Source of the DNA: Dictyostelium discoideum
Taxonomy: Eukaryota
Length of the DNA: 64,000 nt
Assembly: GCA_000004695.1 (NCBI GenBank)
Contig: CM000154.2
Span: 32,001 to 96,000, forward strand
Direction of reading: 5' to 3'
Positions 1 to 64,000 of this stretch are shown piece after piece (the stretch's first letter is position 1; the number at the start of each line of letters is the position of its first letter). Made by a program: the position numbers and the translations under genes. The notes beneath the pieces were generated by a model. The model worked only from the letters and a program-made list of their open reading frames with translations. It was not told where the DNA came from and did not search any database.

Positions 1-101
1 ATAAAAAAAAAATGATGGGAATTTCAAAAGTTTATTTTTAGTTTTGATAACTTTTATTAATAATAATATTTATTAATAATTTATTATTTATTATTTATTA
101 T

Positions 102-728
102 TTAATCTTTACCAACTAAAATTTTATAATAATTTTCTAATATTTCAGGTTCTTTATCAGGAGTGCATGGTATAGTTGGATATTGAGAACCTTTAAAAGT
201 AAAAGTTGAATTAAAGATTTCATCCAATTGAGATTCTAACCATTGATTTTGACCTCTTAAATTGTTAATGACAGCTTTTGCCCAAACGAAATAACCTTGA
301 ATTACATCAACAGACCAAGATGGTGGTGCATTAGTTTGAATATCTCTAAGATTGAATAATTTATCAGCCATTTTAACTAATTTCGATTCATTTTGAATAT
401 GTAATGCATGTTCAATTTGATGTTTCTTTCTTTCTTGTTTTGATAAAGATTTATCATCTGTTACATCCATAACATATGATGCAACTCTTTCACCAAATTC
501 TTTAATAATTTCTTCTTTTGTAGTTTGTGTATCTTCTATTGTATCATGTAATATTGCAGCTTGTAAAATATCACTGTCATAAACACCTGCTTTGATTAAA
601 TTATAGGCAACACCAATTGGATGATTAATATATGGTGTACTATGTGAATCTTTTCTTCTTTGATCTCTATGTTTTTTACATGAAAAATCAATTGATTTCA
701 TTAATTGAATTAAATGTTCATTATCCAT
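102..728 (-). CDS. HD-domain protein, MESH1/HDDC3-type (p)ppGpp 3'-pyrophosphohydrolase homologue; single exon
   Basis: 208-aa ORF with the RelA/SpoT-type HD-domain signature (...HPIGVAYNL...AAILHDTIEDT...), at the size of metazoan MESH1. Complete Met-to-stop ORF flanked by poly(A/T) spacer. Confidence 0.75.
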   Translation of the reverse strand: MDNEHLIQLMKSIDFSCKKHRDQRRKDSHSTPYINHPIGVAYNLIKAGVYDSDILQAAILHDTIEDTQTTKEEIIKEFGERVASYVMDVTDDKSLSKQERKKHQIEHALHIQNESKLVKMADKLFNLRDIQTNAPPSWSVDVIQGYFVWAKAVINNLRGQNQWLESQLDEIFNSTFTFKGSQYPTIPCTPDKEPEILENYYKILVGKD

Positions 729-1456
729 TTTTTTTTTTTATTTTGATTGGGTGGTTTCTTTTTATGATTACAATTAAAATTAAAAAAAAAAAAAAAAAAA
801 TTTTTTAATTTATTTTTTTAATTTTTTTAATTTTTTTTATGTGAAATTTCCCAACACCAAAATCTTGCTATGGCCACGTCTATTTTTTAAGGGATTTTTT
901 ATTTTCTAAGGTATTTTTTTTTTTTAAAACACAAAATGATATTATTAAAATTATTTGATTTTATTGAGATATTATATTAGTTTTACCTTAGTGCACAGTT
1001 TGTATTTCAAATACCAAATTGTAGGTATGAGTTGAAGTGGACATGATTTCATGAAAAAAAAAAAAAAATGACAGTTATAACAATTAAAAGATAGATTACG
1101 ATCAGGGATATACCTTAGGAAACATAGCAGCTCGACTTTGAATGGCTCAATGCAATGTGAATTTGTCAGTCCTAAGAATGGAGAATATATGGTTATATAT
1201 GGAGATTATGATGTAATTGATGAAAAATAAACCTTTTAAATATTAAAAAAATAATTATTTAAATATCTAAAAACTAAGAAATAATAATCTTATTGTAGTA
1301 AATTCCAAAAATAAATTAAAAAATTAAACCCACTTTTTTTTTTTTTTTTAATTTTTTTTTTTTTAATTTTTTTTTATTCCCGCAGGATATTGTCTATGCA
1401 GGTATCTTAAACACATTTTCAAAAAAAAGAAAATAAAAAATAATCTTATCATACAT

Positions 1457-1769
1457 ATGGATGAATTTCAATCAAAGGCATTTGAAGTTGGAGAAGAGAT
1501 AGAACCAGATGATAATGAACCATTAACAGGTGAAGAATATTTACAAAGGGTTAAATGGCATTCAAATCGTTGTCCTTCAGTTGTTGTTGCAGATATAGAT
1601 TACAGTAAAATTAAAGTTACAATTCCTTCAAATAGTTATTTTACATTACCACCTTCAATTACAAAATGTAAAAAAGAATTATTACCAACACCAACATGGG
1701 AAAAAGAATTTTTAAATGATTTTTCAGAATTTAGACAAAAATTACAGTATATAAAATCAAATAGACCTA

Positions 1770-1834
<65 letters not shown>

Positions 1835-2452
1835 TTAATACCTCAACTACCACATATAAATGATAAAAGATATTGGTATATATTTTGTTTTGGTAGTAAT
1901 GGTAATAATAATAATAATAATAATGATATAAAAATGAAAGATTTTAATGATAATCAAGAAGATGATGATGATGATGAAAACAATGAAGATTATGAATATA
2001 ATGAAAATAAAGAAGAGGAAGAAGAAGAAGAAGAGGAAGAAGAAGAAGAAGAGGAAGTAGAAGAGGAGGAAGAGGAGGAAGAAGAAGAAGAAGAAGTGGT
2101 AGATTATTCAACTAAAAAACCAACATTAGGTAATAAACCAACAATGGATATATTATGTAGATTGGATCATGTTTTAACGGTTGCATTAGTAAATTATCAT
2201 ATTGAATGGTTAGAGAAAAGAGAATTTACTCAAGAGAGATCATATTGGTTATATATGCTTTTATCATTATTAGAGAAACCTATTGATCCAGATACATGTT
2301 CAAATTTACGTTCATGTATAAGAAGGTTATCAGTATTTAGATCTAAAATAACAAATTTAAATGATCCAAATCTACCATCAATTAATATCCTTTTCACAAT
2401 TATAGCTAAATATTTTGATCAATTAGAACCATCTGATATTTTATATTTATAA
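1457..2452 (+). CDS. gemin2: Gemin2 (SMN-interacting protein 1) homologue; single exon with internal poly-Asn and poly-Glu tracts
   Basis: N-terminal 'EEYLQRVKWHSNRCPSVVVADID' and C-terminal 'REFTQERSYWLYMLLSLLEKPI ... INILFTIIAKYFDQ' match the conserved Gemin2/SIP1 blocks (human '[22 protein letters not shown]', '[22 protein letters not shown]', 'LNLLICLVSRYFDQ'). The (AAT)n and (GAA/GAG)n inserts are in frame. Confidence 0.8.
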
Positions 2453-2539
2453 AAATAAATAAATAAATAGATAAATAAATAAAAAAAAAAAAAAAACAAA
2501 TTTAATTTATTACAAAACACTATTATTTTATTATTTTAT

Positions 2540-3400
2540 TTAAATCTTTGAATTTGAAATATCATTATTATTATTATCAACAAAGATTTGATTTAAAGGT
2601 TTATCTTGAATACAAAATTGATTAATTATTGATTCAACATCTTCTTTAATTTCATCTAAATCAATATTATTATTATTATTTTGAGAAGTGGTGGTGGTGG
2701 CAGTGTTATTATGTTGTAATAAAGTTGTTGAGATTGAATCAATTAATTTTGATTTCTTTTCTTTTTGAGAATCTCTATTATTTACAATAACTCTTAAAGC
2801 TTCCCAATTTTCATCAAAAATTTTTGTAAAGTTTTTAGATCTTTCATAAATTTGTGAAAAATAACTTATTGCAATAATAATTACACAAACTGTAATCGTG
2901 TAATGGAATATATTTGACTTAAATTTCTCTTTTTTTAATAATCTATGACTTTCAATTCTTCTGTTATTTAAATCTTCAATTAATTTATCATATTTTTTTT
3001 CATCTTCCCTTACTCTTTTTTCAAAACCAGCAAATAATTCACCTATCAAACCTTCTTGAAGTTTAAGAACTGGACTCTTTTCATATTTAAATCCTGTCTT
3101 TTCTTCATCCATTGCAATGAATTTTTTAAATGACTCTTTATCTGATTCAACTTTATCTAAAATTTCTTGTAATGCTTTTTTATCTTCTTCAGGAACTCCT
3201 CCAAAATTTTTATTTTCATAATTATTATCGATATTATTGATATTATTATTATTATTATCGTTATTTTTATTATTACTTGAGAAAAATAATTGGTTTGATT
3301 GTTTTCTTATATATGTTGGTTTATTTAAAAATGATGTTGATGAAATCATTGATTTGATTCCATTTTTATTAATTAATTTTAATGATTTATTGAAATTCAT
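2540..3400 (-). CDS. hypothetical protein with basic/Ser-rich N-terminus (possible mitochondrial presequence), a coiled-coil segment and one predicted TM helix (…ITVCVIIIAISYF…)
   Basis: 286-aa Met-to-stop ORF. No family recognised by eye. The Asn tracts are typical of this genome. Confidence 0.5.
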   Translation of the reverse strand: MNFNKSLKLINKNGIKSMISSTSFLNKPTYIRKQSNQLFFSSNNKNNDNNNNNINNIDNNYENKNFGGVPEEDKKALQEILDKVESDKESFKKFIAMDEEKTGFKYEKSPVLKLQEGLIGELFAGFEKRVREDEKKYDKLIEDLNNRRIESHRLLKKEKFKSNIFHYTITVCVIIIAISYFSQIYERSKNFTKIFDENWEALRVIVNNRDSQKEKKSKLIDSISTTLLQHNNTATTTTSQNNNNNIDLDEIKEDVESIINQFCIQDKPLNQIFVDNNNNDISNSKI

Positions 3401-3599
3401 TTTGTGATAATTGTCGGTGAAAAAAAATAAAAAATAAAAAAATAAAAAAAAATGAAAATGTAAATGACATGAAAAAATTATGAAAAAAAAAAAAAAAAAT
3501 AATAAAAAAAAAAAAAAAAAAATCTAAATGTACAATAAATTTGATTTAAAAATAAAATTTAAAAACTATAGTTTTTATTATATTAAAAATTTAAAATTA

Positions 3600-4529
3600 T
3601 TATGATTTATTTAAAGCTTTTAATTTATTACTAAAATCTTTTGATGATTTTTTCTTTTTTATTAAATATCCAACAGTAATAATTAATGCAACACCTAAAA
3701 CGCTAGCAACAACAGCAACTGGTATAACATAGGATTTTCTACTTGCTTCATTATCATCATCATCACATGAGGATTTAAAATCTGATGATAAAAGAACCGA
3801 AAAATCTAAATAAATTTAATAAATAATTAATAATGAGTAAATTAGTTTTTTTTTTTTTTTTTTCAGAATAATTTATAATTAATTAATGAAAAATATCACT
3901 TACCAGGATCAATTAAACATTTATTACAATATGGTAAATTTAAACCTAATGTAATTGATTCATTTTCATATGATACAATTGAAGTTCACATTAATGTTGA
4001 TCTATCATCACTCTTCATTATTGATAAGAATCTTCCATTTTGCCATTCTTTTTAATTGAAATAAAATTTAAAAAATTATCATTAACTGAATCTTTAATTT
4101 GTGTAACTTTTTCATTACAATTATTATTATTGCTATTATCTTTATCAACGATATCTGAAGTTGCAACTTGAGATTTCATTTGAATTTGTAAATTATTTAA
4201 AGTTGATAAATATGGATAATTATTAATAGATATTGATATTTTTAATGAACCTGAATCAATTGAATAGTTAAAAACTGCAAATGAATATTCTTTTGTACTA
4301 TTAACTTGTTCGATAGCATAAACAATTATACATTCAGTTTCATTCAATGTTTGATTAAAAATATTTGAATTATTTTCATACATTTCCACTGCTAACCAAT
4401 TTGTACTTTTAATGTCCCATTCTTTAATTGTATCACCATTAATATTTTGTTCAATAATTTTAGTAATCATAATTTCAAATATTGTTTCAGAGTTTTTAAT
4501 TGTTGAAATTGCATTATTTCCAATTTCAA

Positions 4530-4573
<44 letters not shown>

Positions 4574-6830
4574 CTATTATTATCATCATCATGATTTAAA
4601 ATAATTTTTGAAGAACAATCTAAACCTGTAAAACCTTGATTACATGAACATGACCATGTATTACATTTACCATTTCCAGAACAATTTTGATAGCATGAAA
4701 TTGTTTGAATTTCCTCTTGATATTTAAATAAATTTTTACCAATCCATTCAATTCAATTTTGATTTATATAACCATTTTGAAAACCATTATTTGGTTTATT
4801 TGATAATGTACAATTAATGATTTTATCTGTTGTTGTAATATTTATACATGCTGTCATCGTTGTTGAATTAACAACACCAATTTTAATAAATAGATCATTA
4901 TGAATTTTTCCAAACCAACCATAAAAACTAATTGAATTACCAATTTGTGAAACACTCGAAGAATAATGATTTGCTATTAAACAATTTTCACCAAGCCATC
5001 CTGAACTACATTTACATTCTCCAATTGATAAATCACAATATTCATTTGAAGTACAAGCTTTTGTACAATTAATTTCAAGACAAGAAGCACCACTATGTTT
5101 ACTATCACAAATACATCTTTCATTTCATGAAGCAAGTACCATTAAAATTACAATATGATAATGATACAACTGGTGATAAACTTGATTTCACCACAACCAA
5201 TCCGCAATTAATTTCATAAAATGTTGATGATAAAACATTACATTATATCCACCAATATCAATTGATATAGTTGATACATTATAACTGAAATATGCACCAC
5301 CAATTATTACTAAATCATTTACAATTGAAATATTTTTAATTTGTGGTGGTAATGGGTTTGAACTAACTCTATAAACTCTTGAAGAAATTCTAAATGTTAA
5401 ATCTATATAATAACCAAGTGGTGGTGAAGTTGAACTTGCATAATAAGAAATTGATGGAATATCCATTCTAAAATATAATCCACTTGAAGATGAACTAACA
5501 TAATCATCAGAGAATCCTAAATCCTTTACAAATAAATATGTCATACCTTTTGTTGAATCATTTCTTAAATTTGGTACAATTGTTGCTAAAAAAAAAACAA
5601 AAATTATAATTAATATGTTATTTAAATATATTATTAGTAATACCATTATTATTAATATAAATAATACTTACTACATGGTGGTTGATCAGAATAAAAATCT
5701 AAATTATTAAATTTATTACCAGAGAAACCATGAGTAAAACTCATAGCATCTAATTCATCAAAACTTGAATCTGGGTTCATTAATAAATTTATAAAATAAC
5801 AAGTAAAACAAGTTGGTAATTCTCCAGGTATACTATTATTTCTTAATGATAACTCTTCAACATTTTTAAAAGACATTAAATTTGGTAAACCTGAATATAG
5901 ATTTGAATCTTGAAATGAAAATGTTTTCAATGTTGATGCTATTGAATTTAAATCAAATGGAATTTCACCATTGAATTGAAATGATGATCCAACCCTAGAA
6001 ATATCAAAATCTTCTAAAATCTTTAAATTTTCAAGACTAATTAATGATGATGGTGTTGAAAATTTCATTAAAAATGTAATATCTCTATTAACATTATCTT
6101 TTAATTGAACTAAACTTGATGGAAATTCTATCAATGGTAAATATTTTTTTAAATCTTCTATATAAATTGTATCAACTTTATTATATGTTGAAAAGTTTGA
6201 ATAAGATGAAATATCAAAATTTGAACTTGCATATGAAACTCTTTTATTTTATTTAATTTTTTTTTTTTTAAAATTTAAATAAAGTTAATCATCTTTTATA
6301 TATTTTTTTCATATGAAAAAAAAAAAAAAAAAAACTTACAATCTTGATATATTAATATTTTTTAATGATGGTAAATTTGTTGATTCAAATATCCATGAAA
6401 CATCTTTTTTAATTTTGAGTGGTGTAGTTAAATCATTTATATATTTCAATTGTAATGTATATCCTGGTGTATTATCATTTTGATAACTTGAAAAAATTAA
6501 TTTAATTTAAATATATAAAATGAATTTATATTAATATATGTTTTAATATAATTAGTTAAAAAAATAAATAAATAAAATAAATAACTTACTATCTATCAAG
6601 AGATTTTAAATAAGAAAAATAAATGGTACTTGTAAATGTTTCATTTGGGTAAAATGATAAACTTTTTAATGTGGGACTTATTTATTCTACCACCTTTACA
6701 ACGATAAACATAAAGAGTATCCACTGAGCTTGGGAGATGTTGAGATGTAAAAAAGTCATTAGAAATATAAAAGTCATATAAACTTAAACTATTTAATCCA
6801 ACCATGCAGCTGAAATCACTTTGTGAGAAT
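3600..6830 (-). CDS. multi-exon gene for a type I transmembrane glycoprotein with LRR-like N-terminal region, Cys-rich EGF-like middle and conserved C-terminal 'DFSVLL…TM' exon; a paralogue of the 45605..50107 gene
   Basis: Minus-strand exons supported: about 6341..6500 and 5652..6240 (LRR-like 'LPNLMSFKNVEELSLRNNSIPGELP', continuous in frame upstream of the listed M), 5188..5646, a Cys-rich stretch about 4470..5180, 4018..4470, a short exon about 3907..3975 ending '...CLIDPG|GTAAGT', and a last exon 3600..3805 ('DFSVLLSSDF...VIPVAVVASVLGVALIITVGYLIKKKK...*'). Introns with GTAAGT...TTTAG boundaries, e.g. 5588..5678. Exact 5' end and a few junctions not resolved (an in-frame TAA at 4018 must be removed by an intron I could not place). 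Confidence 0.45.
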
Positions 6831-6855
6831 ACATAATTATTATAAGAGGTAAATT

Positions 6856-6902
<47 letters not shown>

Positions 6903-8193
6903 CCAAAAAGATATATGTGTTAAAAATAATTTGTAAAATAAAATAGAAAATGAAATTTTAATTTACATACATTGAAGTCATATAACCAGATGAATTACAA
7001 CTAAAAGGAGAACTACAAAATGCATATTTGCTTGTTGTTTGATTTAATGTAATTTTACTAATTTGGTTCGATTTTGTGGTTATATCTAAAAGGCAATCAT
7101 CTATTTTGTGTAAAAATCTTAATTAATAATAATGAAATTATATATGTTTTGTTCATTATCTCTTTAAACAAAAAAAAAAATAAAATAAATAAAAAAATAA
7201 AAAAAAAATGAAGTTCAGGTGAAAATCTAAAACAAAAATATCTTTTTATTTTAATAAAAAAAATATTCGGAAATAAAAAACTTTTAAAATAAATAGAGAC
7301 ATTTTGACTTTTATTTTATTTTATTTGATTTTATTTTAATTTAATTTTTTTTTTTTTTTTTTTTTTTTTTTGAATTATTGTTATTTGAAACTCCCTTTGA
7401 TTCTGATTTGTCTATTTTTTTTTTCAAGAGTCTTTTAAATTTTTAATTCTTATAAAAAAATTGTAATTTAAATGTCAAATGGGCACAATCGGGACATTGA
7501 GTTTAATACCTGTTCAGACTCGAGAGGTATCGTTCATTTCACTCTGCACCATCATCAATTAAGAAAGATTGTAAAATAAACTCTAATGGTGGAAAAATTA
7601 TGAGAAGAAACAGCTTTAAAAAAACATCTGCGGTCTCAAAAACCCAACAAGTCAGTAGTGACTATAAATTTGCATTAAAAATTAAATCTTTTTCTTAAAT
7701 TTCTCTTTAAAATAATATTAAATTATTAAATAATTATGTAATGAATATAAAAAATTTTCTTTTAGAAAATTTTTTTAACTATTTTTTGAATTGGATAACA
7801 CAATTATTATTTGCTTCTCCTTGAGATGCTAAATCTCATTTTATTTGTAGTATTTTTTACAGGGTTTCTAAAAGAGGTGTTAGTTTATTTTTTTTTTTTT
7901 TTTTTTTTTTTTTTTCGAATTTTTAATTGTATTATTACTTTTGATTAAAACATCTTTTTTGTCCAAACTTTTTTTTAAATCTTTTTTTATTTTGGAGTCG
8001 GCTTCGTGATTGATGTTGATGACATATTTGAATTGTTTTTTTTTATTTGAGTTCTGTCTACAATTTCGCTTATTTTTTGTAGGTATTTGTATTGGTGGTG
8101 TTATTGGTTATTTTCATCTTATTTTCTTTCTATTTTTTTTATTTTACTTTAAAAAGTTACAAATCTTGAAATTTTTTGATTAACTTGGGTTCC

Positions 8194-8196
<3 letters not shown>

Positions 8197-8242
<46 letters not shown>

Positions 8243-8860
8243 TATTATTTATAGAGAGTACTATCACTACTAGTTTTAGCGAGATTAAGGAGTCTAGCGA
8301 CAGTATGACGGGTCTTGAACTACCCAACCCCTCATAGTATCGGTGAAACCTTAAGTCACTTTCTTGACTGACATTCGCTCTCATCTCTCGCGCCACTCAC
8401 TCGCCATTCGTTTTTATATATTTTTACTTTTATCGACTTACTATGTGTGAGCGCGAAGGCCCAGAGGCATAAGCCTCCTTCCCGTTACTTGAAGTGTCTC
8501 GCCAGTGTGCCACACGTTTACTGTTGCAGTGACTGAATAACCAACGGCTTCGCTTAAGCCTTATCGAGGTGTCCTGTTGACCGTTTGTGCCGTCGAATGG
8601 TTTTGCAAACTACCTCCCCAGATTCGATGATAGTATTGTAATCACTCATTTCGGAGTTTTTAGTTGCTATGCTTATTGGTCTGGTTATACATGTCCGAGG
8701 AGATTTTTTTGCTTTAAACCATCAATATAAGCAGTTTTTATTACTTCCTACTATTGACCTAGGTCTTATATGTTTTTATGAGCCAACAGGTTATCTTACC
8801 GTTGTACCCTTGGGACATAAGTCTATCTCTTGTCTGCTATTATTTTTAATTTAAGCTTGT
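8197..8860 (-). mobile_element. candidate non-LTR retroelement remnant (TRE5-type, possibly an A-B-C module solo copy) about 25-50 bp upstream of tRNA-Lys, with oligo(dA) tail (poly-dT 8197..8236 on the + strand) distal to the tRNA
   Basis: About 620 bp of mixed-composition, non-coding sequence (about 45% GC, against a flanking spacer that is nearly pure A/T) ends in a 40-nt homopolymer and abuts the tRNA gene. Position and size fit known tRNA-gene-targeted retroelements of Dictyostelium. Assignment is from context only, with no sequence match available to me. Confidence 0.4.
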
Positions 8861-8885
8861 ATTAAAATTAAATTTACCAAAAAAT

Positions 8886-8958
8886 GCCCAGATAGCTCAG
8901 TCGGTAGAGCGCAAGGCTTTTAACCTTGTGGTCGGGGGTTCGAGCCCCCCTTTGGGCG
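8886..8958 (+). tRNA. tRNA-Lys (anticodon UUU), 73 nt, no intron
   Basis: Cloverleaf folds by eye: acceptor GCCCAGA/TTTGGGC (one G-U), D-arm GCTC-AGTCGGTA-GAGC, anticodon stem CAAGG/CCTTG with loop CTTTTAA, T-arm GGGGG-TTCGAGC-CCCCC (B box GGTTCGAGCC), discriminator G. Confidence 0.9.
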
Positions 8959-8988
8959 AAATTTTCTAAATGTACCCATTAGATCATA

Positions 8989-8999
8989 GGTTCGAATCC
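8989..8999 (+). promoter_or_regulatory. external B box (exB; GGTTCGAATCC) about 30 bp downstream of the tRNA-Lys gene
   Basis: Near-perfect second copy of the pol III B-box consensus lying outside the mature tRNA. Extra downstream B boxes are a known peculiarity of Dictyostelium tRNA genes. Confidence 0.6.
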
Positions 9000-9039
9000 T
9001 AATTAAATGGAAATTCATTACCTAATATTTCTGAAAAAC

Positions 9040-9336
9040 TTGCACCACTAATAAAATACTCTTATTGAAATGATAAAGAATTACCTATTTTTTAATTTTG
9101 TAATTGATTCTGTATTTGTTGAGTTTTATATGCGAGTTGTTACCATTTCGTGTATTTTTAAAATACTCTCTCAAAAGACCCAAACAACTTCAAAGATCCA
9201 AACGTTTTCCTCAATCAAATTATTAATTTAAGAAACTTAACATGCAAAGTCTATTGCATTCCGAAATCAGTACTCCCAAACCTAGTCTCTTTCGACCAAT
9301 TTATTTAAATAATTCTCAAAAAAAAAAAAAAAAAAT
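9040..9336 (+). mobile_element. candidate 5'-truncated tRNA-targeted retroelement remnant (TRE3-type) downstream of tRNA-Lys, ending in oligo(dA) 9319..9336
   Basis: About 300 bp of non-A/T-monotonous, non-coding sequence starting about 80-100 bp 3' of the tRNA and terminating in an A18 run. Context-based call only. Confidence 0.3.
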
Positions 9337-9562
9337 TTCTAAATAAAACTATTAATTATTGTTTATTCCCTTTAAAGGATAAACTTTAATTAATCAATAT
9401 AAAAAAAAAAAAAAAAAAAAATTTTAAAATCTAATAATATTTGATGGTAATATTGATTTTTATCTTCGTTTTTTACGAAATTTTTTATTAAACATATCTG
9501 TTTCAAATTTATATTATTAAATAAATAACATGTTGGTCATTCTTTATGTGTCAACTAGATAC

Positions 9563-9688
9563 TTCACTTTTTTATTTTTTAACGTGGCAGTTATGAAATT
9601 TTTATTTAATTCAAAAATAAAAAATATCAAAAAAGATATTTTTTTTAAAAGTTTCAAATAACTGCCACGTTAAAAAATAAAAAAGTGA
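9563..9688. repeat. perfect 31-bp inverted repeat (TCACTTTTTTATTTTTTAACGTGGCAGTTAT ... ATAACTGCCACGTTAAAAAATAAAAAAGTGA) with about 64-bp A/T-rich spacer, about 85 bp upstream of the Rab gene start
   Basis: Exact reverse-complement arms read directly from the sequence; each contains the only G/C-rich core (AACGTGGCAG) in the region. Confidence 0.9.
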
Positions 9689-9772
9689 CATAAAACATGA
9701 TTGTAATTATAAATAATAAATTAATTAAAAAAAAAAAATTAGTATCAAAATAAAATAAAATAAATATATATA

Positions 9773-10591
9773 ATGGTACTAAAAACAATAGAATATGATT
9801 ATTTGTGTAAAAGTAAATACATTTTAATACTTAAATTGATTTTTTTATGTTATTATTATCACTATTAATAAAATATATTTAAAAATAAAGTTGTTGTTAT
9901 TGGAGATTCAGGAGTAGGAAAATCAAATCTATTATCAAGATATAATAAAAATGAATTTAGTGTCGGAAAATTATCAACAATAGGTGTTGAATTCTCAACC
10001 AAAACATTAAAAATTGATAATAAATTAATAAAACTTCAACTTTGGGATACTGCAGGTCAAGAAAAATATAATTCTATAACGGAATCATATTATAAAGGAG
10101 CTATTGGGGCTTTAATTGTTTATAATATTGCTGATAGAAATTCATTTAATAACCTTGAAAAATGGTTAAAAAAATTTAGAGAAAATGGTAAATAATTTTA
10201 TAAAATAAAATTATGAATTATTATCATAAATATTAATATTAATATTTAATCAAAATTATAAAAAGCACATCAAGATTATGGAATAATGTTGGTAGGTAAT
10301 AAAAGTGATTTAAAAGAATATCGTGAAGTTTCAACATTAGAAGGTAAACAATTTGCTGAAAAACATTATATGCAATTTATTGAAACATCTGCATTAGATT
10401 CAAATAATGTTGAAACTGCATTTAATAATTTATTTAATTTTATTTATTATAGTTTATTTAAAAATAAAACTATGACTTTGGATATTAATAATAATGGTAA
10501 TAATAACAGCAATATAATGGTTGGTGATTGTGAACCAATTCAATTTGATCAACGATATACAATTAATAAACCAGTATATGATTGTTGTTAA
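9773..10591 (+). CDS. Rab11-like small GTPase, 3 exons: 9773..9812, 9891..10187, 10266..10591
   Basis: Spliced product [13 protein letters not shown]|[38 protein letters not shown]...WDTAGQEKY...|[16 protein letters not shown]...ETSALDS...DCC* contains the P-loop, the switch II DTAGQE, NKSDL, ETSA and a C-terminal CC prenylation motif. Intron boundaries GTAAAT...AAAG and GTAAAT...AAAG. Confidence 0.8.
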
Positions 10592-10817
10592 AAAAAAAAA
10601 AAATTTTAATAGAATGGTATTCTATTTTTATTTTATTTATTTGTATTTTATTTACTTTGTTTTATTTCTAGATCAGTGTCATTAATTATTGTGTCAAATA
10701 TACCTACTATATCGATATATAATTCCAATTTTTTATTTTTATTAAGTCTAATTAAGGAGTAGAATAAATGACCATTCCAAATTCTTAATAAATAGTTTAC
10801 CTTTGAATCTAATGATT

Positions 10818-11808
10818 CTAAACCAAAATCTTTAATAGAAATTGAAAAATTACACATACCAATTTTTTCAAACATTGTTGGCCGAAATCAAACCCAAAAG
10901 TATTTTTTAATAATTCTGTTGGGACTGGGATTTGAATAACTTTGAAAATAAATTTTCTTAAATCATTTTTAGTATAAAATTTACCTAATAATCCCAACCA
11001 TTTACAGTTATTTGGTTTATCTTTTTCTAAAATTTCGATTAGTTCACCATACCCTTGTTTTAATAAATCACCTCTTTCTTTAAAAAAGTTATCTATTATA
11101 ACCCCAATGTAATATGTATTGCCTCCAAATCCATCATCAGGTATAATCCTCCAATTTGAAAAAAATGTAGTTTTATCTTTTTCAAGGCTTAATGATGACA
11201 TACCATAATCAATTATATACAATTGCTTTGTTTTTATATCTATCATCATATTTTCACTATGCAGATCACCATGTTGAATAAACACCAAATTTTTTATCCA
11301 ATTGTATTTAAATAATTGTTTAATAATATTTTTTTTCTCCTCATCAAATGATGGATCTGTTTTTCTTGATTCATCTCTGTAATATTCGCTAACAAATTCA
11401 CCCTCTATTTTTTGAATTAGCAATAACATTCTATTAATATCTTTATGACAATCAACTTCGAATACAATTCCATATATTTTTGGTGTACATTCATCAACAC
11501 TGTGCATAATATAATGATATAATAATTCTTTTGTTACACAATCAATATATTCTTGACCAAAAGCTCCTAATAATTCTTTTGCAACATAATTGTTTTTCTA
11601 TTTTATCCCCATAATAGATAACATTATAAACAACACCAAATTGGCCACTTCCAATAACATTGTCACCTGCACCTTTATAAGGTATCGTTCCACAAAAATC
11701 ATTAATGTAGAAATCATTTAAAAACTCTTTGGGAATTGAAAAATGGAGTTTTTTCGAATAATCTTTAAGTTTATTATTGAAAGAGTCTTGGAATTCTTTT
11801 ATTTTCAT
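10818..11808 (-). pseudogene. protein-kinase-like gene (Gly-rich loop GSGQFGVVY, VAK lysine, HGDLHSEN, DYG) interrupted by an apparent 1-nt insertion in an A5 run (+ strand T5 at about 11593..11597); either pseudogene or sequencing error
   Basis: Two adjacent ORFs (11542..11808 and 10818..11507) in different frames. Removing one A from 'GATAAAATAGAAAAACAATTATG' gives a continuous 'YYGDKIENNYVAKELLGAFGQEYIDC...MHSVDE...' reading frame spanning both. The gap is too short (34 nt) to be an intron. Confidence 0.5.
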
Positions 11809-12048
11809 TTGTATTTATTTTTTGACCAATTGTCAATTTAAAATTTAAAAAAAAAATTTTAAAAAAAATTCAAATCTTATTTTTTTTTTTTTTTTTTTTC
11901 CAAGATGTAATTTTTCTCAATTTTTTTTTTTAAAAAATAGGATTATAAGTTTAATATTTATTAAAATCTAAAAATAATTATGATCTTTTAGAAAGTTAAT
12001 AACTTTTTTTTTTTTTTTAATTTTATTTATTTAATTTTTTATTTTATT

Positions 12049-15000
12049 TTATTGATAATCAGAAAGTGGTGGGCAAGAACAAACTAAATTTTTATCACCA
12101 TGAACGTTATCAATTCTACCAACGGTTGGCCAGAATTTTGAGGCAACAGTTGCAGGAGTTGGGAAAGCAGCTTTAGAACGAGAGTATGGATAATTCCAAT
12201 TATCAGCGACAATAACTTTTTCAGTGTGTGGAGAATTAACGAGAACATTATTTTTTCTGTCGGCTTTACCAGTTTCAATCTCTCTAATTTCCTCACGAAT
12301 TAAAATGAGAGCATCACAAAGACGATCCAATTCATATTTTGATTCAGATTCGGTTGGTTCAATCATAAGAGTATTTGGTACTGGCCAAGACATGGTTGGA
12401 CCATGGAAATTCATATCTTGAAGACGTTTAGCTACATCTTCAGCTTCGATACCAGCAGATTCCTTAAACATTCTAAGATCAATAATGAATTCATGAGCTA
12501 CCAAACCATGGGAACCAGTGTAAAGAATTTTATAGTGATCCTTTAATCTACTTGCCATATAGTTTGCATTGAGAATGGCGACTTGGGTTGCTTTTTTCAA
12601 ACCTTGACCACCCATTAATTTCAAGTAAACATAAGTGATTGGAAGGATTGAACTTGAACCCCATGGACCAGCAGAAACTGCACTCATTGCACGTTCACCA
12701 CCTACACCCTTTACAACGGAATGACCTGGAAGGAATGGAGCGAGATGGGATTTAACGCAAATTGGACCCATACCTGGACCACCACCACCATGTGGAATAC
12801 AAAAAGTTTTATGAAGATTTAAATGACAAACATCGGCACCAATATCACCTGGACGACAAAGACCAACTTGAGCGTTCATATTTGCACCATCCATATAGAC
12901 TTGACCACCATTGGCATGAATGATATCACAAATATCATTGGCACCCTCTTCAAATACACCATGAGTGGATGGATAAGTGATCATAAGAGCAGCCAATGTA
13001 TCTTTATGTTTTTCAGCTTTAGCTTTAAGATCGGCAACATCGATATTACCATTGGTATCACAATCTACAACAACAACTTTCATACCAACCATTGCAGCAC
13101 TTGCTGGATTAGTACCATGAGCAGAGACTGGAATGAGACAAACATTTCTTTGACTTTGACCAATTGAAGTTAAATAAGAACGAATTACCATTAAACCAGC
13201 ATATTCACCTTGTGAACCAGCATTTGGTTGTAAAGAACAACCATCGAAACCAGTGACTTCACATAACATATTTGAGATTGATTCAAACATTTCCTTATAA
13301 CCAAGTGATTGATTAGCTGGTACAAATGGATGAATTGAATTAAATTCTGGCCATGAAACTGGATACATTTCAGTGGTAGCATTTAATTTCATTGTACAAC
13401 TACCCAATGGAATCATTGCTGTGGTTAAACCTAAATCCTTCTTTTGAAGTTTATGAATATAACGAAGAAGTTCATGTTCTGAATGATATCTATTAAAGAT
13501 TGGATGAGTAAGGAATGGTGTTTGACGAGCAAATTCTTCTGAAATAACAGAGATTGTAGAGGTTTCTTTTTCCAATTGTTCTGGTGATGATAAACCCAAT
13601 GGTTTTGATGCGTGAGCTGAAAATCCATTCAATAATGCACTGATATCAGCAGAGGTAACAGTTTCATCCAATGAGATTGAAATTGATTTACTACAATATT
13701 GACGAACATTAATTTGACGTGATTCCAATTCTTTAATCATCATATCGGTCTTATCACCAGTGATAATTAAAACTGTATCAAAGAATGGACGATCCAAAAC
13801 TGTATAACCCAATCTTTTAATACCTTCAGCGAGGATGATAGCTTTTCTATGAACTGCATTGGCAATATCTTTAATACCTTGTTGACCATGATAAACTGCA
13901 TACATTGCAGACATATTAGCCAAGAGTGCTTGAGAGGTACAAATGTTTGATGTTGCTTTTTCACGACGAATATGTTGTTCACGAGTTTGTAATGCCATAC
14001 GGAATGCTGAATTACCTTGTTTATCTTTACTTACACCAATGATTCTACCTGGAAGTAAACGAGCATACTTATCTTTAGTTGAAAAGAAAGCAGCATGTGG
14101 ACCACCAAAACCTAATGGTACACCAAATCTTTGACTATTACCCAAGGCAATATCAGCTCCCCATTCACCTGGTGGTTTCAATAATGCCAATGAGAGTAAA
14201 TCAGTGGCAGCTACAACCAATGCATTGGCTTGATGAGCACGATCTGCCATCTCCTTATAATCGGTAATGACACCATTGCTTGATGGATATTGAACGATAC
14301 AACCAACTACATCCTCTGTGAATTTGAAATCCTTTGAATCGACTACTTCAATACGAATACCCTTTGGTTCTGCTCTAGTTTTAATGGTATCAATTGTTTG
14401 TGGATGACAATATTTATCGACCAAGAAAGCAAATGGTCCTTTACTCTTTGAAATGTTTACACACATTTGCATTGCCTCTGCAGCAGCGGTTGCTTCATCC
14501 AATAATGATGCATTTGACATTGGTAAACCTGTAAACTCTGATACCATAGTTTGGAAATTCAATAAACTCTCCAAACGACCTTGACTAATCTCTGCTTGAT
14601 ATGGTGTGTATGGTGTATACCAACCTGGATTCTCTAAAATGTTACGTTGAATTACATGTGGTGTAATTGTTCCATAATAACCCATGCCAATGAATGATCT
14701 ATAAACTTTATTCTTTTCTGCAATCTTTTTTAAATCCTTTAATAATTGATTCTCACCAATAACTTTATTCTCTTCAATATTTAATTCTCTATTTAATCTA
14801 ATATCCTTTGGAATTGTATATTCGATCAATTGTTCTAAACTATTTGGATTCTTTTTTGAAAGTTTTGATGTATTAATACTTTTTAACATTTCATTAATTT
14901 CATTTTCATTTGGTCCAATATGTCTTTTTGGAAATGTATCTAATGCTTGAAATATTGATTGTTTTGTTGAATAATTCTAAAAAAAAAAAAAAAAAATTAA

Positions 15001-15134
15001 AAAAAAAAAAAAAAAATAATAAAAAAATATTATATTTAAAAAAAAAAAAGAAATAATAATAATATAAATATTTATTTTATTTTTTTTTAAGTTCTTGGAT
15101 AATAATGATGGGTAAATGGGTGAAAAATGGGGGT

Positions 15135-15179
<45 letters not shown>

Positions 15180-15251
15180 AATTTGCAAACATACTCTAAT
15201 TAAATTAGATTTTAATTTATTTATTCCATTATTACGTAATAATTTTAACAT
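12049..15251 (-). CDS. gldc: glycine dehydrogenase (decarboxylating), glycine-cleavage system P protein, mitochondrial precursor; 2 exons: 15195..15251 and 12049..14976
   Basis: 946-aa ORF is unmistakable GLDC (PLP-dependent, N- and C-terminal halves). The frame continues upstream of the listed Met to '...[18 protein letters not shown]' and a TTTTTTTAG acceptor at 14977. A 57-nt first exon ([19 protein letters not shown]|GTATGT) 218 nt upstream supplies the start and a mitochondrial-type presequence, in phase. Confidence 0.85.
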
Positions 15252-15853
15252 TTTTATTTTATTATTTAAATTTATTATTTAAAATAAATATTACAACAAT
15301 CCAACAACAAAAATAGTTTTAATAAAATAAATAAATAAAATAATATTATCGAACAACAAAATAAGTGAACGAGTTAAAAAAAAAAAAAAAAAAAAAAAAA
15401 TGAAATTATTTAAAAATATCAAAAAAAAAAAAAAAAAAATTAAAAAAAAAAAAATTAAAAAAAAAACTAAAAGTGAAAAAATGTTAAACCAATCGATGAT
15501 GACTGTATGCATGAATTCAAAACAAAAAAAAAAAAAAAAAAAAAAAAACTTTTCGTTTTTCCATCCAAAATTACCGAAATAGATAAAGCCCAAAAAAAAA
15601 AAAATAAAATAAAATAAAAAAATAATGTTTAATCTTAAAAAAATAAAACTAAATCTCTAAATTTCTCTTTCTTTTTTTTTTTTTTTTTTATTAAAATAAA
15701 TAAATAAATAAATAAATAAAAAATAATAAAAAAAAAGAAACAATGGTTTTATTTATCCAATTATAAATTTATAATAAATTTTTATTATAATTTATTATTA
15801 TTTATTATTATTTATTTATTTATTTATTATTATTTATTATGATTTATTATGAT

Positions 15854-17162
15854 TTATTTTTTTAATTTTAATAAATTATCATGAGCTTTTTGCAAAGTTA
15901 AATCATCTTTACAAAAAGTGAAACGTACGAAATTTTCGGGTATTTTTTGATGATCATCACAATAGAAAGCAGAAGGTGGAATTGTAGTTACACCATATTC
16001 AGTTGTTAAATAACGAGCTATATTCCAATCACGTAAATGTAAACCCATACCAGTGATTGAGGTATCTTTACCTTGATCACCTTGTAAGTGTATACTTGAA
16101 GTATCACCCATGATAAAGTAAGTACCTTGTGGGATGACAGGATCTAAACCTGCTTGGGTGAGTGAATTTAAGAGAGTATCTCTTTTATTTTGATACATTG
16201 TTGCCAATTCTTTAAAGTAGTCTTTTATATTTGGTTGCTCCAAAGCTATGGCTACAGCTTCTTGAGTTGGTGTTGGTACACTGAATGGCACATATTGATG
16301 AGTGTTTGCAATTGCTCCAATGATATTGGAAGGACCGATACACCAACCTACTTTCCAACCAGTGATTGAAAATGTTTTACCAGCTGAACCAATTGTGATT
16401 GTTCTTTCCCACATACCAGGTAATGTTGCGAATCTATGATGTTCTTCACCATCGAATGTCATCCATTCATATACTTCATCACTGATGACAGTTGTATTTG
16501 GACCATGTTTAGCAACGACATCAGCAATCTCTTGTAACTCTTCTTTACTATAAACTTTACCAACTGGATTATGAGGATTGTTTAAAATGATTAATTTGGT
16601 TTTATCTGTGAATGCTGCTGCCAATTCTTCCTTATTAATTTTCCAATGTTTTGATGATCTTTTTTTATCTGAACTACCAGCTTGAGACGACTCCTCCTCT
16701 TTTAATGTTACAAATTTTGGTATACCACCTGCCATTAAAATTGGTCCAATATAGATATCAAAGAATGGTTCAATTAAAATAACTTCATCACCTTCATTAA
16801 CAATCGATGAAATCGCTGCAAATAATGATTCAGATGCTCCTACTCCAACCATAATCTCTGTCATTGCATTCAATTCTCTACCAAAGTATGGTGAATATAC
16901 TGATGATAATGCTTTAACCAATCTAATATGTCCTGGTGAACGTGTATATTGATTAAATCCACCAACTTCAATTGTTTTTATCATTGCATCTTTTACAAAT
17001 TTTGGTGGTTCAAAATTTGGAAATCCTTGTCCTAAATTAACTGCATTATATTTAATTGCTAATGGTGAAAATTCTATTTTTATATAATTAAATTAATAAA
17101 TAAATTAATAAATAAATTAAAATAAATAAATAAAATAAATAAATAAATTATTAGTATTATTA

Positions 17163-17194
<32 letters not shown>

Positions 17195-17326
17195 ATTATT
17201 ATTATTTATAATTTTTTTTATTATTATTAAATTCATACCCAACCACACTGATGGTCCAAAAGAACTTGTTTGTTTACTTGGTTTAAAAGTATAAGTCATT
17301 AATCTTTTTACTGTGTTTCTTAACAT
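15854..17326 (-). CDS. kynurenine/glutamine-type class I aminotransferase (KAT/CCBL-like), mitochondrial-type N-terminus; 2 exons: about 17240..17326 and 15854..17073
   Basis: ORF with '...NAVNLGQGFPNFEPP...', 'DEVILIEPFFDIY', 'NNPHNPVGKVYSKEEL' (fold-type I PLP aminotransferase, KAT subgroup). The frame extends 5' of the listed Met to an AG acceptor at 17074/75. The upstream exon MLRNTVKRLMTYTFKPSKQTSSFGPSVWL(G|GTATGA) joins in phase 1. Confidence 0.8.
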
Positions 17327-17844
17327 TTGAAAAAATAAAAAAAAATAAAAAAATATGAAAAATATTTTTTACACGATAAAACTTTTTTAAAAAAAAAAAA
17401 AAAAAATAAAAAAAAAAAAAATTTTAATTACCAAAGGAGTTTTAAGAACCAACGCCAAAAATAAAAAAAAAAAAAATGAAAATAATTAAAAAGTCAAATA
17501 AAAAAAAAAAAAATATCTTTTTTTTATTTAGAACAAAATAAAAGAATAAAAATTTTCTTTAAACAATTCAATTTTTCTTTTTTATTTTTTTGTATTTTTT
17601 TTTATTATTTGGAAATTAGTTGTGGTAAAGTATAATACAAATTAAAAAAAAACATTACATTTTACCACCATTTAAATTTTATTTGGCAGATAAATATTAA
17701 AAATAATCTTTTGGATATTTATTTATGATGACATAAATATATATATATTTTTTTTTTTTAATTTTTTAATTTTTTTTTATTTTTTTTTAATTTTTTTTTT
17801 AAAAAAACTAAATCTTAAGTTTTTTTTCTTTTATAAATTAAATC

Positions 17845-17847
17845 TTA

Positions 17848-17907
<60 letters not shown>

Positions 17908-19750
17908 ATTTAAAAACCCTTGAGAGTTGATGGCATTTGTTGCACCTTGTTGTACAGCAGGATTTCTAGCAGCATTCATAGCACCTTGTTGTACAGCAGG
18001 ATTTCTTGCAGCATTTAATGCAAAACCACCCATTTGATTCATTTGTTGTTGTGATGGTTGTGGTACGCCACCTGCTGGTTTTGGTACTGGATAGGTTGGA
18101 CCTTGTTTAAATGTTGATGATACTGGACGAGGTGGTGCTTGCTGTTGTTGTTGTTGTTGTGGTGGTGCATATTGTTGTGGTGGTTGGTATTGTTGTGGTG
18201 GTGCATATTGTTGTGGTGGTTGATATTGTTGTGGGGCAGCACCACCTGGTGGTTTACCAAATGGAGAAGGTATACCACCAACAGGTCTTGGTGGTGCCTG
18301 TTGTTGTTGTGGAGTTGGAGCAGCACCACCACCATATTGTTGTGGAGTTGGATACATTGATTTAGCACCTGGTGGTGGAGCAGGTCGAGATGGTACTTGT
18401 TGTTGATTTGGTGGTGATGGTTGACGAAGTGGTTGTGGTGGTCTATATTGTTGTTGTGGTGGTTGTTGTTGTTCATATTCCCCATATTGTTGTTGTTGTG
18501 GTGGTGATGGTTGTTGATATTGATTTGGTTGTTGGTAACTTCCAACTTGTTGTGGTTGTGGTTGATATGGTTGTGGAGCTGAAGAAACTGGACGTGGTGG
18601 TGGAGCGCCATTTGATTGAGGTGGTGATGGTCTTTGAACATTATTAGTAACATTATTATTTAAACCTCCACTACTACCACTACTTGGATTACTTGATACA
18701 GGAGAATCATCTATAGATGGAATAGTTGTAGATTGACCTAAAAATTCAATTACTGGATTATAATATGGTGGAGTTTGTTGAATGAAATGAGAATTTTGAT
18801 CATGACTTGATGAGATTGTTGAGAATAAACCACTTAATGATAAAAGAATATTTTGAAGTGGCCATTCAAAGTAATCAATCTTATCCTCAAAGAATTGAGA
18901 TATATCAGATAATGCCTTTTGATTGGCAATTATAAATGATTCTCTCTTTGCATTGTAATTGTTTTGTTCTTGTTGTAATTTATGAATTTCTTTTGATGGT
19001 TTCTCTTTTAATGATTTTATCTTTGATGCACTCTTATCAACTTCTTCCAATAATTTATCTCTATCAGAAATTGCATCTTTAATAAATTTAGATCTTGCTA
19101 AATATTGTTGAATATAATCATAATTTGCTTTTTGACTTTGCTATTTATATATTTTGATAAAAAAAATAATTAATTATTAAATTTTAAAAATAAAAATAAA
19201 AATAAAAATAAAAATAAAATTACATACAGTCCATTCATTAAAACTTGCTTCTATAGTTTTATTTACTTCAGTTGTATATTGAGTAAGTGGATGTGAAGAT
19301 GGGAAATATTTTTGAACATTCTTATTCAAACTACTTGGATGAATAAAGGTTTCTATATAAAATTTTTAATTTTTTTAATTTTTTTTTTATTAAATAATTT
19401 AATTTAATGATAAATAATTAAAAATATTATTTATATTAATGACAGTAAAAATAATAATTACTTTGTAAATTTTTATCATGTTTTAATAAAGATTCATAGG
19501 TTTTAGTAATAGTTTCATTGAGTGTTGTATATTCTTTTCTTGCTGTTTCAAAGTTTAAATCAACTGAGCTTGGACCAGAGCTTACTAATCCTTTTAGCTA
19601 AAAATTTTTTTTTTTTTTATTAATTAAAAAATAAGAATTAGAAAAAAAATAAGAATTAAAAAAATTTAGATTAAATTTAATCTAAATTTTTTTTTTTTTT
19701 TTTTTTTTTTTTCAATATGAAAAACTTACTTTTGCTCCAAAAGATTTCAT
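17845..19750 (-). CDS. multi-exon gene: N-terminal helical/coiled-coil region (possibly BAR-like) and C-terminal Pro/Gln/Tyr-rich low-complexity tail; exons approximately 19730..19750, 19463..19597, 19228..19352, 17845..19140
   Basis: Exon 1 MKSFGAK|GTAAGT. Exon 2 LKGLVSSGPSSVDLNFETARKEY...NLQ. Exon 3 (K)TFIHPSSLNKNVQKYFPSSHPLTQYTTEVNKTIEASFNEWT|GTATGT. Exon 4 QSQKANYDYIQQYLARSKFIKDAISDRDKLLEEVDKS... continuing through the PQQY repeat tail to a terminal oligo-Lys. All junctions GT...AG; junction coordinates are approximate. Confidence 0.55.
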
Positions 19751-19802
19751 ATTTTTAAGTTTTCTAGTTTTATATAATTAATAATAGTTTTTTTAAAATG
19801 AA

Positions 19803-19833
<31 letters not shown>

Positions 19834-20105
19834 ATTGAATCTAAAAGTTTTTGATGTATAAGAAAGAAAAAAAAAAAAAAATTAGTTGTAAATTAATAAA
19901 TAAACAAAAAAAAAAAAATTTATAAAAAATAAAAAATTTAAAAAAAAAAAAAAACAAAATAAAATAATATTTTATTGTTTAAATTAAAATTAATTTTGAA
20001 CAATTCAAAAAAAAAAAAAAAAAAGCCAATTAGGGATAGGGGTAGTGTGTTTATTAAATTTTAATAAAAATAAGGAAAATTACCACTATCAACAAATTTA
20101 AAATG

Positions 20106-20154
<49 letters not shown>

Positions 20155-20531
20155 AAAAAAAAAAAAAAAAAAAAAAAGAAAAAAATTAAAAAAATTTAAA
20201 ATAAAAACTCATGGTTTCAAAAAATTCATTTTTTTAATAATCAAAAAAAATATTATCACTTCTTTTTTTATAATAAAACAAAAAATCGGAACGTTCAGAT
20301 TCCAAAATGTATTTCGAATGAAATCCAATAAAAATGATTGATTTTACTCTTTCTAAGTATTGTTTTTTTTTTTTTATTTTTTTTTATTTTATTTTTATTT
20401 TATTTTTATTTTTTTCCTTTTTTGTTTAAAAAAACAATTTGTTTTTTTTTTTTTTTTTTTACTTTTTTTTTTTTTTTAGTATATTTATTAATATTTTCAA
20501 CACAAAATCCCATTTTATTCATAATAAATTA

Positions 20532-20973
20532 TTATTTATTAATATTTGAAATTTGAGAATTTGAATATTTAGCAATTAAATAATTGGAAGTTTCAGTTAA
20601 TCTTGAATTTTCGGTTACTTCAGAATATTGATGACCACCAAAAACAATATTTCCAGCTTTATATGTCATTTCATTGATGATAAAAAGTAAAAGACTGATT
20701 GGAATGATTTCAAAGAAAAGATAATATACTAAATCCTTATACCAAAAACCCAATTTCAAAAATATTGTCAAACATGTCATTATGGCCCTAATTAAAAAAC
20801 ATAAAAATGAAAAAAATATAATTCCATTACTTCTCTTTTTAAGTTGTACAGATTCTTGTGTTTTAACTGCATCTGCAAATTTATCATCATAATGTTCATA
20901 ATAAGTTTTAAATCTAAAATAAAAAAAGAATAAAAACGTTTGTATTAATTTTTAGATTTACTTTTTTTAAATC

Positions 20974-21004
<31 letters not shown>

Positions 21005-21749
21005 CTTACAAAAATACAAAGAAAGTAACAGCAGTAATAAAATAAATAAAAGCTGCAATGAATTGTATGATCATTTGAAAAACTGAAGTTGGTTGATCAA
21101 CTGATGCTGTTTCATATGGAAATAATACAAAATCCAAAATGAATAAAATTGCCAGTATTAAATAAATAACAACATTTGCAATAATGACAACTGTTTTTAA
21201 TTTTTGCATATCTACTGCTTTAACTACTAATGTTCCTTGAAAAATTTGAATTCTTAAAAAAAAAAAAAAAAAAAAAAAAAAGATTAATAATTAAATTTTA
21301 AATAATAAATAATAATAATTTTAAAATTATTGATACAAACGATAAAAGTAAAGCCATTGAAAAAAAGGTTAAATAAAAAAAACTAGGTAATTCATTTGTT
21401 AGAAACAATAGATTACCATCAATTTCTTTAACTTTTTCTTCATTTATTATAAAAAGTGAAAATGATACCGCCCTTAATAATGACGCTATAAGTAAAACTA
21501 TATGAAAAGATATTATAAAAATATTTTTTTTGGCTTTATATATTTATTTATTTTATTTGTGTATGGATAAATTAAAAATTTTTAGTATAAAAAAAAAAAA
21601 AAAAAAAAAAAATTAGATTGTTGGTTATGGAAATAAAACTACATACTCGTTGATCTTATAAAACTTATTATTGATAAAATAGCTAATATTGTATATAAAG
21701 AAATTAATGCTATATGTGAATAATCATAATATGCATTTGTTATTGCCAT
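20532..21749 (-). CDS. multi-pass membrane protein (at least 6 predicted TM helices), at least 5 exons; family not recognised
   Basis: Exons found on the minus strand: about 21641..21749 (MAITNAYYDYSHIALISLYTILAILSIISFIRST|GTATGT), about 21335..21540, about 21006..21252 (...IQIFQGTLVVKAVDMQKLKTVVII...), about 20820..20935 and 20532..20780 (listed ORF with stop). Highly hydrophobic throughout. Confidence 0.5.
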
Positions 21750-22439
21750 TTCTATAGCATAATCTATCTATTATACAATTATCTTTTTATATTATTTTAT
21801 TTTATTTTATATTTTATTTTATTTTTTTATTTTTTATTTTTTTTAATTATCTCTTTAATTTTATTTAATTTTATTTTTATTATTTTTCTTTTTTTCCAAA
21901 TCTGATTTAGCTATTTCTTTTTTTTTACTTTTTTTCTTTTTTTTTATTTGAATCTAAAATTATGTTGTTATTTTTCAGGGTTTTTTTTTTTTTTTTTTTT
22001 TTTTCTTTTTACTTTTTTTTTTTTTTTCTTTTTACTTTTTTTTTTTTTTTTTTTTTTATTTGAAACTAAAATGTTTCAAAAAATTTTTTTTTTTTTAATA
22101 ATATAATAATTTAATAATATAATAATAAAAACAATACCAATAAAAAAATAAAAATAAAAATAAAAATAATTAAAATAATAATAATAATAGAATATTATTT
22201 TTCTATACAAAATTATATACACACAACCACACAAATATATAGTACTATGATTATTGTTGTAGATTAAAATACTGATACAATATTATTATTATTTGTATTT
22301 TGGCAAGATGATTGAAAAAATAAAAATGAAAATAAAATAATAATTAAAAATAACAAAAATAAAAAATAAAAAATTATTATAATTAAAGCGTGGTTATATT
22401 TAACCTATTTTTATTATATATGTGAAAAATTCAATATTG

Positions 22440-22484
<45 letters not shown>

Positions 22485-22881
22485 AAATTAAACCAAATTA
22501 AAAAAAAAAATTCACCAAATTTTTAAAAAAAAAAAAAAAAAAAAAAACCGGTTTCCTAATTTGGTTTGGGTTTGGACCAAACCCTAAAAAATTAATATAT
22601 CTTTTTATCAAATAATTTTATCACCTTTAAATTTAAAAAAAAAATTAAAAAAAAATTAAAAATAGAAAATGGAAATAAATAATAGGATAAATAGATAAAT
22701 TAATAATACAATTTCTCATTAATATATATATATATATTTTTAAAAATGAATACCAATAGAAACAAAAAAAAAAGTACACAAAATAAAAAATATTACTTTG
22801 GTTTTAAATTTATTTTTATTTATCAAAATGTAAAGCTGATGTTATTTTATAATTTTTTTTTTTATTTTTTATTTTTTCTTT

Positions 22882-24472
22882 TTATCTTATATCTAGACCT
22901 TTTTTATTATAAAATGAATCGAGATTTGAAGAAAAAGAAGACTCTTTATTTGAAGGAAATAAATTCCAAAATCTTAAACTATTATCACCAGCTCCAGTAC
23001 AAACGGTTTGACCATCAGGAGAAACCGCCAAATAAAGGACTCTCATTGTATGGCCAGTTAAAGTGGTAACGGGTGTCATTGTGGGATAGTTCCAAACAGT
23101 GATTTGATTCTGTGAGTAGCCATGAGTGCTCACCAATTCATTAATATTCTTACTCCATGCTAAATTACAAACTTGACTACCAGTATCAATTGATTGAATG
23201 GATTGACCTGTAGTTGTATTCCAAAACCTTATACATTTATCATGAGTACCACCACCTGATGCTAATAATCCACGTTGATGTGGACTCCATGCAATAGCTT
23301 TAACTGCTGCATAATGAAATTTAAATTGATAAAGAGGTTTACTTGTATTTTGTTGTTGTTGTTGTTGTGAGATAGAAGAGGTATTTGATGATGGTGGTGG
23401 TGGTGGTGGTTGATGTTGTTGTTGAGGTTGTTGAGTCATTGAATGATCCCAAACATTTAATAAATTATCATTACCACCAGATGCTAATTGTTGACCATCA
23501 GGAGACCATTTTAAACCACAAATTTCATGCCTATGACCAACTAATCTATTTGTGTAATTATTACTACAATCACGTACATCATGATGTAGAATCACTTTAT
23601 CCTTACCACCACTACTCAGTATATGATTATTCCAAGCCAAAGCGTTCACTCTTGTATTGTGACCTTGTAATTCTCTAATCTTTTTCTTTTTATTTACATC
23701 CCAAATCGAGACTACACCATCAGTACCACCAATTGCCAAATGAATACCACCACGTTGTATCCAACCAACTGATGAAACTGGTTGACCTGATTCCATTTCA
23801 CAAAGTTTTGAAACTTGGCTTGTAGTTGCATTCCAAAGATAAACACTAGTATCCAAACCTACAGCTAAAATATTATGTGAACTCCAATCAATTAAATTTA
23901 AATAAAAGTCATCTTTTATCATTGGAGCATCTAATATCTTTATTGGTGTTTTCGATATCTTTCTTTGTGGTTTTCTTGGTGATGAAAGTAATTTCTGACT
24001 ATCATCACTCAACAATGATAATGAATATGGTGAGCAATCTAAATGATTACTCATTGTTGATTTTTGTTTTTGATTATATTTTAATATTCCAAAATTATTA
24101 TTATTATTATTATTACTATTATTATTATTCATTGTTGCACTCATTAAACTTTGTTTTTTACTTGGTGATTGATTAATATTTATTAAATTATTATTTGTAT
24201 TTGTATTTGTATTTGTATTAGTAGTATTGGTAGTATTGGTAGTAGTTGTTGTTGTAGTAGTAGTGTTATTACTATTATTATTGTTATTATTTGTAGCATT
24301 GGTAGTAGTTGTGGGTATATTTGTATTTGTTGTTGTTGTGGTTGTTGTTGTAGCAGTTGTGTCATTAATATTTACATTGTTGTTGTTGTTGTTATTGTTA
24401 TTGTTATTGTTATTGTTTGTGGGTGTATCAATATTATTATTATTATTATTATTATTGTTATTATTTACATGG

Positions 24473-24545
<73 letters not shown>

Positions 24546-24959
24546 AAATTGAAGATTTATAAATAGAAGAGGGTGAATCAAAAAAGTTTGAGGAAAGAGA
24601 AGAACCTAATAGTTCATTCTTTAATACTATATTATATGCTAAATGACTTTCATCCCTTTGTTTATCTATTGTGTATGAGTTTTCTGAAGGATAACAATAT
24701 AGATACTCATAAGATGATTCATCAAAACTATAGTTATTTTGGGATTCTAAACCAATTGAAAGTGGTATAAATCTATCACCATAACTATCATATGATGGTG
24801 TAGTAGTGGTAGTGGTGGTAGTTGTTGTTGGTGTAGTTATTGGTGTTGTTGTAGTAGTTGTTGTTGTTGATGTACTCTTAATTGGTGTAGTGATATTATT
24901 ATTAATATTACTTCCACTATTATTGCTATTATTATTGTTATTATTGCTATTCAAGTTAA

Positions 24960-24992
<33 letters not shown>

Positions 24993-25143
24993 TACCATTA
25001 TCTTCATAAGTTGAGTGAAAAATAGATAATGGCAATGGGATTGGTGTATTATTGTTGTTATTACTATAATTATTATAATAATTAGTTTTTGAACCTGGTG
25101 ATTTTGATGGTGATCTTAATTTCTTTTCATATTCTGAATGAAA

Positions 25144-25146
<3 letters not shown>
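22882..25146 (-). CDS. cdh1: APC/C co-activator Cdh1/Fizzy-related (FZR1) homologue, single long exon with poly-Asn/Thr/Gln inserts
   Basis: C-box DRFIP near the N-terminus, seven WD40 repeats with strong identity to human FZR1 ('RGLLASGGGTHDKCIRFWNTTTGQ...[33 protein letters not shown]...[33 protein letters not shown]'), and a terminal IR dipeptide. Confidence 0.85.
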
Positions 25147-25188
<42 letters not shown>

Positions 25189-25366
25189 CCTGTTTTGTTA
25201 CAAAAAAGTAAACAGATAATTTTTTTTTTTTTTTTTGAATATTTATATTTTGTATTTAATAATTTTTTGATAAAAAGTGAAAAAAAGAAAAATATGAAGG
25301 GGTTTTTTCCTTTAATTATTAAAAAAAAAAAAAATGGAAAAATTGGAAATTAAATTAAATTTTTTT

Positions 25367-25415
<49 letters not shown>

Positions 25416-26158
25416 TTATTAATTAAATAAAAAAAAAAAAAAATAGATATACTGAAGTTTTTATTATTACTGTTTAGGAATTATTTTTATTATTTTTTTT
25501 TTCTTTTTTTTTTTTTTTTAATATTATTGTTTGTAATTTTTTATTATTTTTATTATTATTATTATTATTATTATTTAAATGTTTTTTTTTTATCTGTATA
25601 TGAAAAGGCACAATAAGGTGGTGAAATATCTTGTTTTGAGGTGTTCACTATATCTTTGAAAATTGTAAAAAAATTTAAAAAAAATAAAAAAAAAAAATAA
25701 AAAAATTAAAAAAAAATAAAAAAAATTTAATTTCAAATATTGATATGGTAGACCACAAAAAAAATAAAAAAAAAAAAAAATATAAAAAAAAATAAAAAAA
25801 AAAAATAAAAAAAAAAAATAATTGAAAAAAAAAAAAAAAAAATCAAATAAATAATTTAAATTTAATTTAATAAACAGTTCAATAAAAATAGTAATTTAAG
25901 ATTATTTATTATATTAAAATCTTCTTTTTCCTTTAATTTTTTATTTTATTATTTTTCACAGATTTTATTATAAATAATAATAAATTGTTATCTAAAATAA
26001 GTGAAAAGAAGAAAGTAGAAATACTTTTTAAATTAATATTAATCTTTATTATCTAATCATTTACTTTTTTATATAAATTTAGAATCCCATAATGATCATT
26101 GGTCAGGTTTTTTTTTTTTTTTTTTTTTTTAAGATTTTAATATTGGTTTAAACATTTT

Positions 26159-26193
<35 letters not shown>

Positions 26194-26444
26194 AATTTTT
26201 ATAATATTATGGTCGATTTTGAATTCTATCAAAGGACATCTTTCGGTAAAGAAAATATCATTTGATATAAAAAAACCTCTTTATCATATTTTAATCCATA
26301 AAAAGAGATTTTTTTTTAAAATCTAATAATTTCCCTAAACTTTTTTTTCAAAAAAAAAAATATTAAATTAAATTTTGTTCCCTTAACTTTTTGAAAAAAA
26401 AAAAAAACAAAAAAAAAAAAATAAAAATTTCCATTCCAAACCAA

Positions 26445-26478
<34 letters not shown>

Positions 26479-26744
26479 CTCCAAACAATGTTTCATATTT
26501 TCATTTTTTTTATTTTCATTTTTTTTTTTTTTATTAAAAAGAGTAACAATATGGTAAAAAAAAAAGATTTCCTTTAAAATTTTAAACTATTTAAAAAAAA
26601 AAAAATCATTTTCTTAACCACAAGGATTATTAATAATTAACCAATAAAAATAAATAAAAATAAAAAATAAAAACAAATAGAATCAAAGTACTATAATTTT
26701 ATAAAAATAAAAATAAAAATAATAATAAATAATAATAAATAAAA

Positions 26745-27640
26745 ATGGATTTTAAAAATAATAATAACAGTAATAATGATTATGATTTTTCATTATTAAT
26801 TTTAAAAGATAAAAAAGTGAATATTGAATTAGAATGGCCATTTCAAGTGAATAAAATATCAGATGCTTATAAGAATAAAAAAATTGATAGAGAAACTTTA
26901 ATAAAACATTTAAATATTTTAGTTGGTGATAAAACTGATTATTATTTAAAGATAATTGAAGAAAATCCTGAAGTTTCTTCACTACCAATAGATTTTAATT
27001 TACAAGCTACTCTATCAAGAACTCAAGAATTATTTGATGAATATCAAAAAACAATTCAACTTTTACAAATTCAAAATAAACAACAACAACAACAGCAACA
27101 GCAACAACAACAACAACAGCAACAACAACAACAAAATCAAAAACAAAATAATCAACAAAAAAATCAACAAAATAAATCTACAACAACAACATCATCATCA
27201 AAAATATCGACAAATTCACCAAATATAAATCAAAATGATTTATGTTGTAAATGTAAATCAATTTTTGGTAAAGAAGTTTATCAATTCAATTTATTTGAAT
27301 ATTTAGGAAAATATAGTAATGATCATAAAATGACTGATTATTGCACTGAAGCATGCTGTTTTCATATTGTTAAAAAGTATCAAGAAGTTATTGAATATGC
27401 AAATAACAGAATATTCTTTTATAAATCTTTAAAAACTGAAAATGGATGTTACAATGGTTGTAATGTTGGATTTGTTGAATTTTATCAATATATAAATTGT
27501 TTAATTCCTTCAATTGCTCCATTATTTAAAAAGGTATTATTTAAAATAATAATTTTATTTTTTAATAATAATAAAAAAAAAAAAAAAAAAAAAAACCACT
27601 ATATTAATTCTATTTTACTTTTTTTTTTTTTTTTCCATTT

Positions 27641-27673
<33 letters not shown>

Positions 27674-27872
27674 CCATCCAAATTTAAAAATAAAATAATA
27701 AAATTATTTAATTAAAATAAAGGTTGAAGATTCTATTAAATTTAAAATAAGAAATAAAAAATTAACAATTAATAAAGAAACTACAAATAATCAATCACTT
27801 TATGGTTTGTATTGGTCTACAAATAATATGATATCTTATGAAATCAATTCAAATACTCCCATTGAAGAATAA
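26745..27872 (+). CDS. hypothetical protein, 2 exons (26745..about 27533, 27721..27872), with poly-Gln tract and a Cys-rich C-terminal region (CCKCKS...CTEACC...CYNGC)
   Basis: The listed ORF runs into a T-rich intron after '...APLFKK|GTATTATT'. The downstream exon after a TAAAG acceptor continues in frame (VEDSIKFKIRNKKLTINKETTNNQSLYGLYWSTNNMISYEINSNTPIEE*). Confidence 0.5.
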
Positions 27873-28362
27873 ATATTATATATATATTGATATACCAAAA
27901 AAATGTAAATAATTAAGTAAAATAAATGTAAATAAGATTTGTATACATCATGTTTATTATTTTTAATAATTTTGAGTTTTAACGATATAAATTATTATCA
28001 GTAAGGGTGGTTTATTTATATTTTTTTCTTTTTTTTTATTCCAATGTTTATAAAAAATTAAATAATTAAAAAGAGTTTAAAAAAAAAAAATAATAATTTT
28101 CCAAGGAAATAAAAAAACAATAACAATGAAAATTTATTTAAAAAAAAAAAAAAAAATAAGGCGATCATCATAATTTGAATTGTTTTAATTTCTTTTTTTA
28201 ATAATTTTTAATTTTTATTTTTAATTTTTATTTTTAATTTTTTTTTTTTTTTTTCAACTTTTTTTTTTTTAATCTTCAACTTTTTTTTTTTTTTTTTTTT
28301 TTTAATTTTTCATTTTCACAAATTATTCACAAAATAGAAATCATAATAGAAAAAAAAAAAAG

Positions 28363-28874
28363 ATGTCGACTTTAGAATCGCAACAACAAAATCTTTCAGC
28401 ATTACAAAGATTAGATAGTAAGATATGTGGTGTTTTAGGAACATCAACACATGTAACTGCCTATAAATTTGATGAATCTGTTAAACAATGGGTAATTTAT
28501 TTATTTTTTTATTAATATTTTTAATTATATATATAAATAATAATACTAACATTTAAGGATTTATATAAAAATTTTTAGTTTAGAAAAGATATAGAAGGTT
28601 CATTATTTATAGTGAACACAACAGAATATCCATATTGTAAATTAATTGTAATGAATAGATTAAGCACAAAGAATTTAGTAGAAGAGATTAATGAAAAGAT
28701 TGTTATTAGAATTCAAGGTCAATATTTAATATATAAAAATAAAAGTGGTGAAATCAATGGTATTTGGTTTTATGAAGTAACTGATCAAGAAAAGATTTAT
28801 AATTTATTAAAAGATCTTCAAAGGAATCCACCACAACCACCACAAATACAACAACAACCACAACCACAACAACC

Positions 28875-28908
<34 letters not shown>

Positions 28909-29526
28909 CCACCACAACCACAACAACAACCACCACAACAAATGCAACAACAACCTCCAGGTACTATGTCACCACAAGGTATGATACCACCTCCAGGTTT
29001 TATAATTCCACAAGGTGGTATACCTCCTCATCCACAATTTATGCCTCAATCTCATGTTTATCCATATATGATGCAACCACAACAAATTCAACCAAATTAT
29101 AATAATAATAGTAGTAATAATAATAATAATAATAATAATAGTAGTAATAATAACAGTAGTAATAATAATAATAGTAATCCACCAACACCAAACAAACAAA
29201 ATATAAATGATACACCAATTACGCCAAATACAATAATAAATCAAATTCAACAAAATTCAACCCAATCAAACAATAGTAATAATATCAATAATAATAATAA
29301 TAGTAATAATATCAATAATAATAGCAAAACTACTCCATATTCAACCACTCCACAACAATTATCACCAACAATTAAAAAAGAAGTACCACTATTATCAGTA
29401 TTAATGAATTCAGTTGTAGTTAAAGAGAATACAATAACAAAAGATCAAATTAGAGAAACCTTAAAAAGATTAGTGAATGATGAAAACTTTATTGATTTAG
29501 TTTATAACTCTTACATTAATGAATAA
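28363..29526 (+). CDS. dcp1: mRNA-decapping protein Dcp1 homologue (EVH1-like N-terminal domain) with long Pro/Gln- and Asn-rich tail; 2 exons: 28363..28491, 28579..29526
   Basis: Spliced N-terminus MSTLESQQQNLSALQRLDSKICGVLGTSTHVTAYKFDESVKQW|FRKDIEGSLFIVNTTEYPYCKLIVMNRLSTKNLVEEI...GIWFYEVTDQEKI aligns block-for-block with human DCP1A (NLAALKQHDPYIT...ALYTF...WEKTDIEGTLFVYRR...GFTIVNRLNMHNLVEPV...IWFYD). Intron GTAATT...TTTTAG. Confidence 0.8.
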
Positions 29527-29592
29527 ATTTGTAATTGTTTTTTAAATAACCAAATAAAATAAAATAGAATAAAAATAAATTAATGATTTCAT

Positions 29593-29627
<35 letters not shown>

Positions 29628-29688
29628 TTTAGAATATTCATTCTTATTATTAATATTATTGTTATTTTATTTTAATTTTTTTAATTTT

Positions 29689-31115
29689 TTAATTATTTAT
29701 TGGACCAATTAAAATTGCTTTTACCATTGAACCTTTTTCTAAATGACCATGTTTTTGAGGTAATACTAATAAAGCATTTGCTTGTTTTAAACTTAGTAAA
29801 CGACAAGATGCTTGTGAACCAGTACTTTTTGAGACAAAACAATGCTCTTGGAAATCCCATTCTATAGTACAACGATGATATTCTGGTCTTTCATGATCCA
29901 ATTGAATTCTATCCAATAGTTTAACTTCAACACATGGTAAATTCAATTGTGAACCATTATTTTTAATTCCAAATCCACCTAATTTACGAAGTGCAGGTAC
30001 GACGAATAAATAAAATGTTACAACTGTACTAACTGGATTACCTGGTAATGAAAATACTAAAGTTGTTTTCTTCTTCTTCTCCTCCTCTTGATTATTATTA
30101 TCGGTAGTAGTGGTGGTTATAGTTGAAAATGTTAAAGGTTTACCAGGTTTCATATTTACTCTACCAAAATGAACGGTACCAATTTTTTCTAATAATGGTT
30201 TAACTAAATCTAAATGACCCATTGAAACACCACCACTTGTAATGATGATATCAGATTTCTTTGAGCAATCTAATAGAGTGTCTTTTAAATTCTCCAATTT
30301 ATCAGGTATAATACCAACGAGGTTAATATTATCTCTTGAACAACATTCACCGAAATGATTTGAAATCTCTTGAAGAATAGTTGCTAAAGTTGGTGAATTA
30401 CTATCTCTAATGATACCACTCTTCATTGAATCACTCTTACTTTGATAATCTGTTAATTCATCACCAGTTGAAATGATTGAAATACTTGGTAACTTTGGAC
30501 AATGAACCCATTGAATACCAAGTGTTGCCAATAAACCAATCTCTGCACAACCAATTTTATCACCTTTATTCAATACAATCGTACCAGATGCTATATCACT
30601 ACCAATCTCTCTAATGTCTTGACCAGGTTTACATGTTACTTCAATACTAACCATATTTTCACCAATCATCTCTGTTTCTTCAATCATTACAACTGAATCA
30701 TAACCATCTGGTATCTTTGCACCAGTAGTAATACGTACACAATATTTTTCATTATCATCATCATTAATAGAATTAGTTGGTTGTTGTGGTTGTGGTGGTA
30801 TTAAATTTTCACCAGTATTACCAGCAACTGAATCACCTAATAATCTATATTTACCAATACCATCTTTTGATCTAATTGCATAACCATCCTTTATTGATGC
30901 TCTAAAATTTGGAAATGGTTCAACTGATGATATATCTTCACCTAAAATTCTACCTAATGATTTTGTAATTTCAACTTTTTCTAATTCATTATTAATATTA
31001 TCACATTGTTCTAATATTATTTTAATAGCTTCATCAACTGGTGTCATATTATAACTTGAGCCTCTTTTACCTGATCCACCACATGAATGATGATGATGAT
31101 GATGATGATTATGAC

Positions 31116-31167
<52 letters not shown>

Positions 31168-31844
31168 TTGATTATTTTGATTAATAATTAAATTTGAATC
31201 AATTTGTGAATTTTTAATATAATCTTTTGATCTATGAGATTCTGGTAATGATGATTTTGGTTTTGAATTAATTAAACCAATTGCATGAGGAATTGCAGGT
31301 AAAACAACACCTAAATTTTCACGAATTGCTTTAACACTACCAGGTAGAGTGATGATAAGAGTTTGGTCACGAATACCTGCTATTGGACGTGATAACATTG
31401 CATGTGGTGTAATATCTAAACTTGTTTTTAACATTGCAATTTCAATACCTTTAGTTCTACGATTTAATAATGGTTTAATTGCTTCTGGTGTAACATCACG
31501 TGGTGTAAATCCTGTACCACCAGTAGTGAGAATTAATTTATATTTTAAATGAGTCCATTGAGTTATCATTTGTTGAATATGTTCAATTTCGTCTGGTACA
31601 ACTTTATAAACTGTAATAACATTGATTGAACAACTCTCTCCCATCATTTGTTTCAATTGATTCTTTATGATTGCAACAATCTCTGGTCCTGATTGATCAA
31701 TTGCAATACCTTGACTAACTCTATCACTTGTTGTTAAAACACCAACTATCCATTCTTCTTCTTTTTTACCACTCTCTTTTTCATTCAATTGTGCTGCTGT
31801 TGGTGAATTAGTTATATTTCTTTCGGTTGTTAATGTATTTGACA

Positions 31845-31899
<55 letters not shown>

Positions 31900-32052
31900 T
31901 CCTTTTTTAGTGTTATTGTTTTCACTGTTATTTACACTCTCACCCTTATTATTATAATTATTATTATTATTAACAGTATCAGTACTTTTTTGACCCCCAA
32001 GTTGATTATTACTACTCTCTTTTGTGTTTATATTTTCCCAAAAAGAAAACAT
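29689..32052 (-). CDS. gphn: gephyrin / molybdopterin adenylyl- and molybdenum-transferase (MogA-like G domain + MoeA-like E domain), single exon
   Basis: G-domain 'VGVLTTSDRVSQG...LILTTGGTGFTPRDVTPEA' followed by linker with His/Asn runs, then E-domain 'MTPVDEAIKIIL...FPNFRASIKDGYAIRS...' and the C-terminal MoeA region. Confidence 0.85.
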
Positions 32053-33048
32053 TCGGTATCCAAATCTGTGAAATTAAGAAAAAAATTTTAATTAAAAAAA
32101 AAAAAAAAAAATAAAAAAAAAAATAAAAAAAAAAAAAAATAAATAAAAAAAGTAATTATCCAAAAAAAAAATATTTAAAAATAAACAAAAAATTTATAAA
32201 TTTGGTCAATTGATTAAATCTATTATACACCCATTTGCAAATTAATTTGGTGATATTATTATTTAAATATATTAAATTATTATTTTTTTTATTTTATTTT
32301 ATTTTTTTTTATTTTTTTATTTTTGATAATTTTAAAAAAAAAAAAAAATATTTTATTCAAATCCAAATTTCTTTTTATTATTTTATATTTTTTTAAATTA
32401 AAAATTAAACAATTAAACTTTATATAAACAAATATTTTTTAAATTTTTTAAAATAATAAAAAATATAAAATATAAAACAATAGAAATAAATAAAATAATT
32501 AAAAATGGGTAATTATTATTTTTTTTTTATTTTTTTTATTATTTTAAAAAACAAATAATTTTTATATTAATTTTTTAAAAATTTATAAAAAAAAAAAATA
32601 TATTATTATTATTATTATAGAACTATTAAATAAAAGCATATCTGTAGTGAAGAATGTAGTGTGTAACTTTTTATTTGAAAAAATTAAAATTGATGAAAAT
32701 ATCAATATTGATGGAATTGACAGTGGCCCGGGAATGTCAAAAAGGTTAACTACCTCAACAAATATCAATGTAGTTTTGGTTTTAATTATTGCATTAATAA
32801 TTTTCATTTTAATGTTAGATGGGGTGTAACTTTTATTTTAAAAGAAAATGATATTTTCAATTTGCCATCAACAAATCTCTTCTTATTCAATTTATTAAAA
32901 TTAAATAATCTAAAAAAAAAAAATAAAAAAATAAAAAATAAAATTAAATAAAATAGTCTTTTTAAAATTTTAGAATTTTATTTTTATAAATCTTTTTTTT
33001 TATTATTATTTTAATTTATTGATTAATATTTTTATTTTATTTATTATT

Positions 33049-33083
<35 letters not shown>

Positions 33084-33401
33084 CTAAGAATTTCTAATTG
33101 AGTATTCTTGTAAGGAATTTCTTTTTATTTTTCCAGAAGAGAAAATACTTTTAATAAAACTATTATTTGATTTGACTAATGTTGGATCATCATTTTCTTG
33201 ATTGTTACTTTTAGATGATAATGTTGGTGATGGTATTAAAATTGGTGATGATATTGATCTTCCAGATTCTGAAACCAATGAAGTTTTAATTTCATTTCTA
33301 CCAATTGGTGATGATGATGAAGATGATGAAGAAGAAGTTATTATAATTGGTGATAGATTTAGATTATTTTGTAAATCTAAATCATTTTGAATCGATGTAA
33401 A

Positions 33402-33494
<93 letters not shown>

Positions 33495-33611
33495 ATTATT
33501 ATTATTATTATTAATATTTAAATCTTCGCCATTATCTTCACCATTCTCATCATCATCATTATCATTATCATTATCATTATCATTATCATTATCATTATCA
33601 TTATCATCATC

Positions 33612-33642
<31 letters not shown>

Positions 33643-34508
33643 ATAATATTATCATCAAGTTGATTATCAATTTCTTCATCAAAATCAAAACTCTTATATT
33701 GATTATGATCTCTCCAATTTCCGATATATTTATTTTTTGATAAAATTGAATATCCATCATCTTGGTCATAAAATTCATTTATCTCTCTAAATGGTGGAAT
33801 TTCTATTGTATGTTCAAATTTTTGTGGTTCAATTGAAAATAGATATTTTTTGAATTTAGCACTATTATCATCATCACTACTACCATTATCATTATTTGTT
33901 GATGAATCTATTTTTGGTGGTGGTAGTGAAGAAACTGATTTGGGTGTTGGTTTGGTTGGTTTTGACTTTTTTTTATCATTTTTTATTCCTTTTTTTTTAT
34001 TCTTTTCTTTTAGTTGATGTTGCTATTATTTATTATGTTATAATTATTATTTTAATGTTAGTAGACTAAAAAAAATAAAAAATAAAAAAATAATCTTCCT
34101 ATCCTCATTTTTATTATGTCATTATTATTTTTTTTTTTTTTTTTATAAATTTAAATAAAATTTTATATTATTAAATGAATCTTTATTTGTTTCTTTTTAT
34201 TATTTTTATTCTTTTTTTTTTTTCTTATACACAATTTATTATAATATATGGTTGGAAGGGTATAAAAAAAAAAAAAATAACAACAAAATTTATTTAAGAA
34301 AATAAAAAAATTAATTTTCCTTTTTCTAATACTGTATTATATTTTTTTTTTAAAAAAAAAATATATGGATAAAAATAATAATTATATGATTATATTATAT
34401 ATGAATTATATGATTATATTATATATGAATATATAAGGTTTGAAATTATTAATATGAATTTAAAATTATTTGTGTCAAAGAGGATGGAAATAGAAAAATA
34501 TATAGATA

Positions 34509-34540
<32 letters not shown>

Positions 34541-35106
34541 TTTTAAATATTTTTTTTTAATTAATTTATACTTACAACTTTCTTTTTTGAAGTTGATGAA
34601 ATTGGTGTCATTTTATTTTTACCATCAACACTATCATGTTTCATTAATTTACTTGGTTTCTTTGGTTTATTTTTTTTATTATTTACTTGATCATCACTTG
34701 AATCATCATCTTCAGCATCATCATCTTCATCATCTTCACTAAAATTTTCAACATCAGAAAACGAAGAGACTTGATTCCTATTGATTTTTTCATACTCTTT
34801 CTTTAAAATATTATTTATACTATAATCTAAACTACCATCCATATTATCACTACTACTACCACCACCCATACCACCATCATGGATATTACTACTATTATTA
34901 TTATTAAAACCATTGCTTGTTTGCTTTTTTTGTGCATCTTTTTGTTGTTTAACTGATTGATTTGATTGTTGAACTAATAAATTTATATTCTTTGGTGTTA
35001 ACTTTTTTTCTTTTTTCTTTGAACCACTCTTTTTTTCAAAACTTGACATATCAATTGGTTGAATCGAGCCATCGGACTGAACTATGCCACCATGTTCTTC
35101 AATCAT
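33084..35106 (-). CDS. low-complexity Lys/Asp/Asn-rich protein, 2 exons (34570..35106 and 33084..34021)
   Basis: Exon 1 MIEEHGG...SKKKV|GTAAGT; acceptor AATAG at about 34022. Exon 2 QHQLKEKNKKKGIKNDKKKSKPTKPTPKSVSSLPPPKIDSS... continues in one frame through (DN)n hexanucleotide repeats and a long (AAT)n tract to the stop at 33084. Confidence 0.5.
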
Positions 35107-35376
35107 CTATTAATTTATTTATTTAATTATTAAAAAATTAAAAAATAATATGTGATTAAAAAAATTAAAAATTAAAAAAAAAATAAAAAAAAAAAAGTAA
35201 TAAGAAAAATAAAAAAAAAATAATTAAATTAATAAATAATAATTTAATTAATAATAAAAAATAAAAACAAAAAAAAAAAGAACAAAATTAAAAAATAAAA
35301 TAACTGTAGGTTAGTATTTGTTTTCTTACATTTTTTTTTTTTTTCACTCTAAAATATATTTTGTTTTTTGTTTTTT

Positions 35377-35415
<39 letters not shown>

Positions 35416-35475
35416 GGTACATATTATATAAATAATTTATTATTATTATTATGATTATTATTACTATTGTTATTG

Positions 35476-35539
<64 letters not shown>

Positions 35540-35580
35540 TATTATTATTATTATTTATTATTATTATTATTTATTATTAT

Positions 35581-35612
35581 TATTATGGTTATGGTTATGG
35601 TTATGGTTATGG

Positions 35613-35616
<4 letters not shown>
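35581..35616. repeat. (GGTTAT)6 hexanucleotide tandem repeat immediately 3' of the CDCA7-like gene
   Basis: Six perfect units read directly from the sequence. Confidence 0.9.
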
Positions 35617-37799
<2,183 letters not shown>

Positions 37800-38198
37800 T
37801 TAATATTATTTTTATTATTATTTTTATTTTCCTATTTATTAAAAAAAAAAAAAAAATTAGAATTAATGTTTATTTTTTTTTTTTTTTTCAAAAGTAAAAA
37901 GAAAGAAAATATAAGTGGGTATTGAAAAAAAAAAAAAAAAAATTTATTGTTTTGGAAAAAAGACAAATTGAGAGAGTATTAAAAAGGGTGTGGGTGGGGA
38001 AAAAAAAAAAAAAAAAAAAGTGTTAAAGGAGGTGTGAATTTCTTTGTGAAAAAAAAAAAAAAAATGGATGTTTTGGATCAAATGAAAAAATGTTAACTTG
38101 CTTTTTTTTCTTATATTTCTTTTTTTTTTGTCTACTTGTTTTTTTTATTATTTCTGCTTTTGCAACAGATTACCACAACATTTATTAAACAAAGTATT

Positions 38199-38229
<31 letters not shown>

Positions 38230-38800
38230 TGGAAAAAAAAAAAATTTTAAAATTAAAAAAAAAAAAAAAATAAATAAAATTAAAAAAAAAATTATATTGA
38301 AATTTTCAAACGAGTGTAGTTTAATATAAAATAAAAAAAAAAAATAAAAAAAAATTAAATTTTTTTAATAGATATTTACCCTAGTGCTTTTTTTCTTTAT
38401 TTTTTATTTTTTCTTTATAAAAATTTTTTTTTTTCTTGCTTTGAATGATAAAATGATGGTACAAGTACTTTTACTTTTAATATTAACTTATTATTTTAAA
38501 ATTGTTGTTTGAGATTATTTTTTTTTTTTACTTTATTGTTTTTTTTATTTTTTTTTTTTTTTTTTATATTATTAATTTAATAAATTTTATTACTATAGTA
38601 TATTTTTATTTTTTTTTTATTTTATTAATTTAATAAATTTTTTTATATTAATATACATAAATTTGGGTGTAGAAATTATAAATGTACAATTAAAAAATCA
38701 AAAAAACAACTAAATAAAGAAAACAAAAGAAATAAACAAATTAACAAGAAAAAAATAGAATCAAATGTTGTTTGCAAAAAAAAATAAAAAAATAAAATAG

Positions 38801-38858
<58 letters not shown>

Positions 38859-39179
38859 TTCGTGCTGAATGCGAAAGTGGAAGCAGTTGGAAAAAAAAAA
38901 ACTAAAAAAAAACTAAAAAAAAAATAAAAAAATAAAAAAAATAAAATGTATAACTGCTAAAAAAAAAAAAAAAAATATATTGGACCAACTAATGGGGAAC
39001 CAAAAAAAAAAAAAAAAAAAAAAAAAAAATAAATAAAAATAAAATATGAAAATAATAACTTTTTTTTTTTTTTTTTACTAATTTATTTGATCATTTATTT
39101 ACAATTACTTTTTTCTTTTCTTTTGTACTGATTCATTATCTAATTCTTAAATTTGGTTTGTTTAAAAAAAAAAAAAAAA

Positions 39180-39202
39180 AAAAATTTTAAAAGGTTAGAA
39201 AG

Positions 39203-39242
<40 letters not shown>

Positions 39243-39812
39243 CCTAAAAAAAAAAAAATTATTTTTTTTAAAAAAAGGGGGGTGGTTAATATTTTTTTAA
39301 AAAGTTTTAAAAAAAATTTTGGGGGGGGGTAAATAAAACAAATTTAAAAATTTTTTTTTTTCCCAAATTTAAATTTAAAATTAAAAAAAAAAAAAAAAAA
39401 AAAACCCTTCAAAATTTTTGGAAAAAAAAAAAAAAAAAAAACCCCTCCCCCTTTTTTTTTTTGTTTTATGGGAATTTCCCTTTGGAAAATTTTTAAATTA
39501 AAAAAAATGGGGGGGGGGTTCTCCCCAAAATTTTTTTTTTAAAAAAAAAAAAAAAATGGGGGGGGTAATTTTTTTAAATTTTNAAAAAAAAAAAAAAAAA
39601 AAAAATTGTTTCCCCCCTTATTTTGTTTTCCAAGGAAGAAAATGGGGGAAAACCCCCTGGGTTGGGAAAAACCCAAAAAAAGAATTTTAAATTTTTTTTT
39701 TTTTTTTTTTTTTAAAAAAAAGGGGGGAAAAAGGAAAAAATTTGGAATTTTTTTAAAAAGGGAAAAAAATTTTTTTTTTTCAAAAAAAAATTTAAATTTT
39801 TATTTTCCCCCC

Positions 39813-39877
<65 letters not shown>

Positions 39878-39880
39878 TAC
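39180..39880. other. probable low-quality / mis-called sequence: poly-A/T interspersed with G7-10 and C5-6 homopolymer runs and one N (39583)
   Basis: Runs such as 'aaaaagggggggtgg', 'ttttgggggggggtaaat' and 'aaaaaccccctcccccttttt' are unlike anything else in the window (G/C homopolymers are otherwise absent). They lie where the downstream exons of the C1D gene should be. Confidence 0.5.
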
Positions 39881-40070
39881 TAAAAAATAATGAATTTAAA
39901 GCATATGCAACAGTGATATTTAATTTAGCATTTTCAATTGGAGTTAATGATGCTTGGTGTTCTTTTAATGGTACTTTAAAAAATGGTTCCAATTGTGATT
40001 CTAATTTATCTAATACATTTTCAAAATTTGTTATATCTTGTTTGATATCAGCTGGTAAATCTGATGACAT
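39881..40070 (-). CDS. first exon of nuclear exosome cofactor C1D/Rrp47 (Sas10/C1D domain) homologue; remainder of the gene not recoverable
   Basis: MSSDLPADIKQDITNFENVLDKLESQLEPFFKVPLKEHQASLTPIENAKLNITVAYALNSLFF|GTAAGT resembles human C1D '...[25 protein letters not shown]'. The donor GTAAGT at 39875..39880 is followed by the garbled region. Confidence 0.55.
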
Positions 40071-40819
40071 TTTTATAGTGTGGATGGTATTTTTATTTTA
40101 AAATATATATTATTTACGATTAAAATTTTTTTTTTTTTTATTTTGTTTTTGTTTTTGTTTTTGTTTTTGAATTGTTATTTTTTATTTTTTTTATTTTATA
40201 TTTCTTTTGGTTCAGTTATTTTGTTTTTTTTTTTTTTTCCCAACGACACTCGTATCTTTTTTTTCTTATGTTTAAGATTGTTGGAAGTGATAAAAAACTT
40301 TTTTCGTTTTTTCAAAAATAAAAATAAAAAAAAAAAAAAAAAAAAAAAAAATTTGTTCGTTATTTTTTTTTTTTTGCGAAATTATTCTTTTAAATATTTA
40401 AAAACAATTTTTTATTTTTTCTTTTTTCTTTTTTCTTTTTTTTGATTTGAAAGATTGATATTATCCACCAAATATTAAAAGAAATTTTTTTAAAAAAGGG
40501 CAGGGGTGATTTATTTTTAAACAATCTTTTAAACAAATAAAAAAAAAAAATATAATATTTAAAAATAAACAATATTCATACCACCCGATAATTTCAAAAA
40601 AAAAAAAAAAAAAAAAAAATAAAAATTTTAAAAAAATAAAAATAAAATTTAATTTAAAAAACTTTTTTTTTTTTTTTTTTACCAACACACACCCTATCTT
40701 TTAAACGATTTAATCACACACACACACTCACAAAACCCTCTCCCCACACACACATACACGCCAACACACACACGACACTCGAAAATTTACAAAATAGATA
40801 TTAAACCAAATCAACAAAG

Positions 40820-42155
<1,336 letters not shown>

Positions 42156-42320
42156 AGAAATTATAAATAATAACAATGATCGAATAATTAAAAATTAAAT
42201 TAAATAAAAAAAAAAAAACACACCTGTACAAAGTAAATTATAAATTATTATTATTATTATTTTTTTATTTTATTTAATTCATATTACAAATAATTTTATT
42301 TTATTTTATTTTATTTAATT

Positions 42321-44726
42321 TTATTTAATTGATTTTAAAATTGATAAATTTAAAGGAATATAAATTAATGATAAAAATGGGAATAAGAGTGTTGAGTATT
42401 GGTCATATTGTTTAATAATTGTTAATAAAAATATGAAAACATTTTGATCATTTAAAATGTAATGACTGAATAAATATAAAATAACTGGTGGTGAAAATAA
42501 TAATAACAAAGAATAAACTATTAATTTCTTAATTGTTAAAATTAATTTTCTAATTATATTATTAATATTAATATTATTTAAATTATTATTTATATTATTA
42601 TTATCATCTAAATTATTATTATTATTATTAATATTATTTGTAATTTGAGAAATAAAACAAAGTGGTATTGATAAAATTGAAGCAAAAGTACAAAATGAAA
42701 AATTTAATAATGACATTGTTGTAATGAAAATTAAAATTGGTAAATTACTAAAAACAAAAAAACTATTTGAACCACTCTTTAAATGATTTCTATTACTATT
42801 TGTAATAATTTGAGAATAATCGTTATTATTATTATTATTATTATTATCATCTGCTGCTGCTGTTGCTGATTTTGATTCTTTAAAAGTTTTAATTGGTTCA
42901 TTCTTTGGATAAAACATTTTATCTAAAATTGGTAAAACTATTAAAAATAAAATAAAATATGAAAAGCCAAAAATACCAAATAATCCAATAATTTCAAACT
43001 AAAATAAAATAAAATAAAATAAAAATAAATAATTAATAATTATTATCTTTTTTTTTTTTTTTTTTTTTTAAAAAAAAAATAAATTATATATATTTACATT
43101 TGATAAATAATTTAAAATTATTGAAGTTGCATTTGTAAAAGTTTGAGGTAATGAAAATAATGAAATACCAATTAATTGAAATAAAGCTACAATAGTTATA
43201 GAGTAAACAATATCTTTTGGTGTATCTAAACATTCAAATGTACCTAATTCTTCAAATAAATTCTTTTTCTTTTTCAAAGCTGCTGTTGTTTCAGTTGTGG
43301 TGGTGGTTGAAGTTGTAGTAGTTTTAGTTGATTTTGGTGTGAAAATAGTTGGAGAAGTGAAAATATTTGAAAGTGAAATTAATAAATAAATTACACCAAA
43401 TGCAAGAGGTGATATGATTAATCCGATTGAAATCATATATTCACCAATTGAAATATAATGAAATGGTGATGGTAATAGATAGTAATAAAAGGATTGATGT
43501 AATTTCTCCAAAAGATTATTTAATGATCTAATCGTACCAATTAATACTCTTGCACCCATAGTTGAACTAACACCTGATACACCCAATGTGATGGCATCAA
43601 TATGATATTTATTGAATAGACCATGATCACCAGTTGGTATACCAATTGCTTGATTTAACATGAAACGTGCCAATGTTCTATGTTCAGCTGGTATGAAAAG
43701 TAATTCATCATTTTTATTCATAGAGGATGGTGATAATAACATACTCTTTGAATAACCTTCCCTCTTTGCTAATCTACCAACAGTATTAATTAAATCAAGA
43801 TTTGGTAATTGACCATTCGATCCTTCTGCCAATACATAAACATGATCACTTTGATATTTTTTATTTGATACTTCAATATTAATTGCTGCTTGAATTGCAC
43901 CTGCTCTTGGGAAATAATTATTATTTATAAAATCATTATTATTATCATTGTTATTATTATTATTATTATTAATATCTTTAGAAATCATAGTTGAATCATG
44001 ATAATCATGTAACCAACTCTTTAAACCAATATTATTATCACTTGAAGATTGTTCTAAAAATGTATCAGAAATTACTAATATTAAATCTTTTGCTAACCAA
44101 ATATTACCTTTCTTATGTAAATATTGCATAATGGTTAAAGCAACACCAACTGATGATTCAGTACTTGATGATGATGATGATGATGATGATGTTGTAGCTG
44201 TTGATGATGATGATTCATCTGATGAATTAAATGAAGTTGATAATACAATTGATTCTCTTCCATCGGATTTTGGTGCTCTTAATACTGAATAAACATTATA
44301 TCCTTGTCGTTTAATTTGATTACTATTATTGAAAGTATTATTTGTTGCTGTTGTTGATGATGATAATGGTATATTATATCTATGAATATATGATTCAATA
44401 CCAATATCTTTTAATTGTTCAATTAACCATTGAGAACATGATTTTGATCTTTCGTATGGATCAATCTTTACTTTTTTACCATGTAAACTTTGATGAAGTT
44501 TATTATATCTTGCTAGATGATTTTGAAATCCATTTGAAAATTGATGAACTTTTGAGCCATCACTATAATCGAATGTGACCCTTGCTGTACCTGGCATCAA
44601 TGCATTCTCTGACATATAGGTATTATGTGCATTCTTTGGATAATAATATATAGATACTATACCTCCAATATATAATAATATACTTTTATAATTTAATAAT
44701 AAAAATATTAGAAATGAGAATAACAA
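42321..44726 (-). CDS. GPI-anchor transamidase component Gaa1/GPAA1 homologue, at least 2 exons (about 43068..44726, about 42321..42999)
   Basis: Luminal domain with the Gaa1 hallmark 'YMSENALMPG' and downstream conserved blocks. Exon 1 ends '...YLSN|GTAAAT'. Exon 2 begins after TTTAG with 'FEIIGLFGIFGFSYFILFL...' and carries the multi-TM C-terminal half. Confidence 0.75.
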
Positions 44727-44862
44727 ATATATGTTTGTGTAAAGTTGATTACATACCCAAGTAAATATATGATTTTAGTTTTTTTAATCATAATAATATT
44801 ATAATATAGGATAAAAAAAAAAAAAAAAATAAAATAAATAAAATTTATCCTTTGTCAAATTG

Positions 44863-44893
<31 letters not shown>

Positions 44894-45215
44894 TAAAATT
44901 AAAAAAAAAAAAATTAAATTAATTTTTTTTTTTTTTTTTTTTTTAATTTTAATTTTTTTTTTTTTTTTTTTTTTTTGTTCTAAAATTGATGTTCACAAGA
45001 ATAAACAATTGACTTTTTTTAAAGCCAAACAAAACTAAATATCTCAAGAATGGTATAATATGGTAAAAAAATTAGAGAATTAAATAAAAAAAAAAAAAGT
45101 AACATTTTATTTAACAATTTTAAGTTTAAGATACCAAGATTTATTTTTTTTTTTTAAAAATAAAAAATTTAAAAAAAATAGATTCTAAAAAAAAAAAAAT
45201 TTTAGATTTCTCAAA

Positions 45216-45249
<34 letters not shown>

Positions 45250-45604
45250 GGATCTAAAAAATAAAAGCTATTGAATTTGCTGTTCGTTCTATTCTTGTTT
45301 CTTTTCATTCTTTGCAGGCTTTTTAATTTTTTTTTTTGGTTTTGGAAATTTTTTAAAAAAAAAGAAACAAAAAAAATAAAATAATAATTTTTTTTTTAAT
45401 TTTAGTTTGAAACTAAATATCTTTTTTTCAAATAAAAAACGCAAAAAGCTTGTCACTTTTTTTACAATTTTATTTTTTTTTATTTTTTTTTATTTTTTTT
45501 ATAATATTTTTTTTTTTATAAAAAAACCCAAAAAACAAAAAAAAAAAAAAATAAAACAAATCAATAAAATAAAAAAAAAAAAAAAAAAAAAAAAAGGTAC
45601 ATAA

Positions 45605-48600
45605 ATGTATCCTCGATTTGTTTTATTTCTGTTTATAGTTTTTAATTTTTATTATATAATTTTTGCAGATGATCCTAAAAGTAAAATTTTTTTTTTCCCC
45701 CACTACACACTTAAATCTCAAAAAAAAAAAAAAAAAAAAAAAAAATAAATATCTAATTCTGTTTAAATTATACAGTACCAAAAATTATATCATCAAAACT
45801 TTTAGGTAATGGATCATATTCAAATTCACCAACGCAATGTTTACAAAGGGTTTATGAACTTGTTGAAAAAAATGGTTACAGTATTGTGGCAACACAAGAT
45901 TATTCAATTGTTACAGAAAATTCAACACATTCCCTTTTACTAGCCTCATATTTTTCAAATGTTGATACTACTGGTGTTTACTGTGATTTAGTTTTAAATA
46001 GAAATAATGTAGATCAAATAACCTTAAAGAGTTTATTTCCAATTGACTGTTCAGGTATTTAAAATATATTTTTATTATTATTTTTTTTTTTTTTCTTTAA
46101 TTATTTATATTATTTATTTAATTATTTTATTTATTAATATTTTATTATTTAAACAAATTGAATATTTTTTTTAAAAAAAAAAAAAAAAAAAGGACCACCA
46201 CATCCATTACAATTTAATATTAATGGTACAAAATTTATTATTTCATTTAGTGGTGGTATTGGAAGTAGTTCATTAAGTTTTAAAATTTTTGGGTTAAAAA
46301 AAGATTTACTATCAATTTCATGTAGAGTCTTAGAAGGACCATTTATGTGTGATTTTTCAGTTGATGATTTAAGAAATGCTATATTTAAAGTAGTGATTTA
46401 TCATGATGTTAATTCAAGATCAAAATCAACGATAACTAAATTTGCATTAGTGGATTCTTTATCAAGATCATCAGAGTTTAGTTTGGACATTTTAAGTGAT
46501 TATCATTATGTTACCGATTCTAATGATATTTTAAACTACCAAGTATATCCATTACCACCAACTGGTTCAGAGTATTTATCAATTCCAACAAATATTATAA
46601 AAACTGTTGGATCATTTTCATCAAAGAGACCAAATATAATGTCATCGATTGGTTCTGTAGTATTTTTCGTATACAATTTCGATGGTAATTTATATAATTA
46701 TATATCAAAGTTTCCGTCTCTTAATTATGGTCTTACAGGAACCTATGAATTTGGTGTATATGGTAGTTTGGAAAAAAATGTGATCACACGAAAAAGATTA
46801 CCAAACTCTTTACCAACTTGTATTGGGGAAACCATTGAATTCCTTATCATTGATAGCGCCACTAATTCATCTATGATTGAATTCCAATGTCAATCCAATC
46901 AAGCATCACCACCAAATTTTGTAGATACAATTTCCATTTATCCAAATCTAGTTTACTTTTCTTCACCTTATGGAATGGGTGAGGGAAATGAAAAAGATTA
47001 TAAATTTAAGTTATCAACATTGGTACCAAAATATTCAACACGTATCAGTGGAGCTTTTTTACTTTCAAGCAAAACATTTTTTCCAATGGGTATACCACCA
47101 AGAGATAATACATTACCAATTGATACAAAACCACCATCAATAGAGTCTGTAGAATATATTCGACTACCAAATTCAGTAATTATTATTAGAGTTCATATTA
47201 AAGATGATATATCAGGTTTTAAGAAAATGTTACTTGGTAATTCATTGATTGGAGTATCGGATTTAGTATCGGGTGATTTAAATGATGGTTATTATGAAGC
47301 TCAATTAACAATTCGTACATATCCTCAAGTTTCAGTACAATTATTCGATAGGGTTGGTAATGAATTTAATCCAAATTCAGATTTTGCAAATCCTTTCATT
47401 GGTATGGATTATCAATTCCCAAGTGAGCCATCATTAATTTCGACTTTTCTCGATATTAATACATTTTATTTCGATAAGAATGATATTGATCTTAGTAATT
47501 TTGGTTCAGTTGTAACGGTTTATATAAATTATGAAAATTCATCACCAGAACAAGTGCCATTCTTTGTAGTATTATTAACAGGTGAATGGTTAATAAATAA
47601 AGACATAACGCAATATCCAATGTCATGGGATTCAAATTTAAAAACTTTTAAAAAAAAGTTTTATTTACCACCAAGATTAAATACTGGCAATATTGAATAT
47701 CAATTATTTGTTTCACCATTAAATATTGGTAGGGAAACACTTTATTCTAAATTTGGTAAAGCTGCTTTGCTTAGAGTAAAATCAACTCTATCAGATGAAA
47801 TGCCACCAATTGTAAGTAAAGCTTATTTCAATGTTAACTCTCTAACATTGAATAAAGGTGATAGTGTTTTGGTTTCATTATTCTTAGAAATCGATGATCC
47901 AATCAATGGTTTAAAGAATGGTTCATTATCAATCTCTTCAGATTTCGATTCAATCAATGGTTATCATTTTCAATTTGATCCAACAAGTTCAATCAATAGA
48001 AGTCCATACTATGGTATCTATCAATTTTCATTCAAATTAACTGGTAATTGTAGAAGTCAAATCTTTTCAATTCAATCATTAGAGTTAATAGATAGATCCG
48101 ATCATTTCTCTACAACGATCAATGCTTATTCGTTGAGTCCATTATTTAAAATTAATGATTTACCAACTTTAAATGTAACTTGTAATAATCCATTAGATAG
48201 TGTACCACCATTCATTCATTCATTAACTCTCTCAAGATCATCAATTGGTACCAATAGTACTAATAGAGGTATTGTTATTGATTTAGTTATAAATGATACA
48301 GACTCTGGTGTTTCTCAAAAACATATACCATTTATTTATTTCGATGATTCTGAAAGTAATCAATTCATTGCTAGACCAATTATAATCCCAGAGAAATCCA
48401 CATCAAATTCAGTTCATTTTAGATTAGAAACAACTTTACCCTTTAAAATGGGTGCTGATACTGGTACTTTTATTTCAGTTTATGGTATCTATGATAATCA
48501 TTTAAATATTAATGGTTACTCAAGTTCAGATTTATTAAATATTAGTATTCAATCAATTATTGAAACTCAATTACCAGAAACACCAATTTTAGAATCTTAC

Positions 48601-49350
48601 TCAAGTGTTTTAATGTCTGGTTCAAGTTTTTTCGTTTATGGTAATAGATTAGGTACAGATTCTTCAATTGTAATTGTAATGATTGATTTCTTGGATGGAA
48701 ATGGTTATAAAGTTGTAAATTATGAATCTAGACTTGGTTCAGCTATTAAAGTTGGTTTTGTAACACCATATTTAAATGAGAAATCATTTTTCATTAAAGT
48801 TATCGTTGATTCAAATCAGTCCAATGAATTATTAGTTATACCAATTCCATTTTTAGAATCACCAAATTCTGAAGAAACTTTAAAAAACTATTGTGAAGGT
48901 ACTTGTGGTTATCCTGAAAGAGGTTATTGTCCAACCGATTTAAGTGGTTGTGTTTGTAATTCACCATTTAGTGGTAAAAGTTGTTCAGAAGTTTCAAGTG
49001 GTACAGAAATTAAACCAGGTGAAAAACCTGACATTATTTCAAATCATACAGATGGTGGTGGTGAAACTTTTTCTTATTCAATTGAAATTTTAGAATTAAT
49101 AGAATATGGTTTGATTGGTAATGTTGTAAATAGAATTAAATTTGATAAATGGACATTTAATAATTTATCAACAAGTGATTTACCACAATATGTTTATTCA
49201 ACAAATTTCATTTATAATTCAGTTTCAACCAATATAAATGTTTTTATTAAATATTTTAAAAAAAGAGATCAAGTTTATTTTGCAAATCGTTTATTGTAAA
49301 TATTTTCTTTTTAAAAAAAAATTAATATATATACAATAATAATATTTATT

Positions 49351-49389
<39 letters not shown>

Positions 49390-50107
49390 AATTAGGGATA
49401 TGGCAGAAGGAACAATTAAATATCAAGTTGAAATGAGTAATTATCAATTTGCATCACGTATAAATTCATTATCATTAGTAATGAGAACAACAATTAATTC
49501 TAATCAAGAGAATAGATGTGTTGTTAAAGCTCAAGGTAATTCATCAATTTCATCTGATTTTGTTCAAATTCAAGTTAATGGTATTTCAATTTTTGGAAAA
49601 TTAATTAAATTGGCAATTATTGATCAAAAAATTCAACAAGTATCAAATACAATATCACAAACTTTAGATGGTTATAGTGAATTAAAAACTGGTTCATATA
49701 TTCAAATTAATTTACCATATTATTCAAAATCAGTTTCATTAGATCCTGGTAAGTTTTCTAAAATTTAAAATAGAAAATAATAAAATAATAAAAATACTAA
49801 TTTTTTTTTTATTTTTTATTTTTTTTTATTTTTTTTTTTTAATCATTAACAAAATTTAGATTTTTCTGTTTTATTAAACCCTGATGCAAGAGATAAATGT
49901 ATTGAAGGTTCAAATGATGATTCTGGTTTAACACAATCTCAATTAGCTGGTATTATAGTTTCATGTGTATTTGCTGGTTGCGTTTTAATTTTTGTCATTT
50001 CATTAACACTTTATAAGAAATTCAAATATTCAACAATTATTATGAATATTAAAGAATTTAAAAGAGTAAAATTAATGAAAAAACAAAATGAAGTTTCAAT
50101 GTCATAA
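45605..50107 (+). CDS. large type I transmembrane glycoprotein (about 1340 aa) with signal peptide, repeated beta-rich extracellular modules, a Cys-rich EGF-like module and the conserved 'DFSVLL...TM' C-terminal exon; 5 exons: 45605..45680, 45776..46054, 46193..49295, 49396..49748, 49860..50107
   Basis: Exon 1 MYPRFVLFLFIVFNFYYIIFADDPK(A)|GTAAAA is a signal peptide. All junctions are in phase (phase 1, 1, 2, 1). EGF-like 'CEGTCGYPERGYCPTDLSGCVCNSPFSGKSCSEV'. The last exon 'DFSVLLNPDARDKCIEG...LAGIIVSCVFAGCVLIFVISLTLYKKFKYS...' gives a single TM helix plus a short tail. Confidence 0.7.
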
Positions 50108-50213
50108 AAAAAAAAAATAAAAAAAAAAAAACATATAATAATAAATAATAAATAATATATATTAAAAATGCGAATTTTAAAAATTTAAAGTAATAAAATA
50201 ATAATAATAATTT

Positions 50214-51227
50214 TTATTGTTTTAATTTTGGATTAAAATTTTTAGAATTAATTAAGTAATTTACACAATCAGTTAAAGTAGTTTTGAGATCAATATATGG
50301 TTCAGTTAATTTTAATGGTGAAATTGAAGTTAATTTATGTTGGTGAACTTGAATTGAGGGATCAATTGGTGTTGGATCGATTTGATATTGTGGGAAAATT
50401 TCTTTAACTAATTCACCCATACCAGCAAAAGAAATTACAGTATTTGCCATTAGGTATCTTTTATGATCGAAATTTTCAGTGGATTTCAATGCTTTGATAT
50501 GAGCTTTTACAACATCACGAATATCAATTAAACCAACCATTCTATTGGTCACCACTTTATCACCAATGTTCATTAGAGAATTTCTAAAAGTTGTTAAACT
50601 TGTATTTAAACTTGGATAGCCTTCAACTGGTGGACCTAATACAAAGGCAGGATTAATGATGATAATTTCAAATGATTTAACTTTATCGGCATTATTCTCC
50701 TTATAGGACCATGTTGCTTTCTCTGCTAAATATTTACTATAACTATATGGATTGGAAATGTTTGAACTATCATTCCAATCAGATTCATCATATTGTTCTT
50801 TCTTTTTCTCTAAATCAATTATTGCAGCAGTCGATGATGTAATAATCACCTTTTTAATAGTTGATTGGTGACGTGATGCAGCTTCCAATACTCTTAAATT
50901 ACCTTGGATTGCTGGCTCAATGATATCACGTTGTGCATTGTCTGCTTTATAGACATAAGGTGATGCAACATGTAAAATACCTGTTGCACCTGCGAATATA
51001 CTATCATAATCGGCATTTTGAAGGTCACCACTTTCGATCTCTAATTTCTTTTCTGCATTCTTTAATTCTAAAAGGAATTTATGTTTATCAACATTACTTT
51101 TATCCCTAACAATTGCAACGACCTTTTCAATTTCATCATCTAATAATAATTCTTTAATAATTGCTGATGCTATATAACCAGTTGCACCTGTAACTACAAT
51201 TTTATTATTTTTTAAATGTTCAGCCAT
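50214..51227 (-). CDS. NAD(P)-dependent epimerase/dehydratase-family (extended SDR) reductase, cinnamoyl-CoA / dihydroflavonol reductase-like; single exon
   Basis: N-terminal Rossmann motif 'VTGATGYIASAII', catalytic 'YSYSKYLAEK' (YxxxK), 337 aa. Confidence 0.75.
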   Translation of the reverse strand: MAEHLKNNKIVVTGATGYIASAIIKELLLDDEIEKVVAIVRDKSNVDKHKFLLELKNAEKKLEIESGDLQNADYDSIFAGATGILHVASPYVYKADNAQRDIIEPAIQGNLRVLEAASRHQSTIKKVIITSSTAAIIDLEKKKEQYDESDWNDSSNISNPYSYSKYLAEKATWSYKENNADKVKSFEIIIINPAFVLGPPVEGYPSLNTSLTTFRNSLMNIGDKVVTNRMVGLIDIRDVVKAHIKALKSTENFDHKRYLMANTVISFAGMGELVKEIFPQYQIDPTPIDPSIQVHQHKLTSISPLKLTEPYIDLKTTLTDCVNYLINSKNFNPKLKQ

Positions 51228-51241
51228 TTTTTTTTATTTAC

Positions 51242-51272
<31 letters not shown>

Positions 51273-51310
51273 CTAATACTAAAATCAAAATGAAAATGAA
51301 AAAGAAAAAA

Positions 51311-51352
<42 letters not shown>

Positions 51353-51425
51353 GTCAAAATTAAATTTTCTGGAAGCATGCTTCAGAACTAAAAAGATATT
51401 TATTTATACAAGGGGTTTATGTGGT

Positions 51426-51457
<32 letters not shown>

Positions 51458-51474
51458 CTATTTTAATATTGTTT

Positions 51475-51895
51475 TATTCAGGTTTTTCGATTAAATGACT
51501 AAGGTTCCATTCTTTAAGTTTATCCTGTACAAAAAAAAAAAAAAAAAGAAAATAGAAAATTAATGATTAATAATTATGTGGTGTAAATTTTTTTTTTTTT
51601 TGCACAATTTTGATCTTAAATTTTAATAAATGAAAAAAAAAAAAAAAAAAAGATAAAAAAAAAAAAAAAAATATTATTATAATATATAAACCATAAATAC
51701 CTTAATGCAAACTTGATATTCTTCCCATTCTTCAACACATTCCATTGTCGCATTTCCTTTTAAAAATGCAGTTGTATACCATTTATTAAAACATGCATCA
51801 TGTCTTTCTTTTAATTCTTTACATAAAGTTGGATCCAACATTGGGTGTTTCTTTTCTTTATTATCTTTATTATCTTTATTATCTTTGTTTGACAT
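51475..51895 (-). CDS. TRIAP1/Mdm35-family twin Cx9C protein (intermembrane-space lipid-transfer cofactor), 2 exons: 51701..51895 and about 51475..51524
   Basis: Exon 1 '...CKELKERHDAC FNKWYTTAFLKGNATME CVEEWEEYQVC IK|GTATTT' has two Cx9C motifs and matches human TRIAP1 'CFNRWFAEKFLKG...C...YQQCVQK'. The small second exon after TTTGTACAG encodes DKLKEWNLSHLIEKPE*. Confidence 0.65.
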
Positions 51896-52159
51896 TTTAT
51901 TTCTATATTTATATATCTATATATTTCTCTGTTTGAATTGAAAGTAAACAATCTGAAAAAAAAAAAAAAAAAAAATTAAAAAATAAAAAAAAAAAATTTT
52001 AAAAATAAAAAAAAAAAAAAAAAAAACTAGAAAAACGAAAGATTACATGTCTTTTTTTTTTATTTTATTTTATTTTTTATTTATTTTTTAATTTTCATAT
52101 GAAATTTTTTATTTTTAGATTTTTTTTTTCTTTTTTTTTTTTTTTTTTTTTTTCCAGAT

Positions 52160-52485
52160 TTATAAATTTGAATTTGGAATTTTAAAATTATGATAATAAA
52201 CCCTTTCATTAATTGGTGTAAAAGGGATAGGATCAGAACCAGTGTAAATTAAAGATGGTAATGAGTTTTTAGATTGACAACGTTGTTCAATAATATTTGC
52301 CATCCAACCAGTTGTACGAGCTATAACAGAGATTGCAGAAAATAAAAGTGTTGGTATATTTGATTGATGGAATACTGTTGCATTGTAAAAGTCAACATTT
52401 GCATGTACCTTTAAAACATCAAACATTATCTCTTCAACACGTTCTGATATTGTTTGTAATGAATTATCATCATCATCATCTTCAC

Positions 52486-52558
<73 letters not shown>

Positions 52559-53401
52559 TTTATTTATGATTGATAATTGTTTTGACCATTCTTTAATTAT
52601 TGGTGTTCTTTGATCAAATTCATTTGAAAATCCAATGATTCTTTGATTATTGTTTATCATTTTCATTATTTTCTTATCAGCATCTTCAGGTGATTTCATT
52701 GGTTGTAATAGATACATTACAGCTTCACTACTACCACCATCATCTAATACGCCTTTCATAGTACCAATTGATGATCCAATACAACTATAAACATCTGAAC
52801 CTGTTGATGCACTTAGTCTACATGAAAATGTTGATGCTGTTTCAATACCATGCTCAGCATACAATATTAATGATACATCTAATGCTTTAACATATTCTAA
52901 AATTGGTTCTTCATCTTGTTCTGTAGTGAATTTGTTATTATTATTGATATTGTTATTGTTACCTCTATTTAATAATTTTAAAAAATGTCTTGCAAAACTA
53001 TCATTTACTTCAGTTAGGGTATTAATTCTAATACCATTTGATGAAAAATGATACCAATAGAATAGAATAGATGGAAATGAACCAATTAATCTATTACTAA
53101 TTCTATAAATATCATTTTGTTTTGATTCTGGTGAAATCGTAGAGTAGAATGAACATGCTGTCTTTAAAACATCGATTGGATGTGCATAAATTGGTATCCT
53201 CTCTAATACTTGTTTTAATGATTCTGGTATATATCGATAATGTTGTAATTCACTACGATATTCTATTAACTCCCTCTCTGTTGGTAATTCACCATAAATT
53301 AATAAAAATGATACTTCTTCAAAACTTGATACTGCTGTTAAATCTATATTTATATATATAATTTTTTTTTTTTTTTTTGAGAAATTTTTTTTTTTTTTGG
53401 G

Positions 53402-53440
<39 letters not shown>

Positions 53441-53529
53441 ATAATAATAATAACGTTACCTTTTATATCATATCCTCGATAGTAAATACTATCTTCATTT
53501 ACCAAACATATTTTAGATTCATTTGACAT
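52160..53529 (-). CDS. citrate synthase-family protein (about 417 aa) with poly-Asn insertion and apparently non-canonical active-site motifs; 2 exons: 53460..53529 and 52160..53343
   Basis: Exon 1 MSNESKICLVNEDSIYYRGYDIK(G)|GTAACG. Exon 2 begins after TATAG with DLTAVSSFEEVSFLLIYGELPTERELIEY..., continuing '...ILYAEHGIETASTFSCRLSASTGSDVYSCIGSSIGTMKGVLDDGGSSEAV...IIGFSNEFDQRTPIIK...ARTTGWMANIIEQ...'. The overall fold is clearly citrate synthase; see findings for the substitutions. Confidence 0.75.
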
Positions 53530-53685
53530 TTTATTCTTTAATATGGATAAAATAATAAAAATATAAAAAATTCTAATAAAAAAAAAAAAAAAAAAAAAAA
53601 ATAAAAATAGTGTGTGGTATTTTTATTTTTATTTTTTTTATTATTATGTATACAATGAATTATTAAATAAAATTCTTTAAAAAGA

Positions 53686-53721
<36 letters not shown>

Positions 53722-53935
53722 AATTAATTTTTGATGTTCAATTTTTATAAAAAAAATTTAAAAAAAAAAAAAAACTTAAAAAAAATGTATAGAAATATAA
53801 AATTAAAAATTATAAAACAAAAGATGCAAATCATTATCATTATCATCTAAACAATACTTATTTTTTTTTGGTTTTTTTTTTTTTTTTTAAAAACCATTGT
53901 TTAGGCGATCCAAATTTTCAAATTTTCAAAAAAGG

Positions 53936-53973
<38 letters not shown>

Positions 53974-54246
53974 AAAAATAAAATTAAAAATTAAAAAAAT
54001 AATTGTCACCTCCAAAAAAAAAAAAAAAAAAATAAAATAAAAAAAAAAAATAAAAAGATATTTTTTTTTTTTCTATTTTTTTTTTTTAATCATATAAACA
54101 TCGGCAAAATTGTATATACCCACACAAATTAAAAAATAATAATAAAATTTTTTTATTTTTTTTAAAAAAAAAAAAAAATATAAATAAACACATACATTAT
54201 AAAAACTTTTTTTTTTAAAAAACTCAACATCACATGATACTATGTC

Positions 54247-58903
<4,657 letters not shown>

Positions 58904-58930
58904 TCAATCAGTAGTAATTGTGTATTTATT

Positions 58931-58976
<46 letters not shown>

Positions 58977-59294
58977 AATTCCAAGACAAAAAAAAAAAAA
59001 TTATTTCCAAAAAAAAAAAAAAAACCTAAAATTAAAATTAAATTGGAACCTTTTTCTATGAATCTATTTATACTTGTATAAAAATAAATATAAAAAATTA
59101 AATTCTTTATTTGTATTGGGGTATTGTTTTTTTTTTTTTTGGGGGTAAAAAATAATTTATTAATTGTTGTTTACACTAACCCACACCAAGGAAAAAACGA
59201 AGTGAATATTGTTTTTTTATACTTCCCCAATTGTTTTGGGGGAAAATAATTGGGCTTCAAATAAATAAAAATATAAAAAAATAAAAAAGAAATG

Positions 59295-59326
<32 letters not shown>

Positions 59327-59743
59327 AAAAAAATTAATTATATAAATAAATTTTATAAATTATTTAAATATATATATATAAATTTAAAAGTGTGTTTTTG
59401 AATGTTTCTTTTTATATGAAATTGACAATTTTAAAGAACAAAGGGGAACCATCTTTCCTATCGAAATTAGGAATTATTTTATCATTATCAATAACAATTA
59501 CAATTGGAGTTTTTGTTATATATGTATTTTTAAATTCAAAACACTCCAACAATTTCATTGCCATAATTTTAATTCTATTAATAATAATATATTTGGTTTC
59601 TTTAGTTGCTTCTTTGTTTATTTAATGTTTGTAATATTAAAAATAAATTTTTTAAATTTATTATTTTTAAATTTTTTTATTAATACTAAAAATAATTAAT
59701 TTTTAATAATAATTATTGTAAAAAGATTCTTAAAATAGAAATT

Positions 59744-59787
<44 letters not shown>

Positions 59788-59905
59788 AAATAAACTTTAT
59801 TATTGTTTAAGACTTTGACTCTTGAAGTAATTATTAAAATCCAAAAAAAAAAAAAAGTAAAATAATTTATTGTAAAAAGATTAGATTTTTTTTTTTTAAT
59901 AAATT

Positions 59906-61629
59906 TTATTCTGGAGATTCAGCAATAACGAAATCATTTGAGAAACCTGGTATACCTTTACTTGATGGCCAACGAGTTAATTTGACAGAATCAGCTACAA
60001 CAGTTTTTGAAGGGTCAATACCTCTATTTGAAAGTGAAATAATTGGTTGATTACCAGCAACAATGAAAAAACTATCTAATCTTATCCATCTTGCACCATA
60101 ATGAACTTGATCCACAGGGAAATAGTAGATCATACCGTCACCAGGCTCAACTTTATAGGATACAGATGTATGAAGATCACCATTTGGGAACCATACACAT
60201 ACTTCATATAAACCAGTTACATTGATAGTGAACGACCAAGTTACGGTACTAGTTGGAGTGACACCACCTGAAATATATAGAAAACTATTATTATAAGCTT
60301 GAATTGAAGTATCCAATGTCCAAGGTGCACCAGTTACAGTGCAATTCTTATCTTGAGATGTCATTACAATCTTATTTGGACATCCGATATCAATACCCAA
60401 TGATCTAATCAAGTCACCAGCAAAGTTTCCTAAAATCGATGATTGATAAGGTGCATGTCCAAAATTTTCATAACCATTACTAAATATACTAAAAATCATT
60501 TCACCACCATTTGGTAATACCAAATGAGCGATTTCATTTAAATCCTTTGTACTTGATGATGTACCCAATACTGAATGTAAAGTTGTACCCGGTGGTAAAC
60601 CAAAACCAATACTTGTAAATGTTGAAAAAGTTTGTCTACTTATTAAATCGGTCATATATGATTGACCTTCTGATAAAATACCTGATTTCACTAAATTCAA
60701 CATTAACAATGCTGAATCATATGGACACATTTGATTATCTCCCATTAATTTTTGAATTAATCCTTCTCCCCATGTTGCACTATTTTTTACAATTAATTAA
60801 TAAATAAATAAATTAATAAATTAATAAATAAATCAAACCATTATTATTATTATTATTATTATTAGTTTTTATTTATTTTTAAAATAACTACATACGTTGG
60901 ACCAGAATTTGAAGGATAAAATTTATTAATTATAGTTTGATTACCTAATAAATTAAAAGAATTTAAAAATAATTCAATAGATTCTCTTTTTGTTAACCAA
61001 CTTTGAAAACCTGTTGAATTTGATGTTTGAAATTCTTGATTTGGTGCATCTGTAATTATATCCATTAAAATACCTGCATGTATAGAACTCATATCATTCA
61101 TCATTGGTCCTGCTGCCGTTTGTAAACAATGTGGATCATTATTTTGATTCATACACCAACTATGATAATTTTTTCAAATAATAAATAAATTAATAATTTA
61201 CTCTATATATATATATATATACATAATGTATATTATTAATTATATACTTTACTTTACAGCAGCAGCTAATAAAGGTAAGAATAAAGTTTGTTGTGGATTT
61301 GAATTATTTTTACCATTAAAAGTTGCTAATTGCCAATAACCAATTGGATTTGAAACTAAAATTGCAAAATCTAATTTACTAATAGTTTGATTACCATGTA
61401 TATTTAAAAGATTCTGTCTTGATTTCATTGCTAATTCTAATAAATTATCATCTTCTTTTATTACAAATGGCGATTGATTATAAATTGTATTCGAACTATC
61501 AAATGGTAAACTAAAAACTACTAAACAAACCACTATTGCCGTTATAATTAATATAACTATCATTGGTAATATCTTTTTCCTAAAATTCCATTTCTTTTTC
61601 TTTCTTAAATATATTTTACCTGTATTTGA

Positions 61630-61686
<57 letters not shown>

Positions 61687-61854
61687 TATATTATTATTAT
61701 TATTATTATTATTGTTATTATTATTATTATTTACACCGATGTTATTTCTGTTATTTATATTATTTTTATTATTTCTTTGATTTATATGATTGTTATTATT
61801 ATCATTATTTTCATTATTGTTTATTAATAAAGAATGTTCATTAACAGATGTCAT
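59906..61854 (-). CDS. uncharacterised membrane-anchored/secreted protein, 3 exons (61249..61854, about 60888..about 61170, 59906..about 60787)
   Basis: Exon 1: poly-Asn N-terminus, basic stretch, then TM helix 'ILPMIVILIITAIVVCLVVF' and '...LLAAAVK|GTAAAG'. Exon 2: '...HCLQTAAGPMMNDMSSIHAGILMDIITDAPNQEF...YPSNSGPT|GTATGT'. Exon 3 after AAAAATAG: '(T)ATWGEGLIQKLMGDNQMCPYDSALLMLNLV...'. Frames are consistent. Family not recognised; the composition is less Asn-biased than its neighbours. Confidence 0.5.
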
Positions 61855-62029
61855 TCTCTTTAATTTATTCGTTTATATAAAAATAATCAAAAAAGAATTA
61901 CAAAAAAAAAAAAAAAAAAAATTTGACTATATATTGCAGATATTCCACAACCCTAGCTTTTTTTTTTTAAAAAATAAAATTATTTTTTTTTTTTTTTTCA
62001 AATCAATTTTCTATAAACTATTTTTTTAT

Positions 62030-62074
<45 letters not shown>

Positions 62075-62410
62075 TTCTTTGTTCTTTTGGAAAAGTTGTT
62101 TCAAATTTATAAAAGTTAATAATTGTTTTGTAAGTGATAAAAAAAAAGTTAACAATTGTTTTTATTTTTCTTTATTTTTATATTATATATAGGTAGTGGG
62201 TGTGGTTAAATTCTAAACCACAAATTTAATCACACATAAACACCTATTATCTCTATGAGTTATTTTTTTTATATTTTATTTTAAGAAATAAATAATCCTT
62301 AATCTTTTGCAATCTTTTTTTTTTTAAAATAAATTAATAAATAAATAAATAAATAAAATAAATAAATAAATAAAATAAATAAATAAAATAAATAAATAAA
62401 TAAAATGTTT

Positions 62411-62443
<33 letters not shown>

Positions 62444-62543
62444 NNNNNNNNNNNNNNNNNNNNNNNNNNNNNNNNNNNNNNNNNNNNNNNNNNNNNNNNN
62501 NNNNNNNNNNNNNNNNNNNNNNNNNNNNNNNNNNNNNNNNNNN
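62444..62543. other. assembly gap (100 N) inside an oligo(T)/oligo(A) tract
   Basis: Run of exactly 100 n characters. Confidence 0.99.
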
Positions 62544-62596
62544 GTTTTTATTGCCCTTAAAAAAATAAATAATGTGATAAGAACAATTAATAAAAA

Positions 62597-63862
62597 ATGA
62601 AACTTTTAATAGTTTTAATATTAATAATTTCATTATTTTTTAATAATATTAATTGTAATTTATTAGGAAAATCATTATCAAAATCAAATCAAGTTGCCCC
62701 ATTAATATCAAGTGTTTTTACATTATTAATTACAAATGATGGCGATATCGATTATTTAAATGTTTATATTAATGGTAATTTTACAAATGAAAATACTGGT
62801 GGTGGTAATGGTAAAAAGAATGAAAATATGATAATCAATTTCAATGGTAATGAAATCAAGGATTATAAATATCAACATGATGCTAAAAATGGTTCAATCA
62901 GTACAGATTTAATTTTATTTAGTTTATATGGTGATAATATTAAATCTGGTAATGTTTCAATCACCTATGGTAATGGTTTAAAGAGTAATGAAATGTCATT
63001 CCAATTGAAATCATTTGTATCTAGAATTAAAAAACCAAATACAACTGGTGGTTTATTAGAATTAATTGGTAATTTTTATTTTTTAAATGATTCAAGTAGA
63101 GTTAATTCTAAAGTTTTCATTACCACTTCAAAACAACAACAACAACACCAACAACAAGAAAAAAAAGAAGAATGTCAAATTATATCAATTGATAATTCAA
63201 AAATTAAATGCTTTATTGATTCAAATTTAAATAAAATTAGTAATTTTGGTGAAAAATTTCAAATTAAAATAAGTAATATTTATAATTTTCAAAATGAATC
63301 ATCATTAGAATTTAGTTTTGCACCAATTTCAATTGATTCAGTTTATGGTATTGATAGAATTAATCAATGTCAAATAACTATCATTGGTAAAAACTTTGAT
63401 AATAAACTAACTGATGGTTCAATTGATCAATTATCAATTAACATTAAACAAAGTGATAATTCCTTTAGAAATTGTTCAAAACCAATTTTATCAACAAACT
63501 CTGTTTTAATTTGTAATTTAGATAAATCATCAAATTATAAACAACCAACAATTATTGGTGATGAAATTTTCATTAATGGCAAATCATTATTCTATATTGA
63601 TATTATTAATCAAGATTCAAAGAAAAACAACAACAATGATAATAGTGATCAAGTAAACAATGATGAAAGTAGGAAAACAAGTGATGAAATTCATAAATTA
63701 ATTTTAACTGTTATCGTTTTATCTTCAATTTTAATTTTCATTTTCATCGTTGTTTTAATTGTTTTAATTTTTAGAAAAACTTATCCAAATGATTCAAATA
63801 ATAGAGATTACTTTAAATTAATGTATTGTTCAAATGAATTAGATGAAACAACTTTTAATTAA
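62597..63862 (+). CDS. type I transmembrane cell-surface protein (signal peptide, beta-rich IPT/TIG-like extracellular repeats, C-terminal TM helix and short tail); single exon
   Basis: 421-aa ORF: N-terminal 'MKLLIVLILIISLFFNNINC', repeated 'G-x-NF/Y...C...I' style modules, a C-terminal hydrophobic 'LILTVIVLSSILIFIFIVVLIVLIF' segment followed by basic residues. Confidence 0.65.
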   Translation: MKLLIVLILIISLFFNNINCNLLGKSLSKSNQVAPLISSVFTLLITNDGDIDYLNVYINGNFTNENTGGGNGKKNENMIINFNGNEIKDYKYQHDAKNGSISTDLILFSLYGDNIKSGNVSITYGNGLKSNEMSFQLKSFVSRIKKPNTTGGLLELIGNFYFLNDSSRVNSKVFITTSKQQQQHQQQEKKEECQIISIDNSKIKCFIDSNLNKISNFGEKFQIKISNIYNFQNESSLEFSFAPISIDSVYGIDRINQCQITIIGKNFDNKLTDGSIDQLSINIKQSDNSFRNCSKPILSTNSVLICNLDKSSNYKQPTIIGDEIFINGKSLFYIDIINQDSKKNNNNDNSDQVNNDESRKTSDEIHKLILTVIVLSSILIFIFIVVLIVLIFRKTYPNDSNNRDYFKLMYCSNELDETTFN

Positions 63863-64000
63863 ATAAAAAATAAAAATAAATTTTTTTAAAAATATATTCT
63901 TTATTTATATAAAAAATTTTATTTATTTTATTATTTTTATTATTATTATTTTGTAAATCTAAAGAATCTGAAGTTTATATCCCATATTTAAGATATAAGG

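Follow-up and report, generated by a model that had tools for sequence, protein, structure and literature searches.

The active site of citrate synthase is among the most conserved in central metabolism. Within the 64,000-nucleotide stretch of Dictyostelium discoideum DNA that we analyzed (the window), a minus-strand gene encodes a citrate synthase-like protein in which, according to an earlier sequence-only reading based on alignment by eye, two of the three catalytic residues appear to be replaced. That reading proposed a non-catalytic pseudoenzyme or altered chemistry. The locus thus raises the question of whether a citrate synthase has been dismantled here and, if so, whether the gene is still under selection.

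The gene has two exons (53529..53460 and 53343..52160, minus strand), placed exactly as in the sequence-only reading; splicing, the intron, and translation of the coding sequence all agree, and the 1254-nt coding sequence specifies 417 amino acids and a stop codon. Exon 1 (53460..53529, 70 nt) begins with the ATG at 53529..53527 and encodes MSNESKICLVNEDSIYYRGYDIK and the first base of the next codon. It is followed by a 116-nt, phase 1 intron (53344..53459, minus strand) with GT..AG ends and homopolymer runs of T and A, and then by exon 2 (52160..53343, 1184 nt including the TAA stop at 52162..52160), which encodes residues 24–417, the main body of the fold. Only with an intron at this position can the annotated proteins of D. 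discoideum, D. citrinum, and D. firmibasis be obtained, and similarity to D. purpureum begins at the exon-2 boundary. All of the peptides quoted previously, including ARTTGWMANIIEQ, are present in the product. No entry identical to the 417-residue allele was found in the protein collection searched; the D. discoideum protein is presumably the one that databases name "citrate synthase-related protein." Its N terminus is ∼15 to 20 residues shorter than those of catalytic orthologues and lacks their "GLxG" segment, for which three-frame translation of 53440-55150 gave no candidate upstream exon.

The family profile match and the all-helical two-domain fold (AlphaFold2 and Foldseek) place the product in the citrate synthase superfamily, and the fold originally claimed for it therefore stands. 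The match to Pfam PF00285 runs over profile positions 8 to 350 of 357 at 269 bits (cut-off 27; E = 7.1e-80), and the protein's best solved-structure match by phmmer is PrpC 6s6f (E = 5.9e-78), both far above chance. The AlphaFold2 model, which spans the exon-2 product (residues 25–417, with the first 24 residues outside the model), has a mean pLDDT of 88.4 and a pTM of 0.89, and its top Foldseek matches are the PrpC structures 6s87, 6s6f, 3tqg, and 3o8j (probability 1.00; TM 0.75–0.83 over PrpC and citrate synthase structures). By these comparisons, the nearest subfamily is the PrpC-type (bacterial "type I") 2-methylcitrate synthase. The protein falls under all curated functional-family cut-offs of NCBIfam, including TIGR01800 (300.7 against 421.3) and NF009006 (336.7 against 550). 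E. coli PrpC passes both, and the orthologues of D. purpureum (430.6) and Heterostelium (466.6) pass TIGR01800. The only further NCBIfam matches are weak ones to citryl-CoA lyase, well under the cut-offs.

The catalytic triad of this family is H235/H274/D325 in S. enterica PrpC, equivalent to H264/H305/D362 in E. coli GltA and H274/H320/D375 in the pig enzyme (PMC9765439), and roles have been described for His274/His320/Asp375, for Arg329/401/421*, and for the CoA loops 314–321 and 365–369 (bioRxiv 10.1101/2024.11.06.622199). We aligned the window protein by three methods: pairwise phmmer; MAFFT with E. coli GltA and PrpC, in which our column numbering recovers the published H264/H305/D362 and H235/H274/D325; and an HMM of 77 homologues of the catalytic type. 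All three concur that both catalytic histidines are missing, with high posterior probability in the HMM alignment. Both histidine positions are thus substituted. The canonical "GPLH-GGANEA" is replaced by "GVLDDGGSSEA" (residues 221–231; 52721..52753, minus strand), in which the histidine equivalent to GltA H264 (PrpC H235, pig H274) is D225, one Asp has been added (D224-D225), and "AN" has become "SS"; loss of this histidine had been read correctly, from "GVLDDGGSSE." The segment "IGFSNEFDQRT" (residues 260–270; 52604..52636, minus strand) replaces "MGFGHRVY(K/R)xxDPR." Here, the catalytic, oxaloacetate-binding histidine (GltA H305, PrpC H274, pig H320) is N264, or Asp in D. citrinum and D. 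firmibasis. N264 adjoins a four-residue deletion in the CoA/adenine loop, with the neighboring Gly changed to Ser; in the HMM alignment, the position of N264 instead reads as deleted. The Asp and Arg of "DPR" are kept as D267 and R269 (GltA R314, pig R329). The sequence-only reading was right that this motif has lost its histidine ("GFSN") but had also assigned the catalytic Asp to it; that residue sits in "PN(V/L)DFY" and is kept as D341 (GltA D362, PrpC D325, pig D375) within "ANVDFYN" (residues 338–344; 52382..52402, minus strand). The triad positions read D225, N264, and D341, leaving only the Asp of His-His-Asp, such that the earlier count of two replaced residues is correct but their identities, both histidines, differ from those proposed.

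Further changes affect the substrate-binding sites. Directly upstream of "ANVDFYN," "KKMFPN" has become "LKVHAN," with loss of one CoA-loop Lys. "NSLPS" (residues 383–387; 52253..52267, minus strand) replaces "LIRPS," so that Leu385 occupies the position of the Arg with which the partner subunit completes the oxaloacetate site (GltA R407', pig R421'); D. citrinum and D. firmibasis carry an extra "LPCQ" at this site. In "SVIAR" (residues 362–366; 52316..52330, minus strand), Ser362 takes the place of GltA F383 (pig F397), and GltA R387 (pig R401) is kept as R366. H188, in "YAEHG" (residues 185–189; 52847..52861, minus strand), is equivalent to GltA H229 (pig H238); it is retained, as had been noted for the "AEHG" histidine, but is a substrate-binding residue outside the triad. 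The oxaloacetate site is thus half intact, with R269, R366, and H188 kept and Leu385 at the position of the partner-subunit Arg. Overall, two His, an Arg, and a Lys are lost from the active site, and three to four acidic residues are gained.

HMM alignment and motif scans located the canonical motifs nowhere else in the protein, whether displaced or as a second copy, and the same analyses reject the idea that "DDGG" and "SNEF" are loop insertions with the true motifs located elsewhere. H337 (in "KVHANVD") was considered as a compensating histidine and rejected because it is Asn in D. firmibasis. A PROSITE-type citrate synthase signature, G-[FYAV]-[GA]-H-x-[IV]-x(1,2)-[RKTQ]-x(2)-[DV]-[PS]-R, has no match in the window protein and matches 111 of 122 homologues among those listed.

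The fold also carries two Asn-rich insertions. The (AAT)24 microsatellite (52487..52558, minus strand) encodes exactly 24 Asn, Asn286 to Asn309; Tandem Repeats Finder places 26.3 copies of a period-3 unit, with 97% matches, at 52486-52564, and an acidic "SEDDDDD" (52466-52486) comes after the run. The run is inserted between two helices, where two phmmer segments to PrpC 6s6f meet (chain residues 282/283), in a surface segment with pLDDT 54 to 67. Other D. discoideum strains have NKNKNNNSEDDGDGDD and NNKNNNNNNNNSEDDGDD here. The tract is a strain-polymorphic microsatellite, ordinary for Dictyostelium; its 24 Asn had been counted correctly, but with a length that differs between strains it is not the special oddity it was taken for. 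The second insertion, RGNNNNINNNNKFTTEQDEEPIL (residues 150–172; 52898..52966, minus strand), lies in a surface loop with pLDDT ∼55, is specific to the clade described below, and differs in length among its sequences.

In D. discoideum, D. citrinum, and D. firmibasis (the clade), six of six sequences carry the substitutions, with position 264 being Asn or Asp and position 265 Glu or Asp, and 28 of 109 near-invariant family columns are altered throughout. Outside the clade, "HGGxxE" is kept in 117 of 117 homologues among the matches listed. The substitutions are therefore common to orthologues in D. citrinum and D. firmibasis but not to that in D. purpureum, whose syntenic orthologue retains the canonical motifs. 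Gene order at the D. purpureum locus follows that of the window (upstream gene, citrate synthase-like gene, UPF0203, 3-beta-HSD, and Gaa1). Thus, the label "paralogue" originally given to the gene holds with respect to the organism's other citrate synthases, but the gene is also the positional orthologue of an intact D. purpureum PrpC-type gene. Among the matches listed for queries with the window and D. purpureum proteins, none of the sequences from D. discoideum, D. citrinum, or D. firmibasis was an intact PrpC-type paralogue. The intact orthologues (D. purpureum DICPUDRAFT_50092 and those of Heterostelium album, Cavenderia fasciculata, and Acytostelium subglobosum) belong to the same gene lineage as the window gene and share with it the exon-2 boundary and a C-terminal extension ending in a PTS1-like tripeptide. 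Unlike the window protein, they have GPLHGGANE, GFGHRVY..DPR, NLDFY, and LIRP(S/T) and pass TIGR01800. The window protein is 47 to 53% identical to them, whereas the non-group-4 dictyostelids are mutually 75 to 82% identical. The H. album and C. fasciculata orthologues are annotated "citrate synthase."

The eukaryote-specific C-terminal extension ends in Ser-Asn-Leu (52163..52171, minus strand) in six of six clade sequences, and the orthologues end in -SKL, -AKL, -SSL, -ASL, or -SAL. Against the PTS1 pattern (S/A/C)-(K/R/H)-(L/M) or an accepted variant, -SNL is non-canonical, although it serves human D-aspartate oxidase as an alternative PTS1 (PMC8260693). It may therefore be a weak candidate peroxisomal targeting signal, and the endings of the orthologues suggest that the ancestral PrpC-type synthase was probably peroxisomal.

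Purifying selection acts on the gene in the three sister species of the clade, with dN/dS between 0.11 and 0.24 (Fisher p from 3e-5 to 5e-25), which argues against a decaying pseudogene; for comparison, the neighboring 3-beta-HSD gene gives 0.06 to 0.14. Open reading frames with the conserved intron are intact in six independent assemblies of the three species. None of the 76 retained family-invariant columns varies within the clade, compared to 41 of 246 other columns (p = 1.4e-5). Four of 26 changed former-active-site columns vary, which is the background rate, in tests whose site-specific power is low because the clade is shallow (∼15% amino acid divergence). By Tajima tests, the window gene has evolved faster than its D. 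purpureum and Heterostelium counterparts. The D. purpureum orthologue, although intact, is also fast-evolving, so part of the divergence would be older than the histidine loss.

Together, these data are best read as a lineage-specific pseudoenzyme, or a neofunctionalised protein, derived from a PrpC-type synthase. The product combines homology to active enzymes with the loss of key catalytic residues and with purifying selection, as expected of a pseudoenzyme. The earlier suggestion that it is not a bona fide citrate synthase has the support of the sequence evidence because two of three catalytic residues are replaced. The ancestor would have been a eukaryotic PrpC-type 2-methylcitrate/citrate synthase, of the type that is intact, with a PTS1-like tail, in other dictyostelids. 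Once the lineage had separated from D. purpureum, but while D. firmibasis, D. citrinum, and D. discoideum still shared an ancestor, both catalytic histidines would have been lost (His to Asp and His to Asn/Asp), the CoA-binding loop would have been shortened by four residues, the oxaloacetate site would have lost the Arg supplied by the partner subunit, and a conserved Phe and the CoA-loop Lys would have disappeared as well, with several acidic residues being acquired in the former anion-binding pocket. Given these residue losses and acidic gains, condensation of acyl-CoA with oxaloacetate is most likely no longer possible, with the fold and purifying selection remaining, and a remnant half-site (H188, R269, D341, and R366) may still bind a carboxylate ligand. 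The analyses show the homology, the fold, the residue losses, the orthology, the distribution across the clade, and the selection; we infer the loss of activity, which is most likely as judged from residue identity alone, together with the localisation and the non-catalytic role. We consider it probable, with real room for doubt, that this orthologue of an intact PrpC-type synthase is now a selected non-catalytic pseudoenzyme with a binding, regulatory, or scaffolding function, possibly still peroxisomal via -SNL.

Because D341, H188, R269, and R366 are strictly retained, residual or altered catalysis, rather than none, could apply. The more serious alternative, though still unlikely, is that the protein is a neofunctionalised enzyme that uses the D341/R269/R366/H188 half-site and the new acidic cluster (D224, D225, N/D264, and E/D265) for another reaction or substrate, for example, a metal-dependent or general-acid/base reaction on a carboxylate without acyl-CoA condensation. 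Consistent with this idea, the four half-site residues do not vary, the replacements (Asp, Asn/Asp, and Glu) are chemically capable and mostly conserved across the six sequences, and purifying selection is comparable to that on a neighboring genuine enzyme gene (3-beta-HSD). Moreover, the pocket has shifted from strongly basic toward acidic by about seven charge units, as counted from the listed substitutions, which suggests a changed ligand class and not mere decay. However, the changed positions vary at the background rate (4/26), with Asn alternating with Asp at 264 and Glu with Asp at 265, unlike a newly fixed catalytic center; the CoA loop is damaged; and the motif set matched no known enzyme family, the weak NCBIfam matches to citryl-CoA lyase being the only ones.

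We regard it as improbable that the protein is still a weak or specialised (methyl)citrate synthase working through D341 and substitute residues. In favor of this reading are the retention of the catalytic base Asp and of three oxaloacetate ligands, the preserved overall fold, and a tail similar to those of peroxisomal orthologues presumed to be active. Against it, the protein has lost both triad histidines, four residues and a Lys of the CoA loop, the inter-subunit Arg, and the conserved Phe; the His motif is present in all 117 other homologues among the matches listed; and the score lies under each curated functional-family cut-off. Single substitutions at pig H274 or H320, or at E. coli H264 or H305, are known to cut kcat by orders of magnitude, and here both positions have changed. 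Least credible, and largely refuted, is the view that the gene is a pseudogene in decay or reflects an artefact of annotation, assembly, or alignment, a view that would fit the fast divergence (∼50% identity to orthologues against 75–82% among other dictyostelids), the low-complexity insertions, and the truncated N terminus but not the intact reading frames and conserved intron in six assemblies of three species, the highly significant dN/dS of 0.11 to 0.24, the 76 of 76 retained family-invariant columns unchanged in the clade, or the agreement of three independent alignment methods.

Returning to the non-catalytic pseudoenzyme, we tentatively suggest a narrower version, to which we give less than even chances: that the clade's only PrpC-type synthase, ancestrally peroxisomal, became a selected non-catalytic protein whose former anion-binding site, now re-charged, would bind another ligand, such as a metal, a cation, or a partner protein. 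Were the protein inactive, no PrpC-type 2-methylcitrate or citrate synthase should be credited to D. discoideum, and propionyl-CoA would need another route. Dictyostelium is reported to have B12-dependent enzymes, and the B12-dependent counterpart of the methylcitrate cycle is the methylmalonyl-CoA mutase pathway (PMC8085122). Literature searches on Dictyostelium citrate synthase-related protein, on methylcitrate synthase or the methylcitrate cycle, and on horizontal transfer found nothing on the window gene, and a search for a citrate synthase pseudoenzyme found nothing relevant. In the supplementary tables of one Dictyostelium omics paper, at least two of the nine citrate synthase occurrences were for cshA, and other citrate synthase or methylcitrate terms had no match. 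If our reading is true, and to judge from the literature searched, no "dead" member of the citrate synthase family would have been described before. The finding is incremental and not field-changing, pseudoenzymes being a common feature of enzyme families. With an intact orthologue one species away, in D. purpureum, it would nevertheless be a clean and tractable case of an enzyme-to-pseudoenzyme transition in a model organism: a tractable host, a dismantled site, selection, and an intact syntenic orthologue together make a natural experiment on the origin of pseudoenzymes and new functions.

Among known systems, bacterial PrpC (S. enterica 3O8J, P. aeruginosa 6S6F/6S87, and C. burnetii 3TQG) includes the closest sequences listed, at 40 to 48% identity, and the best E among the matches listed is ∼1e-91 for bacterial-type sequences. 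The window protein shares with bacterial PrpC the fold, a similar core length once insertions are subtracted, and four residues of the oxaloacetate site (one Asp, one His, and two Arg). In contrast to bacterial PrpC, it has neither triad histidine, its CoA loop is incomplete, and F383 and the partner-subunit Arg are replaced; it also has two Asn-rich insertions, a short N terminus, and a eukaryote-type C-terminal tail. The citrate synthase-homology module of citryl-CoA lyase and ATP-citrate lyase (6HXP; PRK06224 models) is a truncated relative of the fold with different chemistry; the window protein scores 57 bits against citryl-CoA lyase cut-offs of 212 to 245 and is a full-length PrpC-type derivative, not a member. 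D. discoideum CshA, which Huang et al. 2004 (as cited in PMC12750705) are reported to have found in peroxisomes, and the organism's mitochondrial citrate synthase belong to the same superfamily but to other subfamilies and are presumed active; neither is among the PrpC-type matches listed. Precedent for a selected role other than making citrate comes from two further family members. Caulobacter CitA has a role in cell-cycle control that is independent of catalysis, and the 14-nm filament citrate synthase of Tetrahymena represents a non-catalytic or moonlighting use of the scaffold, but in both of these proteins the active site is intact.

The window protein is encoded on the minus strand by two exons (53529..53460 and 53343..52160) separated by a 116-nt, phase 1 GT..AG intron, and the spliced 1254-nt coding sequence specifies 417 residues; the window is extremely AT-rich (GC 22.8%), with gene structure of the Dictyostelium type. 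The protein matches Pfam PF00285 (E=7.1e-80) and is unambiguously a citrate-synthase-family member, whose nearest solved relatives by phmmer are PrpC-type 2-methylcitrate synthases (6s6f, E=5.9e-78; 3o8j; 3tqg). Residues 25-417, modeled with AlphaFold2 from an 81-sequence alignment, gave a confident structure (mean pLDDT 88.4, pTM 0.89); among its low-confidence parts are the C-terminal tail and both Asn-rich insertions, and its top Foldseek matches were the PrpC crystal structures 6s87, 6s6f, 3tqg, and 3o8j (TM 0.75-0.83). The TIGR01800 (NCBIfam) score was 300.7, below the curated cut-off of 421.3 that the orthologs from D. purpureum (430.6) and Heterostelium (466.6) pass, consistent with altered catalytic and binding residues. 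Every peptide quoted in the sequence-only reading is present, and the Asn run it described is exactly 24 residues long (286-309; window 52487-52558, within a period-3 array at 52486-52564 detected by Tandem Repeats Finder). This reading took the (AAT)24 insertion for an additional oddity. We found that it sits between helices in a segment modeled with low confidence, at the junction of two phmmer alignment segments to 6s6f (chain residues 282/283), and that its length is polymorphic: two other D. discoideum assemblies carry NKNKNNN and NNKNNNNNNNN, and D. citrinum and D. firmibasis carry other low-complexity strings there. It is an ordinary Dictyostelium trinucleotide-repeat phenomenon that adds no functional oddity. 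An A33 homopolymer on the plus strand within the intron (53406-53438) and a T-rich stretch, 49 bases long, shortly after the stop codon (52105-52153) are likewise typical of Dictyostelium non-coding DNA.

To map residues, we aligned the protein with E. coli GltA and PrpC (MG1655) and 13 homologs. The numbering served to check this alignment: with GltA counted from the residue after the initiator Met, the conserved residues were H264, H305, D362, F383, R387, and R407, the numbers used in the E. coli literature. The conserved E. coli PrpC residues were H235, H274, and D325, as in the catalytic triad of S. enterica PrpC (PMC9765439). Four positions are lost: GltA H264 (PrpC H235, pig H274) is D225, preceded by an extra Asp; H305 (PrpC H274, pig H320) is N264, followed by a 4-residue deletion; F383 (pig F397) is S362; and R407' (pig R421') is L385. 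Four are retained: D362 (PrpC D325, pig D375) as D341, H229 (pig H238) as H188, R314 (pig R329) as R269, and R387 (pig R401) as R366. Phmmer pairwise alignments agree, and an HMM of 77 catalytic-type homologs only confirmed the losses with high posterior probabilities, the sole discrepancy being that it treats the second His position as a deletion rather than a substitution. Because these alignments concur and neither the HMM alignment nor a motif scan found canonical motifs elsewhere in the protein, a shifted motif alignment is ruled out. Thus, the sequence-only reading was right that two of three catalytic residues are replaced and that the first-motif His is kept, and wrong as to which two: the lost pair is both histidines, and the catalytic Asp, which it had placed in DPR, lies in NVDFY and is retained, as is the DPR Asp.

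A homolog search of ~5.8 billion protein clusters recovered the same substitutions in two further assemblies of D. discoideum, in two of D. citrinum, and in D. firmibasis, giving a clade of six sequences with the window protein. D. purpureum, Heterostelium, Acytostelium, and the other eukaryotic homologs retrieved keep GPLHGGANE, GFGHRVY..DPR, NLDFY, and LIRP(S/T), and HGGxxE is present in 117/117 sequences outside the clade among the matches listed. In every clade member, 28 of the 109 columns at least 95% conserved among the 77 catalytic-type sequences are altered (including GGANE to GGSSE, GFGH to GFS(N/D), deletion of the HRVY Tyr, DPR to DQR, the first Lys of KKxFPN to Leu or Cys, and the GWxAH His to Asn), and the damage reaches past the catalytic triad. 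Retained family-invariant columns never vary within the clade (0/76, versus 41/246 ordinary columns, p=1.4e-5), while changed, formerly conserved columns are as variable as the background (4/26). We conclude that the fold-defining core is still constrained and that the former active-site positions are no longer special.

According to a recent structural preprint, oxaloacetate is contacted by His320, Arg329, Arg401, and Arg421*, the acetyl group by His274 and Asp375, and CoA by loops 314-321 and 365-369 (bioRxiv 10.1101/2024.11.06.622199); the contact elements named there are those altered in the window protein. By substitution count, the pocket has lost about four basic groups and gained three to four acidic ones, a shift that would disfavor oxaloacetate and acyl-CoA, both anionic, as bound substrates. 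A neofunctionalized enzyme could use the retained half-site together with the new acidic cluster; set against the background-rate variation of the former active-site columns, we regard this as a minority possibility. Residual weak synthase activity, with D341 on one side and the lost histidines on the other, seems improbable. Of note, D. citrinum and D. firmibasis proteins (P0002, P0122, P0003) carry a 4-residue LPCQ insertion (NSLPCQLPSL; window residues 383-387) exactly at the site of the lost inter-subunit Arg, a further remodeling of this segment.

Among four clade coding sequences, dN/dS was 0.11-0.24 (Nei-Gojobori), significantly below 1 (Fisher p from 3e-5 to 5e-25), against a baseline of 0.06-0.14 for the adjacent 3-beta-HSD gene versus the same three relatives, and the intron position is common to the three sister-species genes. 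A pseudogene or artefact is very hard to credit beside this purifying selection. In Tajima relative-rate tests, the D. discoideum lineage was faster than D. purpureum (p=0.006-0.07, dictyostelid outgroups) and D. purpureum faster than Heterostelium (p=0.002-0.004); the D. purpureum ortholog is unusually divergent in its own right, sharing no more than 59% identity with the remaining dictyostelid orthologs, which are 75-82% identical to one another. Because the D. purpureum ortholog is itself accelerated, the relaxation of constraint across group 4 seems to predate histidine loss. This intact ortholog (P0004, at D. purpureum locus L001 10001-11390) has extra introns and a 3-residue insertion inside the GHRVY..DPR loop (NSESNGDPR). 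Two further assemblies labeled D. discoideum (L004, GCA_054859385.1; P0121) differ from the window by a dS of 0.077 in this gene and of 0.091 in 3-beta-HSD, high for one species, with 96.5% amino-acid identity; strains that diverged deeply, or cryptic species, may be involved.

Gene order at the D. purpureum locus matches that of the window (upstream gene, citrate-synthase-like gene, UPF0203, 3-beta-HSD/epimerase, Gaa1), making its intact gene the positional ortholog. In a second search, with the D. purpureum protein as query, none of the matches listed for D. discoideum, D. citrinum, or D. firmibasis was an intact PrpC-type protein, so the dead copy appears to be their only PrpC-type gene. 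Histidine loss falls after the D. purpureum split and before that of D. firmibasis. Immediately downstream, the UPF0203 (TRIAP1/Mdm35-like) gene (51677-51895, minus; PF05254, E=1.7e-14), whose product has a tandem KDN tripeptide repeat at its N-terminus (MSNKDNKDNKDNKEKK), is found at the corresponding place in D. purpureum and D. firmibasis. It is followed by an intronless NAD-dependent epimerase/3-beta-HSD family gene (50229-51230, minus). In D. discoideum, D. citrinum, and D. firmibasis, a large ComC_SSD/DUF7743-family gene (~45781-50104; 13437-17770 in L002, a D. citrinum/D. firmibasis locus) separates this from Gaa1 (42333-44690); in D. purpureum, Gaa1 directly follows 3-beta-HSD (compared interval L001 13547-13655). 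The difference is a lineage-specific insertion or rearrangement beside the locus.

PrpC-type, bacterial-like synthases are found throughout the dictyostelids and in transcriptomes of other eukaryotes (P0004-P0019, P0123); their nearest relatives are bacterial 2-methylcitrate synthases, with 47-55% identity to Shewanella and E. coli PrpC (two compared directly). Bacterial PrpC terminates directly after a conserved Arg, and all eukaryotic orthologs add a 10-14-residue tail ending in -SKL, -AKL, -SSL, -ASL, -SAL, or -PSL, which suggests PTS1-mediated peroxisomal import. Clade proteins retain the tail, but it ends in -SNL. For human D-aspartate oxidase, Ser-Asn-Leu has been recorded as an alternative PTS1 (PMC8260693), and both PTS pathways are active in D. 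discoideum (PMC3465988); -SNL is a putative localization clue. Together, the sequences hint at an old bacterial-type, peroxisome-targeted enzyme in eukaryotes.

The best supported of the readings considered, which we hold to be probable, is a lineage-specific pseudoenzyme. Its ancestor would have been the lineage's one (methyl)citrate synthase of the PrpC type, probably a peroxisomal enzyme; the clade protein would have lost the ability to perform condensation; and it may be kept for binding, regulation, or scaffolding that involves no catalysis. Homology, fold, missing residues, orthology, clade distribution, and purifying selection are observed directly, and the functional statements are indirect. 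The searchable literature yielded no account of this gene or of any dead member of the citrate-synthase family; databases may already flag the protein as citrate synthase-related. The main value is a clean, tractable dead/intact ortholog pair, D. discoideum versus D. purpureum, together with a corrected metabolic annotation, within a citrate-synthase family and a pseudoenzyme concept that are both already well known.
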